A DNA stretch of 64,000 nucleotides from Dimorphilus gyrociliatus (lineage: Eukaryota; Animalia; Annelida). The DNA lies in contig CAJFCJ010000016.1 in NCBI GenBank assembly GCA_904063045.1, forward strand, positions 124,001-188,000, read 5' to 3'. A program made the position numbers and the translations under genes. This document shows positions 1 to 64,000 of this stretch, piece after piece; position 1 is the stretch's first letter, and each line of letters opens with the position of its first letter. The notes beneath the pieces are model-generated. The model had not been told where the DNA came from, did not search any database, and saw only the letters and a program-made list of their open reading frames with translations.

Positions 1-259
1 TATTATTAAAAAAATATTCGTTATATTTATTAAAAATGAACTAGATGAGTATATTATAAACTATATATAGAAAATATAGGAAATATGGGAAAAATTTCCC
101 ATTTTTAGAAATACAGTATTATTCCCAGTGTTTGTAATTATTTGCATTGTATAAATAATATCTTATTGTCTATCCTTTGTATGACGTATTATTTCTTTAT
201 AGTGTAGTTAAATACAATATATGTTATATAGTGTATTTTCCAAAAATATCAATACTTAC

Positions 260-3200
260 AAAATTTGTAAATATCCGAACTAATCTCGGTTTCTTTCCAG
301 GTCTTTCGTATTCAAAGTTAAATGAACTGCCGTTATAATCTGATTCAAAACTTGAAATATCTTTCCAACTGAACTCAATTACTTGGTTCTATGAATGAGA
401 TTATATTTTATTATTGACAACTCCCAAAAAAAATGACCAGCTGATTGAGTAACTTACCTCTACAGTTCCATCTTCTTTGCAGGCTTGTAATCTAAAAGCG
501 GTAAACGACACTCTGGCAACCACGTGACCGTCTTTTCTCGAATCGCACGAACAGTGAGGAAATGCAATTTCACCGTAGTTATCGAACGATGCCACCTCGA
601 GCAAGTATTTGTCAATTCTATTGGCCTTCTTTAAAACATTTATATGGGAAACTTTCGATGGTTTAACTTTAATATTTCCCTTCGAAATATCCTCCGTAAC
701 GTTGTGAAAGACAAATGAACGGGCCAGCTGGTCTTCATATAGTATTTCCTTTTCTAACTCAATGTTAAAAAGCCATTTTTTAAGGGCAATACAAGATGGA
801 GCCGCAGTATTATAGTTTTGAATGTAGATACTATGAGGTTGTTCCTGGTCCATAATTTTACGATCTAAAATACAAGAAACATTCTGGTTGACAATATGCA
901 AAATTCGTATTTAGATTATAAAATAAAGAATATAATTACCGAAATTGGTGTCAACAATTTCAAAAAGTGCAAAATGTTTCGCGATTTCGGTTTTCATACC
1001 AATCTTTTTCGTTACTAACTGTTTTTTGATATTTTTGTTTTTTTATAAAGAAAATAGAAGATAGTGGAACGTGTATATAAAATATTATTTCTTAGCTGAA
1101 CTTACTGAATGAACTTTTCTGGCGTCGGCATCTTTTGATATAATTATACTTGCAATATTTTTATCGGGTAATAAAATCTTGAGTTGAACTTCGCTTTTAT
1201 CACTCGTCTAGTAAAATCATATATAAATATAATATAAGATATGATAATAAGACGCTATCAACTTACTCCATTTTCTGACTGTGTTCCAAGGAACTCCTGC
1301 ATGCCATCACTATCCGCAATTACCCTAACTGAGCATACTTTTTCTAAATATTGTTCTAAACCTCTCCGCCTAGCATCCAATTGTTGTTCAGACATTGTAA
1401 AAGGCCATTTGCCAGGAAATTTTGGAAATTGAAAATCGGGGAATTCTCTTTTTAGAATATTGTGAATGTTAGAAAATTCTCTATATCTCCTTGAACATAG
1501 ATGACGTCCTGCCATGTGTATATGATACACAATAAACCGACTGTCCGAATCACGTAGTGTCTCATAGTCTGGTATAGTTATAGGCAACGACCGCTTATCC
1601 GAATAATCAACTGTTGAAGGTCCGGACGATTCATCCGACGGTTCTAGACGTTCGGCAACTTGTCTTGGAACTGATATAACTATTTTATAAAAAAAATTAC
1701 ATATTAGATAGTCACGTAACAGTTATTAAATATTAGTAAACATATATTTTCTTACCTGTTAATGTCAAAACATCTCCTCCAGATTTTATCAGATCAACAA
1801 CATGTTTGTGGGTGGAACCTTCCACATTAGCCCCATTACTGGAGGAAACCAATAAAATTTTAATTAAAAGTTAATTATGATATATTTTAAGCCGATAAAG
1901 ATTATAATCTGGACAGTTTTTAAATGGAAATAATATATATGGACTACCCAATTGACCAGATCGGTAAATAAAAAGAGAAATATGTAAATTGTAATATGTT
2001 TGTAACAGATGTAATCATAAAAAAAAATTTTCAGCGTCTAATAACAACACATGTGCACCGAAACCATTCAGTTTCCATAAAAATGTCGGAAAGGAACAAG
2101 ATACTCTCTGCTAAGGAACTGAAAGGACAACAACAGAATGATATTCTTTTCTCAACCAAGGAAAAAGCTCATACAGCTGCCGTAGCAACGCTACTAATTT
2201 CTCAAATAGTAATCCTAAGAGAAATCATCAATAATCAAGGCTAGGGTTGCGTTTTTGCCGCTAATTAATTTCTTCTTAAAGTCACCGTTAACTTATTAGA
2301 GACTACTAAGTAGTACTAATAAGTAATCTTAGTTAAAAGAATTATAATAGTTAAGAATGTTTATAATAATTTGTCCTAATAAATTCTATTCATGATTTTC
2401 ATTAAAATAACATAAACGCGACCTTAGACAATAAAAATGACAATAAACAAATTGCAACGATCATTCTAACATGCCTTAGTATGGCTATGGAGATTATCTG
2501 TGGAGCGTTAATAATTTATCAGGCGTATACCAGAAGAAATCTCAAACAACTTTGTCTATTAGGTTATCCAACCTGCTGCGCCGAAAAGATAAGTTCAGTG
2601 GAGAGTGGTGAGGAGAGGTCAACCACAAGCCCTACAGCTAATGGCAACCTTGCGGGAGGTGGAGGAGGAGGAGGAGGAGGAGGAGGAGGAACAACCCAAC
2701 AGCAACAACTAAATTTATCGCCCGACTTATATTTTTTACATTGCACTTGCTCAAGGCATCAATCCGAGGCTCTACACCAGTTAATGCATGTCTACTTACT
2801 TTACAGAGATAAAAGACTTCAAGCAGACATGAAAGTTGTTCGGGCAAATGTCGAAAATGTTACATTAAATAACAAACTGCAGCAAATTATGAAAGATTTA
2901 ACAGCAGTGAGAAAAACAATCGAAGACGAGAAGGAGGAAGAAAGATTGCCTGCCTTAAAAACGAATGAAGAAGAACTTACAAACAATAAAACAAAATGTG
3001 AGCAACAATTAGAACAATATTCCAACGTTGTAGAAGAAACAAAAATAATTGAAGGCCAAGTGAAGGAATTAGAAGAAAATATCTATCAAATGCAAGAAAG
3101 TATTCAACATTCAAAAATGGTTCGGATCGAAAATACAATAACCTATCTTCATTTTTTCGCCTTTATACTCACGGCTTTCATACCTGGTTTACGTACTTAA

Positions 3201-5175
3201 AAGAATACAAATTATGTATCCTTGTATATAACAAAAACTTGGCCGTTACTTCTGTTATCAATTCAAATCAACGTCTAAATTAGAATATTCATATCTAATT
3301 GTATAGCATTCTCTTCTATTGATTTATACTTGTTAATAAATTATTATATATACATATAAACTACTATGATATATTTTATATAGATATAGGAGATTCTCTT
3401 TTTCTATCTTTTAAAAATATAAAGTGTTTAAATGAGAAATATACAGTATAAAGGGAACGTATGGTTTATATATATATAATTGATACAAAATGTCTGATTT
3501 CTGTAATTATTTTAGGATAATTTGTCAATTTCTATGATGCGATAATATGAGTAAAAAAAAAGAGAAAGAAACCATATCGTTTTACTAACAGGTTCTCAGA
3601 ATTTAGTGTTTTTTTTTGCATATATTTATAAGATACGATGTGATATTACAATATTGTTTAAAAATATTATTAATCGTTACTGTTTATTGAGTTACGGTTG
3701 TTATAATGTTTAAGTAATTAACTACTATAATAGGGTTATTTTGTATCAATGGTCTTTTTTGTAGTACATTTTATGCCAGTAATAACTATTTAAGGTGGAA
3801 AAAAAAAACCGTAAGAGATGTATTATTGATTTCCTTAAAGTTATTACTGGATCCTTTCAATGAACATAAATATTTCTCTTCAAAGGATTACTTCGACAAG
3901 TGCAACAAATGTAAAACCAGGCTGAAATGTAAACAATTTTCGTATTGGCTATAATAAATTGTATGGTATAACCTTAAATCTATATTAGAGTCTATATGTT
4001 GCTCATTAGTGGATGAAACTATCTAAAAATAATTTTTTTTATTCAGCCTAAAGACATATCCTTCCGTATTATATCTGTAAAATAATTTCTTTCTATAAAC
4101 TAACTGAGAAAGAAAGGGATAGAAGGAAAGAAAAGAGGAAATACAGAGGCAAACAAAAAAAAAGCCCACATAGAATATAGTTGATTGCATTCGAACAATT
4201 TCCTCAAGGGTTATTATTTTATGAACTTGAAACACATATTCTATACATATAATTTTCAGAATGCATTTAGATCTAGGTATTGTTTCCCCTATCTTTACGT
4301 TCTTGGCAATCGCCATTATTAGGTTTATTTATACTTTAAAATTACTTTTATCTTCATACTTATCTTTGATGTGAATGAAATTTAACATTAATTAAACGTT
4401 AATTATAGTTTTTATTAAGATGTCTTCTTTTTATTCTTTTTTATTATTTAAATAAAACATGTTATAGATTTTAAGAAAAAAAAATCAATCAATATGAGTA
4501 TTTATTTTCTATTCCTAACGCTAATTGGTTAATCTATACGATCTGTACTTCATACTATATAGAATGATACGAGACCAGAAAGTTTTCAATCTCTTCCTGA
4601 TAAAGAATGCCTACAGAGTTCCATGCTATTACCACTATAAAATAAATATGTCAACATTAATTATGCAACCCTCGTTGTCTGTACGGTTTCGACGCTATTT
4701 TTAGCGGCAGAAATTCCTGCCTCTCACCTCATTATGTATTTTTCACTATCAATACACGCCTCCTGTTTGATAAGAAGTACTTACACTTCTAATATTCTAT
4801 CTCCTTTCATGATACCAGCCCGATCAGCAGCTCCGCCCTCCATAACAGCGCTAACATGCTGCAAAGGGGCATATAGTTCTCCATTTATGCTAAAAATATA
4901 AAAAGCATTTATTCACTCTATACGGCTATTAATATCCATTGTCCTCTACTCTAGTTTTGTTTATATAGCTATCATAGAAAGAAGATTTAAATTGAGTATT
5001 TCTCAAGTTGTATTTATAATAGTAAATCTAACCTCTTTAATTGACCTCCCTCACTAACTTGACCTCGAACGTTAAAACCAAACCCAGTATCACTTCTACG
5101 AATTGTAACTATTCGAGGTCCTGCAGGATCTGCCATATCCTGATGATTTTCTTCTTCATCCGAATCTTCTGCCAT
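260..5175 (-). CDS. SNX27: Sorting nexin 27 (PDZ-PX-FERM-like); multi-exon; terminal exon not resolved and may lie left of the window
   Basis: Exon 5175-5033 MAEDSDEE...[29 protein letters not shown]; exon 4889-4785 [36 protein letters not shown]; exon 1838-1756 [21 protein letters not shown] (PDZ). PX domain ...[31 protein letters not shown] (1258-1587). FERM-like part [17 protein letters not shown] (401-901) and [11 protein letters not shown]...[12 protein letters not shown] (~390-260). GT-AG junctions keep the frame. Confidence 0.96.
2481..3200 (+). CDS. Uncharacterised coiled-coil protein with poly-Gly tract and hydrophobic C-terminus, nested antisense in SNX27 intron 2
   Basis: 239-codon stop-free ORF in very AT-rich DNA. 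E/K/Q-rich heptad-like stretch ([22 protein letters not shown]...[21 protein letters not shown]), hydrophobic tail [19 protein letters not shown], and AATAAA at 3335-3340. True 5' end uncertain; possible upstream exon at ~2083-2208. Confidence 0.65.
   Translation: MAMEIICGALIIYQAYTRRNLKQLCLLGYPTCCAEKISSVESGEERSTTSPTANGNLAGGGGGGGGGGGGTTQQQQLNLSPDLYFLHCTCSRHQSEALHQLMHVYLLYRDKRLQADMKVVRANVENVTLNNKLQQIMKDLTAVRKTIEDEKEEERLPALKTNEEELTNNKTKCEQQLEQYSNVVEETKIIEGQVKELEENIYQMQESIQHSKMVRIENTITYLHFFAFILTAFIPGLRT
2661..2690 (+). repeat. (GGA)10 trinucleotide repeat encoding poly-glycine in the nested ORF
   Basis: Ten perfect GGA units read directly from the sequence. Confidence 0.95.
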
Positions 5176-5781
5176 TTTTCAACTGGTGTTACTAAACTCC
5201 AGTCACAAATGAAACCCTCGTACTATAATCCATTTATAGTCATCCCAGTTCAACTCGGAAGTGGTCTGAACTAGATGACAATCTAATTTCTATTAAAAAT
5301 TAAGATTAAATCGAGTAATACATGAACTACACACAACTGGCTATTTGGTTTTTGAGAGAATTTATTATTTCTTATGATGAAAGGAAATTGGATTTCATTT
5401 GAATAATTGATGAAGGAATAGTAAATTGATTATCACGTTATTTTATGTGCTTTCAAAAACAAAATAAAGTCTCTTTTTTAGTTCTTTAAGTGTTAAATTT
5501 TGTATTGCTATTTACTGAAAAAATATATCAATCTCTCAAAAAGACGAAAAACTTATTTAAAATATCTTCAAAGTCAGTTTTAAATAGAAGTAACACAACT
5601 ACGCTATTTTAACATAAACTCCAATATTGTTTTACCTTTAATGCAGAATAATATCAATCAATTTAACTTTATATATATAAATTATAAAAAGAAACACTTC
5701 AGAGTTTCTGATCGCAAGAGATTGATCCCTAGCACGTTTTAGCAAAACCGCGAGTGTTGACGATAGCCTCGCTTTCACGAG

Positions 5782-5795
5782 TGACGTCATGCCAA
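5782..5795. promoter_or_regulatory. CRE palindrome (TGACGTCA) with adjacent CCAAT in a CpG-richer patch upstream of SNX27
   Basis: gtgacgtcatgccaat lies between the PBRM1 stop (6046) and the SNX27 ATG (5175). Function inferred from motif only. Confidence 0.4.
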
Positions 5796-6045
5796 TAAGG
5801 GATTTTATCTAGAATTTCCAAAACATATAGGCATAAGTAATATGACACTATGTAAAAAAGTTAGGAGACATATTTTATAAATTGATATAGTAGTCACAAC
5901 GCTGTTTAAAGTTATTTTTTATCCTAAACTATTTACATATATATTTTTTAAAAGGACTCAGCAGGTAATAACACTTTAATCAAACACTATACTATACTAC
6001 AAAAAAGTCGAAAACAAAAGAAAACAATTAATCTATATCTTTTAG

Positions 6046-9000
6046 ATTAAAATGCACTGTAGTCTAGAACACGTCCAATGTTAACGGCATCTTGTAGCAT
6101 TTGATCTCTTAAGGCCCATAGAGCTTGAACAACAGTTTTACCCTGTTCCATGGCACCTGGACCCAACCAGTTGGATGGTAGTTTTTGAGGATTTCCTAAG
6201 GTATTTTTCGGTCTAGCTGAGAGTTCTTTCCTCCATGGACCTTAAAATAGATAAAGATTATTTATTATTTTCAAGAAAATCTAAATAAAGTCCAATTCCA
6301 ACCTATATCATCAGAATTATTATTCAATCCTTCAATATAGCGTAAATATGCCTCCGAATGCAATAATCTTTGTGTTCTAGGTGGGACAGCTACGAAGAGA
6401 GGCGAACTTGATCTTGTCTGTTGAGCGGGGTTATTCGTTGTGCTCGCTATATATAACAGTAAAATGTACTTTAATAAATTAAGCAAATAAAGTTTCAAGT
6501 GAAAGACATGGGACAAAGTGAATCTTGTATTCTACATAAATCTTTATATTTATATAGAATAGATTATATATTATAAATTTTAACTGCTCAGATAATCCTT
6601 ATTACTGCAGTGAAGATTTTAACTTAAACAAACAGCTAAATGACAACAACAAAAAACAGAAACATTCCTTTTGATTTTATTAAATATAAAATAAAAAAAA
6701 TATGGATATTAACTGTTTTTTAAAAAGCGGCTATTGAAAAGAGAAAACTACAAGGTGAAAAATAAAAGCTTTTTATGAGTGTAATACACTTCTATTATAC
6801 TATATAAAGTCTCTAACGTACCTGTAATTGGTAAACTCGATTGGAAACTATTATTGCATGCGACAGCTCCAGCTGCTGTAAAAACATACCACCAAACATG
6901 CAGAATATTTTAAAACTAGATTTTAAATATACATTTTTCAAAAAATACAGAAAAAAGCCACCAAAAGTATTTTCTCTAATTTCTATAAAAATTAGCTGAT
7001 CGTGACGTTTAAAACAATACTATACTTACTTTGTGAATTTGAATCGCAGTTAATAAGGCTCGCAACAGCTGAACTGATGGTTGAGGGGGCGGGTGTAGAT
7101 GGTTTCGATTCGATAGAACTTGAATATAAAGCACTTTGTTCTCCGGCAATTTTTTTAGCTTTTTCCTCGTATCTCTCCTTTTCATCTTTAGGTAACTCTC
7201 TCCACTGCATAGGTTTCAATTAATGTTAATTTGAATAGTTAATGTTTTATAAATAAGATTGTAATCAAACCTTTGCTCCAACAAGGCGGGATATATCGCC
7301 AAAATTCATTAATGGATTCTGTCCTTGAATACCTTTTCTATATTCTCCGGCAAATACAATATAACCGCTCAATTGTTTTGGCCGCTTATACATCTAAATG
7401 GTTAAAAAGTTATTAAGAGTTTATCATACATTAAAACGTTTGAAATTTGGAGAGATATTAAGAGCAATTGATATATTGCATATTAAATTGTTATAAGGCT
7501 TGTTATTAAGCAAAATATATAATTATTTTTACTGGTGATGATATATTTTCCTCATTAATCCTATCTTCAACTATTTCTTTAAATAAACTCATCCTTTTCT
7601 TCGTTAAATTTTTCGTTTTCATTCTGTCGTCATTTTTTTTAAACTTGTCAAAGGATTCTTTTATGTATTTTTCTAAATTCGCTTGTCTATGAATATTTTC
7701 AATTTTTTCACTAATAGTCTTTTTTCCTGTCAATTCTTTACTCGTCTCTTCCTCATCTTTTTTAGATAATAGCGCAATATCACCAATTAAATCGTCGATA
7801 AGAGTAAAACGATCTTTGGAATTAGAATTAAATAAGTCATGAACTAGTTGAGAAGCCTGATGAGGAAAGGAATACAAAGACAAAAAAACTACTAAATACG
7901 ACACTTAAAATGAATGAATAAATGATTTAAACGTTTTGTCGTTCAACCTACCTTTTGTTTCATTTTAGGAGTAACATCCACATTATTGGGAGTACTATTA
8001 TTTGTAGATAATGCTGATATCGACGGAGGAATAGCGTAAGAATCATCAACTTCTAAATCAAGAAGTGATTGAGCCAACAGAGGAGAGCCAGTTCGTTTGG
8101 GAATTAAAGGTTTCTTTAGAAACAGGATCTACAAGATAACATAAATAATTAATTAAATTGTTTATAGTATTATCAAAAAACAAGAAATATCTTGTATACC
8201 TCATCTTCCAGAACTCGACTCGACAGTGTTATCTTCTTCATAGGCTTTGTAAGTTTTTTAACTATTCTTTCATCGGGTATAAATTTACTTTCGCATATCC
8301 AAACATCATCTTCTGAAATGACTGTTGATCTCTGACTGCAATATTCTTTGAAGAATAGCACACAACATTTTCCCGTCACTTTTGATATTGGAACTGAGGC
8401 ATCTGCATTTCTGACAACTTCCATTGCATAAAATAGTCTAGTTGGACTATGCTCTACAAAGGCAGGTTGAACAAATTGCGCTCCTGACACATGAGCAACA
8501 GATTCAGCGTCAGTCCATAATTGTTCAGCTCTTATAATTCTCCAGGGATTGTCACTATCATCTCTAACATATACAAAATCTCCAAGTTTCAACCACCCAC
8601 AACGGTCATCTCTGAGCTGCTCATACATCGTAACTCCCGGAGGTGCAGTTCCAGATTCGATTGGAACATTTGCACGCCCACTATCACCGTCAAAGTCATC
8701 ATCTTCGTCTTCATCAGTTGACTGAGTAGGTGTACCTCCACCTTTTTCCGCATAAACACTCCCAACTTTAGCCGGCTGCATAGGATTTGGTCTCTGTGAT
8801 AATTTCGGGGAAGAAGATCCCGACCAAATTTTCAATCTGTTTTTTTAGTTATCATTAATCACGTTTGTTCTACAAAGTGTATTTAAGAAATTTACTTAGG
8901 ATCTAACCTCTTGAACGTTTTCGGTTTTGAAAGGTAACGTTTGTCGCAAACCCAAGTGTGCTCTTCAGGAAATTGTTCACAATACATTTTAATGTATGTC

Positions 9001-12000
9001 TTCATAGGAAGAACTATACATTTTCCCCTAGCTCTTTCTACTTCAACGGCACATCTTACATCAGATTTAAAAACCTCTTGTTCGAAAAATTTTTTACTAA
9101 TAACGTGGTAAGTTTGGTGTGGTTTCAAGAATTTTATACCCTCTAACCAAACTGCCCTTTCCTCTCTATATATCTTATCAATCAATAACATTTCTTGATT
9201 GTCTTCTTTGCCTTCTTCTGGGATTATATAGGCAAAGTCACCTCTGGCATAGGTGATATCATTATAAATCGCCTCCGATAAGTTCTCTTTGTCATCATTC
9301 TTCTCCTGATTTCGCTTATGACGTTTAGCTTTAATCTTTTCCGTTTTTTCCTTATCTATTTCGTCGGTAATTCTTCTTTGTGTATACGCTAAGGCTGGAC
9401 TGAAAAATACACCACCCAATCCACAAAGTTCATCCCTTCTTTGAACGAAATATTTTTGCAAGTTACAACAATCCTCATAAAGTTCAGAATCGATTGCTGC
9501 AACGCTTCGCCCATGCTCAAGTAGTTCGAACACATCCTCCTTTTTCGCGTGCAAGCAAACTTACGTTAGATTTAAACGAAAAATTTAATTAGTGTTTTAT
9601 CTTACCTGTAATTTATCTAATCTAGTGTACATTTCCTTTTCAACTCTCTTTCCTATTTTATCTAACGAGCAAGAAGCTTTCTTCGCGTTTGGTATTGCAA
9701 TCATCTCATCTTCATCTAGTGGAAGGTGAGCTAAAGATTCAGATAAGCATCGTCCCTGACTGTCAGTTTGGCTTAATGTCGATCTCGTTAACTCCTTTAA
9801 AGTGTTGAAAACTGTTACTTTGACATCAGGTACTTGATTTCTCTCTTCTTCGTTTTTCTCCAATTCGCTTTTTTTATCTAACGCCAACTTAAGCAAGGCA
9901 AGCGCATCTTTATAAATTAAAGAATCAGGCTCGTTATATTTACAAGCATTATCAAACATCAGAGCCAAATCGGCCAATAAATCGTCTAAGCTTTCATAAA
10001 GATTTAATTTGTGGCCAATTTTCAACAAATCGATAGGCTTTTTTATAACATCGTAGTAGTCTGGATATTCACTTTTTGATGGCAATCTCATAAATGGTGC
10101 TGACAACACACGATTACTTTTATCTGTTGCATCCTTTATACAAGCATAAAGAGACTGTAACTTTGTATTCCATTTGGATGTTACTTTTGAATCTCGTCTA
10201 GATATTCTATTACTTGAGACGGGGGTTCTGGATCTGTTATGAAAGGAAAATAAAGCTTTTAACCCTATTAGTTGGTATGAATAGTAATTCAATACCTTGG
10301 TGAGTCAGGGTTTGTTAAACTTTGTAGTTTTGTTTTTAGAACTCGTTCCAAAACAACTGCGTCTTTATAAACCTGAGAATTTTCTTCGTTATAATGTCTA
10401 GCATTTCTCAACATTAATTCAATATCATCAGCCAACGATTCAATGCTATCATACTGCTCCAATCTGGCCTCAATAGTATCCATATCGATTGGTTCAGTGA
10501 TTACTTGATAATAATCAGGAAAAGATTCTTTTGATGGTAGAGATACAAAAATATCAATTAATGATCGACCGTCTACTTCGTATTCCGATATAGTTTTGAA
10601 CAGAACGCCTAACTTTTTCTGCAGTGAATCTCGACGAGAGCGTCTCGAAGCTGAAGCACTTTGAGAATCATCATTCTGTAACAAAAGAAAATAAATGACT
10701 TAAAAAAAGACGATTAAACCATTAAATGTTCATATTAAGCTCTAATATTTTAACTATCTCTAATACTTCATCATTAAAAGTGACGATCAGTAAAGAAAAC
10801 AAGAAAAACAAAATAAAACATAACAATATTTAAAAATATTCTAAAGGCAAGCTTTTGTTATTATTACTGTTTGTATGGTATACTTAAGCTGTTCCTTTAA
10901 AACATTAGTACACGTTTTTGTTACACAAACGTAATAGAATGGTTTGCAAACTCATCTTAAAAGTCGGGCAATAAAACAAAATTGATGGAGGAAACAAAGG
11001 AAAAAATAAAAAACAAACTATTTTAACAACAGGGGAAAAATTGAAACAACGTTAAACAACTTAAATATCTAATTGTAAAATAAAACAAATAAATTAATAG
11101 CTATAACCTCGACGCCAAAACACGCCATGTTGATTGGTTGCGGAAGAGAAATTGGCATAAGAAATCCCTAATTTTTTTTTTTGAATAGTATGGGATAAAA
11201 AATACAAAGAGAATTTCATTTTATATAAAATACAATTTTTTATAGTTGATTGTTTTATAGTTAAATATTTATAAACTTAACGATATAAAAAGAATGTAAA
11301 TTAGATAACTTACAGGATCGCATAAAGCTTGTAATTCCGAACTTTTATTATGCATAACTTTTTGTAATGAGATAGAATCCTGTGTAATAAACAATTACTA
11401 TTTAATATCAAATCAATTAACATGTATATACTTTGAAAGAAATAAAAATAATCAAATTTTTGCACCTTAAACAATTGACTATCTTCAACATTGTAATGTT
11501 GAGCGTTTAAGAATAGTAAATCCAGATCAGATACTAAACCAGCAACATCTCCTCCGTACATATTGTTTTTTATCTTTTTCTTTATATGAAATAGACTAAT
11601 AGGATTATCAATTTCCTCATAATAATCTGGATATAATCGTTTCGATGGCAATCTCATAAAAGGTTCGCTGAGTCTTCTGCCATCTGGGCTTCTATAATTC
11701 ATAACTGTATTATATAAACTCCATAAAGCTCCTGTTCCAGCAATGCATGAATTTTCTTCTGTATCGCTTTCATTATCGCTGTCGCCATTAGGTGATGGCA
11801 AGCTGGCATAAGCGGTTGAATGACGTTCGCCTGTGTGAATTTTTCTCTCGGCTGATCGCATTCTGTGAGAACTTTTCTTTGCTTGACGAACCGTGTCAAG
11901 TTCAATTTTTTTTGCTTGAATAGTCTTTTTTAAGAGTACAGCATCCTAAATTTAGGAAAAATTTGTTATAAAACTGTGCGAGAATTATGGAAAGTTTTTA

Positions 12001-12936
12001 CTTTATAAATTCCACTGCCTGGTTGATTATAGGTTCTTGCATTGTTTACAATAACCATTAAATCTCGAACCATATTGTCTAACGTCTCGTAATGCCTTCC
12101 TTGAACTCTTTTTGCGACAGTTCGTAAATCGAGAGGCTCCTCTATCACATTGTAATAATCGGGAAATTTAGTTTTTGAGGGAAGTAGCTTAAACATTTCT
12201 GTTATCATTCTGTCTCCGTCCATAGCAGTAGCAACTGCGTCAAACATTTCTTCGCAAATTTCCCCAACGTCTTCACTCTCAGTGCTCTTAAGAAGTAAAC
12301 AAAGAAGTTATTAAGAGTTTCAGTATGAAAAAGTTTTATATAAATATAATTACATCGTCATCCCAATCTTGATTCTTATCACTATCTCCGGATGCTGTAT
12401 CTCCACACTTTTCATTCTTTAATTCCCTATAATATATCCAGAGTTGGTTTGCAAGATCTCTCTCCTCAGAGTCTTCTTCATAATAGTCCATGGCATTTTC
12501 AACTAATAATCTAAGATCTTCTCCCATTTGGTCAACGCTGGCATATTCGTCGTTTTTTATTTTAGTTAATACTTTTAAAAGATCAATCGGGTTCGCTATT
12601 GCTTTGAAGTATTCAGGCTCGGATCTGTTCAATCATGTCATTTAGAAAATTCTTGGAAAATTTTTCTTATAACAATATTTATTCTATACCTCTTATGCGG
12701 TAATTTCATAAATAGATTGAAAGTTGGAAGTCCATTGTCGGATTTGTGAGATTTGATAGAATCGAAAATTTCGTGACACAAAGCATTCTACGATCGTAAA
12801 ATTTTAACAAACAATTAAATTAAATAATATATAATAATACCACTTCTCCCTCAGTTCCCCTCTTCCTAGATCTCTTGGCCGGAGTTATCTCATCTTCTAA
12901 GCTACTATCCACACTAGAACGCTTTCTTCTCGGCAT
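6046..12936 (-). CDS. PBRM1: Polybromo-1 (BAF180): six bromodomains, two BAH domains, HMG box; multi-exon
   Basis: ATG 12936 (MPRRKRSSV). Repeated bromodomain motifs (FMRLPSKRLYPDYYEEIDNPISL, LPSKESFPDYYQVITEPID, NACKYNEPDSLIYKDA). BAH domains (YARGDFAYII, LKLGDFVYVR). HMG box (SGYIVFAGEYRK...NFGDISRLVGAK|WRELPKDEKERYEEKA). C-terminal PPRTQRLLHSEAYLRYIEGL and ALWALRDQMLQD; stop 6046-6048. Confidence 0.97.
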
Positions 12937-13503
12937 AGCGCAATCTAAGAACCAACCAGAATAAGATGATATTGATTGATTTCAGTTTCACAAAACTTAC
13001 TTTTTAAAATTTATTCCATGAATGATAAAATCAAGTTTAGATTAATGATATATATTCCGATTAGCAAGAAAAAATAACTATTCTGATGATTATTTGAATT
13101 TAAGTTAAAAACTGCTTGGGCCGTTTTGTTTTATTCAAAATGGCCAATGGAGACACCTGTTCCGAAGCATCAACGTTGTGTTGTTTACTAAAACGAATCA
13201 CAAACCATACTAACAGCTCTCATATTATTCCGCGTTATGATCACAAAGATGCATTTTTGATAAATAACAAAAATTTAGGTAAAGTGAATAAATGTAAAAA
13301 AAATAACCTATAAAAGTTTTAAAACTGCAAAATATTTTTCATAATTTTAATAAGATTATGAAAAACTAAATTTTTAAGCGCATGCTCACTTAACCTGTAC
13401 AGTAATTCGGCCATACCATTGGCCAAGGTGTAACATCTACTGTAGTAACAGCAGATATAAACAAAGACTATTATCCGATAGTAGTGATAAAATAATAAGA
13501 AGA

Positions 13504-16500
13504 ATGTCTTTAGATTTAGGAGAAGAGGATTTAAGATCAGTTTTCGAACTTTGTGACCAACAGAAAAATGGTTATATATTTGTAGAAGATTTCATTGATT
13601 TAGCAAAAAAGCATTTTTGTGATGATAATGAACAGGTATGTTTTTTTACTAATTACTAATTTAATTACTTACATAATGGAAAAAAATAATTTTTCTGTTT
13701 AATTTTAATAGTTTTTAAGTTTAAAAGAAGGAAAAAATTTCCTTATAAACAAACAAGAAACGAGAGCAGAGTTTTTTTACTTATTAATTTCTTAACATTG
13801 TTTTTTATTGTTCTATTCTTCTGTTGAAAATTTAAAAAATTATAATTTTTCTATTGATAATTAACTAATATTTCAGAATATTTCGAATGTTGTTGAGTTT
13901 CTTGATCCAGAGAAGGATGGTAAAATCTATTTTAAAGATTTCTGCGATGGTGTAAAACGCATTTTAAATAGTGAGTCATTAAAATCGATTATTGATAGTC
14001 CTATAAATGTATTTTATATATGTTATAGATTTTTCATAAAATAAAGTAACCGAATATATTCTTATTATTTTTAATTAACCACTTAATAAGTGTTTTTTAA
14101 TGTTATTCAATAGCTCAACAAACAACTACAGCGCCCCAAACTCCAAATTTGAAAAGAAATTTAGAGAATGGAAAAATTTGTATAGAAGATAATAGTGAAC
14201 AGGTAATTTTTTTACTAATATATCCTTCTTTCTACAAACATATATATATTAAATTTCCTTAATATTTTCCCCCTTCTTCTCTCAACTTTACTTTCCTCCA
14301 CCCACCTTTCTTTTATTCAAATCAGAAATTGACTAAGCGGTTTTTATTTCCTTCTCTTTTTTTTGTAGTCAGGGCATTTACAATAAAATATACAGTTTAT
14401 GCTTATTTATAAACACAATATACACGCTAAGAAATATCATGATGCATTTTAAATGGTAGGTGTGTGTGTCGTGATGAGAGATATTTGATCTAGAAATGGG
14501 TCACTGAGTTTTAATTAAGTTTAATTGCTAAGCATTTAAGCTATTTAACTGTATAAATTTTAGATCGGTAGAAATAAAGTTAAATCGTGAAAAAAAAATG
14601 AGTTTTCTTTTCAATTCTGTCTTTTTAATTTTCTGCTTATTATATATTTATTTTAAGGACTTAACCTGGCCTAGTTATGGAGAATAATCCATTAAAAAAA
14701 CAATATATATAAGAGAGGGAGAGGGAGAGAAAGAGAGAAAAAGATTAAAAGGAGACAAGAATAATCTTATTGATACAAGTATTGCGTTAAATTTATAAAG
14801 TTACCGAGCAGTGACTTATCTAATAGAAAAGACATAGATAAGATATAAATTCTATAAATGTCCTAGATGTCTTCACGTAGTCTTTTTTTATATATTCTAT
14901 ATATTAAAAGGTTTTTTTTAAAAGTAGTACAAATCTACTTTTAATGCTGAAGAGAAAGTAAAAATGATTATTCTCTATTTCATACTAATGAGAGCCGTGA
15001 CTATATCATTTATTTTAGATTCATCTTGAACGTAAAGATTTAGATAAGGAGAAATGTCATACATCTATTCTTTTAGACGTTTAGTCCACATATACTGTAC
15101 ACATATATTGTTTATTATATTACTCATAATAATCATTGTTACTTCTGAAATATCTTATCTTTCTAATTAGATGTATACCACGTGATTTATTTACCGATAT
15201 ATAATAATATAAACATTTTATTAGGTTAGAAAAGTTGTTTTTATTTTAAGCTAAAGGCGTTTTCTTTAAGAGTCTAGTATGTCTTTATTGGAATTTACAT
15301 TCCTCAGAATTGTCCTCTTTTTTTTATTGTTAGCTGTTTACATATCAATCTCTTTCTGACTGCCACTTTCCCCTTTTTTTTATTGGCAAATAGGTTTTAT
15401 ACCTAAACAAATTCTTTCCTCATCTGAACAAATAATATTATAATTGAAATATAAAAACTTCTAGTGACTTTATTATAAAATGGATTTTTTTTATTTATTG
15501 AAAGTATGTCAGTAACACTGCTATAACTCCCGGTGATGCCTCTGAATCATCATACACATTTAACGAATATGATTTAACCGACGAAGATGGTCAGTATTCA
15601 CCTCAGGCTTCGCCACCTAAGTTATTAATATCAGATGACTTGGATCCCGACTGCGGACATCTTAATGGGTTTAATGGGTAAACTATTTTAAACGATTATT
15701 TTACAATATTGTAAATAGATAATTACTTTTTAAATTTTGCCTTTTTTCCCTTTAACTTAACAGAGAAGAGAACTTTGAAGACGTTGGTAATGGAGACTTA
15801 GAAGCTCCACTATCAGTTCTCAGGTACTATATAACCTAATTAAGAGAACTTTTTAGTAGATATAAGTCATTTCAGATCAAAACATAGACGATATCCAGGA
15901 AGTGGAGATAGTTGGCCATTTTGTAAAAAAAATCCAAAATATGCAAGACATTCTATTGGGTAAGTGAATTATTATCACTTCTACTCTATGCTGCTATTTC
16001 TAAACTTATAATTTTCTTTCATCTAACTTTTAGCGGAGTGTTAAATATGTGGCAACAGTAAGTTTTCTCAACAAATAATAAATAAGGGGTTTTATTTTAT
16101 TATAGAATATTTATTTAGATCTTCTAAGGGTTTATAGAATACCACTTACACTTTATTAAGGATTTATTGGTGATTAGTATTTATTATATAGTACTAGCTT
16201 TTTAGGAAATTTTCCTTAATTCTCCACCCCTCCTTCCTCTTTGCTTTTCTCTACTAAATAGATACTATTGATCAGTACTTGAAATCTTCTTAAAAGATAA
16301 TAAATGAGCTTAAAGGAATTAGAATTTATTTTGTATTGGTTTTGTTTTGCTCTAACTGTTTTTAGTCTTCAAAGTGAATATTCTATTTTTATTTTTTGTT
16401 CAATAGATTTATATGAACATTTATAAGATAATTATGTTAATTTATAGGAAAATTATCCTATTAGTTTAATTGAATTTAACTAATCTATTTGAAACAACAT

Positions 16501-18395
16501 TCGTTAAATATGTTATTAAATTTCAGTTCTTTTTTTCGTTGAATCGTGCCATTTTCGTTATTATTGCGAATTCTAGCTATATTAGTCATATTTTTTCCAT
16601 ACAGTCAAACAGATAAATCATCAATAAGTCTCTCTTTATCGGACAGCCGGAGGAGTTCCGTATCGGATGAAGATAGATATTATGAAGATATTGATGGATC
16701 ATTTAAAGTTTTGAATGGCAAGGTAAATAGAAAAATTTAATTAAAGAACGAATAATCTGAATGGCATAAAATCTATAAAAGCTGTTAATCTCTAAATTTT
16801 TCCATTTAGGTTGAATCATTAGAATCTCAAATTATGACTTTGACCGAAAATCAACAGAAAAATGATCAAAGTCAAAATAGAATTAAGTATGAAAATCAAT
16901 CACTAATCGAACGGTAAAATGACAAAGTTTGTAAACTTGTATATATTTTATATTATTGTCAAACTATTTTCAGAATTCATACGTTAGAAATGGAATTACA
17001 CGATGTTGAGGAACGCTCCCAGAAAAGGGTTGCAGAAGAAGAAGTTAAATATAGAGATTTATTGGTAATGTCTTTTTATTGATAATTAAATTAGATACAT
17101 TATATTATTATTTATATATATATATATATTATATTTATAACAATGTATTTTTGATATACCTATAGAACCGAACTGATAAAGAGAAAGAACGAGAAATACA
17201 ATTATTATCCGCAAGGTTCTTTTTATTTTGAATATTTTTAATGGAAACATATTATATTATATTTAAAGAATATATACAGACACACATACACACATACAAA
17301 CATACATACATACATTTATATACTGTATATTGTGTAAATCGTGTAAATGTAAATACAAAATATATATATATATGTGTGTATTGATACTACAGCTTGCAAC
17401 ATATGGAGTCCGAATACAGTCAATTAAAAGAGGAAAATCCTAGATTGCGCTTGGAAAATGAAAAGCTTCGAAAGGTTTTATTACTTTTAGATGCATAATA
17501 TTTTTTTCTTGTAATTCTTAACCAGTTTTCTTCTTCAGGAAGGGAGACTATATCAAGCGAAACTTGAACAAGCTGAACTTAATTTGTCAGCTGCTATTAA
17601 AGAGCGTGATGAGTACAAAGGAAGATTAAGAGAGATTAATAATGAATTGAAGTTGGAGCGTAATGTTAATACTCAGGTAAGTGGTTTGATATTCGATATT
17701 ATCTGTGTCATAGATATCAAAACATTAAGATTTTATGATATATGATATACTGTATATATTAGTATACACAATATATTATATAGAAAAGTATATGCTTATA
17801 TTTCGAATAACTTAATACTTATTCCTTTTATATATTTATCTAACAGCTAGTCGACGAATTAAGTAAAGAATTAGAAGATTTAAGAGGATGTACTGATGTT
17901 AGACAGCGAAGACCAAGTAGTCCTGATTCAATGAATTATCCACCGAACTATAGAAGACAATTAGAAAGTCTTGTAATTCGTCTTAAAGAGGTAAATATTT
18001 GTATTTTTGGCTTTGAAGCAATAGACATTTTAATGTAAAATTTTCATCAATAGGAAAATGCTAGATTAAAAGATCAAAATGATGATTTACAAGCTCAGTT
18101 ACTTGGTCATACAATAATTGAAGGTCACACATTACTCACTTCAGGCACTAGCCTAGCAGATGAGATTGATTGTATGCCTAAAGAGGAGGTAAATTATTCT
18201 TAACTTTGCATAATAAATGATTTCTTTTAATTAAAAGAACTCTTAGTCATTAGTTTATACTTGTTGTTTGATGTTTTACAGCTAACGAAGGCTTTAAGGG
18301 AAACTCAAGAGGCACATAGGAAATTGCAAGAATATGTTGAAGATATTACACTTAGGATCATCAACAAGAATCCGGCGTTGTTAGAGAAGCATTGA
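13504..18395 (+). CDS. RAB11FIP4: Rab11 family-interacting protein, class II (FIP3/FIP4/nuf-like): EF-hands, coiled coil, Rab-binding domain; multi-exon
   Basis: Exon 1 LRSVFELCDQQKNGYIFVEDF and exon 2 FLDPEKDGKIYFKDFCDGV (EF-hand pair). Long coiled-coil exons 16810-18190. C-terminal FIP-RBD LRETQEAHRKLQEYVEDITLRIINKNPALLE; TGA 18393-18395. FIP3 versus FIP4 cannot be separated (likely co-orthologue). Confidence 0.9.
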
Positions 18396-19535
18396 CTAGA
18401 GGAAAGAAATCGATCAACCAAATTTCAAGGGGTGGTCGATTTCTTCAAGAAAAAAGCCGGACTGGTAAAAAAATCTCCTTCAAAGTCTGTTGGAGATGGA
18501 AATTGAATCGTTGTTATTACGAAAGAAGTAAAATATCTTTGGTCTATATTATCTTCTTGGCGTTTCCCATAAATATTTCTTTTTTTTGTATATGTAAACA
18601 AAATCTAGAAAACTATATCTATCTCAATTTTTACACGTTCAAAAAACTGAAGGACTAGTTGTCCTTTCTCTTCATCATGCAGAATCCACTGTTAAAGCAA
18701 AATTGTTATGTGATATTAATTATTAAGAAATGAATGTTTTGCAAAAAGACATTCAACACCAACAACCAATACATATCATTCAATTTGCATATATTATTTT
18801 TTGTATATAGACTGTGCCTTAAATGTCAATTCAAAATAAGAAATTGTAAATTGTGATGTAAATAGTTATATCTGGGACTGTGATTTACCACAAATTGTTT
18901 GTTTTATCTTACTATTCTATATTTCTGTCAAAATGTTGTATATTTTTTGTTTTTTTTTACAAATGTGGTCAATATTTTTCTAGTTTCTTTTTTTATTCTA
19001 TTAATTTATGTAGGTTATTAGCTTGATTCAATGAACACATAAGTTTTGCTTGTAGATATACATGTTAATTTATGATTGTGGTACATTTTTTTTATCAATT
19101 TATCAAGTTCTAATGACTGAAAACAGTTTATTTATTAGTCAAAATAAATTTATTGATAAATATTCAAAAAAAAACAGTAGTGTTGCTGGGTTACCGCAAG
19201 AATTTCATTAATGTAGGACTTACAAAGCATACCTTAAAGATTTGTAAATTATTCAGTTCTTTGATTACTCACTACTCTATAGCTATAATTCAATCTTACT
19301 AAATTTTAAAGTTGGTCGTGATCTGCAGAACTATGGAACCCGTTCCACTGCTTTTATTTCTTATGTAAGGTCTATATAATATGAGCCACCTAACCCAATG
19401 TAGCCTCAATTTAATACGCAAATAAAACATGAGGCTGAGTAATAGCGTTCGTGAGACGAGGGGGTTAGTTGTTCGAGCAGTAATATAAATGTAAACTCTG
19501 TTATTGAACGGCTTATTCCAAACTGAGCTGCCAAC

Positions 19536-21215
19536 ATGAAAGCTCCACTTCTAGGTTTTATTGTATGTGCCATAACTTTGGTCAATTGCTCCATAGATTA
19601 CAACGAAGCTGAAAAGTTTTTAGAAAAATATGAAGGTTTTAAAATTCCCAAACTATCTCCAAATGAAATTCAAAAGCATCCATCACTTCAACCAAGTTTT
19701 ATTAAGGCATTGAAGAAAATGCAAAAATATGCTGGCATTCCCATTACGGGAAAATTAGATGATTTAACTATGGAAACTATGAGGAAACCTAGATGTGGCA
19801 ATCCTGATGGTGAAAATGAAGATCATGAAAATGATAACAAAGAAAAGAGATATGCCGTTGCTTCGAAATGGTATAAAACTCATCTCACATATTACATAAA
19901 GGGTAGCACATATACATATGATCTCGACAATAAAAAAGTAGAGGAAGCTGTTGCCCAAGCTTTTAAATATTGGTCGGATGTTAGTGCTTTAACATTTGAA
20001 AGGAGGTATAGCTCTTACAACGTAGATATTATTATGTATTTTGCTAAAAAAAGTCATGGCGATAGTAATCCTTTTGATGGTCCGGGAGGAGTATTAGCTC
20101 ACGCATATTTTCCAACTAACGGTGATGTTCATTTTGATGATGATGAGGCTTACACCTTAAGAAGTTACGCTGGAACAAACCTTTTACAAATTGCCACTCA
20201 TGAAATAGGACATAGTCTCGGTCTTCAACACAGTTCAATCAAGAGTGCTGTCATGGCTCCCTACTATTATGGATATTCTCCCAATTTTGCACTACAACCT
20301 GATGATATTAATGGTATTAGAAGTCTTTATGGATCCAATCGGCCAACAACTCCAGTATATACTTCTTCCACAACTAAAACTGTTAAGTCTACTGTTAAGA
20401 CTCCTGTTAATTCTTATCCAGACCCATGTTCTCTTACTAGTATTGATACGTTTTTTGAATCAAAGAATGGTTTTTTTTATGTTTTTAAGGGAGAATATTA
20501 CTGGAAACTCAACAGATATGCAGATTTACAAAGTAAAATACCAACCAAAATATCAGATGGCTTTCCTGGTCTGCCAAATGACATTGATGCCGCTTTCATG
20601 TGGTTTTCAAAATCTACTTACTTCTTTAAGGGTGACTTATATTGGAGATTTCGTGATGGGGTGATGCAAAGTGGCTTTCCAAGAAGAATAGGAAAAGATG
20701 GCTTTAGGGGTGTACCAAATAATCTTGATTCGGCCTTTGTATATAAAGGAAATAATGTTATTTATTTCACCAAAGGTAACTTGTATTATAGATACGAAAA
20801 CTTTCGCGTAAAAGATAACTACCCTAAACAATTTGACCGAATCTGGGAAGGTCTACCAGCAGGAGTAGATGCAGCTCTAGCTTACGTTAATGAATACAAT
20901 TACTTTTTCAAAGGTAGTCAATATTATCGCTTCAATCCAAGCACATTCTCCGTTGACAAGGGTTATCCAAAATCCATCGCTCAGTGGTGGTTCCGTTGTT
21001 ACGATAGTGTTCAAGATGCACCATCTGATGTAAGAGTAGCAGAGGATTCTGATTCTACTGAAAGAGAAACTGAAAATGATAGAGAACCCATAAATTTAGT
21101 AGAGAATAAATCACTAAGTGAAATTGACGAAGAAGGCTTATTAAGCAACGCTGCCACCTTGAAAATTTCAATTATTATGGCAACTAGTCTTGTCGTTTTT
21201 AAACTGTTATTTTAA
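19536..21215 (+). CDS. Matrix metalloproteinase A (intronless): signal peptide, propeptide, M10A catalytic domain, hemopexin repeats, GPI-like tail
   Basis: Cysteine switch PRCGNPD, basic KEKR site, HGDSNPFDGPGGVLAHAYFP, HEIGHSLGLQH, Met-turn AVMAPYY, four hemopexin-type repeats bounded by Cys, hydrophobic C-terminus. Confidence 0.97.
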   Translation: MKAPLLGFIVCAITLVNCSIDYNEAEKFLEKYEGFKIPKLSPNEIQKHPSLQPSFIKALKKMQKYAGIPITGKLDDLTMETMRKPRCGNPDGENEDHENDNKEKRYAVASKWYKTHLTYYIKGSTYTYDLDNKKVEEAVAQAFKYWSDVSALTFERRYSSYNVDIIMYFAKKSHGDSNPFDGPGGVLAHAYFPTNGDVHFDDDEAYTLRSYAGTNLLQIATHEIGHSLGLQHSSIKSAVMAPYYYGYSPNFALQPDDINGIRSLYGSNRPTTPVYTSSTTKTVKSTVKTPVNSYPDPCSLTSIDTFFESKNGFFYVFKGEYYWKLNRYADLQSKIPTKISDGFPGLPNDIDAAFMWFSKSTYFFKGDLYWRFRDGVMQSGFPRRIGKDGFRGVPNNLDSAFVYKGNNVIYFTKGNLYYRYENFRVKDNYPKQFDRIWEGLPAGVDAALAYVNEYNYFFKGSQYYRFNPSTFSVDKGYPKSIAQWWFRCYDSVQDAPSDVRVAEDSDSTERETENDREPINLVENKSLSEIDEEGLLSNAATLKISIIMATSLVVFKLLF

Positions 21216-22309
21216 CTATTTTTCTTAAAGGAAGAGCACTTTTCTTTTTATTTTTAATTGAAATTATTTAATAAATGAGACACTTTACTCTAAAGAGAAT
21301 TTTTTATTAGACATTGTACGTTCCAGGGTATTTTATGTCTATCTAGAACACTTACAACTTAGACTGCATTCTACTTTTTACCTTAAAAAAATTCCTTTAT
21401 CAAAGAATTTTATATTTTTGATGGTGTTCACCTTTTTTATATTTCTTTAATAATGAAGGTCTCTCATACCGTTTGTTATGTACGTTCTATGAAAGAAGCT
21501 ATTGAATAAAAAGAAAAACTTGGCATAATGTTTTATTTTCAAATTTTAGTAGGATTGGCAGTTTAACGTCTTCATTCAGTAATAGAAAGAAATTTAACAA
21601 TATGAAGCTGGAAAGAAAAGAATAATTTGGCGGAGGGAAGGGAAATATTTTGCTAAATCACATAAAATGATTAAAAGTTTATATAGATATTTCCTATTAT
21701 GGAATATTTTGTGCTTCTATCAGCATAATTTTACGTAAGCAAGCCTAATTAATTATTACGACAATTTAGAACAAATGAAGTATGGAAAGAATGTTCTCTT
21801 GTTAGCGTTTAACAGTCCTGTTAAGAAAGTAGCTTCCTTTTAAGTTGGCAAAGAGACTTTGGTGAATAAATATAGTATTAACATATAAATCGATAAACAT
21901 ACTGTAAAATAGTCATTATGTTATATTTATTTCTTAAGAGAATGTCGAACAAGTTTATTTCAATGTTTCTATTTGTATTTTCAGAATAAAAATTCATAGT
22001 TGCTTATTTTTCTTTAAATGATAGAAATATTAATAAATAATTGAGATTTTACAAAAAATTACGTAATTAAGATAAAATTCATTAATGAACAATGCTTTAA
22101 ATTTGTTTATTCCGTAATATTTGCCTTTTTATCTCAACTTTTTAAACATCAAGTTGAAACAATAAAAGTATTAAAAGCATATTAACTGGTAGAATTTTGA
22201 CGAAAAATATCAAATCGTCTGCTAGGGTCAAAATTAGGAACATATTGATAACAGAGCGGGAATTATAACCGATAAGTTATTTTAAGTGTTGCTTTGGCCT
22301 TCAGTAATC

Positions 22310-25300
22310 ATGCTGAGATTGCTTACCATGTCTCGTGAGACTGCTTCTCGTCGAATATCAAATTTGAGGCATATCTTGGATAGGAGTCAAGCAATTTCTG
22401 GGATTAAATTTTTTTGCTCATCTAGTAAAGTTCATTAAGTTCTAAGAAACTTTTAGAAAACTATTTAATTCCTCTATGATTTTAGGTGGAAATGAATTTG
22501 TTAGTATTGGTGACGTTTCCGTGAAAACAGAAAATCCTAAAAATCCCGCCTTGGTTCCTATTAAATACAGTAATTACGCAATAATTTTTATTTTCAAAGG
22601 GTTGAGCTCTATATTTATGTCTTTAATTATAGTACCTGAAGGAAAAATACCTCAGAGTTTACTCCAACATTTACGATGGATAATGCAAAAGGTTAGCTTA
22701 TTATTTAAACATGTTATATTGGAAAGAACTAAGCTTCTTTTATGATATTTTAGGATGTTTTAGGCCAAGATATATTCCTTATTGGTGCTCCAGGACCTTT
22801 AAGAAGATCAGTCGCCATGATGTATCTGGTATGTTCTTGTGTTTCTTCAATTTTTGTTCAACTAAAATAATTGATTTTATTCTTTTTTCTTTTTTAAAGG
22901 AATTAACTCTCAGGGAAGCCGAATATATATCACTATCTAGAGATACTACTGATAGTGATTTAAAGCAAAGAAGAGAAATCCAATCGGGAACATCGCATCA
23001 TATTGATCAGGTATTTTTATATTTAGACTATATACTGTAAAGAGTATGTAAGCTTTTCGAATTATTTTAGTGTGCTGTCAGAGCGGCTACCGAAGGTCGA
23101 GTTCTAATTCTTGAGGGAATAGAAAAAGCTGAAAGAAATGTACTTCCCGTTTTGAACAATTTATTAGAAAATAGAGAAATGCAATTAGACGATGGCAGAT
23201 TTTTAATGTCTGCTGAGAGATATGATAAATTATTAAAAGATCATAGCAAGGAAGAACTTGATTCATGGAATTTGGTCAGAGTATCCGAAAAATTTAGAGT
23301 TATTGCACTTGGTCTGCCAGTACCAAGATATACGGGTAATCCACTAGATCCACCTCTCAGATCTAGATTTCAAGCCAGAGATGTTCCAACCGTCCCATAT
23401 CAAGAACATTTAACTATGCTCAAAGACGTCGGTAAAGACCTTCTACCGGAAAAGTATATTTTATTTTTTCTTTACAACAGAATATGTATATAATACTAAC
23501 TCAAGCAATTTCCTTTCAAAGATTAAATCAAGTCTTATCATTTGCTTCAACTCTAAGAACAGAGGAGTCTAGACAACTCTCTTTACCTGATTTCCCAATT
23601 GATAATATACATAAAATTGTGGATATTATGGTAAAAATAATTGAATATTTATATATTGAATGATAAATCATAAAATTGCACTCAACTGTTTCACAGAAAG
23701 ATGTCCCAATAGCAAATGTTCAAAGGTTACTAGAGCTTATGTATCCGTATCACATATTGTTAACAAAAGAAGGTAAAACGGCGGTTGAAGATTCATTAAA
23801 AGTATATATATATATATATATATATTTAATTTCTGGGTATTAATTAATATTTATAATTTGTAGACTTTTAATTTGAAGCAAGAATTAGAACCTTCTATGT
23901 TTATATCTGAAATTTCAAGAAAGGGTAATGAAGCTGAAGTTACTGTTATGCAAAATAGAACATCGGCAACTTTCAAAGTATAACATAAATATTTCATTAA
24001 GAGTATGTCGTTAACTACATAAAAAAACTTATTAAATCAGGTCAAAAGTGGAACGAATAATGAGCAAAGATTGATAGAAGAATTTGTAGCTACGGGTTAT
24101 CATGATAACATGCTTGCCGAAATGATGCTAAGTCATAAAGTTCACGATCTTTGTATTGTCGGTCCACGGGTAAATATTAACCTGCATTTTGATACTTAGT
24201 TTATAAACAAATTGAATTTAATCAATGATCTAATCAGAGATTATAATAAAGAGTTAATTATGTAGGGCATGTTACTGTTAGCCTATCTATATGAATTTTT
24301 TCAATAATGTCTTAATAGGGTTGTGGAAAATCTATTGTTGTTAACCAATTTGCGAATATGTTGGGTTATAATGTAGAGCATATAATGTTATATCAAGACA
24401 TGTCTGCAAGAGATTTATTGCAACAACGAACAACAACACAGTCTGGAGATACGATTTGGCAACCTTCAGCCTTGGTAACTGCTGCAAGAGAGGGTTCACT
24501 AGTTGTCTTGGATGGAGTTCACCGAGCGAATGCGGGAACCTTTGCCGTTTTACAACGGTTTGATCATACTATATAAAAAAATAAATATAATAAAGATAAC
24601 CATTAACCTATCAATGACAGGTTAATTCATGATCGGGAGCTATCATTGTTTGACGGAACTAAATTAATGGGTCACGATCGCTATAATGAGCTTAAAAGTA
24701 AGCATAGTTTAACTGATGAGGAATTGGCGAATAGGTAAAAAAAAAACTGAAAATGGAACATTGCTAAATTATAAAATACTAATAGTAATAATTTTTTGTT
24801 AATAGGAATGTATTCCCCATTCATCCATCATTTAGAATAGTTGCTCTATCAGAACCTCCTTCGAGTGCAAATCAACAAAATTGGTTAACATCTGAAATGC
24901 TTACAATGTTTCTTTATCATACAATGGATGGATTGACTAAATTTGATGAACAGCATATTATTAATAAATTGGTTTGTATATTTTATATTCGTTGAAAAAT
25001 AACTATTTTATATTCCATATTTATTATTAAAAGGTGCCAAAAGCAGAAGGATTAGATCCTATCCTACAAGTTACTCATAAGCTAAGAGAATCGACAGATA
25101 GTAATGTAAGTAGTCGAAGATCTAGTTATAATTCAGATTGTTTATTTTCATTTTCTCGATTTTAGTTAAAATCAATAGCTACTTCGCTATCAACAAGACA
25201 ACTACTTAGGATAGCAAAAAGATTATATACCTATCCTGGTGACAATGTTTACGATGTTGTACAAAAAGCCTGTTTGGCAAAATTCCTTCCAAGACTAACT

Positions 25301-28300
25301 AGGACAGCTTTAGAAGAGGAATTAGAAAGGATGAATATAGCTAAGAAGCAAGTTATAACAGGAGTTGAAAATATTGAAAATTCTATAACATGTAATCTCT
25401 TCACTTTTATTTACCTTAATTAACTTTTATTTAATAATTCCATTTAAAAATAGGTGGAATTAAAAATGGAGTATTAAGAATTGGAAACACAACTGTTGAT
25501 ATCAATCAAACAGATGCTAAAATGAAAGTACCAGACGTATTATTCTATGAAAATCCTCAAGTAAATCATTTAAATACACTGTATAAAGAAAAGATGAAAA
25601 ATTATTGAAAAAAATCTAACCTTTATCAGCATCTAATGGTTATGGAAGATATGTTGAAAGATTATCTTCTTGGAGAACACTTACTACTCGTCGGTAATCA
25701 AGGTGTCGGAAAGAATAAGATTATTGATAGATTTCTCTCTCTCTTAAATAGACCTAGGGAGTATATACAATTACATAGGTAAAATACCAATATCCTTCCT
25801 ATATATGAATGCAAGAAAGATTGCTAATTTTTTAATATTTTATCAGAGATACAACAATACAAACTCTAACATTACAACCAACTGTTGTCGATGGTGTGAT
25901 TAAGTTTGAAGACTCACCTTTAGTTAAAGCAGTAAAGAAAGGATATGTCCTAGTCGTTGATGAAGCTGACAAAGCTCCTACAAATGTTACTTGCATATTG
26001 AAAACTTTAGTTGAAAATGGCGAAATGCATTTAAGTGACGGAAGAAGAATCGTAAATGGTTAATATTTTTTCTAATTATCGTTCTTTCGCATTTATTCAT
26101 TTATACTTGTATTATTTAATTCCTTTTCTTGTAATATTCCAGCTAATTCTAGCCTAGAACCGAGTGAGAAAATAATAAAGTCACATCCAGATTTTAGAAT
26201 GATGGTATTGGCTAATAGACCCGGATTCCCCTTTCTGGGAAATGATTTCTTTGGCGCAATGGGTTTGTTAATTTTTATTAACACTTATAACTTATGCTCA
26301 TATATCCATATATTGTACTTTATGTATAATAATATTCTCTTGCTTTTGTGTTCAAGGTGATATATTCAGTGCACACGCTATTGATAATCCTGATGTTACA
26401 TCTGAAATGGAAATGCTTCGCCAATACGGACCACAAGTTCCAGAACATATACTTAAGAAATTGGTACTTGCGTTTGGCGAACTAAGAACGATGGCCGATG
26501 AAGGACAAATAAATTATCCATATTCAACTAGAGAAGTTGTTAATATGGTTAAGCATCTTCAGGTAAATATTACTTCCTTTCAAATGTTCTAGATAAATGT
26601 TAACTGCAACTATCTACTGAATTTTAGAAATATCCTAATGAAGGTCTATCATCAGTTGTACAAAACGTTTTCGATTTTGATTCATATAACAAAGAATTAA
26701 AGGAAACAGTTGTTGAAACTATGCACAAACACGGAGTTCCAATTGGAGCAAATCCAAATAATATTAAATTAGCCAAGACGTAAGTAAAAAATTTAGAGAC
26801 TTTATTGAATGGAATTTTGTTTTTTTCTCAATGAAAAACCATATTATATTAAATACAATTATTATTTTTAAAATAAAAAGAAACTTAGTAAAGAAGTGTT
26901 TTTTTCTTCTAAATTTGAAAAAAAGTAAGAAAATACAAAAGAAAACAAGATGGATTCTGCAAAAACAAAAAAAAAGACAAAATAACAATCTAACTTATTT
27001 ATTTTATACAATTATATATATGTATATATAGATAGATAAATATATATATATATTTTGACATTTTTGCAGGATCAATCTTCCAGATTTTGTTAATATTGGT
27101 AAAATACAACTTATAAGATCACCTGAGGCATCAGTCTGTTCTGTAGAGGATAAAAAGTTTAGGGTTAAAGTAAGTTATAGAATAGATAATGAGCAATTAA
27201 TTAAGTGTTGAAGTAATTAAATGAACAATAGGGTACGGTTAGGAATGCTCTTCAAAATTTTCCCCTTGAAAAAACTGAAGCTCGATCTATCTTATTCTCT
27301 GAACAAGAGAGTCATTGGACATTGCCGTTACACGAAACTAGCGCAGTTGTTGATGTGGCAGTAACCAAAGGTATATAAATAACAGACAAACTTGATAAAA
27401 GTACAACAGATATTTCTTTTCAATTAAAAAAAGCTCAAATGAGATCTCCGGTTCAGGATAAGAAAAGCTTAGAAGATATTATCCATGTTATTACAGCTAA
27501 TCCTATTAGTTTATATTCAATGAATGCGTCCAAACAACATCTAACCTGTATAGACCTATATAACTTCTTCCCAACGACTAAAGTCTCTAGCAGGTTTAAG
27601 CCAAAGATAACTATTATCCCTCTCTCCTCCCCTTTGGACTATTCTATAGTCCTTCACGAGGAAGAAGTAAGTAATAATCTTATTATATACATAGGCCTTT
27701 CGTATGTATACGAAACCTTTTATATACAGACAAATACAACTTTATTAATCAATTATGAAAATGGAGATGTTTCTAAGTTAGAAACTCAGACAATGCTGGA
27801 AAGCGCCGCTCAGAAGGTTACAAAAAATTTTAGATCTTATCAAGTAAGAATCAAAGAGGAAATAGAATTATGACAAATTAATTAATCCATCAATTTGTAA
27901 ACATAGGGATTATATAGGATATGTGGAGATTTTACTCACGAAACTCATCAAATATTAATCTATAAAAAAAATGAGTAAGTAATTTGTATATATTTGAATT
28001 CTTAATTTACATTATAAGGGTAATTTTAATTAAAAAAATACAGATCTAAAATAGAAGTTATTGACCTCCTTCAAGGTATTTGTCATTGCGTCACATTACC
28101 TGGAAAGATAAGCAATTTACATATGCCTTCAAGATACGATTGGCTTATAAATGATGACGAAAATAACAAGTAAAGTATTACATTTAATTTAGATATAGCG
28201 TTAATTATTAGTTTAAATTATAACTATTTAGGAGATATTTAATATCACATACAAAGGAGAATCCCTATGAGTATACAATACAAACACTCTCTGAAGCAAA

Positions 28301-30616
28301 CTCTGATCTAGGTTTGTCAAATAATTTAATTTCAAATCAAATAAATACTTTTATCTTTGTTAGAAATGATTGTGGCTGAAATGGATAGAGTTAGTAATTC
28401 ACCTATGCATTCTACCCATCTCTCCCACGTTCTTAATGAACAAATTGAAAGTCCTAATAGAGTTTTAATGAATTCACAAACTTACGCCTCTATTGCAGTA
28501 GGATTTCCTGAATTAGTAAGTTTTATTGATATACCGATGTACATTGGAATTAATTTATTCAATTCTTAACAGTCCAGTTCGGATATATATACAATTCCTA
28601 GAAAAGTTGATAATACTGCAAACGAATACTTTAAGAAATTAGTTTCTGGCAAAGCTAAAGGAACACCCGTAGCCTATCTTCCAAATACTTCTCAGGTCGT
28701 CAGATTAATGCCAACCTATGGCGTTCCTGAGGAGGCAGGAGTAACCAGAGAATCGGCTAGATATTTATCCGGATATTTAGAAGTTACCGATCCTCTTAAT
28801 AAGAAAATTAGATACCTTCCAATTCCAGGGTTAGTTAGCAATAAATTCTTTAAAGGAGATTTTTGTATAAATGTATCTGCAGAGTTTCGAATTATTCCGT
28901 GTACAATCAATGGTTTGTAAGAGATTCGGACGTTGACATCATAATGAGTCCTACATCAAATGATGGTATTGTTACGGTAGATGGAGGAGGATGCGTCAGA
29001 TTGTGGGAAACTTCAATAGCTCATTTAGATAGCTCTCTGGGAAGCTGGAGACAAATGATAGGCTCAATGGACTTTGAAAACTTACAAATTACAAGAGGAA
29101 AAGACGGTCCTCAACCGCCAATGGATTTTAGCGGACCTAAACACGGTAGAGTAGATCCATCCAATGCTCCTCACGTTGGCGGAAATCAATGGGCTGGCGG
29201 AAGTGGCGGCCGAGACACAGCTGGTATGGGTGGAGGTGGAGGACCTTATAGACTGGATTCGGGCCACGATGTCACACAGATACCAGATTGGCAAAAAATG
29301 AATATTCCCCCAGAAGTTCTCTTAGCCGCTCGGGAAATGGGCTTAAAAGCTTGGAAAGAAAGATTAAAACAAATTGAAATGAGTGAATATGACGGCGAAA
29401 TGTATGATCGTTTCTCGCAAGCTGTGCAAAGGCAAGTTCAGTCGTTGAGGGTTATCTTGGAAAATCTACAAGTAGGCATATTGTAAATCTAGTTGAACGC
29501 CTTTTAATTTTTTTTCTATAATCTCATAACAGGCTAAAGGAAAAGAACGCCAATGGCTAAAACATCAATCGCACGGTGACCTCGACGAAACTAAATTAAT
29601 TGAAGGATTAGCAGGAGAAAAGTCAATTTATAAGAGAAGAGGCGAAAAAGAACCTGAAGTAATTTAAATATTGTTTTCTCTGTGCCTTAATATAATTTTA
29701 CCATATGATTTGTAATTTTTCAGATGGGCACTCCCCAGCAAAAACCAAAACTGTTGAGGCTCGTTGTCGATGTCTCAGGAAGTATGTACAGATTCAACGG
29801 GTACGACGGTAGATTGGAAAGATCTCTTGAAGCTTGTCTTATGGTTATGGAAGCTCTTGAGAATTTTGAACATAAAGTTAAGGTAAGAATGAAACAATAT
29901 AAATTAAAAAAGAGTTAAAATCATCTGTACTGTTGTTTTTTTTTCTATAACAAACATTAGTTTGAAATTGTTGGACACTCGGGAGAAGGACCTAGTTTTG
30001 ATATGCTGAAAAAGGATAAACTACCTAAAAATAATAAAGAAAGATTAAATGTTCTTAAAGTAATTATACTACATATTTTGATTATTTTAAACCAAAATAA
30101 TGGTTGGCTTCTTTTAGACGATGCACGCTCATTCTCAATTTTGTATAAGTGGGGATCATACGATAGAAGCCACTGAAGAAGCAATTAAAAAAGTATCCTT
30201 GTTTACTAATTCAATTAATAAAAATTATTGATTAATTAATCAATCAATTAGATAAAAGAAGAAGAGGCTGATGAGCATTTCGTTATAGTTCTAAGTGACG
30301 CCAATCTAGATAGATACGGAATAAGACCAAAACATTTAACAGAAGTCTTAACAATGGATGAAGAAGTCAATTCATACATTATCTTTATTGGAAGTTTAGG
30401 AAATCAAGCCCAAAGGTTATATTTATTGAAATAATCATTTTATTTTAATCTTTATATTTAAAGATTCTCTTTTCTCTCTTTAAACTAATATTTTATTAAA
30501 ACATGAACAGTTTGGTAAAACAATTGCCATCGGGACGAGGGTTCTTATGTATGGAAACAAAAAATTTACCCCAAATTCTTCAACAAATATTTACATCAAC
30601 TATGCTTGCAACATAA
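22310..30616 (+). CDS. VWA8: von Willebrand factor A domain-containing protein 8 (MoxR-type AAA+ ATPase plus VWA); many short introns
   Basis: GQDIFLIGAPGPLRRS, EYISLSRDTTDSDLKQRREI, VLNNLLENREMQLDDGRFL, VGPR|GCGKS, VGNQGVGKNK, PKHGRVDPSNAPHVGGNQWAGGSGGRDTAG, LRLVVDVSGSMYRFNG (MIDAS), ending LPQILQQIFTSTMLAT*. Confidence 0.97.
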
Positions 30617-31079
30617 ATTTTGTTTTTTGTCCAAAAAAATTCAATCATTTCTTTAATAATAAACGTATATTTTACATATAAAAATTCTGCATTTAATGTA
30701 CGATTTAACAGGTTCAACGTCTTAGATTACGTCATAAAAAATCATATTGTAAAATTGTAGAGTAGAAGCTCGGTGTATTCTGATAACGAAAAACAATTTG
30801 TTATGAGTAGTTTAATTTAAATCTACATAATTAATCCTACGAAATGGAAATTTGTTAAAATATTCCAGATATTTGCGTCTTTCTTTATTCTATTCGAGAA
30901 AAGAGGAAATTGATTGAAAAAACAAAAAAAGAAATAGGGAAGATGTTCGAGTTTTTCAATTTGTACCAGATTAATAAACAGTATTATATACTCTATTTTT
31001 TCCCTCCCTCTGAAATATTTGATTTATAATTAAGAATAGATGAATAGTATTCAATGTAGAGTACGATTTCCCTGACTGC

Positions 31080-31087
31080 TATAAAAG
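31080..31087 (+). promoter_or_regulatory. TATA box upstream of MMP B
   Basis: TATAAAAG about 60 nt upstream of the ATG at 31147. Confidence 0.5.
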
Positions 31088-31146
31088 CGCAACCAAACCA
31101 CAAAGTCTTGTCTTTAGGGAGCAATAGTTGACGCAAAGAAAGAAAT

Positions 31147-33028
31147 ATGAATCCCTACATCATGTTAAGCCTAGTTCTTTTAGTGTTTTTAATAGCTCTT
31201 CCACAAAGTCTCTCTGATTCGACTGACCTAATTCGGAGAGTAGAGGTTTGATCTTGTCTCTATATTTTAATAAAAAATGTTACATATATTGTTAATTAAT
31301 TGTTAAAGAAATTTTTGGAAGAATATGAAGATTACAAAGTTGAAGAGGGTAAATTTGATAACAAGAAGAAGCCAGAAGACATCTGTCGATCAGAACGGTT
31401 TCAAAAAGCTTTAAAAAAAATGCAAAAGTTTGCTGGTCTCAAGCCAACTGGAAATATAGATCAGGCCACGTTGGGAAAGATTTCTTCACCTAGATGCGGT
31501 GTTAAGGATGAAGAAAACCCAAAAAGAGATAAAAGAAGTTCACAAGGATGTAAGTGACTAAAATCATTTGAACAGTTTATTAATATCGTATTTAACCTAC
31601 TCAATTCAAATGATTGCTTAGTGTATAGGTGGCCTACTACTCATCTAAGAAACTGTGTAAGATATGAAAATCCTACAGAAATGAGTAACGAGGTCATTAA
31701 AGAAATAGTAGCACAAGCTTCCCAGGAGTATGCGGATGTAACATCATTAAACTTCGAAACAAATAATTCTCCTGAAGATCCTATTTTGGAATATTTCGAA
31801 TGCGATATTGTACTCTATTTTCACGGACCAGGAATAAACGACTGCTCTTATCCTTTTGACGGACCAAAAGGTGTATATTATAAATTATTAAATAATTCTA
31901 TTATTTAACATGCCATATTATGAATTAGGAACGTTGGCTCATGCTTTCCTGCCTACAAGTGGGCAAGTTCATTTTGATCAAGATGAAACATTCTCATTAG
32001 ATATTAACAATTTAACTGCGTATGATTTCAAGTCAATAGCACTTCATGAAATTGGTCACGCATTAGGTTTAGAGCATTCGGAAAACAGTAGCAGTGTCAT
32101 GTTTCCATATTATCAGACTAATATGAGAAAATTATCACAAGCTGATATAATTGCCATACAGAATTTATATAGTACTTCTCCAATTAATCAACCGCAAACT
32201 GGTGGAATGGAGCCAGGGTCTTCAATCGACAGGGAAGATTTGTGCAAAAAACCTACTTTTGATACAATCTTTCAAATAAATAATCAATCTTATTATATAT
32301 TTAAGAATAAGTTCTTTTGGAGTTTCGATATTGAAAGATCACATCGTCTGTCTGAACCAATGCTGATTAAAGATCATTGGCCTGGTTTGGAACCTAATAT
32401 TGATGCTGGATTTTTATGGCCATCAACCGGATATACGTATATTTTTAAAGATGATAAATATTGGAAATTTAAAAATCATGAATCCTCTGAAGGTTATCCT
32501 AGAAAAATAGGAGAGAACGGATTTTATAATATACCAAAAAAACTTGATTCCGTTTTTGTTCATCCAGAAAACGGAATGGTCTATTTTACGAAAAATTCTA
32601 ATTATTGGAGGAGCGATGTTATACGAGAGAACGGTTCCAATGAATATCCCAAACCGCTTAAAAATGTACTGGGAATAGATAAACTAAGAAGTGCCATTGA
32701 AATTAATGGGACAATGTACAACTTTCATAAAGACAGCTCACTATTTTACAGTTGGAACGTTGATATCTCAAATGCCACCAAAATAGGTTGGATGACGTAT
32801 ACTAAAAAATTTTTGGGTTGTCCCATTTCGATAGATGAGCAATTAAAAACAAATAAATACTATACGTATACTTCTACAGAAGAAACCTTTGAGAAAAGAA
32901 GACAAAAAATGATCCAGCGGAATATTCAGTTTGAATTTTCATTAGACAGTAGCTCTGAAAGTATTAGCTATGGGAAAGCTTCAATACTGATACATCTCTC
33001 AGCTTTTTTAACTTTCCTTGTCATATAA
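31147..33028 (+). CDS. Matrix metalloproteinase B (4 exons): signal peptide, propeptide, M10A catalytic domain, diverged hemopexin, GPI-like tail
   Basis: Exon 1 MNPYIMLSLVLLVFLIALP... (signal peptide). PRCGVKD, furin site RDKR, PFDGPKG|TLAHAFLP, HFDQDE, HEIGHALGLEH, SVMFPYY. Introns ~31248-31310, 31552-31621 and 31871-31929 join the track ORFs in frame. Confidence 0.93.
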
Positions 33029-33190
33029 ATTCAGAATTTCAAAATAGTTCATTTATTACATTTCCCAAAAATGGAGATAGATGAATAAAATTTTTCGAAA
33101 TTCTATTGATATTTTATAGATGTTTGTATTTGGAATAATTATATTCCATAACGCACTCAAAACTCTAATCTAACGGAGAAATATAGTCTT

Positions 33191-36100
33191 TTATTCGACC
33201 ATCTTACATAAATAGTTCATTTGATACATTTCGATCGATCCATTGTCCATTTTAACGACACCTTCACCGCTGTCGCTACTTAAGAGCTGTCCAGTTTGAT
33301 CTCTTTCGTCACCCATAATTACCTATGAAAATATTAAAATTATAAGAGACTAGAAAGAATTTCAATTGAATCATTTCTTTTACCTTGACTCTGTTGTTTC
33401 TAGTCGGTTGAACTGGTTCCAAGGTGTGAGGTGGAACGGATACAATTTTATTATTCAAAGCTGGTACTTGAACAGTCGCAAGATTTCCAGTAGCTCCTTT
33501 TACTATACATTCCTGGTTTCTTAGTTGGGCATCATCGTGATCCATTCCAACTCGGACAACCAAATCGGAGCATAGCCAATCGGCATTTGAAGAGTCAAAC
33601 GCTGACGGAGTTGGAGCAGCATACGGAGTAGGAGGTGTTGGTGCGGCAGGAGTGTATGGATTGAAAGACACTGCTGGACTGTGAGTAATTTCGTCGTCCA
33701 GAGGTTTTGGTGTTGCACTAGCCGAAGGGTCCCAGGCTCCTCCAGGAGTTCGAGAACCATCGTGACTCGGAGTTGCTCCTCCATAATGAGGCGTTCTTGA
33801 TCCATCGTAGAGAGGTGTTTGTGAACCATACATGGGAGTTCTGCCTCCACTGTATGATGGAGTTACTCCTCCCATCTGTCCTTGGGGAGTTTTGGTGGGG
33901 AAAGTTCCCGTCACAGCTCTTGCGCTCTTGGAATCGTTTACAGTTACTAAACGATTAATATCGACATTAACTGTATTACATCCAGTATGCAATTCAACCC
34001 TAGCAGTGTCATCAGTCGCATCCTTCACAATTCCTATGTAGCCCTTATAACCTCCTTGAGTAATTCGCACAGTTTGACCTATAAGTTTCCTATTTCTCAT
34101 TGACCCATCAGTCATTCGTCCTCGACCAGCACCCTGACTTGGATGTTTCGGACTCATTATTCTTGGTGACATGCTACCAGATAGAATGTTCGAAGGACTG
34201 CTACTAGTCTTTCCGGCAACAGATATATGGCGAGCACGGCAAACGAACATTCCAGAATTTTCAGCAACTAAACGAGAATGGAGAAATACAAATGCACGAA
34301 ATATATGCTTAACTTGTCCTTGATGTCCTGAATGAGGGCCATCTTGGACCTTGACCATATCTCCAACAGTTACTTCTTTATTGTCAGCATCTAACGCTCG
34401 AGCATTTTTGTTAGATTTTTTAGGCTGAACGGCTGTCTCTTTTAGTTTCTTTACATGACCATGCATGGTTAGAATATGTAGATATTCTCTTTCCAATCGA
34501 ACAATTACGCCAACTTGCTGTTGCTCAATCAAAACCATTTGACCATGTTCAAATTTACCAGCAGAATCTACTCCTGTTGCTCTATCCGTACATAATTGAA
34601 CATCTCTTGGTAAAACAAGCAATTCATGCATTGATAAATCGGATATTATTCTCAATTCCTTGTCTTCAACAGCTACAACTAGACCGGTGTCGCCAACAAA
34701 ATTTCCTTTTAAAACTTTCACGTGATCACCAATATGAAAATATTTTCTAAGTTCATGAGCAGGGAAAGACATACGATCCTTCAATTCTTTATGTTTTGGG
34801 AGCATTTCAACAACTCCACCTTCAACTTTGACAACTTTACCCTGCAAATTCTGCAATTCTCCAGTAACTACTTCAACATTGTCACCTGGTGCGAAAGGCT
34901 GTTCTTCGGTCCACTTTAGTTTTTGCAAATCTAGCGAGTCTTTTTCTGCTGACTCTTCAAACTTTTCCAATTCGTTCATAGTCGGCTTAACACCCTCGGT
35001 TATTAAGAGACCAACACTCAAATTTTTGTACAAGAAACCCTTTCGACTGTAGCGATTTCCTTCAAAGATTAAGTAATCCCCATCAGTATTCCAATCACCC
35101 CCTATACTTTTTATAAGATCAGGATCAAATAGCTTTTGTGGAATTCTCCCCTTTTTTTTTGGCTCCTCATTTGTTTTCAAGGCTCCTCGTTTTCTTGTAT
35201 AATCAATTCTTGGTATAAGTTTAGCACAAATTTGATTTTGAGATGGTTCACAATAAAAGACCTGAGCCAAGTCTCCCTTAAATCTTCCAGACTTGAGTCT
35301 TACCCAGCTGCCTTCCCTTAAATTTCCAACTGCTTGAACAACTTTAAGTACGTCAGGCATTTGCTTAATAGGAACCATTTGCTGTTGATAAAATCCAATT
35401 TTAAGATTCCCAATGCCATCGATTGCCTGCTTAACGTGAGTTTGTTTAAAAGCTTCAATATAAATATACCCTTTAAGATGCTCAAGACAAACGACAGATT
35501 TAATCAGCAAGGGTTGGCCTTCATTTTCATACGTAAGATATTTTCGCATTAAATGAAGAGCAGTATTTTTTTCTTCGCCCATTCGACATTTGACTACCCA
35601 CAAGTTAGGGTCTTTAACGCCAGGTAAAATGGAATGTTGGCTAATGTCATCAGACATTTGCTCTCCTTGGCCGTAACTATGCGATGGACCAGAATAGGCG
35701 TATTTTTGTTTGTAATATTCGTTAATTTCTTCTTCATCTTCAGGTTTTAGTGTATCGTCTGGAGTAATAAAACGATCGATGTCTCGAGCACTAGGTCCTC
35801 TTTCCTCTTGAAGAATTCTTATGGCTTCCTTAGGATCATAACCAGCCTCAGGTCTATCATCTTCTTCCTCGTCTTCGTCGCTTTCATCAACCTCTGTTGT
35901 AAAATATTTAAACAATGCCAAAACTTTCAAAATTGTTTAATACACACAAACCTGCTTCATCAATAATGAAATTGGAAACCTTAGATCTCTTTCTTGGCCT
36001 TTCGTCGTATTCCTCCTCCTCCTCTTCCTCCTCTTCGCTAAAAGATTTATCATTCTCCGAGTCAGACCCACTCATTTCCTATAAAAAGTAAAAAGTATGA

Positions 36101-36282
36101 GAATGGCTATATAATAATGATGTTTATTGATATATTTCTATGATTTATTAAGCGATTAATCAATATATTTAATTGGAACTTGCATCATATCTCTTGCTAT
36201 TGTAGAAATAAAAGTTAACCATGTGAAATGATAGAGAAAGAAACAGGATATTTACCTCATCGCTTCTGTCACTATCCGACAT
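33191..36282 (-). CDS. SUPT5H: Transcription elongation factor Spt5 (NGN, KOW domains, CTR); 4 exons
   Basis: MSDSDRSDE start, acidic N-terminus, [15 protein letters not shown] (NGN), KOW motifs, [26 protein letters not shown]. Last exon [26 protein letters not shown]; stop 33191-33193. Confidence 0.98.
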
Positions 36283-36463
36283 TTTCTGGGGGGAAAAGGA
36301 CTACTGATGCAGAAATGAATAAAAACACTACCAATTACACTTACAATTGTCTAAATTAGTCAAAATATGAAACCTCTTGTTCACAAGGAAATCTCTCCGG
36401 ATAAACCACAGTAGAACTGAGTATTCCTTAGATGCAGCAGTTACTTCAGTGTATAACCTCTAC

Positions 36464-36475
36464 TGCGCATGCGCT
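36464..36475. promoter_or_regulatory. NRF1/EWG-type palindromic site in the SUPT5H / helicase divergent promoter
   Basis: TGCGCATGCGCT (11/12 match to TGCGCATGCGCA) in a 463-bp gap between divergent ATGs; GC-rich motif in AT-rich background. Confidence 0.55.
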
Positions 36476-36745
36476 CCACAGACGAAGTATTCAATAGAAA
36501 TACACCAGTTTTCTTTTATCAGAATTTTGGCGCGAAACTGTTCCCAGTCGCCTTGATGTGATAATTTTTGTTGTTAAATATTTTGTGCACTGTAGCTGTT
36601 CAAGTTAAATTGACTAAAAATTAGCAACAAACATTATAGGAAGAACTCTTGAAAAGCGACTGGAACAAATTTTAACCTTTAACTTTTAAATAACATTTGT
36701 GACCAGTACTCAACAATCTACCACAGAAAATCTTTTTACAAATAA

Positions 36746-38915
36746 TATTACTATCATGCCTCGTCATTGGGATTCGATTTATAAAGGATGGAATGAACAA
36801 CCTTTTCAAAGGTTAATGTTATCCACAAACAGACTTAGGAATGAAATTACCCAGTATTGTTGTAAAAATATTCCAGCAGTGGAAATGGAGGCGGTTGAAC
36901 ATGTAATAAGGGATTATAATGAAAATAAAAACTATCTTAATAGTGTACCAATAAGTATAAAATGTTCAATTGATAGGTCGTGTACACGATTTGAGGGTGA
37001 AAGTGATTTCTATGTTCGTATAAAGGAAAATTTGCAGAAGAATGATTATCACTCCTTAGTTATTCCCATAAAAAATAAGAAAACGTCTCCAATGAAATGT
37101 ATGTGCGTCATTAAGCTAACGTCTGTTGAATGCAGAGAGGATGAACAGTATGCAGTTTTCCGCTACAAACTAGGGTTTCAAACTTTATCGTGGAGCGTTG
37201 AAGAACTTTGGAGTATATCTAATGAATTTTCAGCAACACTCTTTTGTCATACCGATACAACTAGTAAGAGAAGGATTAATGCCATTAAATCTTTAAAACT
37301 TTCTGATGAATCAGTAAACAAAATTATTCTTCGTCTGCAAAGTATGGCTCATGATAGGGCTACATCGAAATCTATCAGTAGAAGTCACGGTAATCTTTGT
37401 AAGCCAAATGATAAGCAACAAGAAGCAATTGCTCATGCTTTGGATGAAAGTCAAAAATTTTCTGTAATTCAAGGACCACCTGGCACTGGAAAAACAGAAA
37501 CGGCCGCTCACATAATTTATCATTTATACCAAATGAATAGGAAAAGTATCAACCAACAGAAACCAAAGATTCTTTATTGCGCTCCATCTAATAAAGCAAC
37601 AGACAAGATCATTGACTACCTCCAAAGACTACCCCATAGCATTCGTCCGAAGATTATCCGAGTATTGAGTTCATTTTTGGAAAAAGTAACCTATCCGATT
37701 CCGCAGGAAGGCGATCCATTTTTCATCAGAAAACCTTTCATAAGCGATGAAACTTTGGATAAAGTTACAAGATTGTCTAATTATTCTCATATTCTCTTGC
37801 ACGAGATGATTAGGGAAGTTTCAAGCGACATACAAATGTATGACCAAATGATTGAGGACGGAGACTTCATAACAAATAAGGAAATTAGATATTTCCGATA
37901 TTTGATCAGAAAAGAAAAGAATAAAGTATTAAAGACAGCTGACGTAATATTATGCACATGTACTGCATCTGGAATGGCAATTTTACAGAATTTAAATATT
38001 AAACAAGTCATTATCGATGAATGTGGAATGTGTACTGATTCCGATTGCCTTATCCCTTTGACGAATTTGAAACCGAAAAAAATTATATGTATTGGCGATC
38101 ATCAACAATTGCAACCAGTAGTGTTTTCAAAAGATTGTGTTAGAGAAACACTTCACAATACCGCATTTGAGTATTATTCAAAACAAAATGGAGTTACTGT
38201 CTTGAATCGCCAGTATAGAATGCACTATGACATTTGTGATTTTCCGTCGAAAACTTTTTATGACTCTAAATTGATTTGCGGAACTCTAGAACAGTATTTA
38301 CCATCAAAATTGCTTTCGTTTTGGGATAATAATTCAAGGCCAAAGGTATTCTTAGACATCGTTGGAATAGAGAAAAGGAATTTGCGTAATGGATCTTTTT
38401 ACAATAAAATAGAAGCTAATCTCGTTGTTCAACTGCTGAATTTATTAATTTATAGAGAAAGAGTAAAAGGTCGAGATATCATGGTTTTAACTTATTACAG
38501 AGCTCAAGTTGTGGAAATTCAAAATGCTATAAGGCAATCCCGTATTGTTCATAATTTTAACCCAAAGAATGTGCAGACCATCATTACGTCTCAGGGTAGC
38601 GAATGGAAGTACGTGATTATTTCATGCGTTAGATCTGTCGAAGGCAATGAATATCCAGACGAACCAAGTGAAGAGTGGAGAAGAAGACACATTGGATTTC
38701 TTGACGATTATCATCAGCAGAACGTTTGCATAACTCGAGCCAAAGATGGTTTAATAATAATAGGTAACATTAAAATTTACTAAATTAACTAATTAGCATA
38801 TAACACATGTATTTTAGGCGATGCTAGTACATTAAACTGCTGTGATACTTGGAGAAAACTAATTTCTGATTATACGGAAACATTTTGTTTTGAGGATGCA
38901 GCTAATTTTAATTGA
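36746..38915 (+). CDS. Stand-alone UPF1-like superfamily 1B helicase (HELZ2/ZNFX1/MOV10-like); 2 exons
   Basis: Q motif PNDKQQEAI, Walker A GPPGTGKT, Ia CAPSNKATD, Walker B IIDECGM, III GDHQQLQP, LNRQYRMH, SQGSEW, VI NVCITRAK. Intron 38764-38817 adds GDASTLNCCDTWRKLISDY...*. Confidence 0.9.
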
Positions 38916-38968
38916 AAATAATTTGATAAAATCACTCAAATCGAAAACTTAGAATGTTGTAACAATGC

Positions 38969-40138
38969 TTATCCTAGAATACATTTTTTAACAAAGCTTC
39001 TAATGCTGCATAGTTCAGGTTGATGGATATCATAAAAGTAATTGAAATGATCCTTTCCAGGAATAATATGATTTATTACTGTCTTCATACCGTAATTGAT
39101 CAATTTCTCGCCGTATTCTTTACTTTGACGAATTAATTCTCTGGGATCGTATTCGCCTACCAAAATGTAAACTGGAACAGATAAATTCACTTTAATCTCG
39201 TCAACTTTGTTTATTGGACTAAACTCTTCTGCATCTTTCTCGCTCATATTCAAAGGGGCGTTGATTGAAGTCTTAATGATATTTTTCAGCTCAAATATGC
39301 CACTGAGTAAAATAAATCCGGATAGTTTTGAGCCAAATTCAGCTGACATCATTAATGCTGCTAAATGTCCTCCAGCACTATGGCCACATAAGTATATACC
39401 TTTAAATTTGTTCTCATCGCTAACGTTTAGTAGAAGTTCAGTTGCTTGTTTAATATCATTGATGATTTGGGACATATTCGACTTGGGAGCAATCTCATAG
39501 CCAATAATTGCAACTTTTATTGGAAGACCACTATTAGGAAAAAAAATATTAATATCTTATTTAGGCATTTTATTTTTTTAGAAGTTTTTATTGTAATTTG
39601 AGAACGTATAATCTCATTCTGGGATCCTCTATTGTCATTTTGTGGAAATTTTATCTGTTTTATTCAGTAAATATGTATACATCTTTTATTTTGTTTTACC
39701 TATTAATTTTAATATTTTCTCTGCTATAAAGAAACTATATATGGTAAATACGATTGCTCTCCTATATATATTATTTTTAATGATGTACACTGTAAAAAAC
39801 GTTTGAAATAAATTTGAACTGAACCTAAGAAAATTGATAAAGAATTGTTATACTCTACAATTAAGGCGGCTCCTATTGAGGATTGAACGTCCAATGCTTG
39901 CCAATAACCTCCATGAATAAAACAGAAAAGTGGAGCTTCCTCTGGGCAATTCTCTCCTTGAAAAATTAAAATCTTTTGTTCTGGAAGTTTGCCATAAGCA
40001 AATTCTTTTTTTAAACTGCTTTTTACTATTTTGCCAAAATTGTCAAAATTCTTTATATAATTATTGACAGCTTCCTCAGTCTTTTGATCTCTGCACCATT
40101 TGGATGGAGATAATTCATATTCCCAGTCGATATCTGCC
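38969..40138 (-). CDS. AFMID: Kynurenine formamidase (alpha/beta hydrolase); 2 exons
   Basis: YELSPSKW, FIHGGYWQ, GYEIAPK, nucleophile elbow GHSAGGH, SGIFEL, VGEYD, DHF. Intron 39853-39531. Confidence 0.92.
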
Positions 40139-40672
40139 ATTTTTGATCGCTAAAAAAAGAGGATGGACAAATATTTTTTATGGTACTAAACTTTAAACTG
40201 TAAGTGAACAATGGATACTAAAATTTCTAGCCTAGTGTTTAAAATTTTTTTTATACTATTTTTACATTCATTATTAACAAATACCACTCAGTTCAATATG
40301 ATATAGGCAACTGCGACATTCAAAGTTCACCGTTTGTTTTGCTAAAAAGTTTTCGCGAATTTTAAAACTAAACCTATCTAACAGGTTGTTGGCAAATTCT
40401 TGATCCAGGACTCTTAAAACTCCAGAATATGTTCTTTATATTATTATTATATTTATTTCATTTAACTTAATCTTATCAGATAGAGAAATGTAGATTATCT
40501 TAGTAATATGTATTGGATGACAAGCAATTGATTTTAGTCGTCGTATGTGAAATATGGATAAAAATGGTTTTTCTACAATAAAATTCAATTTAGGAATGAT
40601 ATCTCAGAAAGAGTAGCTATTCTCTATTTAGTTAAAAAAAATAAAGGCTAAAACCACAAAACCCTATTGATA

Positions 40673-41058
40673 CAGTAAATTATCTTTTCATTTTTAAGTC
40701 TTTGATCATTCATTAAAATGGTAGTGATTGATGTTGAAACTAGGCGTTTAGTGATTCAAAAACACCAAGAAGGATTATCATTAAACAAAATAGCGGAAAT
40801 GTTGATAATTTCTAGGTGTATTGTCCAAAGAATTTGGAAAAAGTTTAAGAAGTTCTCGACTGTTAGAAAACATTTCAAAGAACACAATAATACCAAAATT
40901 AAACAAGCCAGATGAGAGGAAGTTATGTTTAATTTCCCAGGAGCTCAAAAAGAGTCCTGGCAGAATCAGTTATATCACTTTCGACCTGTAAGGCCTTATT
41001 AAGGAAACACGGCTTGAGAAGCCATGTGATGCAAAAGAAAGTACCTCTATATACTGTA
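40673..41058 (+). mobile_element. Degenerate Tc1/mariner transposase remnant (N-terminal paired/HTH DNA-binding region only)
   Basis: IDVETRRLVIQKHQEGLSLNKIAEMLIISRCIVQRIWKKFKKFSTV, then in shifted frames PKLNKPDERKL and STCKALLRKHGLRSHVMQKK. Typical Tc1 N-terminus with frameshifts and no DDE domain. Confidence 0.8.
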
Positions 41059-41250
41059 TATAATTTCAAACGCCTTTCTTATGGGTTATATAGATGGCGT
41101 TAGTTTGTATATCCCTTTCTAGGCTAGTATTGTTAGTGTAAATACCAAAATTTTCTTGTTATTGAAGCGATTGCGCGTTAAACTCATAATCAAACAAATT
41201 TAGCAAACCTACAAAGAAAGGCAATATTGTAGCAAATCGACATTTGGTAT

Positions 41251-41847
41251 TTGAGAAAAGTTCTGTTCGGAATAGAAGTAAAGAATATGCCTCAAGTAAT
41301 GGGCCATCAACAGAATAAACAAATCGACATAAACGTTCTTCTAACTCGTAGTTTTCAACGTATGGAAAAATGTGGAAGGATTAATAAACTAGCTGAAAAA
41401 AAGTTAAATAATGAAAAAGGTTATATGCTTAAATGTCAAGAACATGTAGAAAAAGTCGTCGATAAACAAGTAGAAGCAGTTGTTGATGAGATAACTCATT
41501 ATGACTTATTGAAGAGTAAACAAGTGAGACCATTGGTTGTTGTTGATAGTGTTATTCAAATACCTAAAATAAAACGGCATAAAGAGAAAGTTAGTGAAGA
41601 ACAGCCAAAAGAAATAAAAGAAAAACCAGGCAATATACAAGGTAAACAAAATGAGTTAATTGCTTTTAAATAGTAAATAATAACATAACAGTAATTAATA
41701 AATTAGGAACATTGGGAGCGTTAAAAGCGGCTTCGAAGTTAAAAAATTCACTAAAAAAACAAATACGGTTAGTGAGAAGTTACTCTTCGGACGATATTAG
41801 TGGGACTACATACAAAAGGAATAACAAGCTAAAAATTGGTTTATAGT
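41251..41847 (+). CDS. Hypothetical lineage-specific K/E/V-rich protein; probable intron 41642-41706
   Basis: 140-codon ORF. Donor CAAG|gtaaac and acceptor aattag|GA continue the frame into TLGALKAASKLKNSLKKQIR...IGL*. No recognisable domain. Confidence 0.35.
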
Positions 41848-42021
41848 AGACAAAAATTTCAATCCTCCCTGCTTTCTCAAGAAAGGAAAACAAAATAATG
41901 ACATAAACAATATAGCTTTACCAGTATTTTACAAGAGTTGAAAAAGTCACTTGATAACTTTTTATTACTTTATTATTAAATATACAATATTTTAAACAGT
42001 TCATTCGGAGTAATTGAATAA

Positions 42022-42771
42022 TTAGTAATTTGCCGCTTCTGCTTTTTCTTTTTCTTCCCGTTTTACTTTTGCTTGGTATTTGCCAGTCATTTCCTTTGGT
42101 ATTACATAGAAACTTGAACAAGGAACTTGACCTGGTACTTCGCATATGCAGTGTTGTTTACAATTTTCGCCAAAGTTAGCTTCGGACACTATAGAGGCTT
42201 TAGTGGATGCTTCTTCTTCTAACATTTGTCTTTAAAAAGTGTATTTGATAAAGAATGTTTCTTAGAATTATACATTTAATAACTTACTCTGATTTCCCAA
42301 AAACTCTTAAAACGTGTTCATATATACTCTCTCTATTTTGGCTATCGCAGTCCACAAGCATCCAGTCTTCGTTATCTATTATTTTACAGTTGTTAAAATG
42401 TATTATTATTCCATGCTATACTGAGTTTCTTCTTGCGATCTCTTTCAACTTACCTATATATGCCCTTATGAAGGGTGTAGGAGTCATCCATTTAAATGTA
42501 TAGAACTCACAATTAGGATTTTTATATTTTAATTGAGCCAAATGCCAGAAAACAAATTCTCTAAAAAAAATTATAGATATTAATAAATTTTTTATTTACT
42601 GATTAACTTAATCGCTTACTCCAGTCCCCTGTGGTGAGGATATTCTATTCCCTTTTTCCTTGAATTAAAATTAAAGGTCATCAGTTTGACGTTGTCGCGT
42701 AATATGATTTTTCCTTTGTCTAAATATTCAGTTGTTCTTCGAACTGCACCTCTTCCTAATTGAAACGGCAT
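42022..42771 (-). CDS. MRPS25: Mitochondrial ribosomal protein S25; 4 exons (42771-42620, 42560-42454, 42375-42288, 42229-42022)
   Basis: Spliced product MPFQLGRGAVRRTTEYLDKGKIILRDNVKLMTFN...EFVFWHLAQLKYKNP...MTPTPFIRAYIDNEDWMLVDC...ANFGENCKQHCICEVPGQVPC...PKEMTGKY matches hallmark MRPS25 motifs. Only the last exon appears in the ORF track. Confidence 0.95.
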
Positions 42772-42886
42772 TCTTAATGACTAATATTTATAAGTTGGAA
42801 AAGTCACGTGTACGAATATAAAGTTTTACACAAAATGTTTGTGAAGTAACCGGTTAGCAAAATAATACGAGGAAACCGGTTCTAGA

Positions 42887-43730
42887 ATGACTAATGTTGG
42901 AGTCTCGGTTTCAAATTTGCTTCCCAGTTTAGGTTTGAAAAAAAAGGACGTTTCAAAGTTTTTATTCAAGATATTAAAGGTTAATACGAATAATAGCGGA
43001 ATTTATGATAATATACAGAATATTCGTTGTAATGTACATTAATTCTTGAAGTATAAAAGAATATTTGGTTGAAATATTATCCCTTGAAAAGGAATAGCGT
43101 AAAAGAGCCTAAGGCTACACTTCTCTACTAACAAAGTATAAAAGTCAAATATTAAAGGCATTCTTAAACTTATATTATTCCAAGAAGTATAAAATAGAAA
43201 GTTTTTCTTTCTTATGTAACTTTTAGAGTAGTATAAGTATGTATTTTCAGATTGAGAAAATTCTAAAAGTAATTGATAGACGATAATGAAAATTAAGAAT
43301 GTGTAGATCTTAGAAAGCACAACGAAGAATGATTTTCGAATTTTCCCCAATTCTTATGTTTCATGTTGCCTTATACGCGAAAAGTCATATGTCGAAGTTT
43401 TTGATATAAATTGTCCAGTTTATAGAGTTTCACTTAATTCACTTGTAATAAATATTCTATTGTTTTACTATGAAAAGCTGTAACCATCCTAATTGAAACT
43501 TGAAAGCAGTAAAAATCTCTTTTGATTTGGATAGTAAATCAAGAAACGAAGCAGAAAGTGAATAATAAAGTATTCTTAAATCGTTATTTTAATGATTTAA
43601 CTATATATTTAAAGGAAATCAAAACTTTTACCTATCGCTCACACCGGAAATAATTTTGCTATTGATATCGAATATAAAGATATGTATATATATATTATTA
43701 CTATTCAAAACTTTTGAATAAATTACTATC
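42887..43730 (+). other. Possible small multi-exon gene divergent from MRPS25; model not resolved
   Basis: ATG 42887 MTNVGVSVSNLLPSLGLKKKDVSKFLFKILK followed by a gt donor, plus a further stop-free segment ILESTTKNDFRIFPNSYVSCCLIREKSYVEVFDINCPVYRVSLNSL. I could not join all pieces in consistent phase. Confidence 0.25.
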
Positions 43731-44980
43731 CCTCTATTAGCTTTTATTATATAATAAGCAGTCAACAACATTTATGAATTGATAAGATATTTTATTCTAT
43801 TTGTTTACTTTATTCAAATAAACATATAATAATATATTTTTTATTAAAAAGGCTTTTAATAAAACAATTCATTCTTTATTTATCTAATAGATATAAAATA
43901 TATAAAAGAATATAGAAAATTTATGTTAAATTCATCATTTTTACTCTTAAAACTTATTTTCAAAAGGCGTAATGATTATCTATAATTTGTGAATGAATGA
44001 ATGAATTGATAGTTGAATCTCTATTGGTTGTCTTATTTTTTTCATTCTACTACTACTAAAGCCAAGATTTTTCTTTCGCTTCTCCAGCGCCATCTTTCTC
44101 CTAAACATGAAAAGAAGAGAAATAGCGATATCTAAATAGAGATATAGAATTTATCCTCAATATTCTTTGTTATAAAACAGTTTCGCCAGAGAGTGAAAAA
44201 AAAGTTCATATTTAATCAAATCCAATAACAAGTGTCACAATATGGAAATAGATATAAATAGATGATTTTCTCTCCTTCTATCTCAATCTCTCTATCTCTC
44301 TATCTTTGTCGTTTTAATATAGCGTTTCATTTTGTATTATTATCTAAATTATTACATTTGAAAGAACATAAATAGACCAAACTAAAACATTTTTATTTAC
44401 TTTATTGAATTTATAAATGTGTTATATATAGTAGAATCTATACATATATTATTTTTAATGTTTCACATCTGATGCTAAATCATTGACTTTAAATTAAAAA
44501 CTTCTGTACTTTTTTATGCTTGTAGCTGATAAACTTCAATGTTCAGTATGTATATATTACTTATATATACAGTATATTCTATATATCTTCTTTGATACTC
44601 TACAATATCTATCTCTGTATCTTTTTATGAGAAAAAAAAAGTACTTAAAATATAGGCCTAATTTTTTTCTATATTATTCTTTTAATAAATATAATGTTTG
44701 TCTTTTTACGTATCACATCAAAGAAATTTTATTCAATTTATACTATAAATAAACAAGATTTTGAATCTTTTAGTATATTTTTTATTATATTGTTTAATTG
44801 TATCTCATGACTCTTTTAGATGAAAGTATCAAATAAAATAAATATAGGATAAATTGGAAAAATGCTAATATTTTTAAATAGACTATTTGCCAAAAATGCA
44901 ATACTACTGTGTATTAAAAAAATAAAGAAATGATATATATCTTTTTTTTGTTTCCCCTATTTATTTCTGCTACCCTTTCT

Positions 44981-45004
44981 CCTCCTCCCCCCCCCCCCCC
45001 GCCC
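44981..45004. repeat. C-rich tract / poly-C run; (CT)n and (CA)-like simple repeats also at ~45459-45530
   Basis: Read directly from the sequence. Confidence 0.85.
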
Positions 45005-45376
45005 ATTTCTTCTCTTTCTTTGTCTATAGAGGCGTATTTTTTGCAGATTTGGCAAAAAGTACCGAGAAGTCTTATAGAAATCTTAAATAATAATTTCCTC
45101 AGTTATATCTTTAGAGAGTAGTTTTCGGTTTCATCATATCCGAATAAATATTCATTAAATAAAGTAAATGAATATGCTAATATTAATCATAATAATACTT
45201 TAAATAAAACCATGTTATTCAAAAGTCATGTTTTTTTTTCCTGCTTTTGTTTATCTTGGAATTAAAAGGAAGAGGGCAGAAAAGACAAAAAGAGAATGAA
45301 TTTGCTTAAATAGCTATCGTTATTTCAGATCCATGGGAAAATTTGAAGATATCGTATAGGCTTTTTCAGAGACCCT

Positions 45377-45385
45377 ATTGCATCA
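45377..45385. promoter_or_regulatory. Amino-acid response element (C/EBP-ATF, TGATGCAAT on minus strand), distal copy
   Basis: Exact ATTGCATCA about 1.8 kb upstream of the SLC7 ATG. Confidence 0.45.
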
Positions 45386-47106
45386 GGCTATTATATTTCA
45401 TGTTTAAGGATAGTTTTCAAATAAAAGGGAAATGTTCACACTTAGTCAACTTATAGCTTTCTCTCTCTCTCTCTCTCGCACGCACGCACATTCACATACG
45501 TACATATGAATGCATACATACATGCCTACACAATACTCATTCAGCCCTCGGTCTATGCTTTTATATAGTCTGCTGAATACACTAGTATATTGACCGAGTT
45601 TAAATTTCTAGACCGAACATGTGTTTAACAATAGCTTCAGGCTTTTTCCAATCAAGAACATGTTGGAATATTTAAAATAATTATCCAACAGCTAATTAGT
45701 ACTCTAAGTTTTTTCTACGAATTCAATTTAAGATATTTAAACAGTTGTAAACAATCTTTCAATTGACAAAATATACTTTTATAGTATTTTTGTAATCGTA
45801 ACAATGTTTTGTAAGTAACAAATATTCTATATTTAACAATTTGTGCTTGAAAAAACAGATGAGGTCACATTCAACAAAGAAATTGAGAGAAGATCCCATC
45901 AAATGAGATATTGACAATGATAAGCGCTTGGTAAAGAATAATCAATATGAGCATATGGTGATTAAAAGGGAATTTAATACAAAATTGTCAATTGTTGAAA
46001 ACCTTATGGCACTTGGAAAGACAGATTTTAAGTTTAAGTACACAAAGTTTTTCGACAAGTTTGTCAGCTTGGAAGGCAGAATTGCTCCAAGTATAAATAA
46101 TCAACAAGAATGGAAAAAAACCCCATAATGAACATGTCCTCTGCGAATAAGATGTTCAATTCCTTATTCGTCTATTCAAAACTATTTTAAAGTGTACGAA
46201 ATAGATAATAATTGTCTATTAAAATATATTGTTAATCTAATATTATACAATAGATATCGTGTTTTTATTATTGTTGTTGTTGTTTATTGCTTGTGATAAT
46301 TTTAATTTTCTTATCATATTGGTTGATTTTCTCTAGATAATAACATTGTCTGTTTTTAGTTAAGTGTTTTTTGCATATAAAGATATACTATATTGGCCTC
46401 TAGTACGAAAGCTACTACGTTGTTTTTTTTATTGATATCATTGTTACTCACTTGTATGGTATTTACTTTATCTGGTTGTTGTTGTTAATGAAAAACTTAT
46501 ATTTTTAATATAATCATATTTTAAAGTTTTTAATTGACCTTTTTATGCATTTCTCTCTTTTTTCCCAATTGATCATCCAGTGTTTAATATTTAAAGTTTT
46601 TTGAAACTTAGAAATAATTATATACTGTAGATATTATAAGGGCCCTGATAATATCGATGACACAATTGTCTATCAGAAACCTCTATTACCGCCATGAACT
46701 ATTAATTGAAACGATTCACATATGGTAATATAAATCGTTCTTGTATACGTCTGCACCGGAAGTAGAAATATTCCTACAATTTATAACCAAGTGATTCAAA
46801 GAGCGATATTTGAAGCTCCCGCCATAAGCTGACTAGAGTTGTTCAGTCGCCTAGCGGTATTTAGTATTACAATAAAACCCACGTGGACGTTTGTTTTTTG
46901 TGAAAGGAGGATTGGACTGCACAGATAAGCGTATCTTTCGAACTGAGCGGGAATTTTGGAGTTCAAAGTACCATTTTAAATTAAAAATTGGTATAAACAA
47001 TCAACATTATTAGACTATTGCGATATCTGGTAAATACTATGTGCTGTATACTTATGTAAATAAATGCTTATGTTTAGCGGCATGTTTTTCAGAAATTAAT
47101 AAGAGT

Positions 47107-47115
47107 ATTGCATCA
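47107..47115. promoter_or_regulatory. Amino-acid response element (C/EBP-ATF), proximal copy
   Basis: Exact ATTGCATCA about 70 nt upstream of the SLC7 ATG. CCACGTGG E-box at 46879-46886 and CCGGAAGT ETS site at ~46756-46763 nearby. Confidence 0.5.
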
Positions 47116-47186
47116 TCATAGTAAACTTAGTCATCCTTCGAATTTTTTCAAGTTTTTTATAATACCTAAATATTATCTAAACGAGA

Positions 47187-50100
47187 ATGTCGGAAACAAG
47201 TAAAGTTCCCGAACTTAACAACCAAGCTTCGCAGGATGAAGGACAAAACGTTGTTCTTAAAAAAAGCTTAAGTCTTTTCAATGGAGTTGGTATTATCGTT
47301 GGAATCATGATCGGATCAGGAATCTTTATTTCACCTAAAGGAGTTTTGAGTGAAGTAGATTCAGTAGGAGCATCACTTATTATTTGGGCTCTCTGCGGTG
47401 TTATATCCCTTTTTGGGGCCCTTTGTTATGCTGAACTCGGCACATCAATAATCAGATCTGGCGCCGATTACGCTTACATTTTTGAAGCCTTTGGCCCATT
47501 ACCAGCATTTTTGTTTTTATGGGTCGCTTTGGTCGTTATAATACCTACTGGAAATGCTATAATAGCATTGGTTTTTGCCGATTATGTCCTTCAGCCCTTG
47601 TTTCCAGACTGTGAGTCTCCTGCTATACCAAGAAGATTTCTAGCGGCACTAGCTATATGTAAGTTCAATTTTCATTGTACCTCTAACACACAATCAAATG
47701 TATAAAACATGAAAATCGTTATGTATTGATAAATGTAAAAGTGTCAATTTATATTTTTTCAGTGCTTTTGACCCTTGTTAACTGCTATAGTGTTAAAGCT
47801 GCAACTAAAGTACAAGACATATTTACTGCTGCAAAACTTATAGCCCTTGTTATGATCATTATCATTGGAATTGTAAAAGTTTGTCAAGGTTAATACTATT
47901 TTTTGCTTTAAAAATTATACATGAAAATTGGTCCTATGTCTCCGTTTACTACTTTAAAGTTTAAAGATGTTAATCTATCTTGTTTTATTTTACAGGAAAC
48001 GTTGGAAATTTCCAAAACGCTTTTTCTGATACAACTACAAACCCTGGCTCTTTCGCAGTGGCATTCTACCACGGGCTATTCTCATATGCCGGATGGTGAG
48101 CAAATTTACGTACTTATTGTCTTGGTATGATTGCCCAGATGAAATCCTATATCTGGGATTGTCTCTTTGTATTTTTTTATGGCACATATTGTAAATTAAG
48201 TACACCTTAGAATAGAATCATTTTTACTTATCTATCACATCACTCTCCAACCGTCTAATCTAGTACCACCAACAATTTACAAGACTGCACCTGGTAATAT
48301 GAAAACTGTATTGTTAGATTACGGGTCGATAAGACTTTATTTCACTACTTCTTTCTTCTTTATTATGCGTTCCTTTAGAAAGTTTTATATTCGATTAATA
48401 ACGAATTAGCTGTTACTATTTCTACATTCTCTTTTTCTCTTATTGAAAAACTTCTTGGAGCAATGTCTACTTTAATTTAATAAATAACGAAGTAAATTTA
48501 GTTAAATACGCAGACAAGATCCTGACTAATTGGCCCTATTTATAAAGAGGAAAAGGGCTCTCGACTTTCGTTTGATTTTCAATTGAAATATTCATAAAAA
48601 TGTTTTTATCAAAATGCGATAACATTATTTTTTATGTAATGTGTAAGATTTTATCAAAATAAACTTATTATCTTTTTATATGATTTTCATAATTTGTATG
48701 TTTAAAATGTGAAATACTAAGAAATATAATATTCTTTTCTAGGAATTACCTAAATTTTGTTACTGAAGAACTCCAGAATCCGGCAAAGTAAGCCATACAT
48801 TCTAATTATAAGGTTAATTTGATAAAATTTCTTTCAATTAGAAATCTACCTCGAGCTATATGGATATCTATGCCCTTAGTTACTGGAATCTATGTCTTGG
48901 CTAACATTGCTTATTTCACTGTTCTAACACCCCAAGATTTGATAGAGTCTAATGCAGTTGCAGTGGTAAGCTTAAACCTTATACTTTTTACAATCCATAA
49001 CATAATATGAATACTTTAAATTTTGCATTGAAATTTTTGTTTTCCTTAGACTTTTGCCGATAGAGTCTTAGGATTTATGTCTTGGATTATGCCTTTATTT
49101 GTGGCTGCTTCAACATTTGGTAGTTTGAATGGTTCAATTTTTACCACAGGAAGGTTAGTGATATTTTATATTGGGATTGAGGATTTTATTAAAGAGGTTT
49201 TATTTGAAACAGATTATTTTTCACTGGAGCTCGAAATGGACACCTACCAGATTTTTTGGCTTTGATCAATCCAAAATTTGCCACTCCAATACCAGCTTTA
49301 CTATTTGTTGTAAGTTGACATCTGTCACGAATATGTAATTTCCTTATATAGCTCGAATTTCCATATGAAACGTGGTCAATAGTGTCATTTCCTAAATTTA
49401 TATAAACATGGCTATCTGTCATATGCGTTATACGCCCCTCTTTTATTACAATAATCTATATCTTAGATTTCATAGGATAAAATTTAATTCTCATCTGTTT
49501 CTCTTGTATTTCAGTGCTTTCTCTCATTAATAATGCTTATCAATGAAAATGTTCATTCACTCATCACATATATGAGTTTTATCGAGTCTGGAACAATAGG
49601 AGCCGCAGTTTTAGGATTATTGGTTATGAGGAAGACTAAACCAAACTTAACAAGACCTATTAAAGTAAGTTTTAGTAAAGTGAGAAGGGGTAGATCAAAG
49701 CAAATGTATACACATTTTATAAGAAAAAGGTATCTTAAACCAATATAAGTCAAGATATGAATGGTTATTTTTTCACCTTTTCAATTCATTTCTATAGAAA
49801 AGGAAAAAGATTTATAGACTTGATTTTAATATCGAAAAAAAAACTATATAAAGAAAATATTCCATAACTATTATATATATAATTACTGTGTATTTGCTTA
49901 ATCTCTTTTTTCTATCACTTAACGTTATTAACTCTCCTCATGTGAAGAACATGTCAAAACTACATCGACTATATCATATTTTTTAGGTGCACCTCTTCTT
50001 TCCCGTATTTTTCCTTATTATTGAAGCTTTTCTCGTTATATTCCCATTCGTCAGCAGTCCTTACGAATGTTTGATTGGGATTTTAATTCTTGCAACAGGT

Positions 50101-50539
50101 TCGTATTATTAATATTTGTCCATCCAAAACATCTTGGAATATCTATACCATACTTTTAAATTCTATTGTATAGATATTGTATAGATGGAAAATAAATCAT
50201 GTAATTCATGTGCAAATATTTGAAAAATTCATAGTGTTAACTTATTAATTATTGTTAGTCTGTTTTATATGGGACCCCTATAAAATCCAGTTTTCTAAAC
50301 TCTTTTACAGGAGTTCCTGTATATTGGCTTGGAGTAATTTGGACATCAAAACCTCGTATAGTACAAAAATATCTCCGTAAGAAATTTCATTTTCTAATAA
50401 ATTATAAAATGCTCAAGCAATTCTATAATGTAAAACAGGTTCATTTACAATTTTGACGCAAAAAATCCTTTATGCACTACCGGAAAATATTGTAGAAGAA
50501 GAACAGGAAATGAAATCTCTAAACCAGAAATCTGATTAA
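47187..50539 (+). CDS. SLC7 heteromeric amino-acid transporter light chain (LAT/y+LAT type); multi-exon
   Basis: [43 protein letters not shown]|[51 protein letters not shown]; stop 50537-50539. Confidence 0.96.
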
Positions 50540-51089
50540 CGATATTAGCAAAATATTAATGTTTTTAGAAGTATTTGATATATTTTAGGTCAATTATGGT
50601 TTTATTTTGCGACTTGTTTGTTTTAAAAAAAAAAGTGAAAAAAAAGCCTTTTTTGTATTAAACATCCTACTTTTTGCTGTGCGTTATTACTATTTTAGTT
50701 TAAGTTCACTGTTTTTCCACAAGCATGAATAATTACTTTGTGTTTGTCTTATCATTAAACAATTAGGTTAGTTGGTTACTTTGCTCTATTCACTATTTCT
50801 TTAAAACATTTTTTTGTGTGCCATTATTATCATTTCCCTATATTTTTCTGACAAATACATTTGTTTTTACATAAAACAAACATTTGAAATTACGATTTTC
50901 CCGCCACAGTTAGTGAGAGTCGCCCTCCACTAGCATTTTCGTTTTATATTACCCGTTTATATTTACATTACCAACGTCCTATTTTCTTTAAACAGAAATT
51001 TCGCTTACAGAACTGGAACGTCCCTTAAATTTTTATCTAGCTGACCCGTACTACATTTGCAAAGTGTTTTTATTACAATAGATACAGCG

Positions 51090-51668
51090 ATGGAGTCAAG
51101 CATAGAAGTGAAATTTTTCGATTTCAAGCTTTTTGGGACACTTCTCTTCTTTCTGGAATTGTATCATTTATTTGGTCACGTATCTGTGCTTTTTCGATTA
51201 AGGTTACTCCCCAGAAAAGACCTTCGGAAAGTACGCTTCTACTTCCTGATTGACCTTTTGACTGTGGCAGCTGTAAACTACCTTTATACACAAAGAAGAA
51301 TGTGGCTAGCTGTCATTCAAAACATTCAACATCTGTTTTTCTTCCTAACCTGGGACAAACACCCTTATTGCAAAAAAGTTATAACATGGAGCTCATTGGA
51401 TTGGCAACGAAGTTTTCATAAGCATAAATGGACACTCGATGTTATATTTGGAACTGGATTCGACGTAGTTGTGCATGGTTCAAACTTATATCTTTTGTCT
51501 TATTACTTAGAGGCAAAAGATATGACGTTAGCTTCACTACTATGCCTAATATCATCGTATTTTGTTCTTGCAAGTTCGAAATTTGCATGGAGCTCTCCCA
51601 CTAGCACTCCCGAATGGGTTGAAAAGAGAATTAAACCAGTAAATGTAGCAGGAACTGATACATTCTAA
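51090..51668 (+). CDS. Uncharacterised intronless multi-pass membrane protein (192 aa from ATG 51090)
   Basis: Clean ORF with several hydrophobic segments and motif-like stretches (ELYHLFGH, QHLFFFLTW, WSSLDW, GTGFDVVVH). Confidence 0.75.
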   Translation: MESSIEVKFFDFKLFGTLLFFLELYHLFGHVSVLFRLRLLPRKDLRKVRFYFLIDLLTVAAVNYLYTQRRMWLAVIQNIQHLFFFLTWDKHPYCKKVITWSSLDWQRSFHKHKWTLDVIFGTGFDVVVHGSNLYLLSYYLEAKDMTLASLLCLISSYFVLASSKFAWSSPTSTPEWVEKRIKPVNVAGTDTF

Positions 51669-52150
51669 GTTCCTGTTAAATCTTGAGTGCAAATCGAACA
51701 TATAACCACTAGTTTGTGATTTGATCTCTATCTGATTTTATGCAAAGATTGAAATTTAATTTTATTGAAGTTTAATATGTTGACTTTTTTAAAGAAATTA
51801 AAATTAACTTTTTCTTGACTATTGAAAACTCCAATTTCTTATATATCGTTTGCTTAAAATATATAGAATACAAGATATCGTTAAACTACACTCTTCGGTC
51901 TGTTTATCGTTAATATATATGTATACGAATCTTTCTCTTACAATCAAATTCATTATTTCTTACGATATGTTTAGGAGCACAATAATTGATTATTGTCGTC
52001 ATCTGAAAAAACTTTTATTCCCATGTTATTATCTCATTAAAAGCTTAAGATATTATTATAACATTTGTTTTTTGAAAGGAATATTGAAAGCTATTGAAGG
52101 TGCGACTTGAAAAAAAATTCAAACAGATTTCACGAGCTGTAAGTTCAGAT

Positions 52151-52744
52151 TTATATTTCTGGGCGATCAGATGGTGGAGCCAATTTGTCGTACTGGATGT
52201 TTGGGCTGTAGAACTTATATTGATCAGTTGGCTTCATCTTTGTCCAGGGTTGCATGTTATTCTTGTGATCCCACGACACATCAGGGTTCTTTAGAGCCAA
52301 TCGAGTCAAATATCCAAAAGCTCCAATGGCACCACCTCCGATAGCAACAAGAAGTGGAATGAGCTGAAAGGACAACATATTTTATTAGGCATTGTTAGTT
52401 GAATAATTTCTAGGAATTGGTTTTTCAGACGTCATCGATACTTTGTAAAAAAAAAGAGGCTTCATAGTTTAGCTATTTTAAGGACTTTTAACACCGGGCT
52501 GTCTGAAATGACCATCTAAAACACACTACAGATCGATTGAACAATTTTGTTCAGCATTCCGAGTTTTGAGGTTGGATTATGAGAGGAAATAGTGAATGAA
52601 TGTCATTAGGTTACTGAACCAAATATCGGATAAACAAGGGATAACCATATAGCGCCCCGATCGTGCACCTTCATTGTAGTAAAAAAAAATTCTTATACTA
52701 ACCGCTGGGTGCTTTTTCAAGCTGTTAGCTGTCAAACCTGGCAT
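52151..52744 (-). CDS. NDUFA4: NDUFA4/COXFA4 (cytochrome c oxidase subunit); 2 exons (52744-52703, 52363-52151)
   Basis: [14 protein letters not shown]|[40 protein letters not shown]...QYKFYSPN. Confidence 0.95.
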
Positions 52745-53021
52745 AAGACGCATTTTGCCTGCTTATTTATCTATCAAGTATACAACGTAAGATTTTACCA
52801 AGGTCTCTTTACCGGATACAAAGGTTTCTGATCTCATTTTCGTATATTTTTTTGCACTTTTACATTTTTCTAAGATAAAAATTTTCAGTTAGGTTTTAGA
52901 CTTTATATTGTAACATTTCTTTTAATTTTATACGAACAATATTTGACAATCTCTAACAAATAACGATGACTTCCGAACGTAACATACTAATACCCAAACG
53001 CAAAAATGTTTACGAATGTTT

Positions 53022-53034
53022 CAAAATGGCTGCC
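53022..53034 (+). promoter_or_regulatory. YY1-like motif (CAAAATGGCTGCC), also a minimal ATG-GCT-GCC-TAA upstream ORF, in the NDUFA4 / annexin-fusion divergent promoter
   Basis: Motif match read from the sequence; a donor-like AG|gtatat follows at ~53054. Confidence 0.35.
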
Positions 53035-53235
53035 TAACAACCAACTAAATTAGGTATATATTTATTATTATATCTTTACTTCAGTTGTTTAAAAGTAAGA
53101 AAAAATAGCAACATTTAGATTAAAGCCATTTTTCTATTGATAGAGAAACTTTGAAGAGATCTTAAGTGCGTAGAAAGACTTTTATTTAAATAATTAAGAG
53201 GAATTGGTAAAAAAGTAACCTTCCAAGATAAAAAT

Positions 53236-56200
53236 ATGCCAAGTGCAGGAGCTCTAATTGCACCGGTAATAACCACAATTAGCAGAGATGGTCGATCTGG
53301 ACAAAAGATTGATACGTCCACATTTGTAATGCTTGATACAGGTACGTGAAATTTAATAAATAATACATAAAAGTTATTTAGGAGCATCTGCACATAGCAA
53401 CCAAGTGTTACCTAGTAAAATAATAAAATTACAACTAGAGTTTTATACATAACTAACTTATAAATCTAATAAATCAGGAATGTTTAAGACAAATAAAATA
53501 ATTCAGAAAATAAACTATTTATATCGTTTCAGATTCACAAAATTGTAAAATGTACTTTACAACCGACGGTACGAAGCCCAATCCTTTCCAATTAAAATTG
53601 GCAGGAAGAGAGGTAACTTTTCGATACAGTGGTCCATTCACCCTTAAACCTGGAAAAAGAACCCTAAAAGCCATAGCCGTTTCTCGAGATGGCCTACAGG
53701 AGAGTAATGTTGTGACCAGGACTTTTAGTGTTGACGATGTTGGTGAACCCACTGAAGCTGATGAAAATTGGTTGGCATCTTTAGATGAAGAAGATTTAAA
53801 AAGGACCAGAAGAAGCTGTCCTACGATTAGTACCGGCGTTCCTAAAATGACTCATTCATCAGTAAGACTTTAGTTTTACATAAAGTTTACAATCCTTACG
53901 CGCATGATTAATTCCTTATCAGAAATCAAAGATAAAAGAAGCATGGGGAAATACGACAGCTTCCTATATAAGTCATTCGGATGGAAAACATGAACGTTAG
54001 TATATTTATATTTACACTAATATTCTTTTTAAGAAAATGTTTACTATGCAGATGTCCCTGGTGTTGATGGGCCAACTGAAAGTCATGTCCAAGTTCCAGA
54101 AAATGGAGGATTTATACCTACTAATTATAGTGGAACTCAATATAATTTTTGGGGAGTGGCTCCAGCAGCATTTCCAGCTCCAGGAAATGGAGTTAGCTAT
54201 CCATATCATTCTCAATTGGGCTCCATGACTCAACAAATGCTAAACAACTTGAACAGAAATTCTCAGCAAATCTCTGTAGAAGATATGAGAAAAATGCTTC
54301 AAGAAGAGGCAAAAAAGGCCTTACCACCTCCGCAACCGGAACCGAAAATTGTAGAAGTTGAACGAGAGCCACCGTTAAAAGATAGGAGTAGCGGATCATG
54401 GAGAGAACAAGTGGATCATTTGTACGCGCATATAATAGACAAATGCCAGAAAAATGCTAATCTAAGAGCTAAATTTGCAAATTCCAAACTAGGACGAGTA
54501 ACTTCTGTTGAATTTGATGGTGAAGAAAGAGGTTTTCTTCTCACTGTTGCTGTCGCAAGAACTGGTAAGAGAATAAAGTGAAAATAAAATAACTATTGGA
54601 AGAATCTAATTGTTAAATAACTATTTTGCTTATTAGATAAACCACCGCCAACAGCCAAACCAGTCAAACCAGTCAAACCTCCATCACCTCCAAAACCAGC
54701 TCCTGCTCCAGCTCCAGTAAAAGCGAAACCTAAACCAACAGTTACAAAAACAAAGAGACCGATTGTGCCTCCAAAGGAAATGAAAAAAGAGGAAAGATTA
54801 AAGAGAGAGGATCCATACTTTGTTCAGGAAGACTATGAAGTAAGTTTAAAGAGAATATTAGCGTTTCCTCTGCGTATTTTTCATCTTTCTTTTCAATATT
54901 AACAATAAGATGTATAGTATATCTAATGATTAAAAAGTCACATACTAAAGTCGATTTTTCATATTTCTCTATATTCTTTATTACAAAATCTAACCAATAA
55001 ATAGCAGGATAGGAGAAAGAAAAAGAAAAAAGTATTAAAAGTACCGAAAAAGTCCTATGTTGATTCTTACTTTCTTATGGAAGACTATGAGGTTGAGACA
55101 CCGCAAAGTTTTATAAGATTGATTTCTATGTGTTGATCCGAAACTTATTGATTTTCAATTGTCTTTTGCTTCATGAATATTCGTAAAAAATTATAACAGT
55201 AAAAATTTAATTAGGCAGTAATTTATTAGCTTCTCTTCAATGTAATTCTATATTTTAATGCTAATTTTTATTATTTAACAGCAAGAGGGAACTTTAAAAC
55301 CTTGGCCGTCGTTTAATGCCGAAAGAGACTGTGAAATACTAAGAAAAGCTATGAAAGGAATAGGAACGGACGAGAAGGCAATTATTAATGTAATGACTTA
55401 CAGATCCAGTGTACAACGTCAGGAAATTTACACGATGTTTAAGACAATGTTCGGAAAGGATCTTAAAAAAGAATTTGATTCCGAGCTTAGCGGAAATTTC
55501 AACCAAATTTGTCAGGCTCTTTGTCTTGGAGCAGCTGAGTATGATGCTAGTGAAATTCATAGGGCAATAGATGGACTGGGAACAGACGAAGATGCCCTTG
55601 TTGAAATACTTTGCACGAGAACCAACCAACAAATAGAGCGTGTAAAACAGCTCTATAAGAAGATGTATAATGTTGAAATGGAGAAGGACGTTATCGATGA
55701 TACTTCTGGTCATTTTAAGAGATTACTTGTGTCACAAATTCAGGCAAATAGAGATGAAAGCACGAAATATGACCAAACGGCTGCCAAAGCCGATGCTAAA
55801 GCGCTGTATGATGCTGGTGAAGGTAAATGGGGAACGGACGAGAGTAAATTTAATGAGATACTCTGTTCAAGAAGTTTTGCTCATTTGAGAGCAACTTTTA
55901 ACGCTTATGCAGAAATTAGCAAGAAAGATATTGAAGATGCTATAAAGAGTGAATTTTCCGGAGATATAATGCAAGGTCTATTAGCGGTAGTCAGATGTAT
56001 TAGAGATAAGCCAGCATACTTTGCAAAACGTCTTCAGAAGGCAATGAAAGGTCTAGGAACAGATGATGACGCCCTCTTACGAGTAGTCATTACAAGATGC
56101 GAGTGCGATATGGTTCAAATAAAAGAGGCTTTTCAAAAGAACTACTCGGGATCTTTGGCTGAATGGATTAAGGATGATACATCTGGAGACTATCTAGAAG

Positions 56201-57322
56201 CTTTATTAGCGTTGATTGGAGAAAGAGCAGCTCCTGTACCATCTGCGGAAGATTTAGCCGAAGCTGAACCTGAACCAGAACTTGAAGAATATGAAGAAGA
56301 GACATTACCAGAAGACCCCACGCTTTTACCAGCCGACCCATTTGACCCTAAGAGAGATTGCGAGATTCTAAGAAAAGCAATGAAAGGCTTTGGTACAGAT
56401 GAAGCTGCAATAATAAGTGTTATGGGGCATAGATCGTTCGAACAAAGAGCAGATATAGTGAAAATGTATAAGACTATGTTCGGAAAAGATTTAGTCAAAG
56501 AGCTAAAGAGTGAAACTTCCGGCAACTTCGCTCAGCTTTTAGAATCCCTTTGCCTTGATGCAATCACTTTTGATGCTAAGGAGTTAAAGAAAGCTATGAA
56601 GGGTATGGGAACTGATGAGAATGCGCTAATCGAAATAATTTGTACCAGGTCGACAGCACAAATGGCTGCAATTGTGGAGAGATATAAGGAATTATATAGT
56701 AAAACTTTAGAAGATGATATTATATCTGATACATCCGGTCATTTTAAGAGACTTTTAGTGGCTCTTGTACAAGCAAACAGACCGGATACGGGTAATACTA
56801 TAGATAGAGCAAAGGCAAGAAAGGATGCAAACGATTTGTTTAAAGCTGGTGAAGAGAAATGGGGAACAGACGAAAGTAGATTTAATGTTATACTCTGTTC
56901 TAGAAGTTTCGGCCAATTAAGGGCAACATTTGAAGAGTACCAGAAACTGAGCAACAAAACTATAGAAAAAAGTATAGAAAGCGAGATGAGTGGAGATCTA
57001 AAGAAAGGAATGCTTACTGTAATTGCTTGTATTAGAAATAAATCAGAGCAATTTGCCAAGATGCTACATAAATCTATGAAAGGGTTAGGAACCGATGACA
57101 ATTCCCTTATACGTATTCTTGTGACAAGATGCGAAGTTGATATGGTTCAAATAAAGGAGAAATTCCAGAGTCTCTATAAACAAACCTTAGCAGAATTCAT
57201 TAAGGTAAAGCATTATTGATTTTTTTTAATAATTGAAACTCTCACTCATTATTCCTCTTTTAATTAAATAGGACGATACATCCGGAGATTATAGGAAGTT
57301 ACTTCTCTCGCTAATTGGTTAA
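53236..57322 (+). CDS. Chimeric protein: DZANK1-like N-terminal Fn3-type domain + linker + Pro-rich segment + double annexin core (8 repeats); 8 exons, ~1,093 aa
   Basis: Exons 53236-53341, 53533-53861, 53923-53995, 54052-54564, 54637-54839, 55008-55091, 55282-57204, 57272-57322, all GT-AG and phase-compatible with no internal stop. N-terminus MYFTTDGTKP...FRYSGPFTLKPGKRTLKAIAVSRDGLQESNVVTRTF; eight GxGTDE/KWGTDE annexin repeats. Confidence 0.85.
53407..53419. promoter_or_regulatory. RFX/X-box-like element in intron 1 of the annexin-fusion gene
   Basis: GTTACCTAGTAAA (12/13 match to GTTACCTAGTAAC), with ATAGCAAC half-sites at 53105-53112 and 53394-53401. Confidence 0.45.
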
Positions 57323-58008
57323 AGCTATTTTTCCCTACATTCTACCTTCTCATCTTTCCATCTTTTCTCCAAATTCTGAGACTTACATAAAAACGTTTTC
57401 TTTTTTTTTAACTTTTTTGTTAACTCTTGTGCTTGTAATATTTTAAAGATTTCAATGTTTTAGAAGAAAACCATCTGTATGAGATTCAATAGGCAGACTT
57501 TTTTTTAAAAATAGAATTATATACAATTTTCCGTATATAGTATGTACATTGATATATACCATATAAGTATATTAGTATATTTTCTATTATATAATAATTG
57601 ATTACAGACAGTGGCTATACAACTAAACCTTTCTCTTTCTGCTTTGTTTTCTTAAAGTGATCTGCCTGCAGCTAAAAATATACATACCCTTTATAAGTTT
57701 TGTATTTATTTCATAAGTTATATATCTATTCATTATATACTTCATTTTATTAAATAAATCACCAAACGTTCGTTTGAAAGGACAAATGATAAAAGAGACG
57801 AGACAGTAAGTTCTCTTTAGTCTGGTTTCATGTTCAAATTATTAATAATAGGAATACATTTTTGTCGTGAAAAAAACGGTGAATTAGTTACCTATTCCCA
57901 CTTCTAAATGAATCTTAATTTAAATGGTCTGTTAGAGTTACCAGTCTACAGGTATTGCGATGGTAACAGGACGCTTTACTGGATAATAGTTGTCCTGATG
58001 TAATTTAC

Positions 58009-60884
58009 ATGTCGTTAAAAAAAGGGAAAACGATGAAGGAGATGAATCAGGACAATTGGTTGACGGGACGTCCTAGTGTCATTCCACATCCTCCACCGTT
58101 AAATATAAAGGTAAAAATTGAAAGAAGGGCAGACGTCCTTTTGGCGCGTGCTGAAGCTCAGTTTAAAGAATCCAAAGCCAAAGTTGCAACCGCCAAAGCT
58201 TTAAAAATTCCAAACAGAGAAGAAATAGAATTAGCAGCGGCAAAATCTGAATTAGCTTTCAAAGCAATGAAAAAGTTATATGCGGAAATTGAACACGCCA
58301 AAGATGAACTTAGAAAAGCTGAAAATGCTATGGAAATGACTAGGTGTAGAAAGAGGGTTGCATGGCTTCATGACAGAATGCATAAGACGGTTGTAGTCCA
58401 GCAATCTTTAAATGAAAAGAACTATAATGAAAGTCAACCAAATATTGATACGTTCTTTGGAAAGGCAAATAAGTCCGATAAGATTAATCGAATTACAGAC
58501 AAGCCTTTGGGATCTTTTCTGGGAAAAATGAAGCTATCACAAAAAGAAGTTAATTTACCGATGGTGTTTGGTAGAGAAGGACCAGAGAGCTTAATTACAG
58601 ATGACGCTCAATATAAAACCGATACAAAAACGTCGGAAATATCTGATTTCGAATTGAGAGAGCAAATCATAGAGAATGAAAGTTATCCTTTAGATTCTTT
58701 ATTAAGAGATGAGTCCAATATTTCCAATGATCAAGAAGGCAAATACGAATATTCAGATGAGAATTTAGAAGAGAGAGGTTCTATTGACAACAATGAACTT
58801 AGTAATACAGACGATGACAATAAAACAGATATCAGAAAGAAAGTCGAGTTTAAAGGAGATTCCTTCTCTGGAGGAAAGAGCGGAAAACTATCTCCTACAG
58901 GATCTTTAGAGTCTTATCCAGATCATCCAGTATTTAGCATTGCAGGTACAAGTATATTCGACGATGAAATTTTAAATATAGTTGACAAATCGGAAATTGA
59001 AAGCGAGAAAACGGGAGAGATTGAAGAAGAATCGAATCATGACGCAGCGTCGTTGTATTGGGAGAGAGAACATAATCGATTGGAAATCGGAGAACAAGCT
59101 GTTCTAGATCAGGATCCAACGTCTTATCACGCAATGGCTATTGCAGTTTCCGGTACATTTTTGACGAAAAAACCCGAAGAGCCTAAGCCTCTTCCGTGGA
59201 ACTCGAAAAACGATTCAAATGTTCATAGATTAGGTATAGAGAAATTTCAACAGAAGTTATTTCGCCTACAAAACGCTGTTTTCGATGCCGCCGGAGAGTC
59301 TATCCCCCGGACGGCGTTTACTCCAAAAGTTGAAAGGATACTAGCGAACGAAAGAGACAGTTCATCTGTTATGGAAATCAAGAATAATAAATTTACTGGA
59401 GATCAGAGATTGGGGACATCCTTTTCAGGAAGATTAGTTTACTATCCTGCTCCTTTAACCCCTCCTGCCATACTGCCTACGACTCGTCTGGTAAGTATGC
59501 TAATTTCTCTAATGAAATAAGAAGAGCTTTGGGAATGATACGATCATTAAAGATACGTCTAACTTTTTCTTTACAGAGCGCAGGAGTAATTGTTCCCACG
59601 AAACCTTCCAAGTATAGCTTTTCTACACCCGATAAAGTTCCATCCGCACAAGGCGTAGCGGAACAGCATAATTTGAAAGACGAAACCAAGCTAACTCTCT
59701 TTAAAGCTAGGCCTGTATTAACAATGGAAAAAACATCTGAATCAATTCCCATCAAACAGAATTTAATGTATAGGCTAACATTAGATTCGAGAGATTCCTG
59801 GGCAAAGATGAAGCCAAGATCTGGTGTTTTAGTTCATTCAGGTATAAAGTGGGAACGAGTTAAAGATTTAGTCGGTCGGGGACTTCTTTCGGAAAGAGAA
59901 GAAGAGAGAATAGATGCTGCAAGGAATTTAGGTATTCTTAATTGTGCTGACACAACAGTAATCGGAGCTTTGAGAAAAAGATTGGAAGAAGATAAGAGTG
60001 AAAGGGTACGGTTTGAATCGTGTGTTAGCCTAATTAAGGCAGGTGCTTGGGATGAAAAGCTTATGGAAAGCGCAACAGACTTTTTAGCTTTGGGTAACAG
60101 TGATATGAGAATGCATATTTTAAAGTCACTAAATATTTCCCCTAGATTGAAATTAATGCCAAATAGACACTTTATTCAAGTTCTTATCCACTTAACAAAA
60201 AGACCAAATAAGAATTTAGCTTTCATGGCTTCAATCATTCTCGGAAAACTTGGTAACTCCGAAGCCGAACCGATATTATTCGAACTTCTCAAAGAGGACG
60301 ACGTCAATCATAATTTAAGAGCTCAAGCCTTAGAGGTGTTAATAAAGGACCTAGGTGAAACTGACAAAATCGTAATAGATGCTGTGTTGAACCAATTATT
60401 GCATTCACCATCTTGGAAGGAAAGAAAGAGTGCTTGCCGTCTATTATCATCACTTGGTATAACTTTCCTCCCGTTAGAAAAGACTTATAACGTATTAGAA
60501 CAAAAATTATGGGATGAACCATCCAAATTAGTCAGAAAGGAATGTGCCGAGACGTTAACCTCACTTGGATTATTAGCAAGAGCAGCGTTGAATACAGAAA
60601 AGAAATTGGAAGATAAGACTGCCGAGGGAAGAGCTCAAGCTGTAATAGCCGTAGGGACTTTAGGAATGCATACAAATAGAATACTGAGAATGCTACTCGA
60701 AATGTTAGAATTAGATTCGAGTGAACACGTAAGAGTCCTTGTAATACGAACTTTAGTGAGCCTGGGAGCTAGGGAGAGTCAAGTCATTAGAGCTTTGAAC
60801 GATAAGCACTCAAAAGGTGATGGAATTCTCTCAAAAGAGGCATCCAAGGCTCTTATGCAATTATCTTCTTCCGCAAGTGCCTAA
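58009..60884 (+). CDS. HEAT/armadillo-like repeat protein with N-terminal coiled coil and acidic disordered region (HEATR4-like architecture); 2 exons, ~929 aa
   Basis: Intron 59491-59576 (CTG|gtaagt...ttacag|AGC, phase 0) joins the two track ORFs. C-terminal helical repeats such as LEEDKSERVRFESCVSL, LWDEPSKLVRKECAETL, LELDSSEHVRVLVIRTL. Confidence 0.8.
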
Positions 60885-62168
60885 TACGCAAATACTGTAT
60901 TTATCAAAAATGTATAGTCTCTCTCTATCGTTTTAAAATATAACGTTCCAGTACAACAGTATTAAAATGTTTTTATTACGTAATACATTTATAAAAAAAG
61001 ACTTTCTTTTATGTTTACTTTATCTAGTTTGTATCCGAACCTTATTTCTTTTCTATACAAACATCGTTAAGTATTAAATTTACAAAAAAACAATCTACTT
61101 ATGTTTAGTTAGCTGACAAACTGTCTAATTAAGATTATTTATTAAAAATATAGAAAGAAAATTGTGTCAAAAGTAATCTACTTGTGAAACAATCAAGATT
61201 TAAAAAGAAAACATTTCCATCCATTGTCAAGTATACAGAGAGAATGAAATTAATTTGCATTAATGAATATTTATAACCCTTTTTGATTAATATTTTAAAT
61301 TTCATGAGGTAGGTATAAGTGTCAAATAAATAATGACTTAAAAACTCTAAAACGGATACAGATATGACGCATCAACCATTTTATCTTTTAATTATTATTA
61401 GAAAGTTTGCTACAGGAAATGAGCGAAGCCTTTTGTTTTACGCCCACAGTTGGTCTCAATGTTTTATTTAAATATATATACAGTGTACAATATATGCTGT
61501 ATATAAGAAAAAATGTGGGTAATACTTTATATATTAACCATTCACTTACGTCATAAATTCTAATATATGCCATAAAGAATGTTATATAAAGTTATGATTC
61601 TTTTCTTATTATCAGTTAAAGTAAGTTGATTTTATCACGTATATCTTTATATCTTTATATTTATTAGGAACTAAAGATTAGGGAAAATACTAATTAAAAA
61701 TTATTGATTATTGTTATTTGATTAAAAAGTATATATACCTTTTATTACTTAATTATTCCTCTTTTCGTCATTTTCTGCTGATTATTTATATTATATTATA
61801 CATTTTCAATATAATCTACAATTGTATCATTTAAATAAAATGGCTTAAAACTAAAATAAATCATTTCCTTTGCATTCTCATATTTTCTCTTCTTCTTTCT
61901 CCCTTCCCGCCACTCTCCTCTCTTACGTGTTTTTTCTTTAAATCAACTTGGGACATGTACAAATCGCATATTTTTCGTGTTCAACCGACTTTCAAATAAT
62001 CATACACCAACAAAGAAAGTTGAATGAGCCAATTTACCTTGGGAAATTGATATTTCTTAATTATCATAAAAGTTGCCTGTAAGAAGAGTATGAGAAGAAG
62101 AGAATAGAAGAGTACAATTATTCTTAAATTATTATTATTATTTATTATTATTTTTAAGACTAGTTTTG

Positions 62169-63194
62169 TTATATAATATCCACTTCCGGCTCCTGTTTCT
62201 GGTAGGAAGCTTTTCTCGTTTCACTAAAAAAACTCAGATTTTCTGAATTACGGTTCGTTTTCCTATCGCTCTCTACACGAAAAAATATATTCAGTTAATA
62301 AAAAAAAACACTATATTAGCGTTTTTTAAAGCCTACCTCACCAAAGAGGGTCACGTGATTAATATATGAATTTTCAGAATTTTAATTTTCATTAATTATT
62401 AATATATATATACTATTGTGTTACATATTAAGTTATATATATTTATATACTGGATACATGCCTATATCACTTATATATACTTTAGAAAGCTCTTAATAAA
62501 CCGCCAAAAATTTCTGTTTCAAACATGAACTTTCTTAGATTCTAATTGGTTTGAAAGTGGTACGTTAGATTTTAAGACAAAACAGAGATCGTTGACTGAT
62601 AGGACAAGTCACGTGACACACTTTGTAATTTAATATAAAAAAATTATTCGATTCTTACGGTTATTCGATAAGTTGGCTGATCCACGTTCCCTATAACAAA
62701 GGCATAGAGTAACGGTTAACGCAATGCTAATTATCATAATGATAGCAAATGCGTATGATGTCATAAGCAGTGTTCTGTTGAGGGCAAAAAGTAAATAGTA
62801 AGCAGGTAAGAAATAAATTAGGGTGATAAAAAAAAATAGACGATAGACGGAAATCAATTAACTCGGATGATTTCGAGTGTAAAGTCATGTCGGAGAAGAG
62901 AAAGAGAGATAAAGAAATGAAGAAAGAAAGGAAGGAAAGGATATATATATATATAGAGGGAGAAAGAGAGGGAGAGAGAAATACTCACAATTTTGGATCA
63001 GTAAAGGTTGTATTTTGAGGCAACCTGAGATTCTTTTCATCACAGCAATGTTTAGCGTCTGGCTTGCCACAACAAAAGTTATCACAAAAGAAACCACCGC
63101 GACGATGAGATTTTGAATCTATATAATCATAGCAATATTCTTCCGTTGCGGTTAAAGAAGCTAAGGATGTAAAAACAACTTGACGGTAGAACAT
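62169..63194 (-). CDS. Shisa/VOPP1-like single-pass membrane protein; exons 63194-62989, 62774-62659 and a tentative last exon ending 62169
   Basis: Cys pattern C-(x)-GFFCDNFCCG-(x)-CC after a short leader, then TM segment YAFAIIMIISIALTVTLCLCY. Last exon (QNLSFFSETRKASYQKQEPEVDII*) uncertain. Confidence 0.75.
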
Positions 63195-64000
63195 GGTTGC
63201 AAGAAGAAAACAATCTACTTTTTTAAATAACGCTCTCTAGTGGCAAAACGTTTTCTGGCCTATTAGGAAAAAAGTCTAATAAGCTTCTGATTGCGAATGA
63301 GATATCATATCGTGACTAATCGGCGGCAATTTTATACTATATGAATTCACGATAGATTGCCTTTTCAGGGAACATGAAGGGTTTGTTTAGTTCCTTAACG
63401 GCATGATAACGTAAGGATATAATTGCGATAGGGAAATACTAAAAAACTTAATGAAATATCTCGAATAACGTTCTTAACATTTTCTTAGCATTATGTTAGT
63501 CTTTAATTGAGATCATTTGATCCTTACAATACCTAAATAATCATGATTAGAAAAGATTTATTGGCTTTGCAATAGAAAGAGAAAAACTAAATGACACGCT
63601 TCACTCTATATTACGTGTAATATCAGTTTGCTCTTCGTGGAAAAAGTTATCTAGAACCCTTCTGATTGTTTCCCTTTAATATCTAGTATTATCTGTTGAC
63701 AATTCAGTCAGAAATACCTTTGAGGTTTGGAGAATATAGTCTTTTTACACTTGACTTTTATAGCTTCGTGCCAACTAGCATCAGATTCGTCTATTCTTAT
63801 TTTCTATCCTCTTTCTTTTCATTAAGAAAATTAAGGAAGAGAAAATTTATACTTGAAATTACAAGAAGAGAGAACTCAAGATATTATGTGTAGCTTTTAT
63901 ATGTTACAGTAATTTTGTTGCGGTTTTAACATTTTTATTGCATTTATAAGAATCTAATGTTTAAATAACATAACAGAATGTTAATACATAATATCCAAAG

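Follow-up and report, generated by a model that had tools for sequence, protein, structure and literature searches.

The N-terminal heads of annexins confer on each annexin its specific partners, and annexins with eight repeats are able to bridge two membranes. DZANK1 is a poorly understood protein linked to ciliopathies. It binds DYNLL1/2 (PMC4617706), and models place it on the A-tubule in the ciliary transition zone, as a dimer together with a dimer of LC8 (bioRxiv 10.64898/2026.06.11.731632). LC8 motifs are anchored by TQT and favour mid-sized residues at positions -1 and +1; by phage display, the optimum is VSRGTQTE (PMC6607443).

Here, we report the analysis of a Dimorphilus gyrociliatus gene in which these two systems appear to be joined, the annexin carrying as its head a ~400-aa copy of DZANK1's conserved core. 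All coordinates refer to the window, that is, the whole 64,000-nt stretch of D. gyrociliatus DNA that was analysed, in which the gene occupies positions 53236-57322 of the + strand. Seven GT-AG exons, bounded by AG acceptors and GT donors with pyrimidine-rich tracts, splice in frame into 1,065 aa with zero internal stops (Table 1). The N-terminus encoded by exon 1 (donor gtacgt) corresponds to Met1 of the full-length homologues, which start with MPSAGA in annelids and molluscs; the start of exon 3 aligns with a KEAW segment that is conserved in the homologues (pLDDT ~45 in the homologous region), and exon 5 with the DP[YF][FY]...E..E motif seen in homologues from annelids and molluscs. The junction 54839/55282 reads EDYE/QEGTLKPW, with the counterpart EEYEQEGTVKAW in Owenia. 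Exon 7 matches the C-termini of homologues (DDTSGDFRKILLALTG in P0002); left unspliced at this exon, the frame continues into intronic sequence, as it does in the genomic ORF P0001.

Table 1. Features of the predicted Fn3_assoc-annexin gene, in window coordinates
Feature	Position	Strand	Description
Exon 1	53236..53341	+	ATG 53236-53238; aa 1-35 (MPSAGA...); opening strands of the N-terminal beta-sandwich
Exon 2	53533..53861	+	Remainder of the Fn3_assoc / CHB_HEX_C_1 (GH29D-like) sandwich, to ~aa 110 (~53757)
Exon 3	53923..53995	+	Short, little conserved, within the disordered region; junctions in frame
Exon 4	54052..54564	+	Disordered segment with the GTQ motif, then two helices, then the DZANK1-type mid-domain
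Conserved linear motif PTNYSGTQYNFWG	54117..54155	+	aa 192-204; candidate LC8/DYNLL-binding site of the TQT type
Mid-domain	54360..54564	+	~aa 273-340; homologous to DZANK1 ~450-530; small alpha-alpha-beta-beta fold
Exon 5	54637..54839	+	Pro/Lys-rich linker; ends in D-P-Y-F-x-x-E-D-Y-E directly before the annexin core
Predicted cassette exon 5b	55008..55091	+	84 nt, 28 aa, phase 0; optional
Exon 6	55282..57204	+	Annexin repeats 1-4, acidic inter-tetrad linker, most of repeats 5-8
Annexin repeats 1-4	~55306-56262	+	Exon 6
Acidic inter-tetrad linker	56263-56334	+	Exon 6
Annexin repeats 5-8	from 56335, ending in exon 7	+	Pfam
Exon 7	57272..57322	+	End of repeat 8 (DDTSGDYRKLLLSLIG); TAA stop 57320-57322
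Candidate polyadenylation signal AATAAA	57753..57758	+	Sequence scan; no other lies between the stop codon and the long ORF that follows (58009)

From Met1 to the C-terminus, the spliced model is collinear with the proteins of Owenia, six molluscs and two rotifers and with P0002, all junctions being in register, at alignment E-values down to 1e-280 for the annexin part and 1e-108 for the N-terminal part, far past chance. P0002 (66% identity in the annexin part) is a single unbroken ORF (179-3457) on a 4,333-nt, cDNA-like Logan contig, and a 91%-identical relative (ERR14224706) has the identical ORF order on a genomic contig. These in-frame joins and collinear homologues bear out the proposal, made in a first-pass annotation of the window, of a single spliced gene that combines a DZANK1-type Fn3_assoc domain with two annexin tetrads. 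We read 53236-57322 (+) as one protein-coding gene with seven constitutive exons and one probable cassette exon, and have high confidence in the gene and its family identity as described here; a pseudogene reading was rejected because the frame is intact and conservation is strong.

The predicted cassette exon, 5b, lies in the longest intron, intron 5 (442 nt), where no other open phase-0 AG...GT piece resembles the tail of exon 5, and it carries a second copy of the D-x-Y-F-x-x-E-D-Y-E motif. With this exon, which is probably optional, the product has 1,093 aa, so that the eight exons and the length originally given are reproduced exactly, the seven-exon form being the one of 1,065 aa. In Octopus sinensis, the exon 5-tail motif occurs twice in isoform X1 (P0129), and the second copy is absent from isoform X3 (P0036).

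Pfam detected Fn3_assoc (5.5e-10) and CHB_HEX_C_1 (1e-7) in exon 2, both above cut-off; together with the eight annexin repeats described below, these are the domain matches that had been anticipated. By phmmer, exon 2 aligned with the solved DZANK1 chain 11xu_G1 (residues 41-104) at E 1e-8 and, over 1.8 billion representatives, with proteins named DZANK1 or DZANK1-like at E 1e-12 to 1e-15, which carry Pfam DZR (missing in one) and Ank and have the sandwich at the same N-terminal position. Identity of the sandwich to invertebrate DZANK1s is 44-52%. The match was seen only by exhaustive phmmer, since a word-indexed search in which the 450-aa head of P0002 served as query returned annexin fusions alone and did not find DZANK1. 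The DZANK1 entry 11xu, found by sequence search, was not among the Foldseek results. In an AF2 model of a homologue, pLDDT is 84-97 over aa 1-110, and past ~53757 exon 2 enters a disordered acidic/basic stretch. The likeness to DZANK1 that had been ascribed to the first ~145 aa is thus upheld (E 1e-8 to 1e-15) with a smaller extent, the sandwich covering ~aa 1-110.

The next part of the head had been described as a low-complexity/helical linker; it holds a second folded domain homologous to DZANK1 as well as a conserved GTQ motif. The likeness to DZANK1, previously recognized in the first domain only, accordingly takes in the mid-domain too, and probably the motif. BLASTP with Mya DZANK1 471-540 aligned the fusions at 37-41% identity (E ~1e-10), an exon 4 profile matched PDB 11xu_G1 448-530 at E 4.7e-16, and hhalign of the mid-domain against a DZANK1 profile gave 99.6% (E 1.4e-24, 72 columns); the pattern SPG.G.W..Q..HI..H......FR.....PK.GK occurs in both fusions and DZANK1. 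An AF2 model of exon 4, based on a 42-sequence alignment, has disordered residues 1-50, helices at 54-68 and 75-89, and a helix-helix-hairpin unit at 116-169 with pLDDT 83-93 (10-residue block means). No credible solved-fold match to the mid-domain was obtained: the best E with Foldseek against PDB was 1.3, and VIA-align, run over 48,161 chains, reached Z 3.7 at most, with the C-terminal domain of cyanase. We make no claim that the fold is new.

The GTQ motif is present in 55 collected proteins, with the family consensus N-[YH]-[SAN]-G-T-Q-[IV]-N-x-[WYF]-G, in which N, G, T, Q, N and G show no variation across 42 sequences. The Dimorphilus version, SGTQYNFWG, has Y at +1, compared with I or V in every relative inspected. 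The motif sits in predicted disorder: in AF2 models it is undocked, in a low-confidence stretch, and packs on neither folded domain. DZANK1s have GTQTVGLFYPS upstream of the same mid-domain, and comparison of the Dimorphilus motif with the DZANK1 form GTQTVGLF(Y/F)P leaves only G-T-Q and the subsequent hydrophobic pattern in common. When the exon 4 profile was compared with the DZANK1 profile by hhalign, the mid-domain alone was aligned; the two GTQ motifs were not brought together because their spacing to the mid-domain differs (~80 aa in the fusions and ~30 aa in DZANK1). Homology between the two motifs is therefore not demonstrated by this comparison, and we consider the GTQ motif to be probably common to the fusions and DZANK1.

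The head thus has the DZANK1 order of an Fn3_assoc sandwich at the same N-terminal position, a GTQ-anchored motif in a disordered stretch and the mid-domain. Unlike in DZANK1, the motif diverges past GTQ, the C-terminal half is an annexin octad, and the double zinc ribbon and ankyrin repeats are absent, as had been noted earlier: in exons 2, 4, 5 and 6, Pfam DZR (PF12773) has no match at E <= 1, whereas DZANK1 controls do match, and Pfam Ank has none. The DZANK1 elements tested with NINL (Zn fingers and ankyrin repeats) are missing from the Dimorphilus fusion, a point against the DZANK1-type docking proposed below. Phylogenetic comparison with DZANK1, which the first-pass annotation had proposed, places 18 annexin fusion heads on one side of a branch (94/97) and the DZANK1s on the other. 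Because the heads of the fusions branch separately, and because single species (Mya, Pinctada, Priapulus, Tubulanus and Macrostomum) have a canonical DZANK1 in addition to the fusion, we assign the fusion head as a paralogue of the DZANK1 head, not as DZANK1 itself.

In exon 6, Pfam Annexin (PF00191) scored 601 bits, the cut-off being 25, and matched eight stretches with E 2.2e-185; an annexin repeat comprises ~70 aa, and four or more PF00191 repeats define the superfamily. All eight AB loops have G-x-G-T or K-W-G-T and an acidic residue 38 residues downstream, the signature of the type II Ca2+ site, repeats 3 and 7 having the usual K-W-G-T form. Vertebrate annexin A6 likewise has eight repeats, in two tetrads with a linker, and is 44-46% identical over the whole octad; its head is ~20 aa, compared with 408 aa and two folded domains in Dimorphilus. 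In a quick tetrad tree, with SH-aLRT support only and no single-tetrad outgroups, the vertebrate N- and C-tetrads form one group (97) that stands apart from every invertebrate tetrad (97), and rotifer tetrads likewise pair with each other. Given this clustering, the vertebrate and invertebrate octads appear to have separate origins, "annexin A6-like" denoting an architecture that is apparently convergent, not orthologous. Orthology to ANXA6 was rejected because the Dimorphilus tetrads do not group with the corresponding ANXA6 tetrads in this quick tree built with no single-tetrad outgroups, and the label, borne by dozens of invertebrate annotations, appears misleading on orthology.

A reading of the gene as a lineage-specific chimera does not survive comparison with public protein sets. 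The Dimorphilus protein is assigned to an old, conserved protostome Fn3_assoc-annexin family with members in annelids, molluscs, rotifers, nemerteans, one brachiopod, flatworms, one orthonectid and one priapulid, for example Owenia fusiformis P0011, Pecten maximus P0005, Mytilus trossulus P0010, Octopus P0032 and Rotaria P0019. The architecture is found in the sets for Spiralia and Priapulus under the NCBI label "annexin A6-like", with PF13287 plus PF00191 in ~1,060-1,115 aa; on this comparison, the gene is ordinary for its lineage and its architecture not unique to the Dimorphilus genome. The MPSAGA start, sandwich, GTQ motif, mid-domain, DPYF linker and eight repeats occur in the same order in Dimorphilus and the Spiralia members. 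Identity to the family is 57-66% in the annexin part (49-51% to the rotifers Adineta and Rotaria) and 30-41% in exon 4 (~23-27% to rotifers), and the Dimorphilus protein groups with annelid members in both the tetrad and the head trees. It differs from its inspected relatives in TQY in place of TQI/TQV, and from the family in a shorter disordered region (1,065 vs ~1,090-1,110 aa) and a 28-aa cassette exon of its own.

It had been suggested that automated annotation could miss the fusion; it usually captures it (NCBI "annexin A6-like", ~1,100 aa), and the suggestion holds for some public models that are truncated at an internal Met. Capitella P0004 (642 aa) and Biomphalaria P0035 (646 aa) start at the MKGLGTDE Met inside repeat 1, and we regard them as truncated predictions, not genuine N-termini; the Met that starts the long ORF of the window (55351, the first ATG of the annexin exon) is the same internal residue. 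The anticipation that the architecture might exist unstudied in other invertebrates agrees with the many homologues and with the literature, in which no paper on the combination of annexin and Fn3_assoc was found. Searches combining DZANK1 and annexin gave incidental co-mentions only, those combining annexin, DYNLL1 and TQT gave nothing relevant, and "octad" and "annexin A6-like" gave nothing useful; nor was expression or localisation of any family member found in the searchable literature. The family names come from automated annotation alone, and the family is uncharacterised. In the part of the helminth annexin survey PMC3795353 covered by a term search, eight-repeat, octa-, tandem or double annexins do not appear. 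The N-terminal domain is mentioned in that part in generic terms only.

A related form occurs in ambulacrarians, as Fn3_assoc-Ank-annexin proteins of ~870-930 aa, such as Asterias rubens XP_033629438 (P0279), with further echinoderm examples in Patiria, Acanthaster, Amphiura, Apostichopus, Holothuria, Diadema, Lytechinus, Antedon and Anneissia. Among hemichordates, Glandiceps has the Fn3_assoc-Ank-annexin form, and in Ptychodera P0331 Ank and annexin were matched and Fn3_assoc was not. Like the protostome fusions, these proteins combine a DZANK1-type head (sandwich, GTQ-containing motif and mid-domain) with annexin repeats in one polypeptide and coexist with canonical DZANK1. Unlike them, they retain ankyrin repeats, have one annexin tetrad (four repeats) and carry the DZANK1-type GTQTVGLFYPT, and their heads group with DZANK1s, not with the protostome fusions, in the head tree. 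On account of these features, the ambulacrarian form would be either an older intermediate or an independent fusion.

The protein is predicted to be cytosolic. Its annexin octad would bind acidic phospholipid membranes as Ca2+ rises and could bridge two membranes, and the DZANK1-type head, in place of the usual short annexin N-terminus, would dock partners. The head would probably dimerise in the manner of DZANK1, through an LC8/DYNLL dimer on the GTQ motif and through the mid-domain, so that Ca2+-dependent membrane capture could be tied to a DZANK1-type scaffold on microtubules or at the ciliary base. That the full explanation holds, with one fusion gene, Ca2+-dependent membrane binding and docking by the DZANK1-type head, we consider rather probable; the part that concerns LC8 and the cilium is tentative and could well fail. 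If the head keeps the partners of DZANK1, the family would provide a direct, Ca2+-controlled link between membranes and the DZANK1 scaffold, and the sandwich, GTQ motif and mid-domain would constitute a DZANK1 module that is autonomous, without zinc ribbons or ankyrin repeats. A broader conjecture, which we find doubtful, is that the head, with its sandwich, LC8-binding GTQ motif and dimerising mid-domain, is a portable module of ancient origin, and that its fusion to annexin repeats predates the protostome/ambulacrarian split. The products would be Ca2+-switched tethers that clamp vesicle or ciliary-base membranes to the transition-zone microtubule/LC8 scaffold of DZANK1, a link that chordates, arthropods and nematodes would have lost.

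The motif itself presents difficulties for LC8 binding. The family T-Q-[IV] fits the LC8 preference for mid-sized residues at -1 and +1 (PMC6607443), whereas the Dimorphilus T-Q-Y, with Tyr at the +1 anchor, has no obvious fit; GTQ[IV]N.WG of the fusions and GTQTVGLF of DZANK1 are alike in the first three residues only; and the six invariant positions exceed what LC8 typically needs, so that the motif may have a different partner. We think it rather unlikely that the single gene encodes a head with no LC8 or DZANK1-type partners, serving oligomerisation or ligand binding (e.g. glycan or lipid), with the GTQ motif binding another partner or folding back. Bacterial GH29D/CHB_HEX_C domains are accessory domains, a likeness that can be invoked for a glycan- or lipid-binding head. 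The solved fold nearest to the N-domain is indeed a beta-sandwich domain in 8ayr_A, an Akkermansia glycosidase entry (32% identity and rmsd 2.3 over 73 columns), and many of the proteins that the N-domain matched by phmmer are long, unnamed and carry 4-18 copies of it in tandem; the invariant positions, the divergence from DZANK1 after GTQ and the Y at +1 count in the same direction. However, two independent folded domains are common, in the same order, to the fusions and DZANK1 and not to the multi-repeat proteins, and the undocked motif of the AF2 models speaks against folding back. The N-terminus has no signal-peptide likeness, on which ground a secreted glycan-binding protein was rejected, and glycan binding in the cytosol is unlikely.

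Docking by a DZANK1-type head would be an optional regulatory addition if the gene produced, besides the full fusion, an isoform with annexin alone that starts from an internal promoter or an alternative first exon in intron 5. We consider this improbable. The length of intron 5 and its exon 5b would accommodate such a start, NCBI lists several mollusc isoforms (including 1,007, 1,082 and 1,127 aa in Octopus), and P0016, from a gastropod-like sample, is an octad with a short independent head; yet a scan of intron 5 gave no ATG-initiated exon joining in frame to 55282, and P0016 may be a paralogue instead of an isoform. Two adjacent genes, a truncated DZANK1-like one (53236 to ~54581, with its TGA inside intron 4) and an eight-repeat annexin with its own promoter, their in-frame joins being fortuitous, are very improbable indeed: read-through of the exon 4 donor does meet a stop after five codons (TGA 54579-54581), the Capitella and Biomphalaria models are annexin-only and P0016 (666 aa, on a gastropod-like Logan contig) has the short head MPYVNFKAE, but more than 40 full-length fusions from several phyla are collinear over exons 4, 5 and 6, including the exon 5-exon 6 junction, P0002 is unbroken on its cDNA-like contig, and the annexin-only models begin at the repeat-1 Met that is also the first ATG of the annexin exon in the window.

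In the AT-rich eukaryotic DNA of the window (G+C about 26-38%), the region 52900-57400 reads as an ATG at 53236 followed by seven open segments, which are delimited by GT donors and by AG acceptors with pyrimidine-rich tracts and are separated by introns of 56-442 nt. In silico splicing of these seven exons yields a 3,198-nt frame encoding a 1,065-aa product with zero internal stops; inclusion of an optional eighth exon, 5b (55008-55091, 84 nt, phase 0), exactly reproduces the eight-exon, 1,093-aa model of the first-pass annotation.

Exons of the annexin gene and copies of the DPYF-type motif
Feature	Position	Strand	Remark
Exon 1	53236-53341	+	open segment with GT/AG bounds
Exon 2	53533-53861	+	open segment with GT/AG bounds
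Exon 3	53923-53995	+	open segment with GT/AG bounds
Exon 4	54052-54564	+	open segment with GT/AG bounds
Exon 5	54637-54839	+	open segment with GT/AG bounds
Exon 6	55282-57204	+	open segment with GT/AG bounds
Exon 7	57272-57322	+	open segment with GT/AG bounds
DPYF-type motif copies	54810-54839 and 55062-55091	+	exon 5 end and exon 5b

Comparison with Pfam recovered all the domains that had been expected, namely Fn3_assoc (5.5e-10) and CHB_HEX_C_1 (1e-7) in exon 2, each over its cut-off, and eight annexin repeats in exon 6 (2.2e-185). Exons 4 and 5 gave no match, and neither a zinc ribbon nor an ankyrin repeat was matched in any exon piece scanned (2, 4, 5 and 6), in line with the earlier statement that these parts of DZANK1 are absent. 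The signature of a type II Ca2+ site, a G-x-G-T (or K-W-G-T) loop followed 38 positions later by an acidic residue, is intact in all eight annexin repeats.

An exhaustive phmmer search of 1.84 billion representatives with exon 2 produced 356 matches, among which the single-domain matches, at residues about 40-110, are of two kinds: additional fusions of this head to annexin repeats, and proteins named DZANK1 or DZANK1-like by their sources, which contain Pfam DZR and ankyrin repeats (DZR is missing in one, Pinctada P0161). The latter, exemplified by proteins of Mya arenaria (P0192), Pinctada (P0161), Macrostomum (P0172), Priapulus (P0226), Tubulanus (P0243), Sycon (P0258) and Ciona (P0275), are 42-52% identical to exon 2 (E 3e-15 to 3e-7, the best about 1e-12 to 1e-15), and the solved DZANK1 chain 11xu_G1 matches at E 1e-8 over residues 41-104. 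Because both the named proteins and the solved chain were matched, the central claim of the first-pass annotation, that the N-terminal domain is DZANK1-like, is supported. The mollusc proteins P0350, P0352, P0358, P0361, P0374, P0392 and P0161 (about 560-655 aa) combine a DZANK1-type head with ankyrin repeats and have no precomputed DZR match; they could be incomplete models, an isoform or a paralogue without the zinc ribbon. P0161 closely resembles the Mya DZANK1, in which DZR is present.

The gene encodes two folded domains homologous to DZANK1. In pairwise BLASTP, residues 471-540 of Mya DZANK1 match the fusions at about 293-360 (37-41% identity, E about 1e-10), so that what had been taken for a low-complexity/helical linker contains a second segment shared with DZANK1. 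A profile built on the exon 4 region matches residues 448-530 of 11xu_G1 (4.7e-16), and profile-profile comparison of this mid-domain between fusions and DZANK1 gives 99.6% probability (E 1.4e-24, 72 columns). In the AF2 model of exon 4, built with 42 homologues, the first 50 residues are disordered, followed by two helices and then a helix-helix-hairpin unit at 116-169 (pLDDT block means 83-93). The AF2-modelled head of P0002, the closest full-length relative, consists of a beta-sandwich (residues 1-110, pLDDT 84-97), a disordered stretch (112 to 240) and again the mid-domain (pLDDT 91-96). For the sandwich, the nearest specific solved fold is a domain in the Akkermansia glycosidase entry 8ayr_A (73 columns, rmsd 2.3, 32% identity); for the mid-domain, Foldseek and VIA-align yielded no convincing solved counterpart.

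The predicted disordered stretch of all the fusions includes a conserved motif, N-[YH]-[SAN]-G-T-Q-[IV]-N-x-[WYF]-G, with six positions invariant in 42 fusion sequences. The sequence (x)-T-Q-T-V-G-L-F-Y-P-S is found about 30 residues upstream of the mid-domain in DZANK1 proteins of molluscs, a priapulid, flatworms and vertebrates (lamprey, chicken and human), and judging from these sequences, the GTQ motif may be a third element common to fusions and DZANK1. The dynein light chains DYNLL1/2 are binding partners of DZANK1 (PMC4617706), and one model places a DZANK1 dimer together with an LC8 dimer on the A-tubule in the ciliary transition zone (bioRxiv 10.64898/2026.06.11.731632). LC8 recognizes strands that are anchored by TQT and lie in disordered regions; it favours mid-sized residues at -1 and +1, and VSRGTQTE is the phage-display optimum (PMC6607443). 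The GTQ[IV] of the family fits this preference, whereas the GTQY of the window gene fits less well: Tyr200 (54141-54143) occupies the +1 position, which is I or V elsewhere, and among the relatives inspected by eye, Y is found here in the window gene only. Since hhalign left the fusion and DZANK1 motifs unaligned, we propose LC8 binding by the GTQ motif as a hypothesis.

Under the mechanism that we envisage, the octad of annexin repeats would bind acidic membranes in a Ca2+-dependent manner, and might bridge them, and the head would serve in docking or dimerization, most likely with LC8, thereby coupling membranes to a scaffold of DZANK1 type on microtubules or at the ciliary base. The main alternative is a head that acts on a partner other than LC8 or such a scaffold.

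The annexin exon, used as a query, retrieved dozens of proteins of about 1,060-1,115 aa with PF13287 (often also PF13290) and PF00191 from molluscs (Patella, Pecten, Pinctada, Mytilus, Haliotis, Octopus and others), the annelid Owenia and rotifers, most of them named ‘annexin A6-like’ by NCBI. The spliced model aligns with eleven full-length relatives from Met1 (MPSAGA...) to the final residue, with all splice junctions in conserved register, including EDYE/QEGTLKPW at 54839/55282. P0002 is a single unbroken ORF (179-3457) on a 4,333-nt, cDNA-like Logan contig, and the genomic contig of a 91%-identical relative preserves the ORF order (Fn3_assoc, 170-aa ORF, 64-aa ORF, annexin). Against this evidence, the reading of the head and the annexin as two separate genes, which the public annexin-only models P0004 (Capitella teleta CAPTEDRAFT_158666) and P0035 (Biomphalaria glabrata ‘annexin A6’) might seem to favour, is very improbable: both models begin inside repeat 1 at the internal MKGLGTDE Met that also opens the long ORF of the window at 55351 and are therefore truncated predictions, which probably miss helix A of repeat 1 as well as the entire head. 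The single fused gene is an ordinary orthologue within its own lineage. The predicted proteins are already public, and a literature search found no published description of the head-plus-annexin architecture, which bears out the surmise that it may exist unstudied in other invertebrate proteomes; as far as could be found, the family as a whole is uncharacterized and its relation to DZANK1 undescribed.

The head is followed by eight repeats in annelids (Owenia, Paralvinella), many molluscs and rotifers, by about four in nemerteans (Lineus, Tubulanus), Lingula and flatworms (Macrostomum, Schistosoma, Echinostoma, Paragonimus, Anoplocephala), and by one aligned tetrad in the partial model from Intoshia. 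In Priapulus caudatus P0141 (XP_014664979, 1,288 aa), the fusion head precedes at least 11 Pfam annexin stretches, possibly three tetrads; if this gene model is right, the family reaches outside Spiralia. Among Ambulacraria, each of the five echinoderm classes, as well as the hemichordate Glandiceps, possesses a conserved protein of about 870-930 aa in which a DZANK1-type head (motif GTQTVGLFYPT) is joined to ankyrin repeats plus four repeats of annexin type, and the zinc ribbon is missing (P0279, P0321-P0331; Asterias, Patiria, Acanthaster, Amphiura, Apostichopus, Holothuria, Diadema, Lytechinus, Antedon, Anneissia, Glandiceps, Ptychodera). Ptychodera P0331 (745 aa) has Ank and annexin matches only, with no Fn3_assoc match. 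The ambulacrarian protein is variously labelled ‘DZANK1-like’, ‘uncharacterized’ or ‘Annexin A7’, and a canonical DZANK1 is also present in several of these echinoderms and in the hemichordate Saccoglossus. In a careful tree of sandwich plus mid-domain, 18 protostome fusions lie on one side of a branch (94/97), and the starfish Ank-annexin protein groups with the DZANK1s. Coexistence of the fusion and canonical DZANK1 in Mya, Pinctada, Priapulus, Tubulanus and Macrostomum makes the fusion head a paralogue of the DZANK1 core.

A quick, provisional tree of individual tetrads, built without single-tetrad outgroups, places the N- and C-tetrads of vertebrate ANXA6 in one cluster (97) that is separate from every invertebrate tetrad (97); the tetrads of rotifers pair mutually (98), the N- and C-tetrads of molluscs and annelids form separate groups, and single-tetrad fusions group with annelid N-tetrads (96). 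With vertebrate and rotifer tetrads each clustering among themselves, eight-repeat annexins seem to have more than one origin, and ‘annexin A6-like’ would seem to be a label of architecture.

Annelids and molluscs share, immediately N-terminal to annexin repeat 1 and about 10 aa ahead of the annexin core, the motif D-P-[YF]-[FY]-x-x-E-x-E, which was absent in those members examined from nemerteans, a brachiopod, flatworms and a priapulid. A probable cassette exon doubles this motif in the window gene and in Octopus. Exon 5b, the only open phase-0 AG...GT piece of intron 5 showing any homology, encodes a basic stretch and then D-S-Y-F-L-M-E-D-Y-E, nearly a copy of the exon 5 end (D-P-Y-F-V-Q-E-D-Y-E). 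Octopus sinensis has two motif copies in isoform X1 (P0129, 1,127 aa) and one in X3 (P0036, 1,082 aa), a precedent for alternative inclusion of the duplicated motif exon, for which exon 5b is a candidate.

Upstream of the gene, a single-exon 75-aa ORF on the reverse strand (52151-52378) matches PF06522 (NADH-ubiquinone reductase MLRQ subunit/NDUFA4 family; E 1.2e-20). Its head-to-head orientation, about 860 bp from the annexin-gene ATG, suggests a common bidirectional promoter region. Downstream, 687 bp past the annexin stop codon, begins an unbroken forward-strand ORF (58009-59520) for an acidic, Ser-rich 503-aa protein with zero Pfam matches at E <= 1, presumably the next gene.
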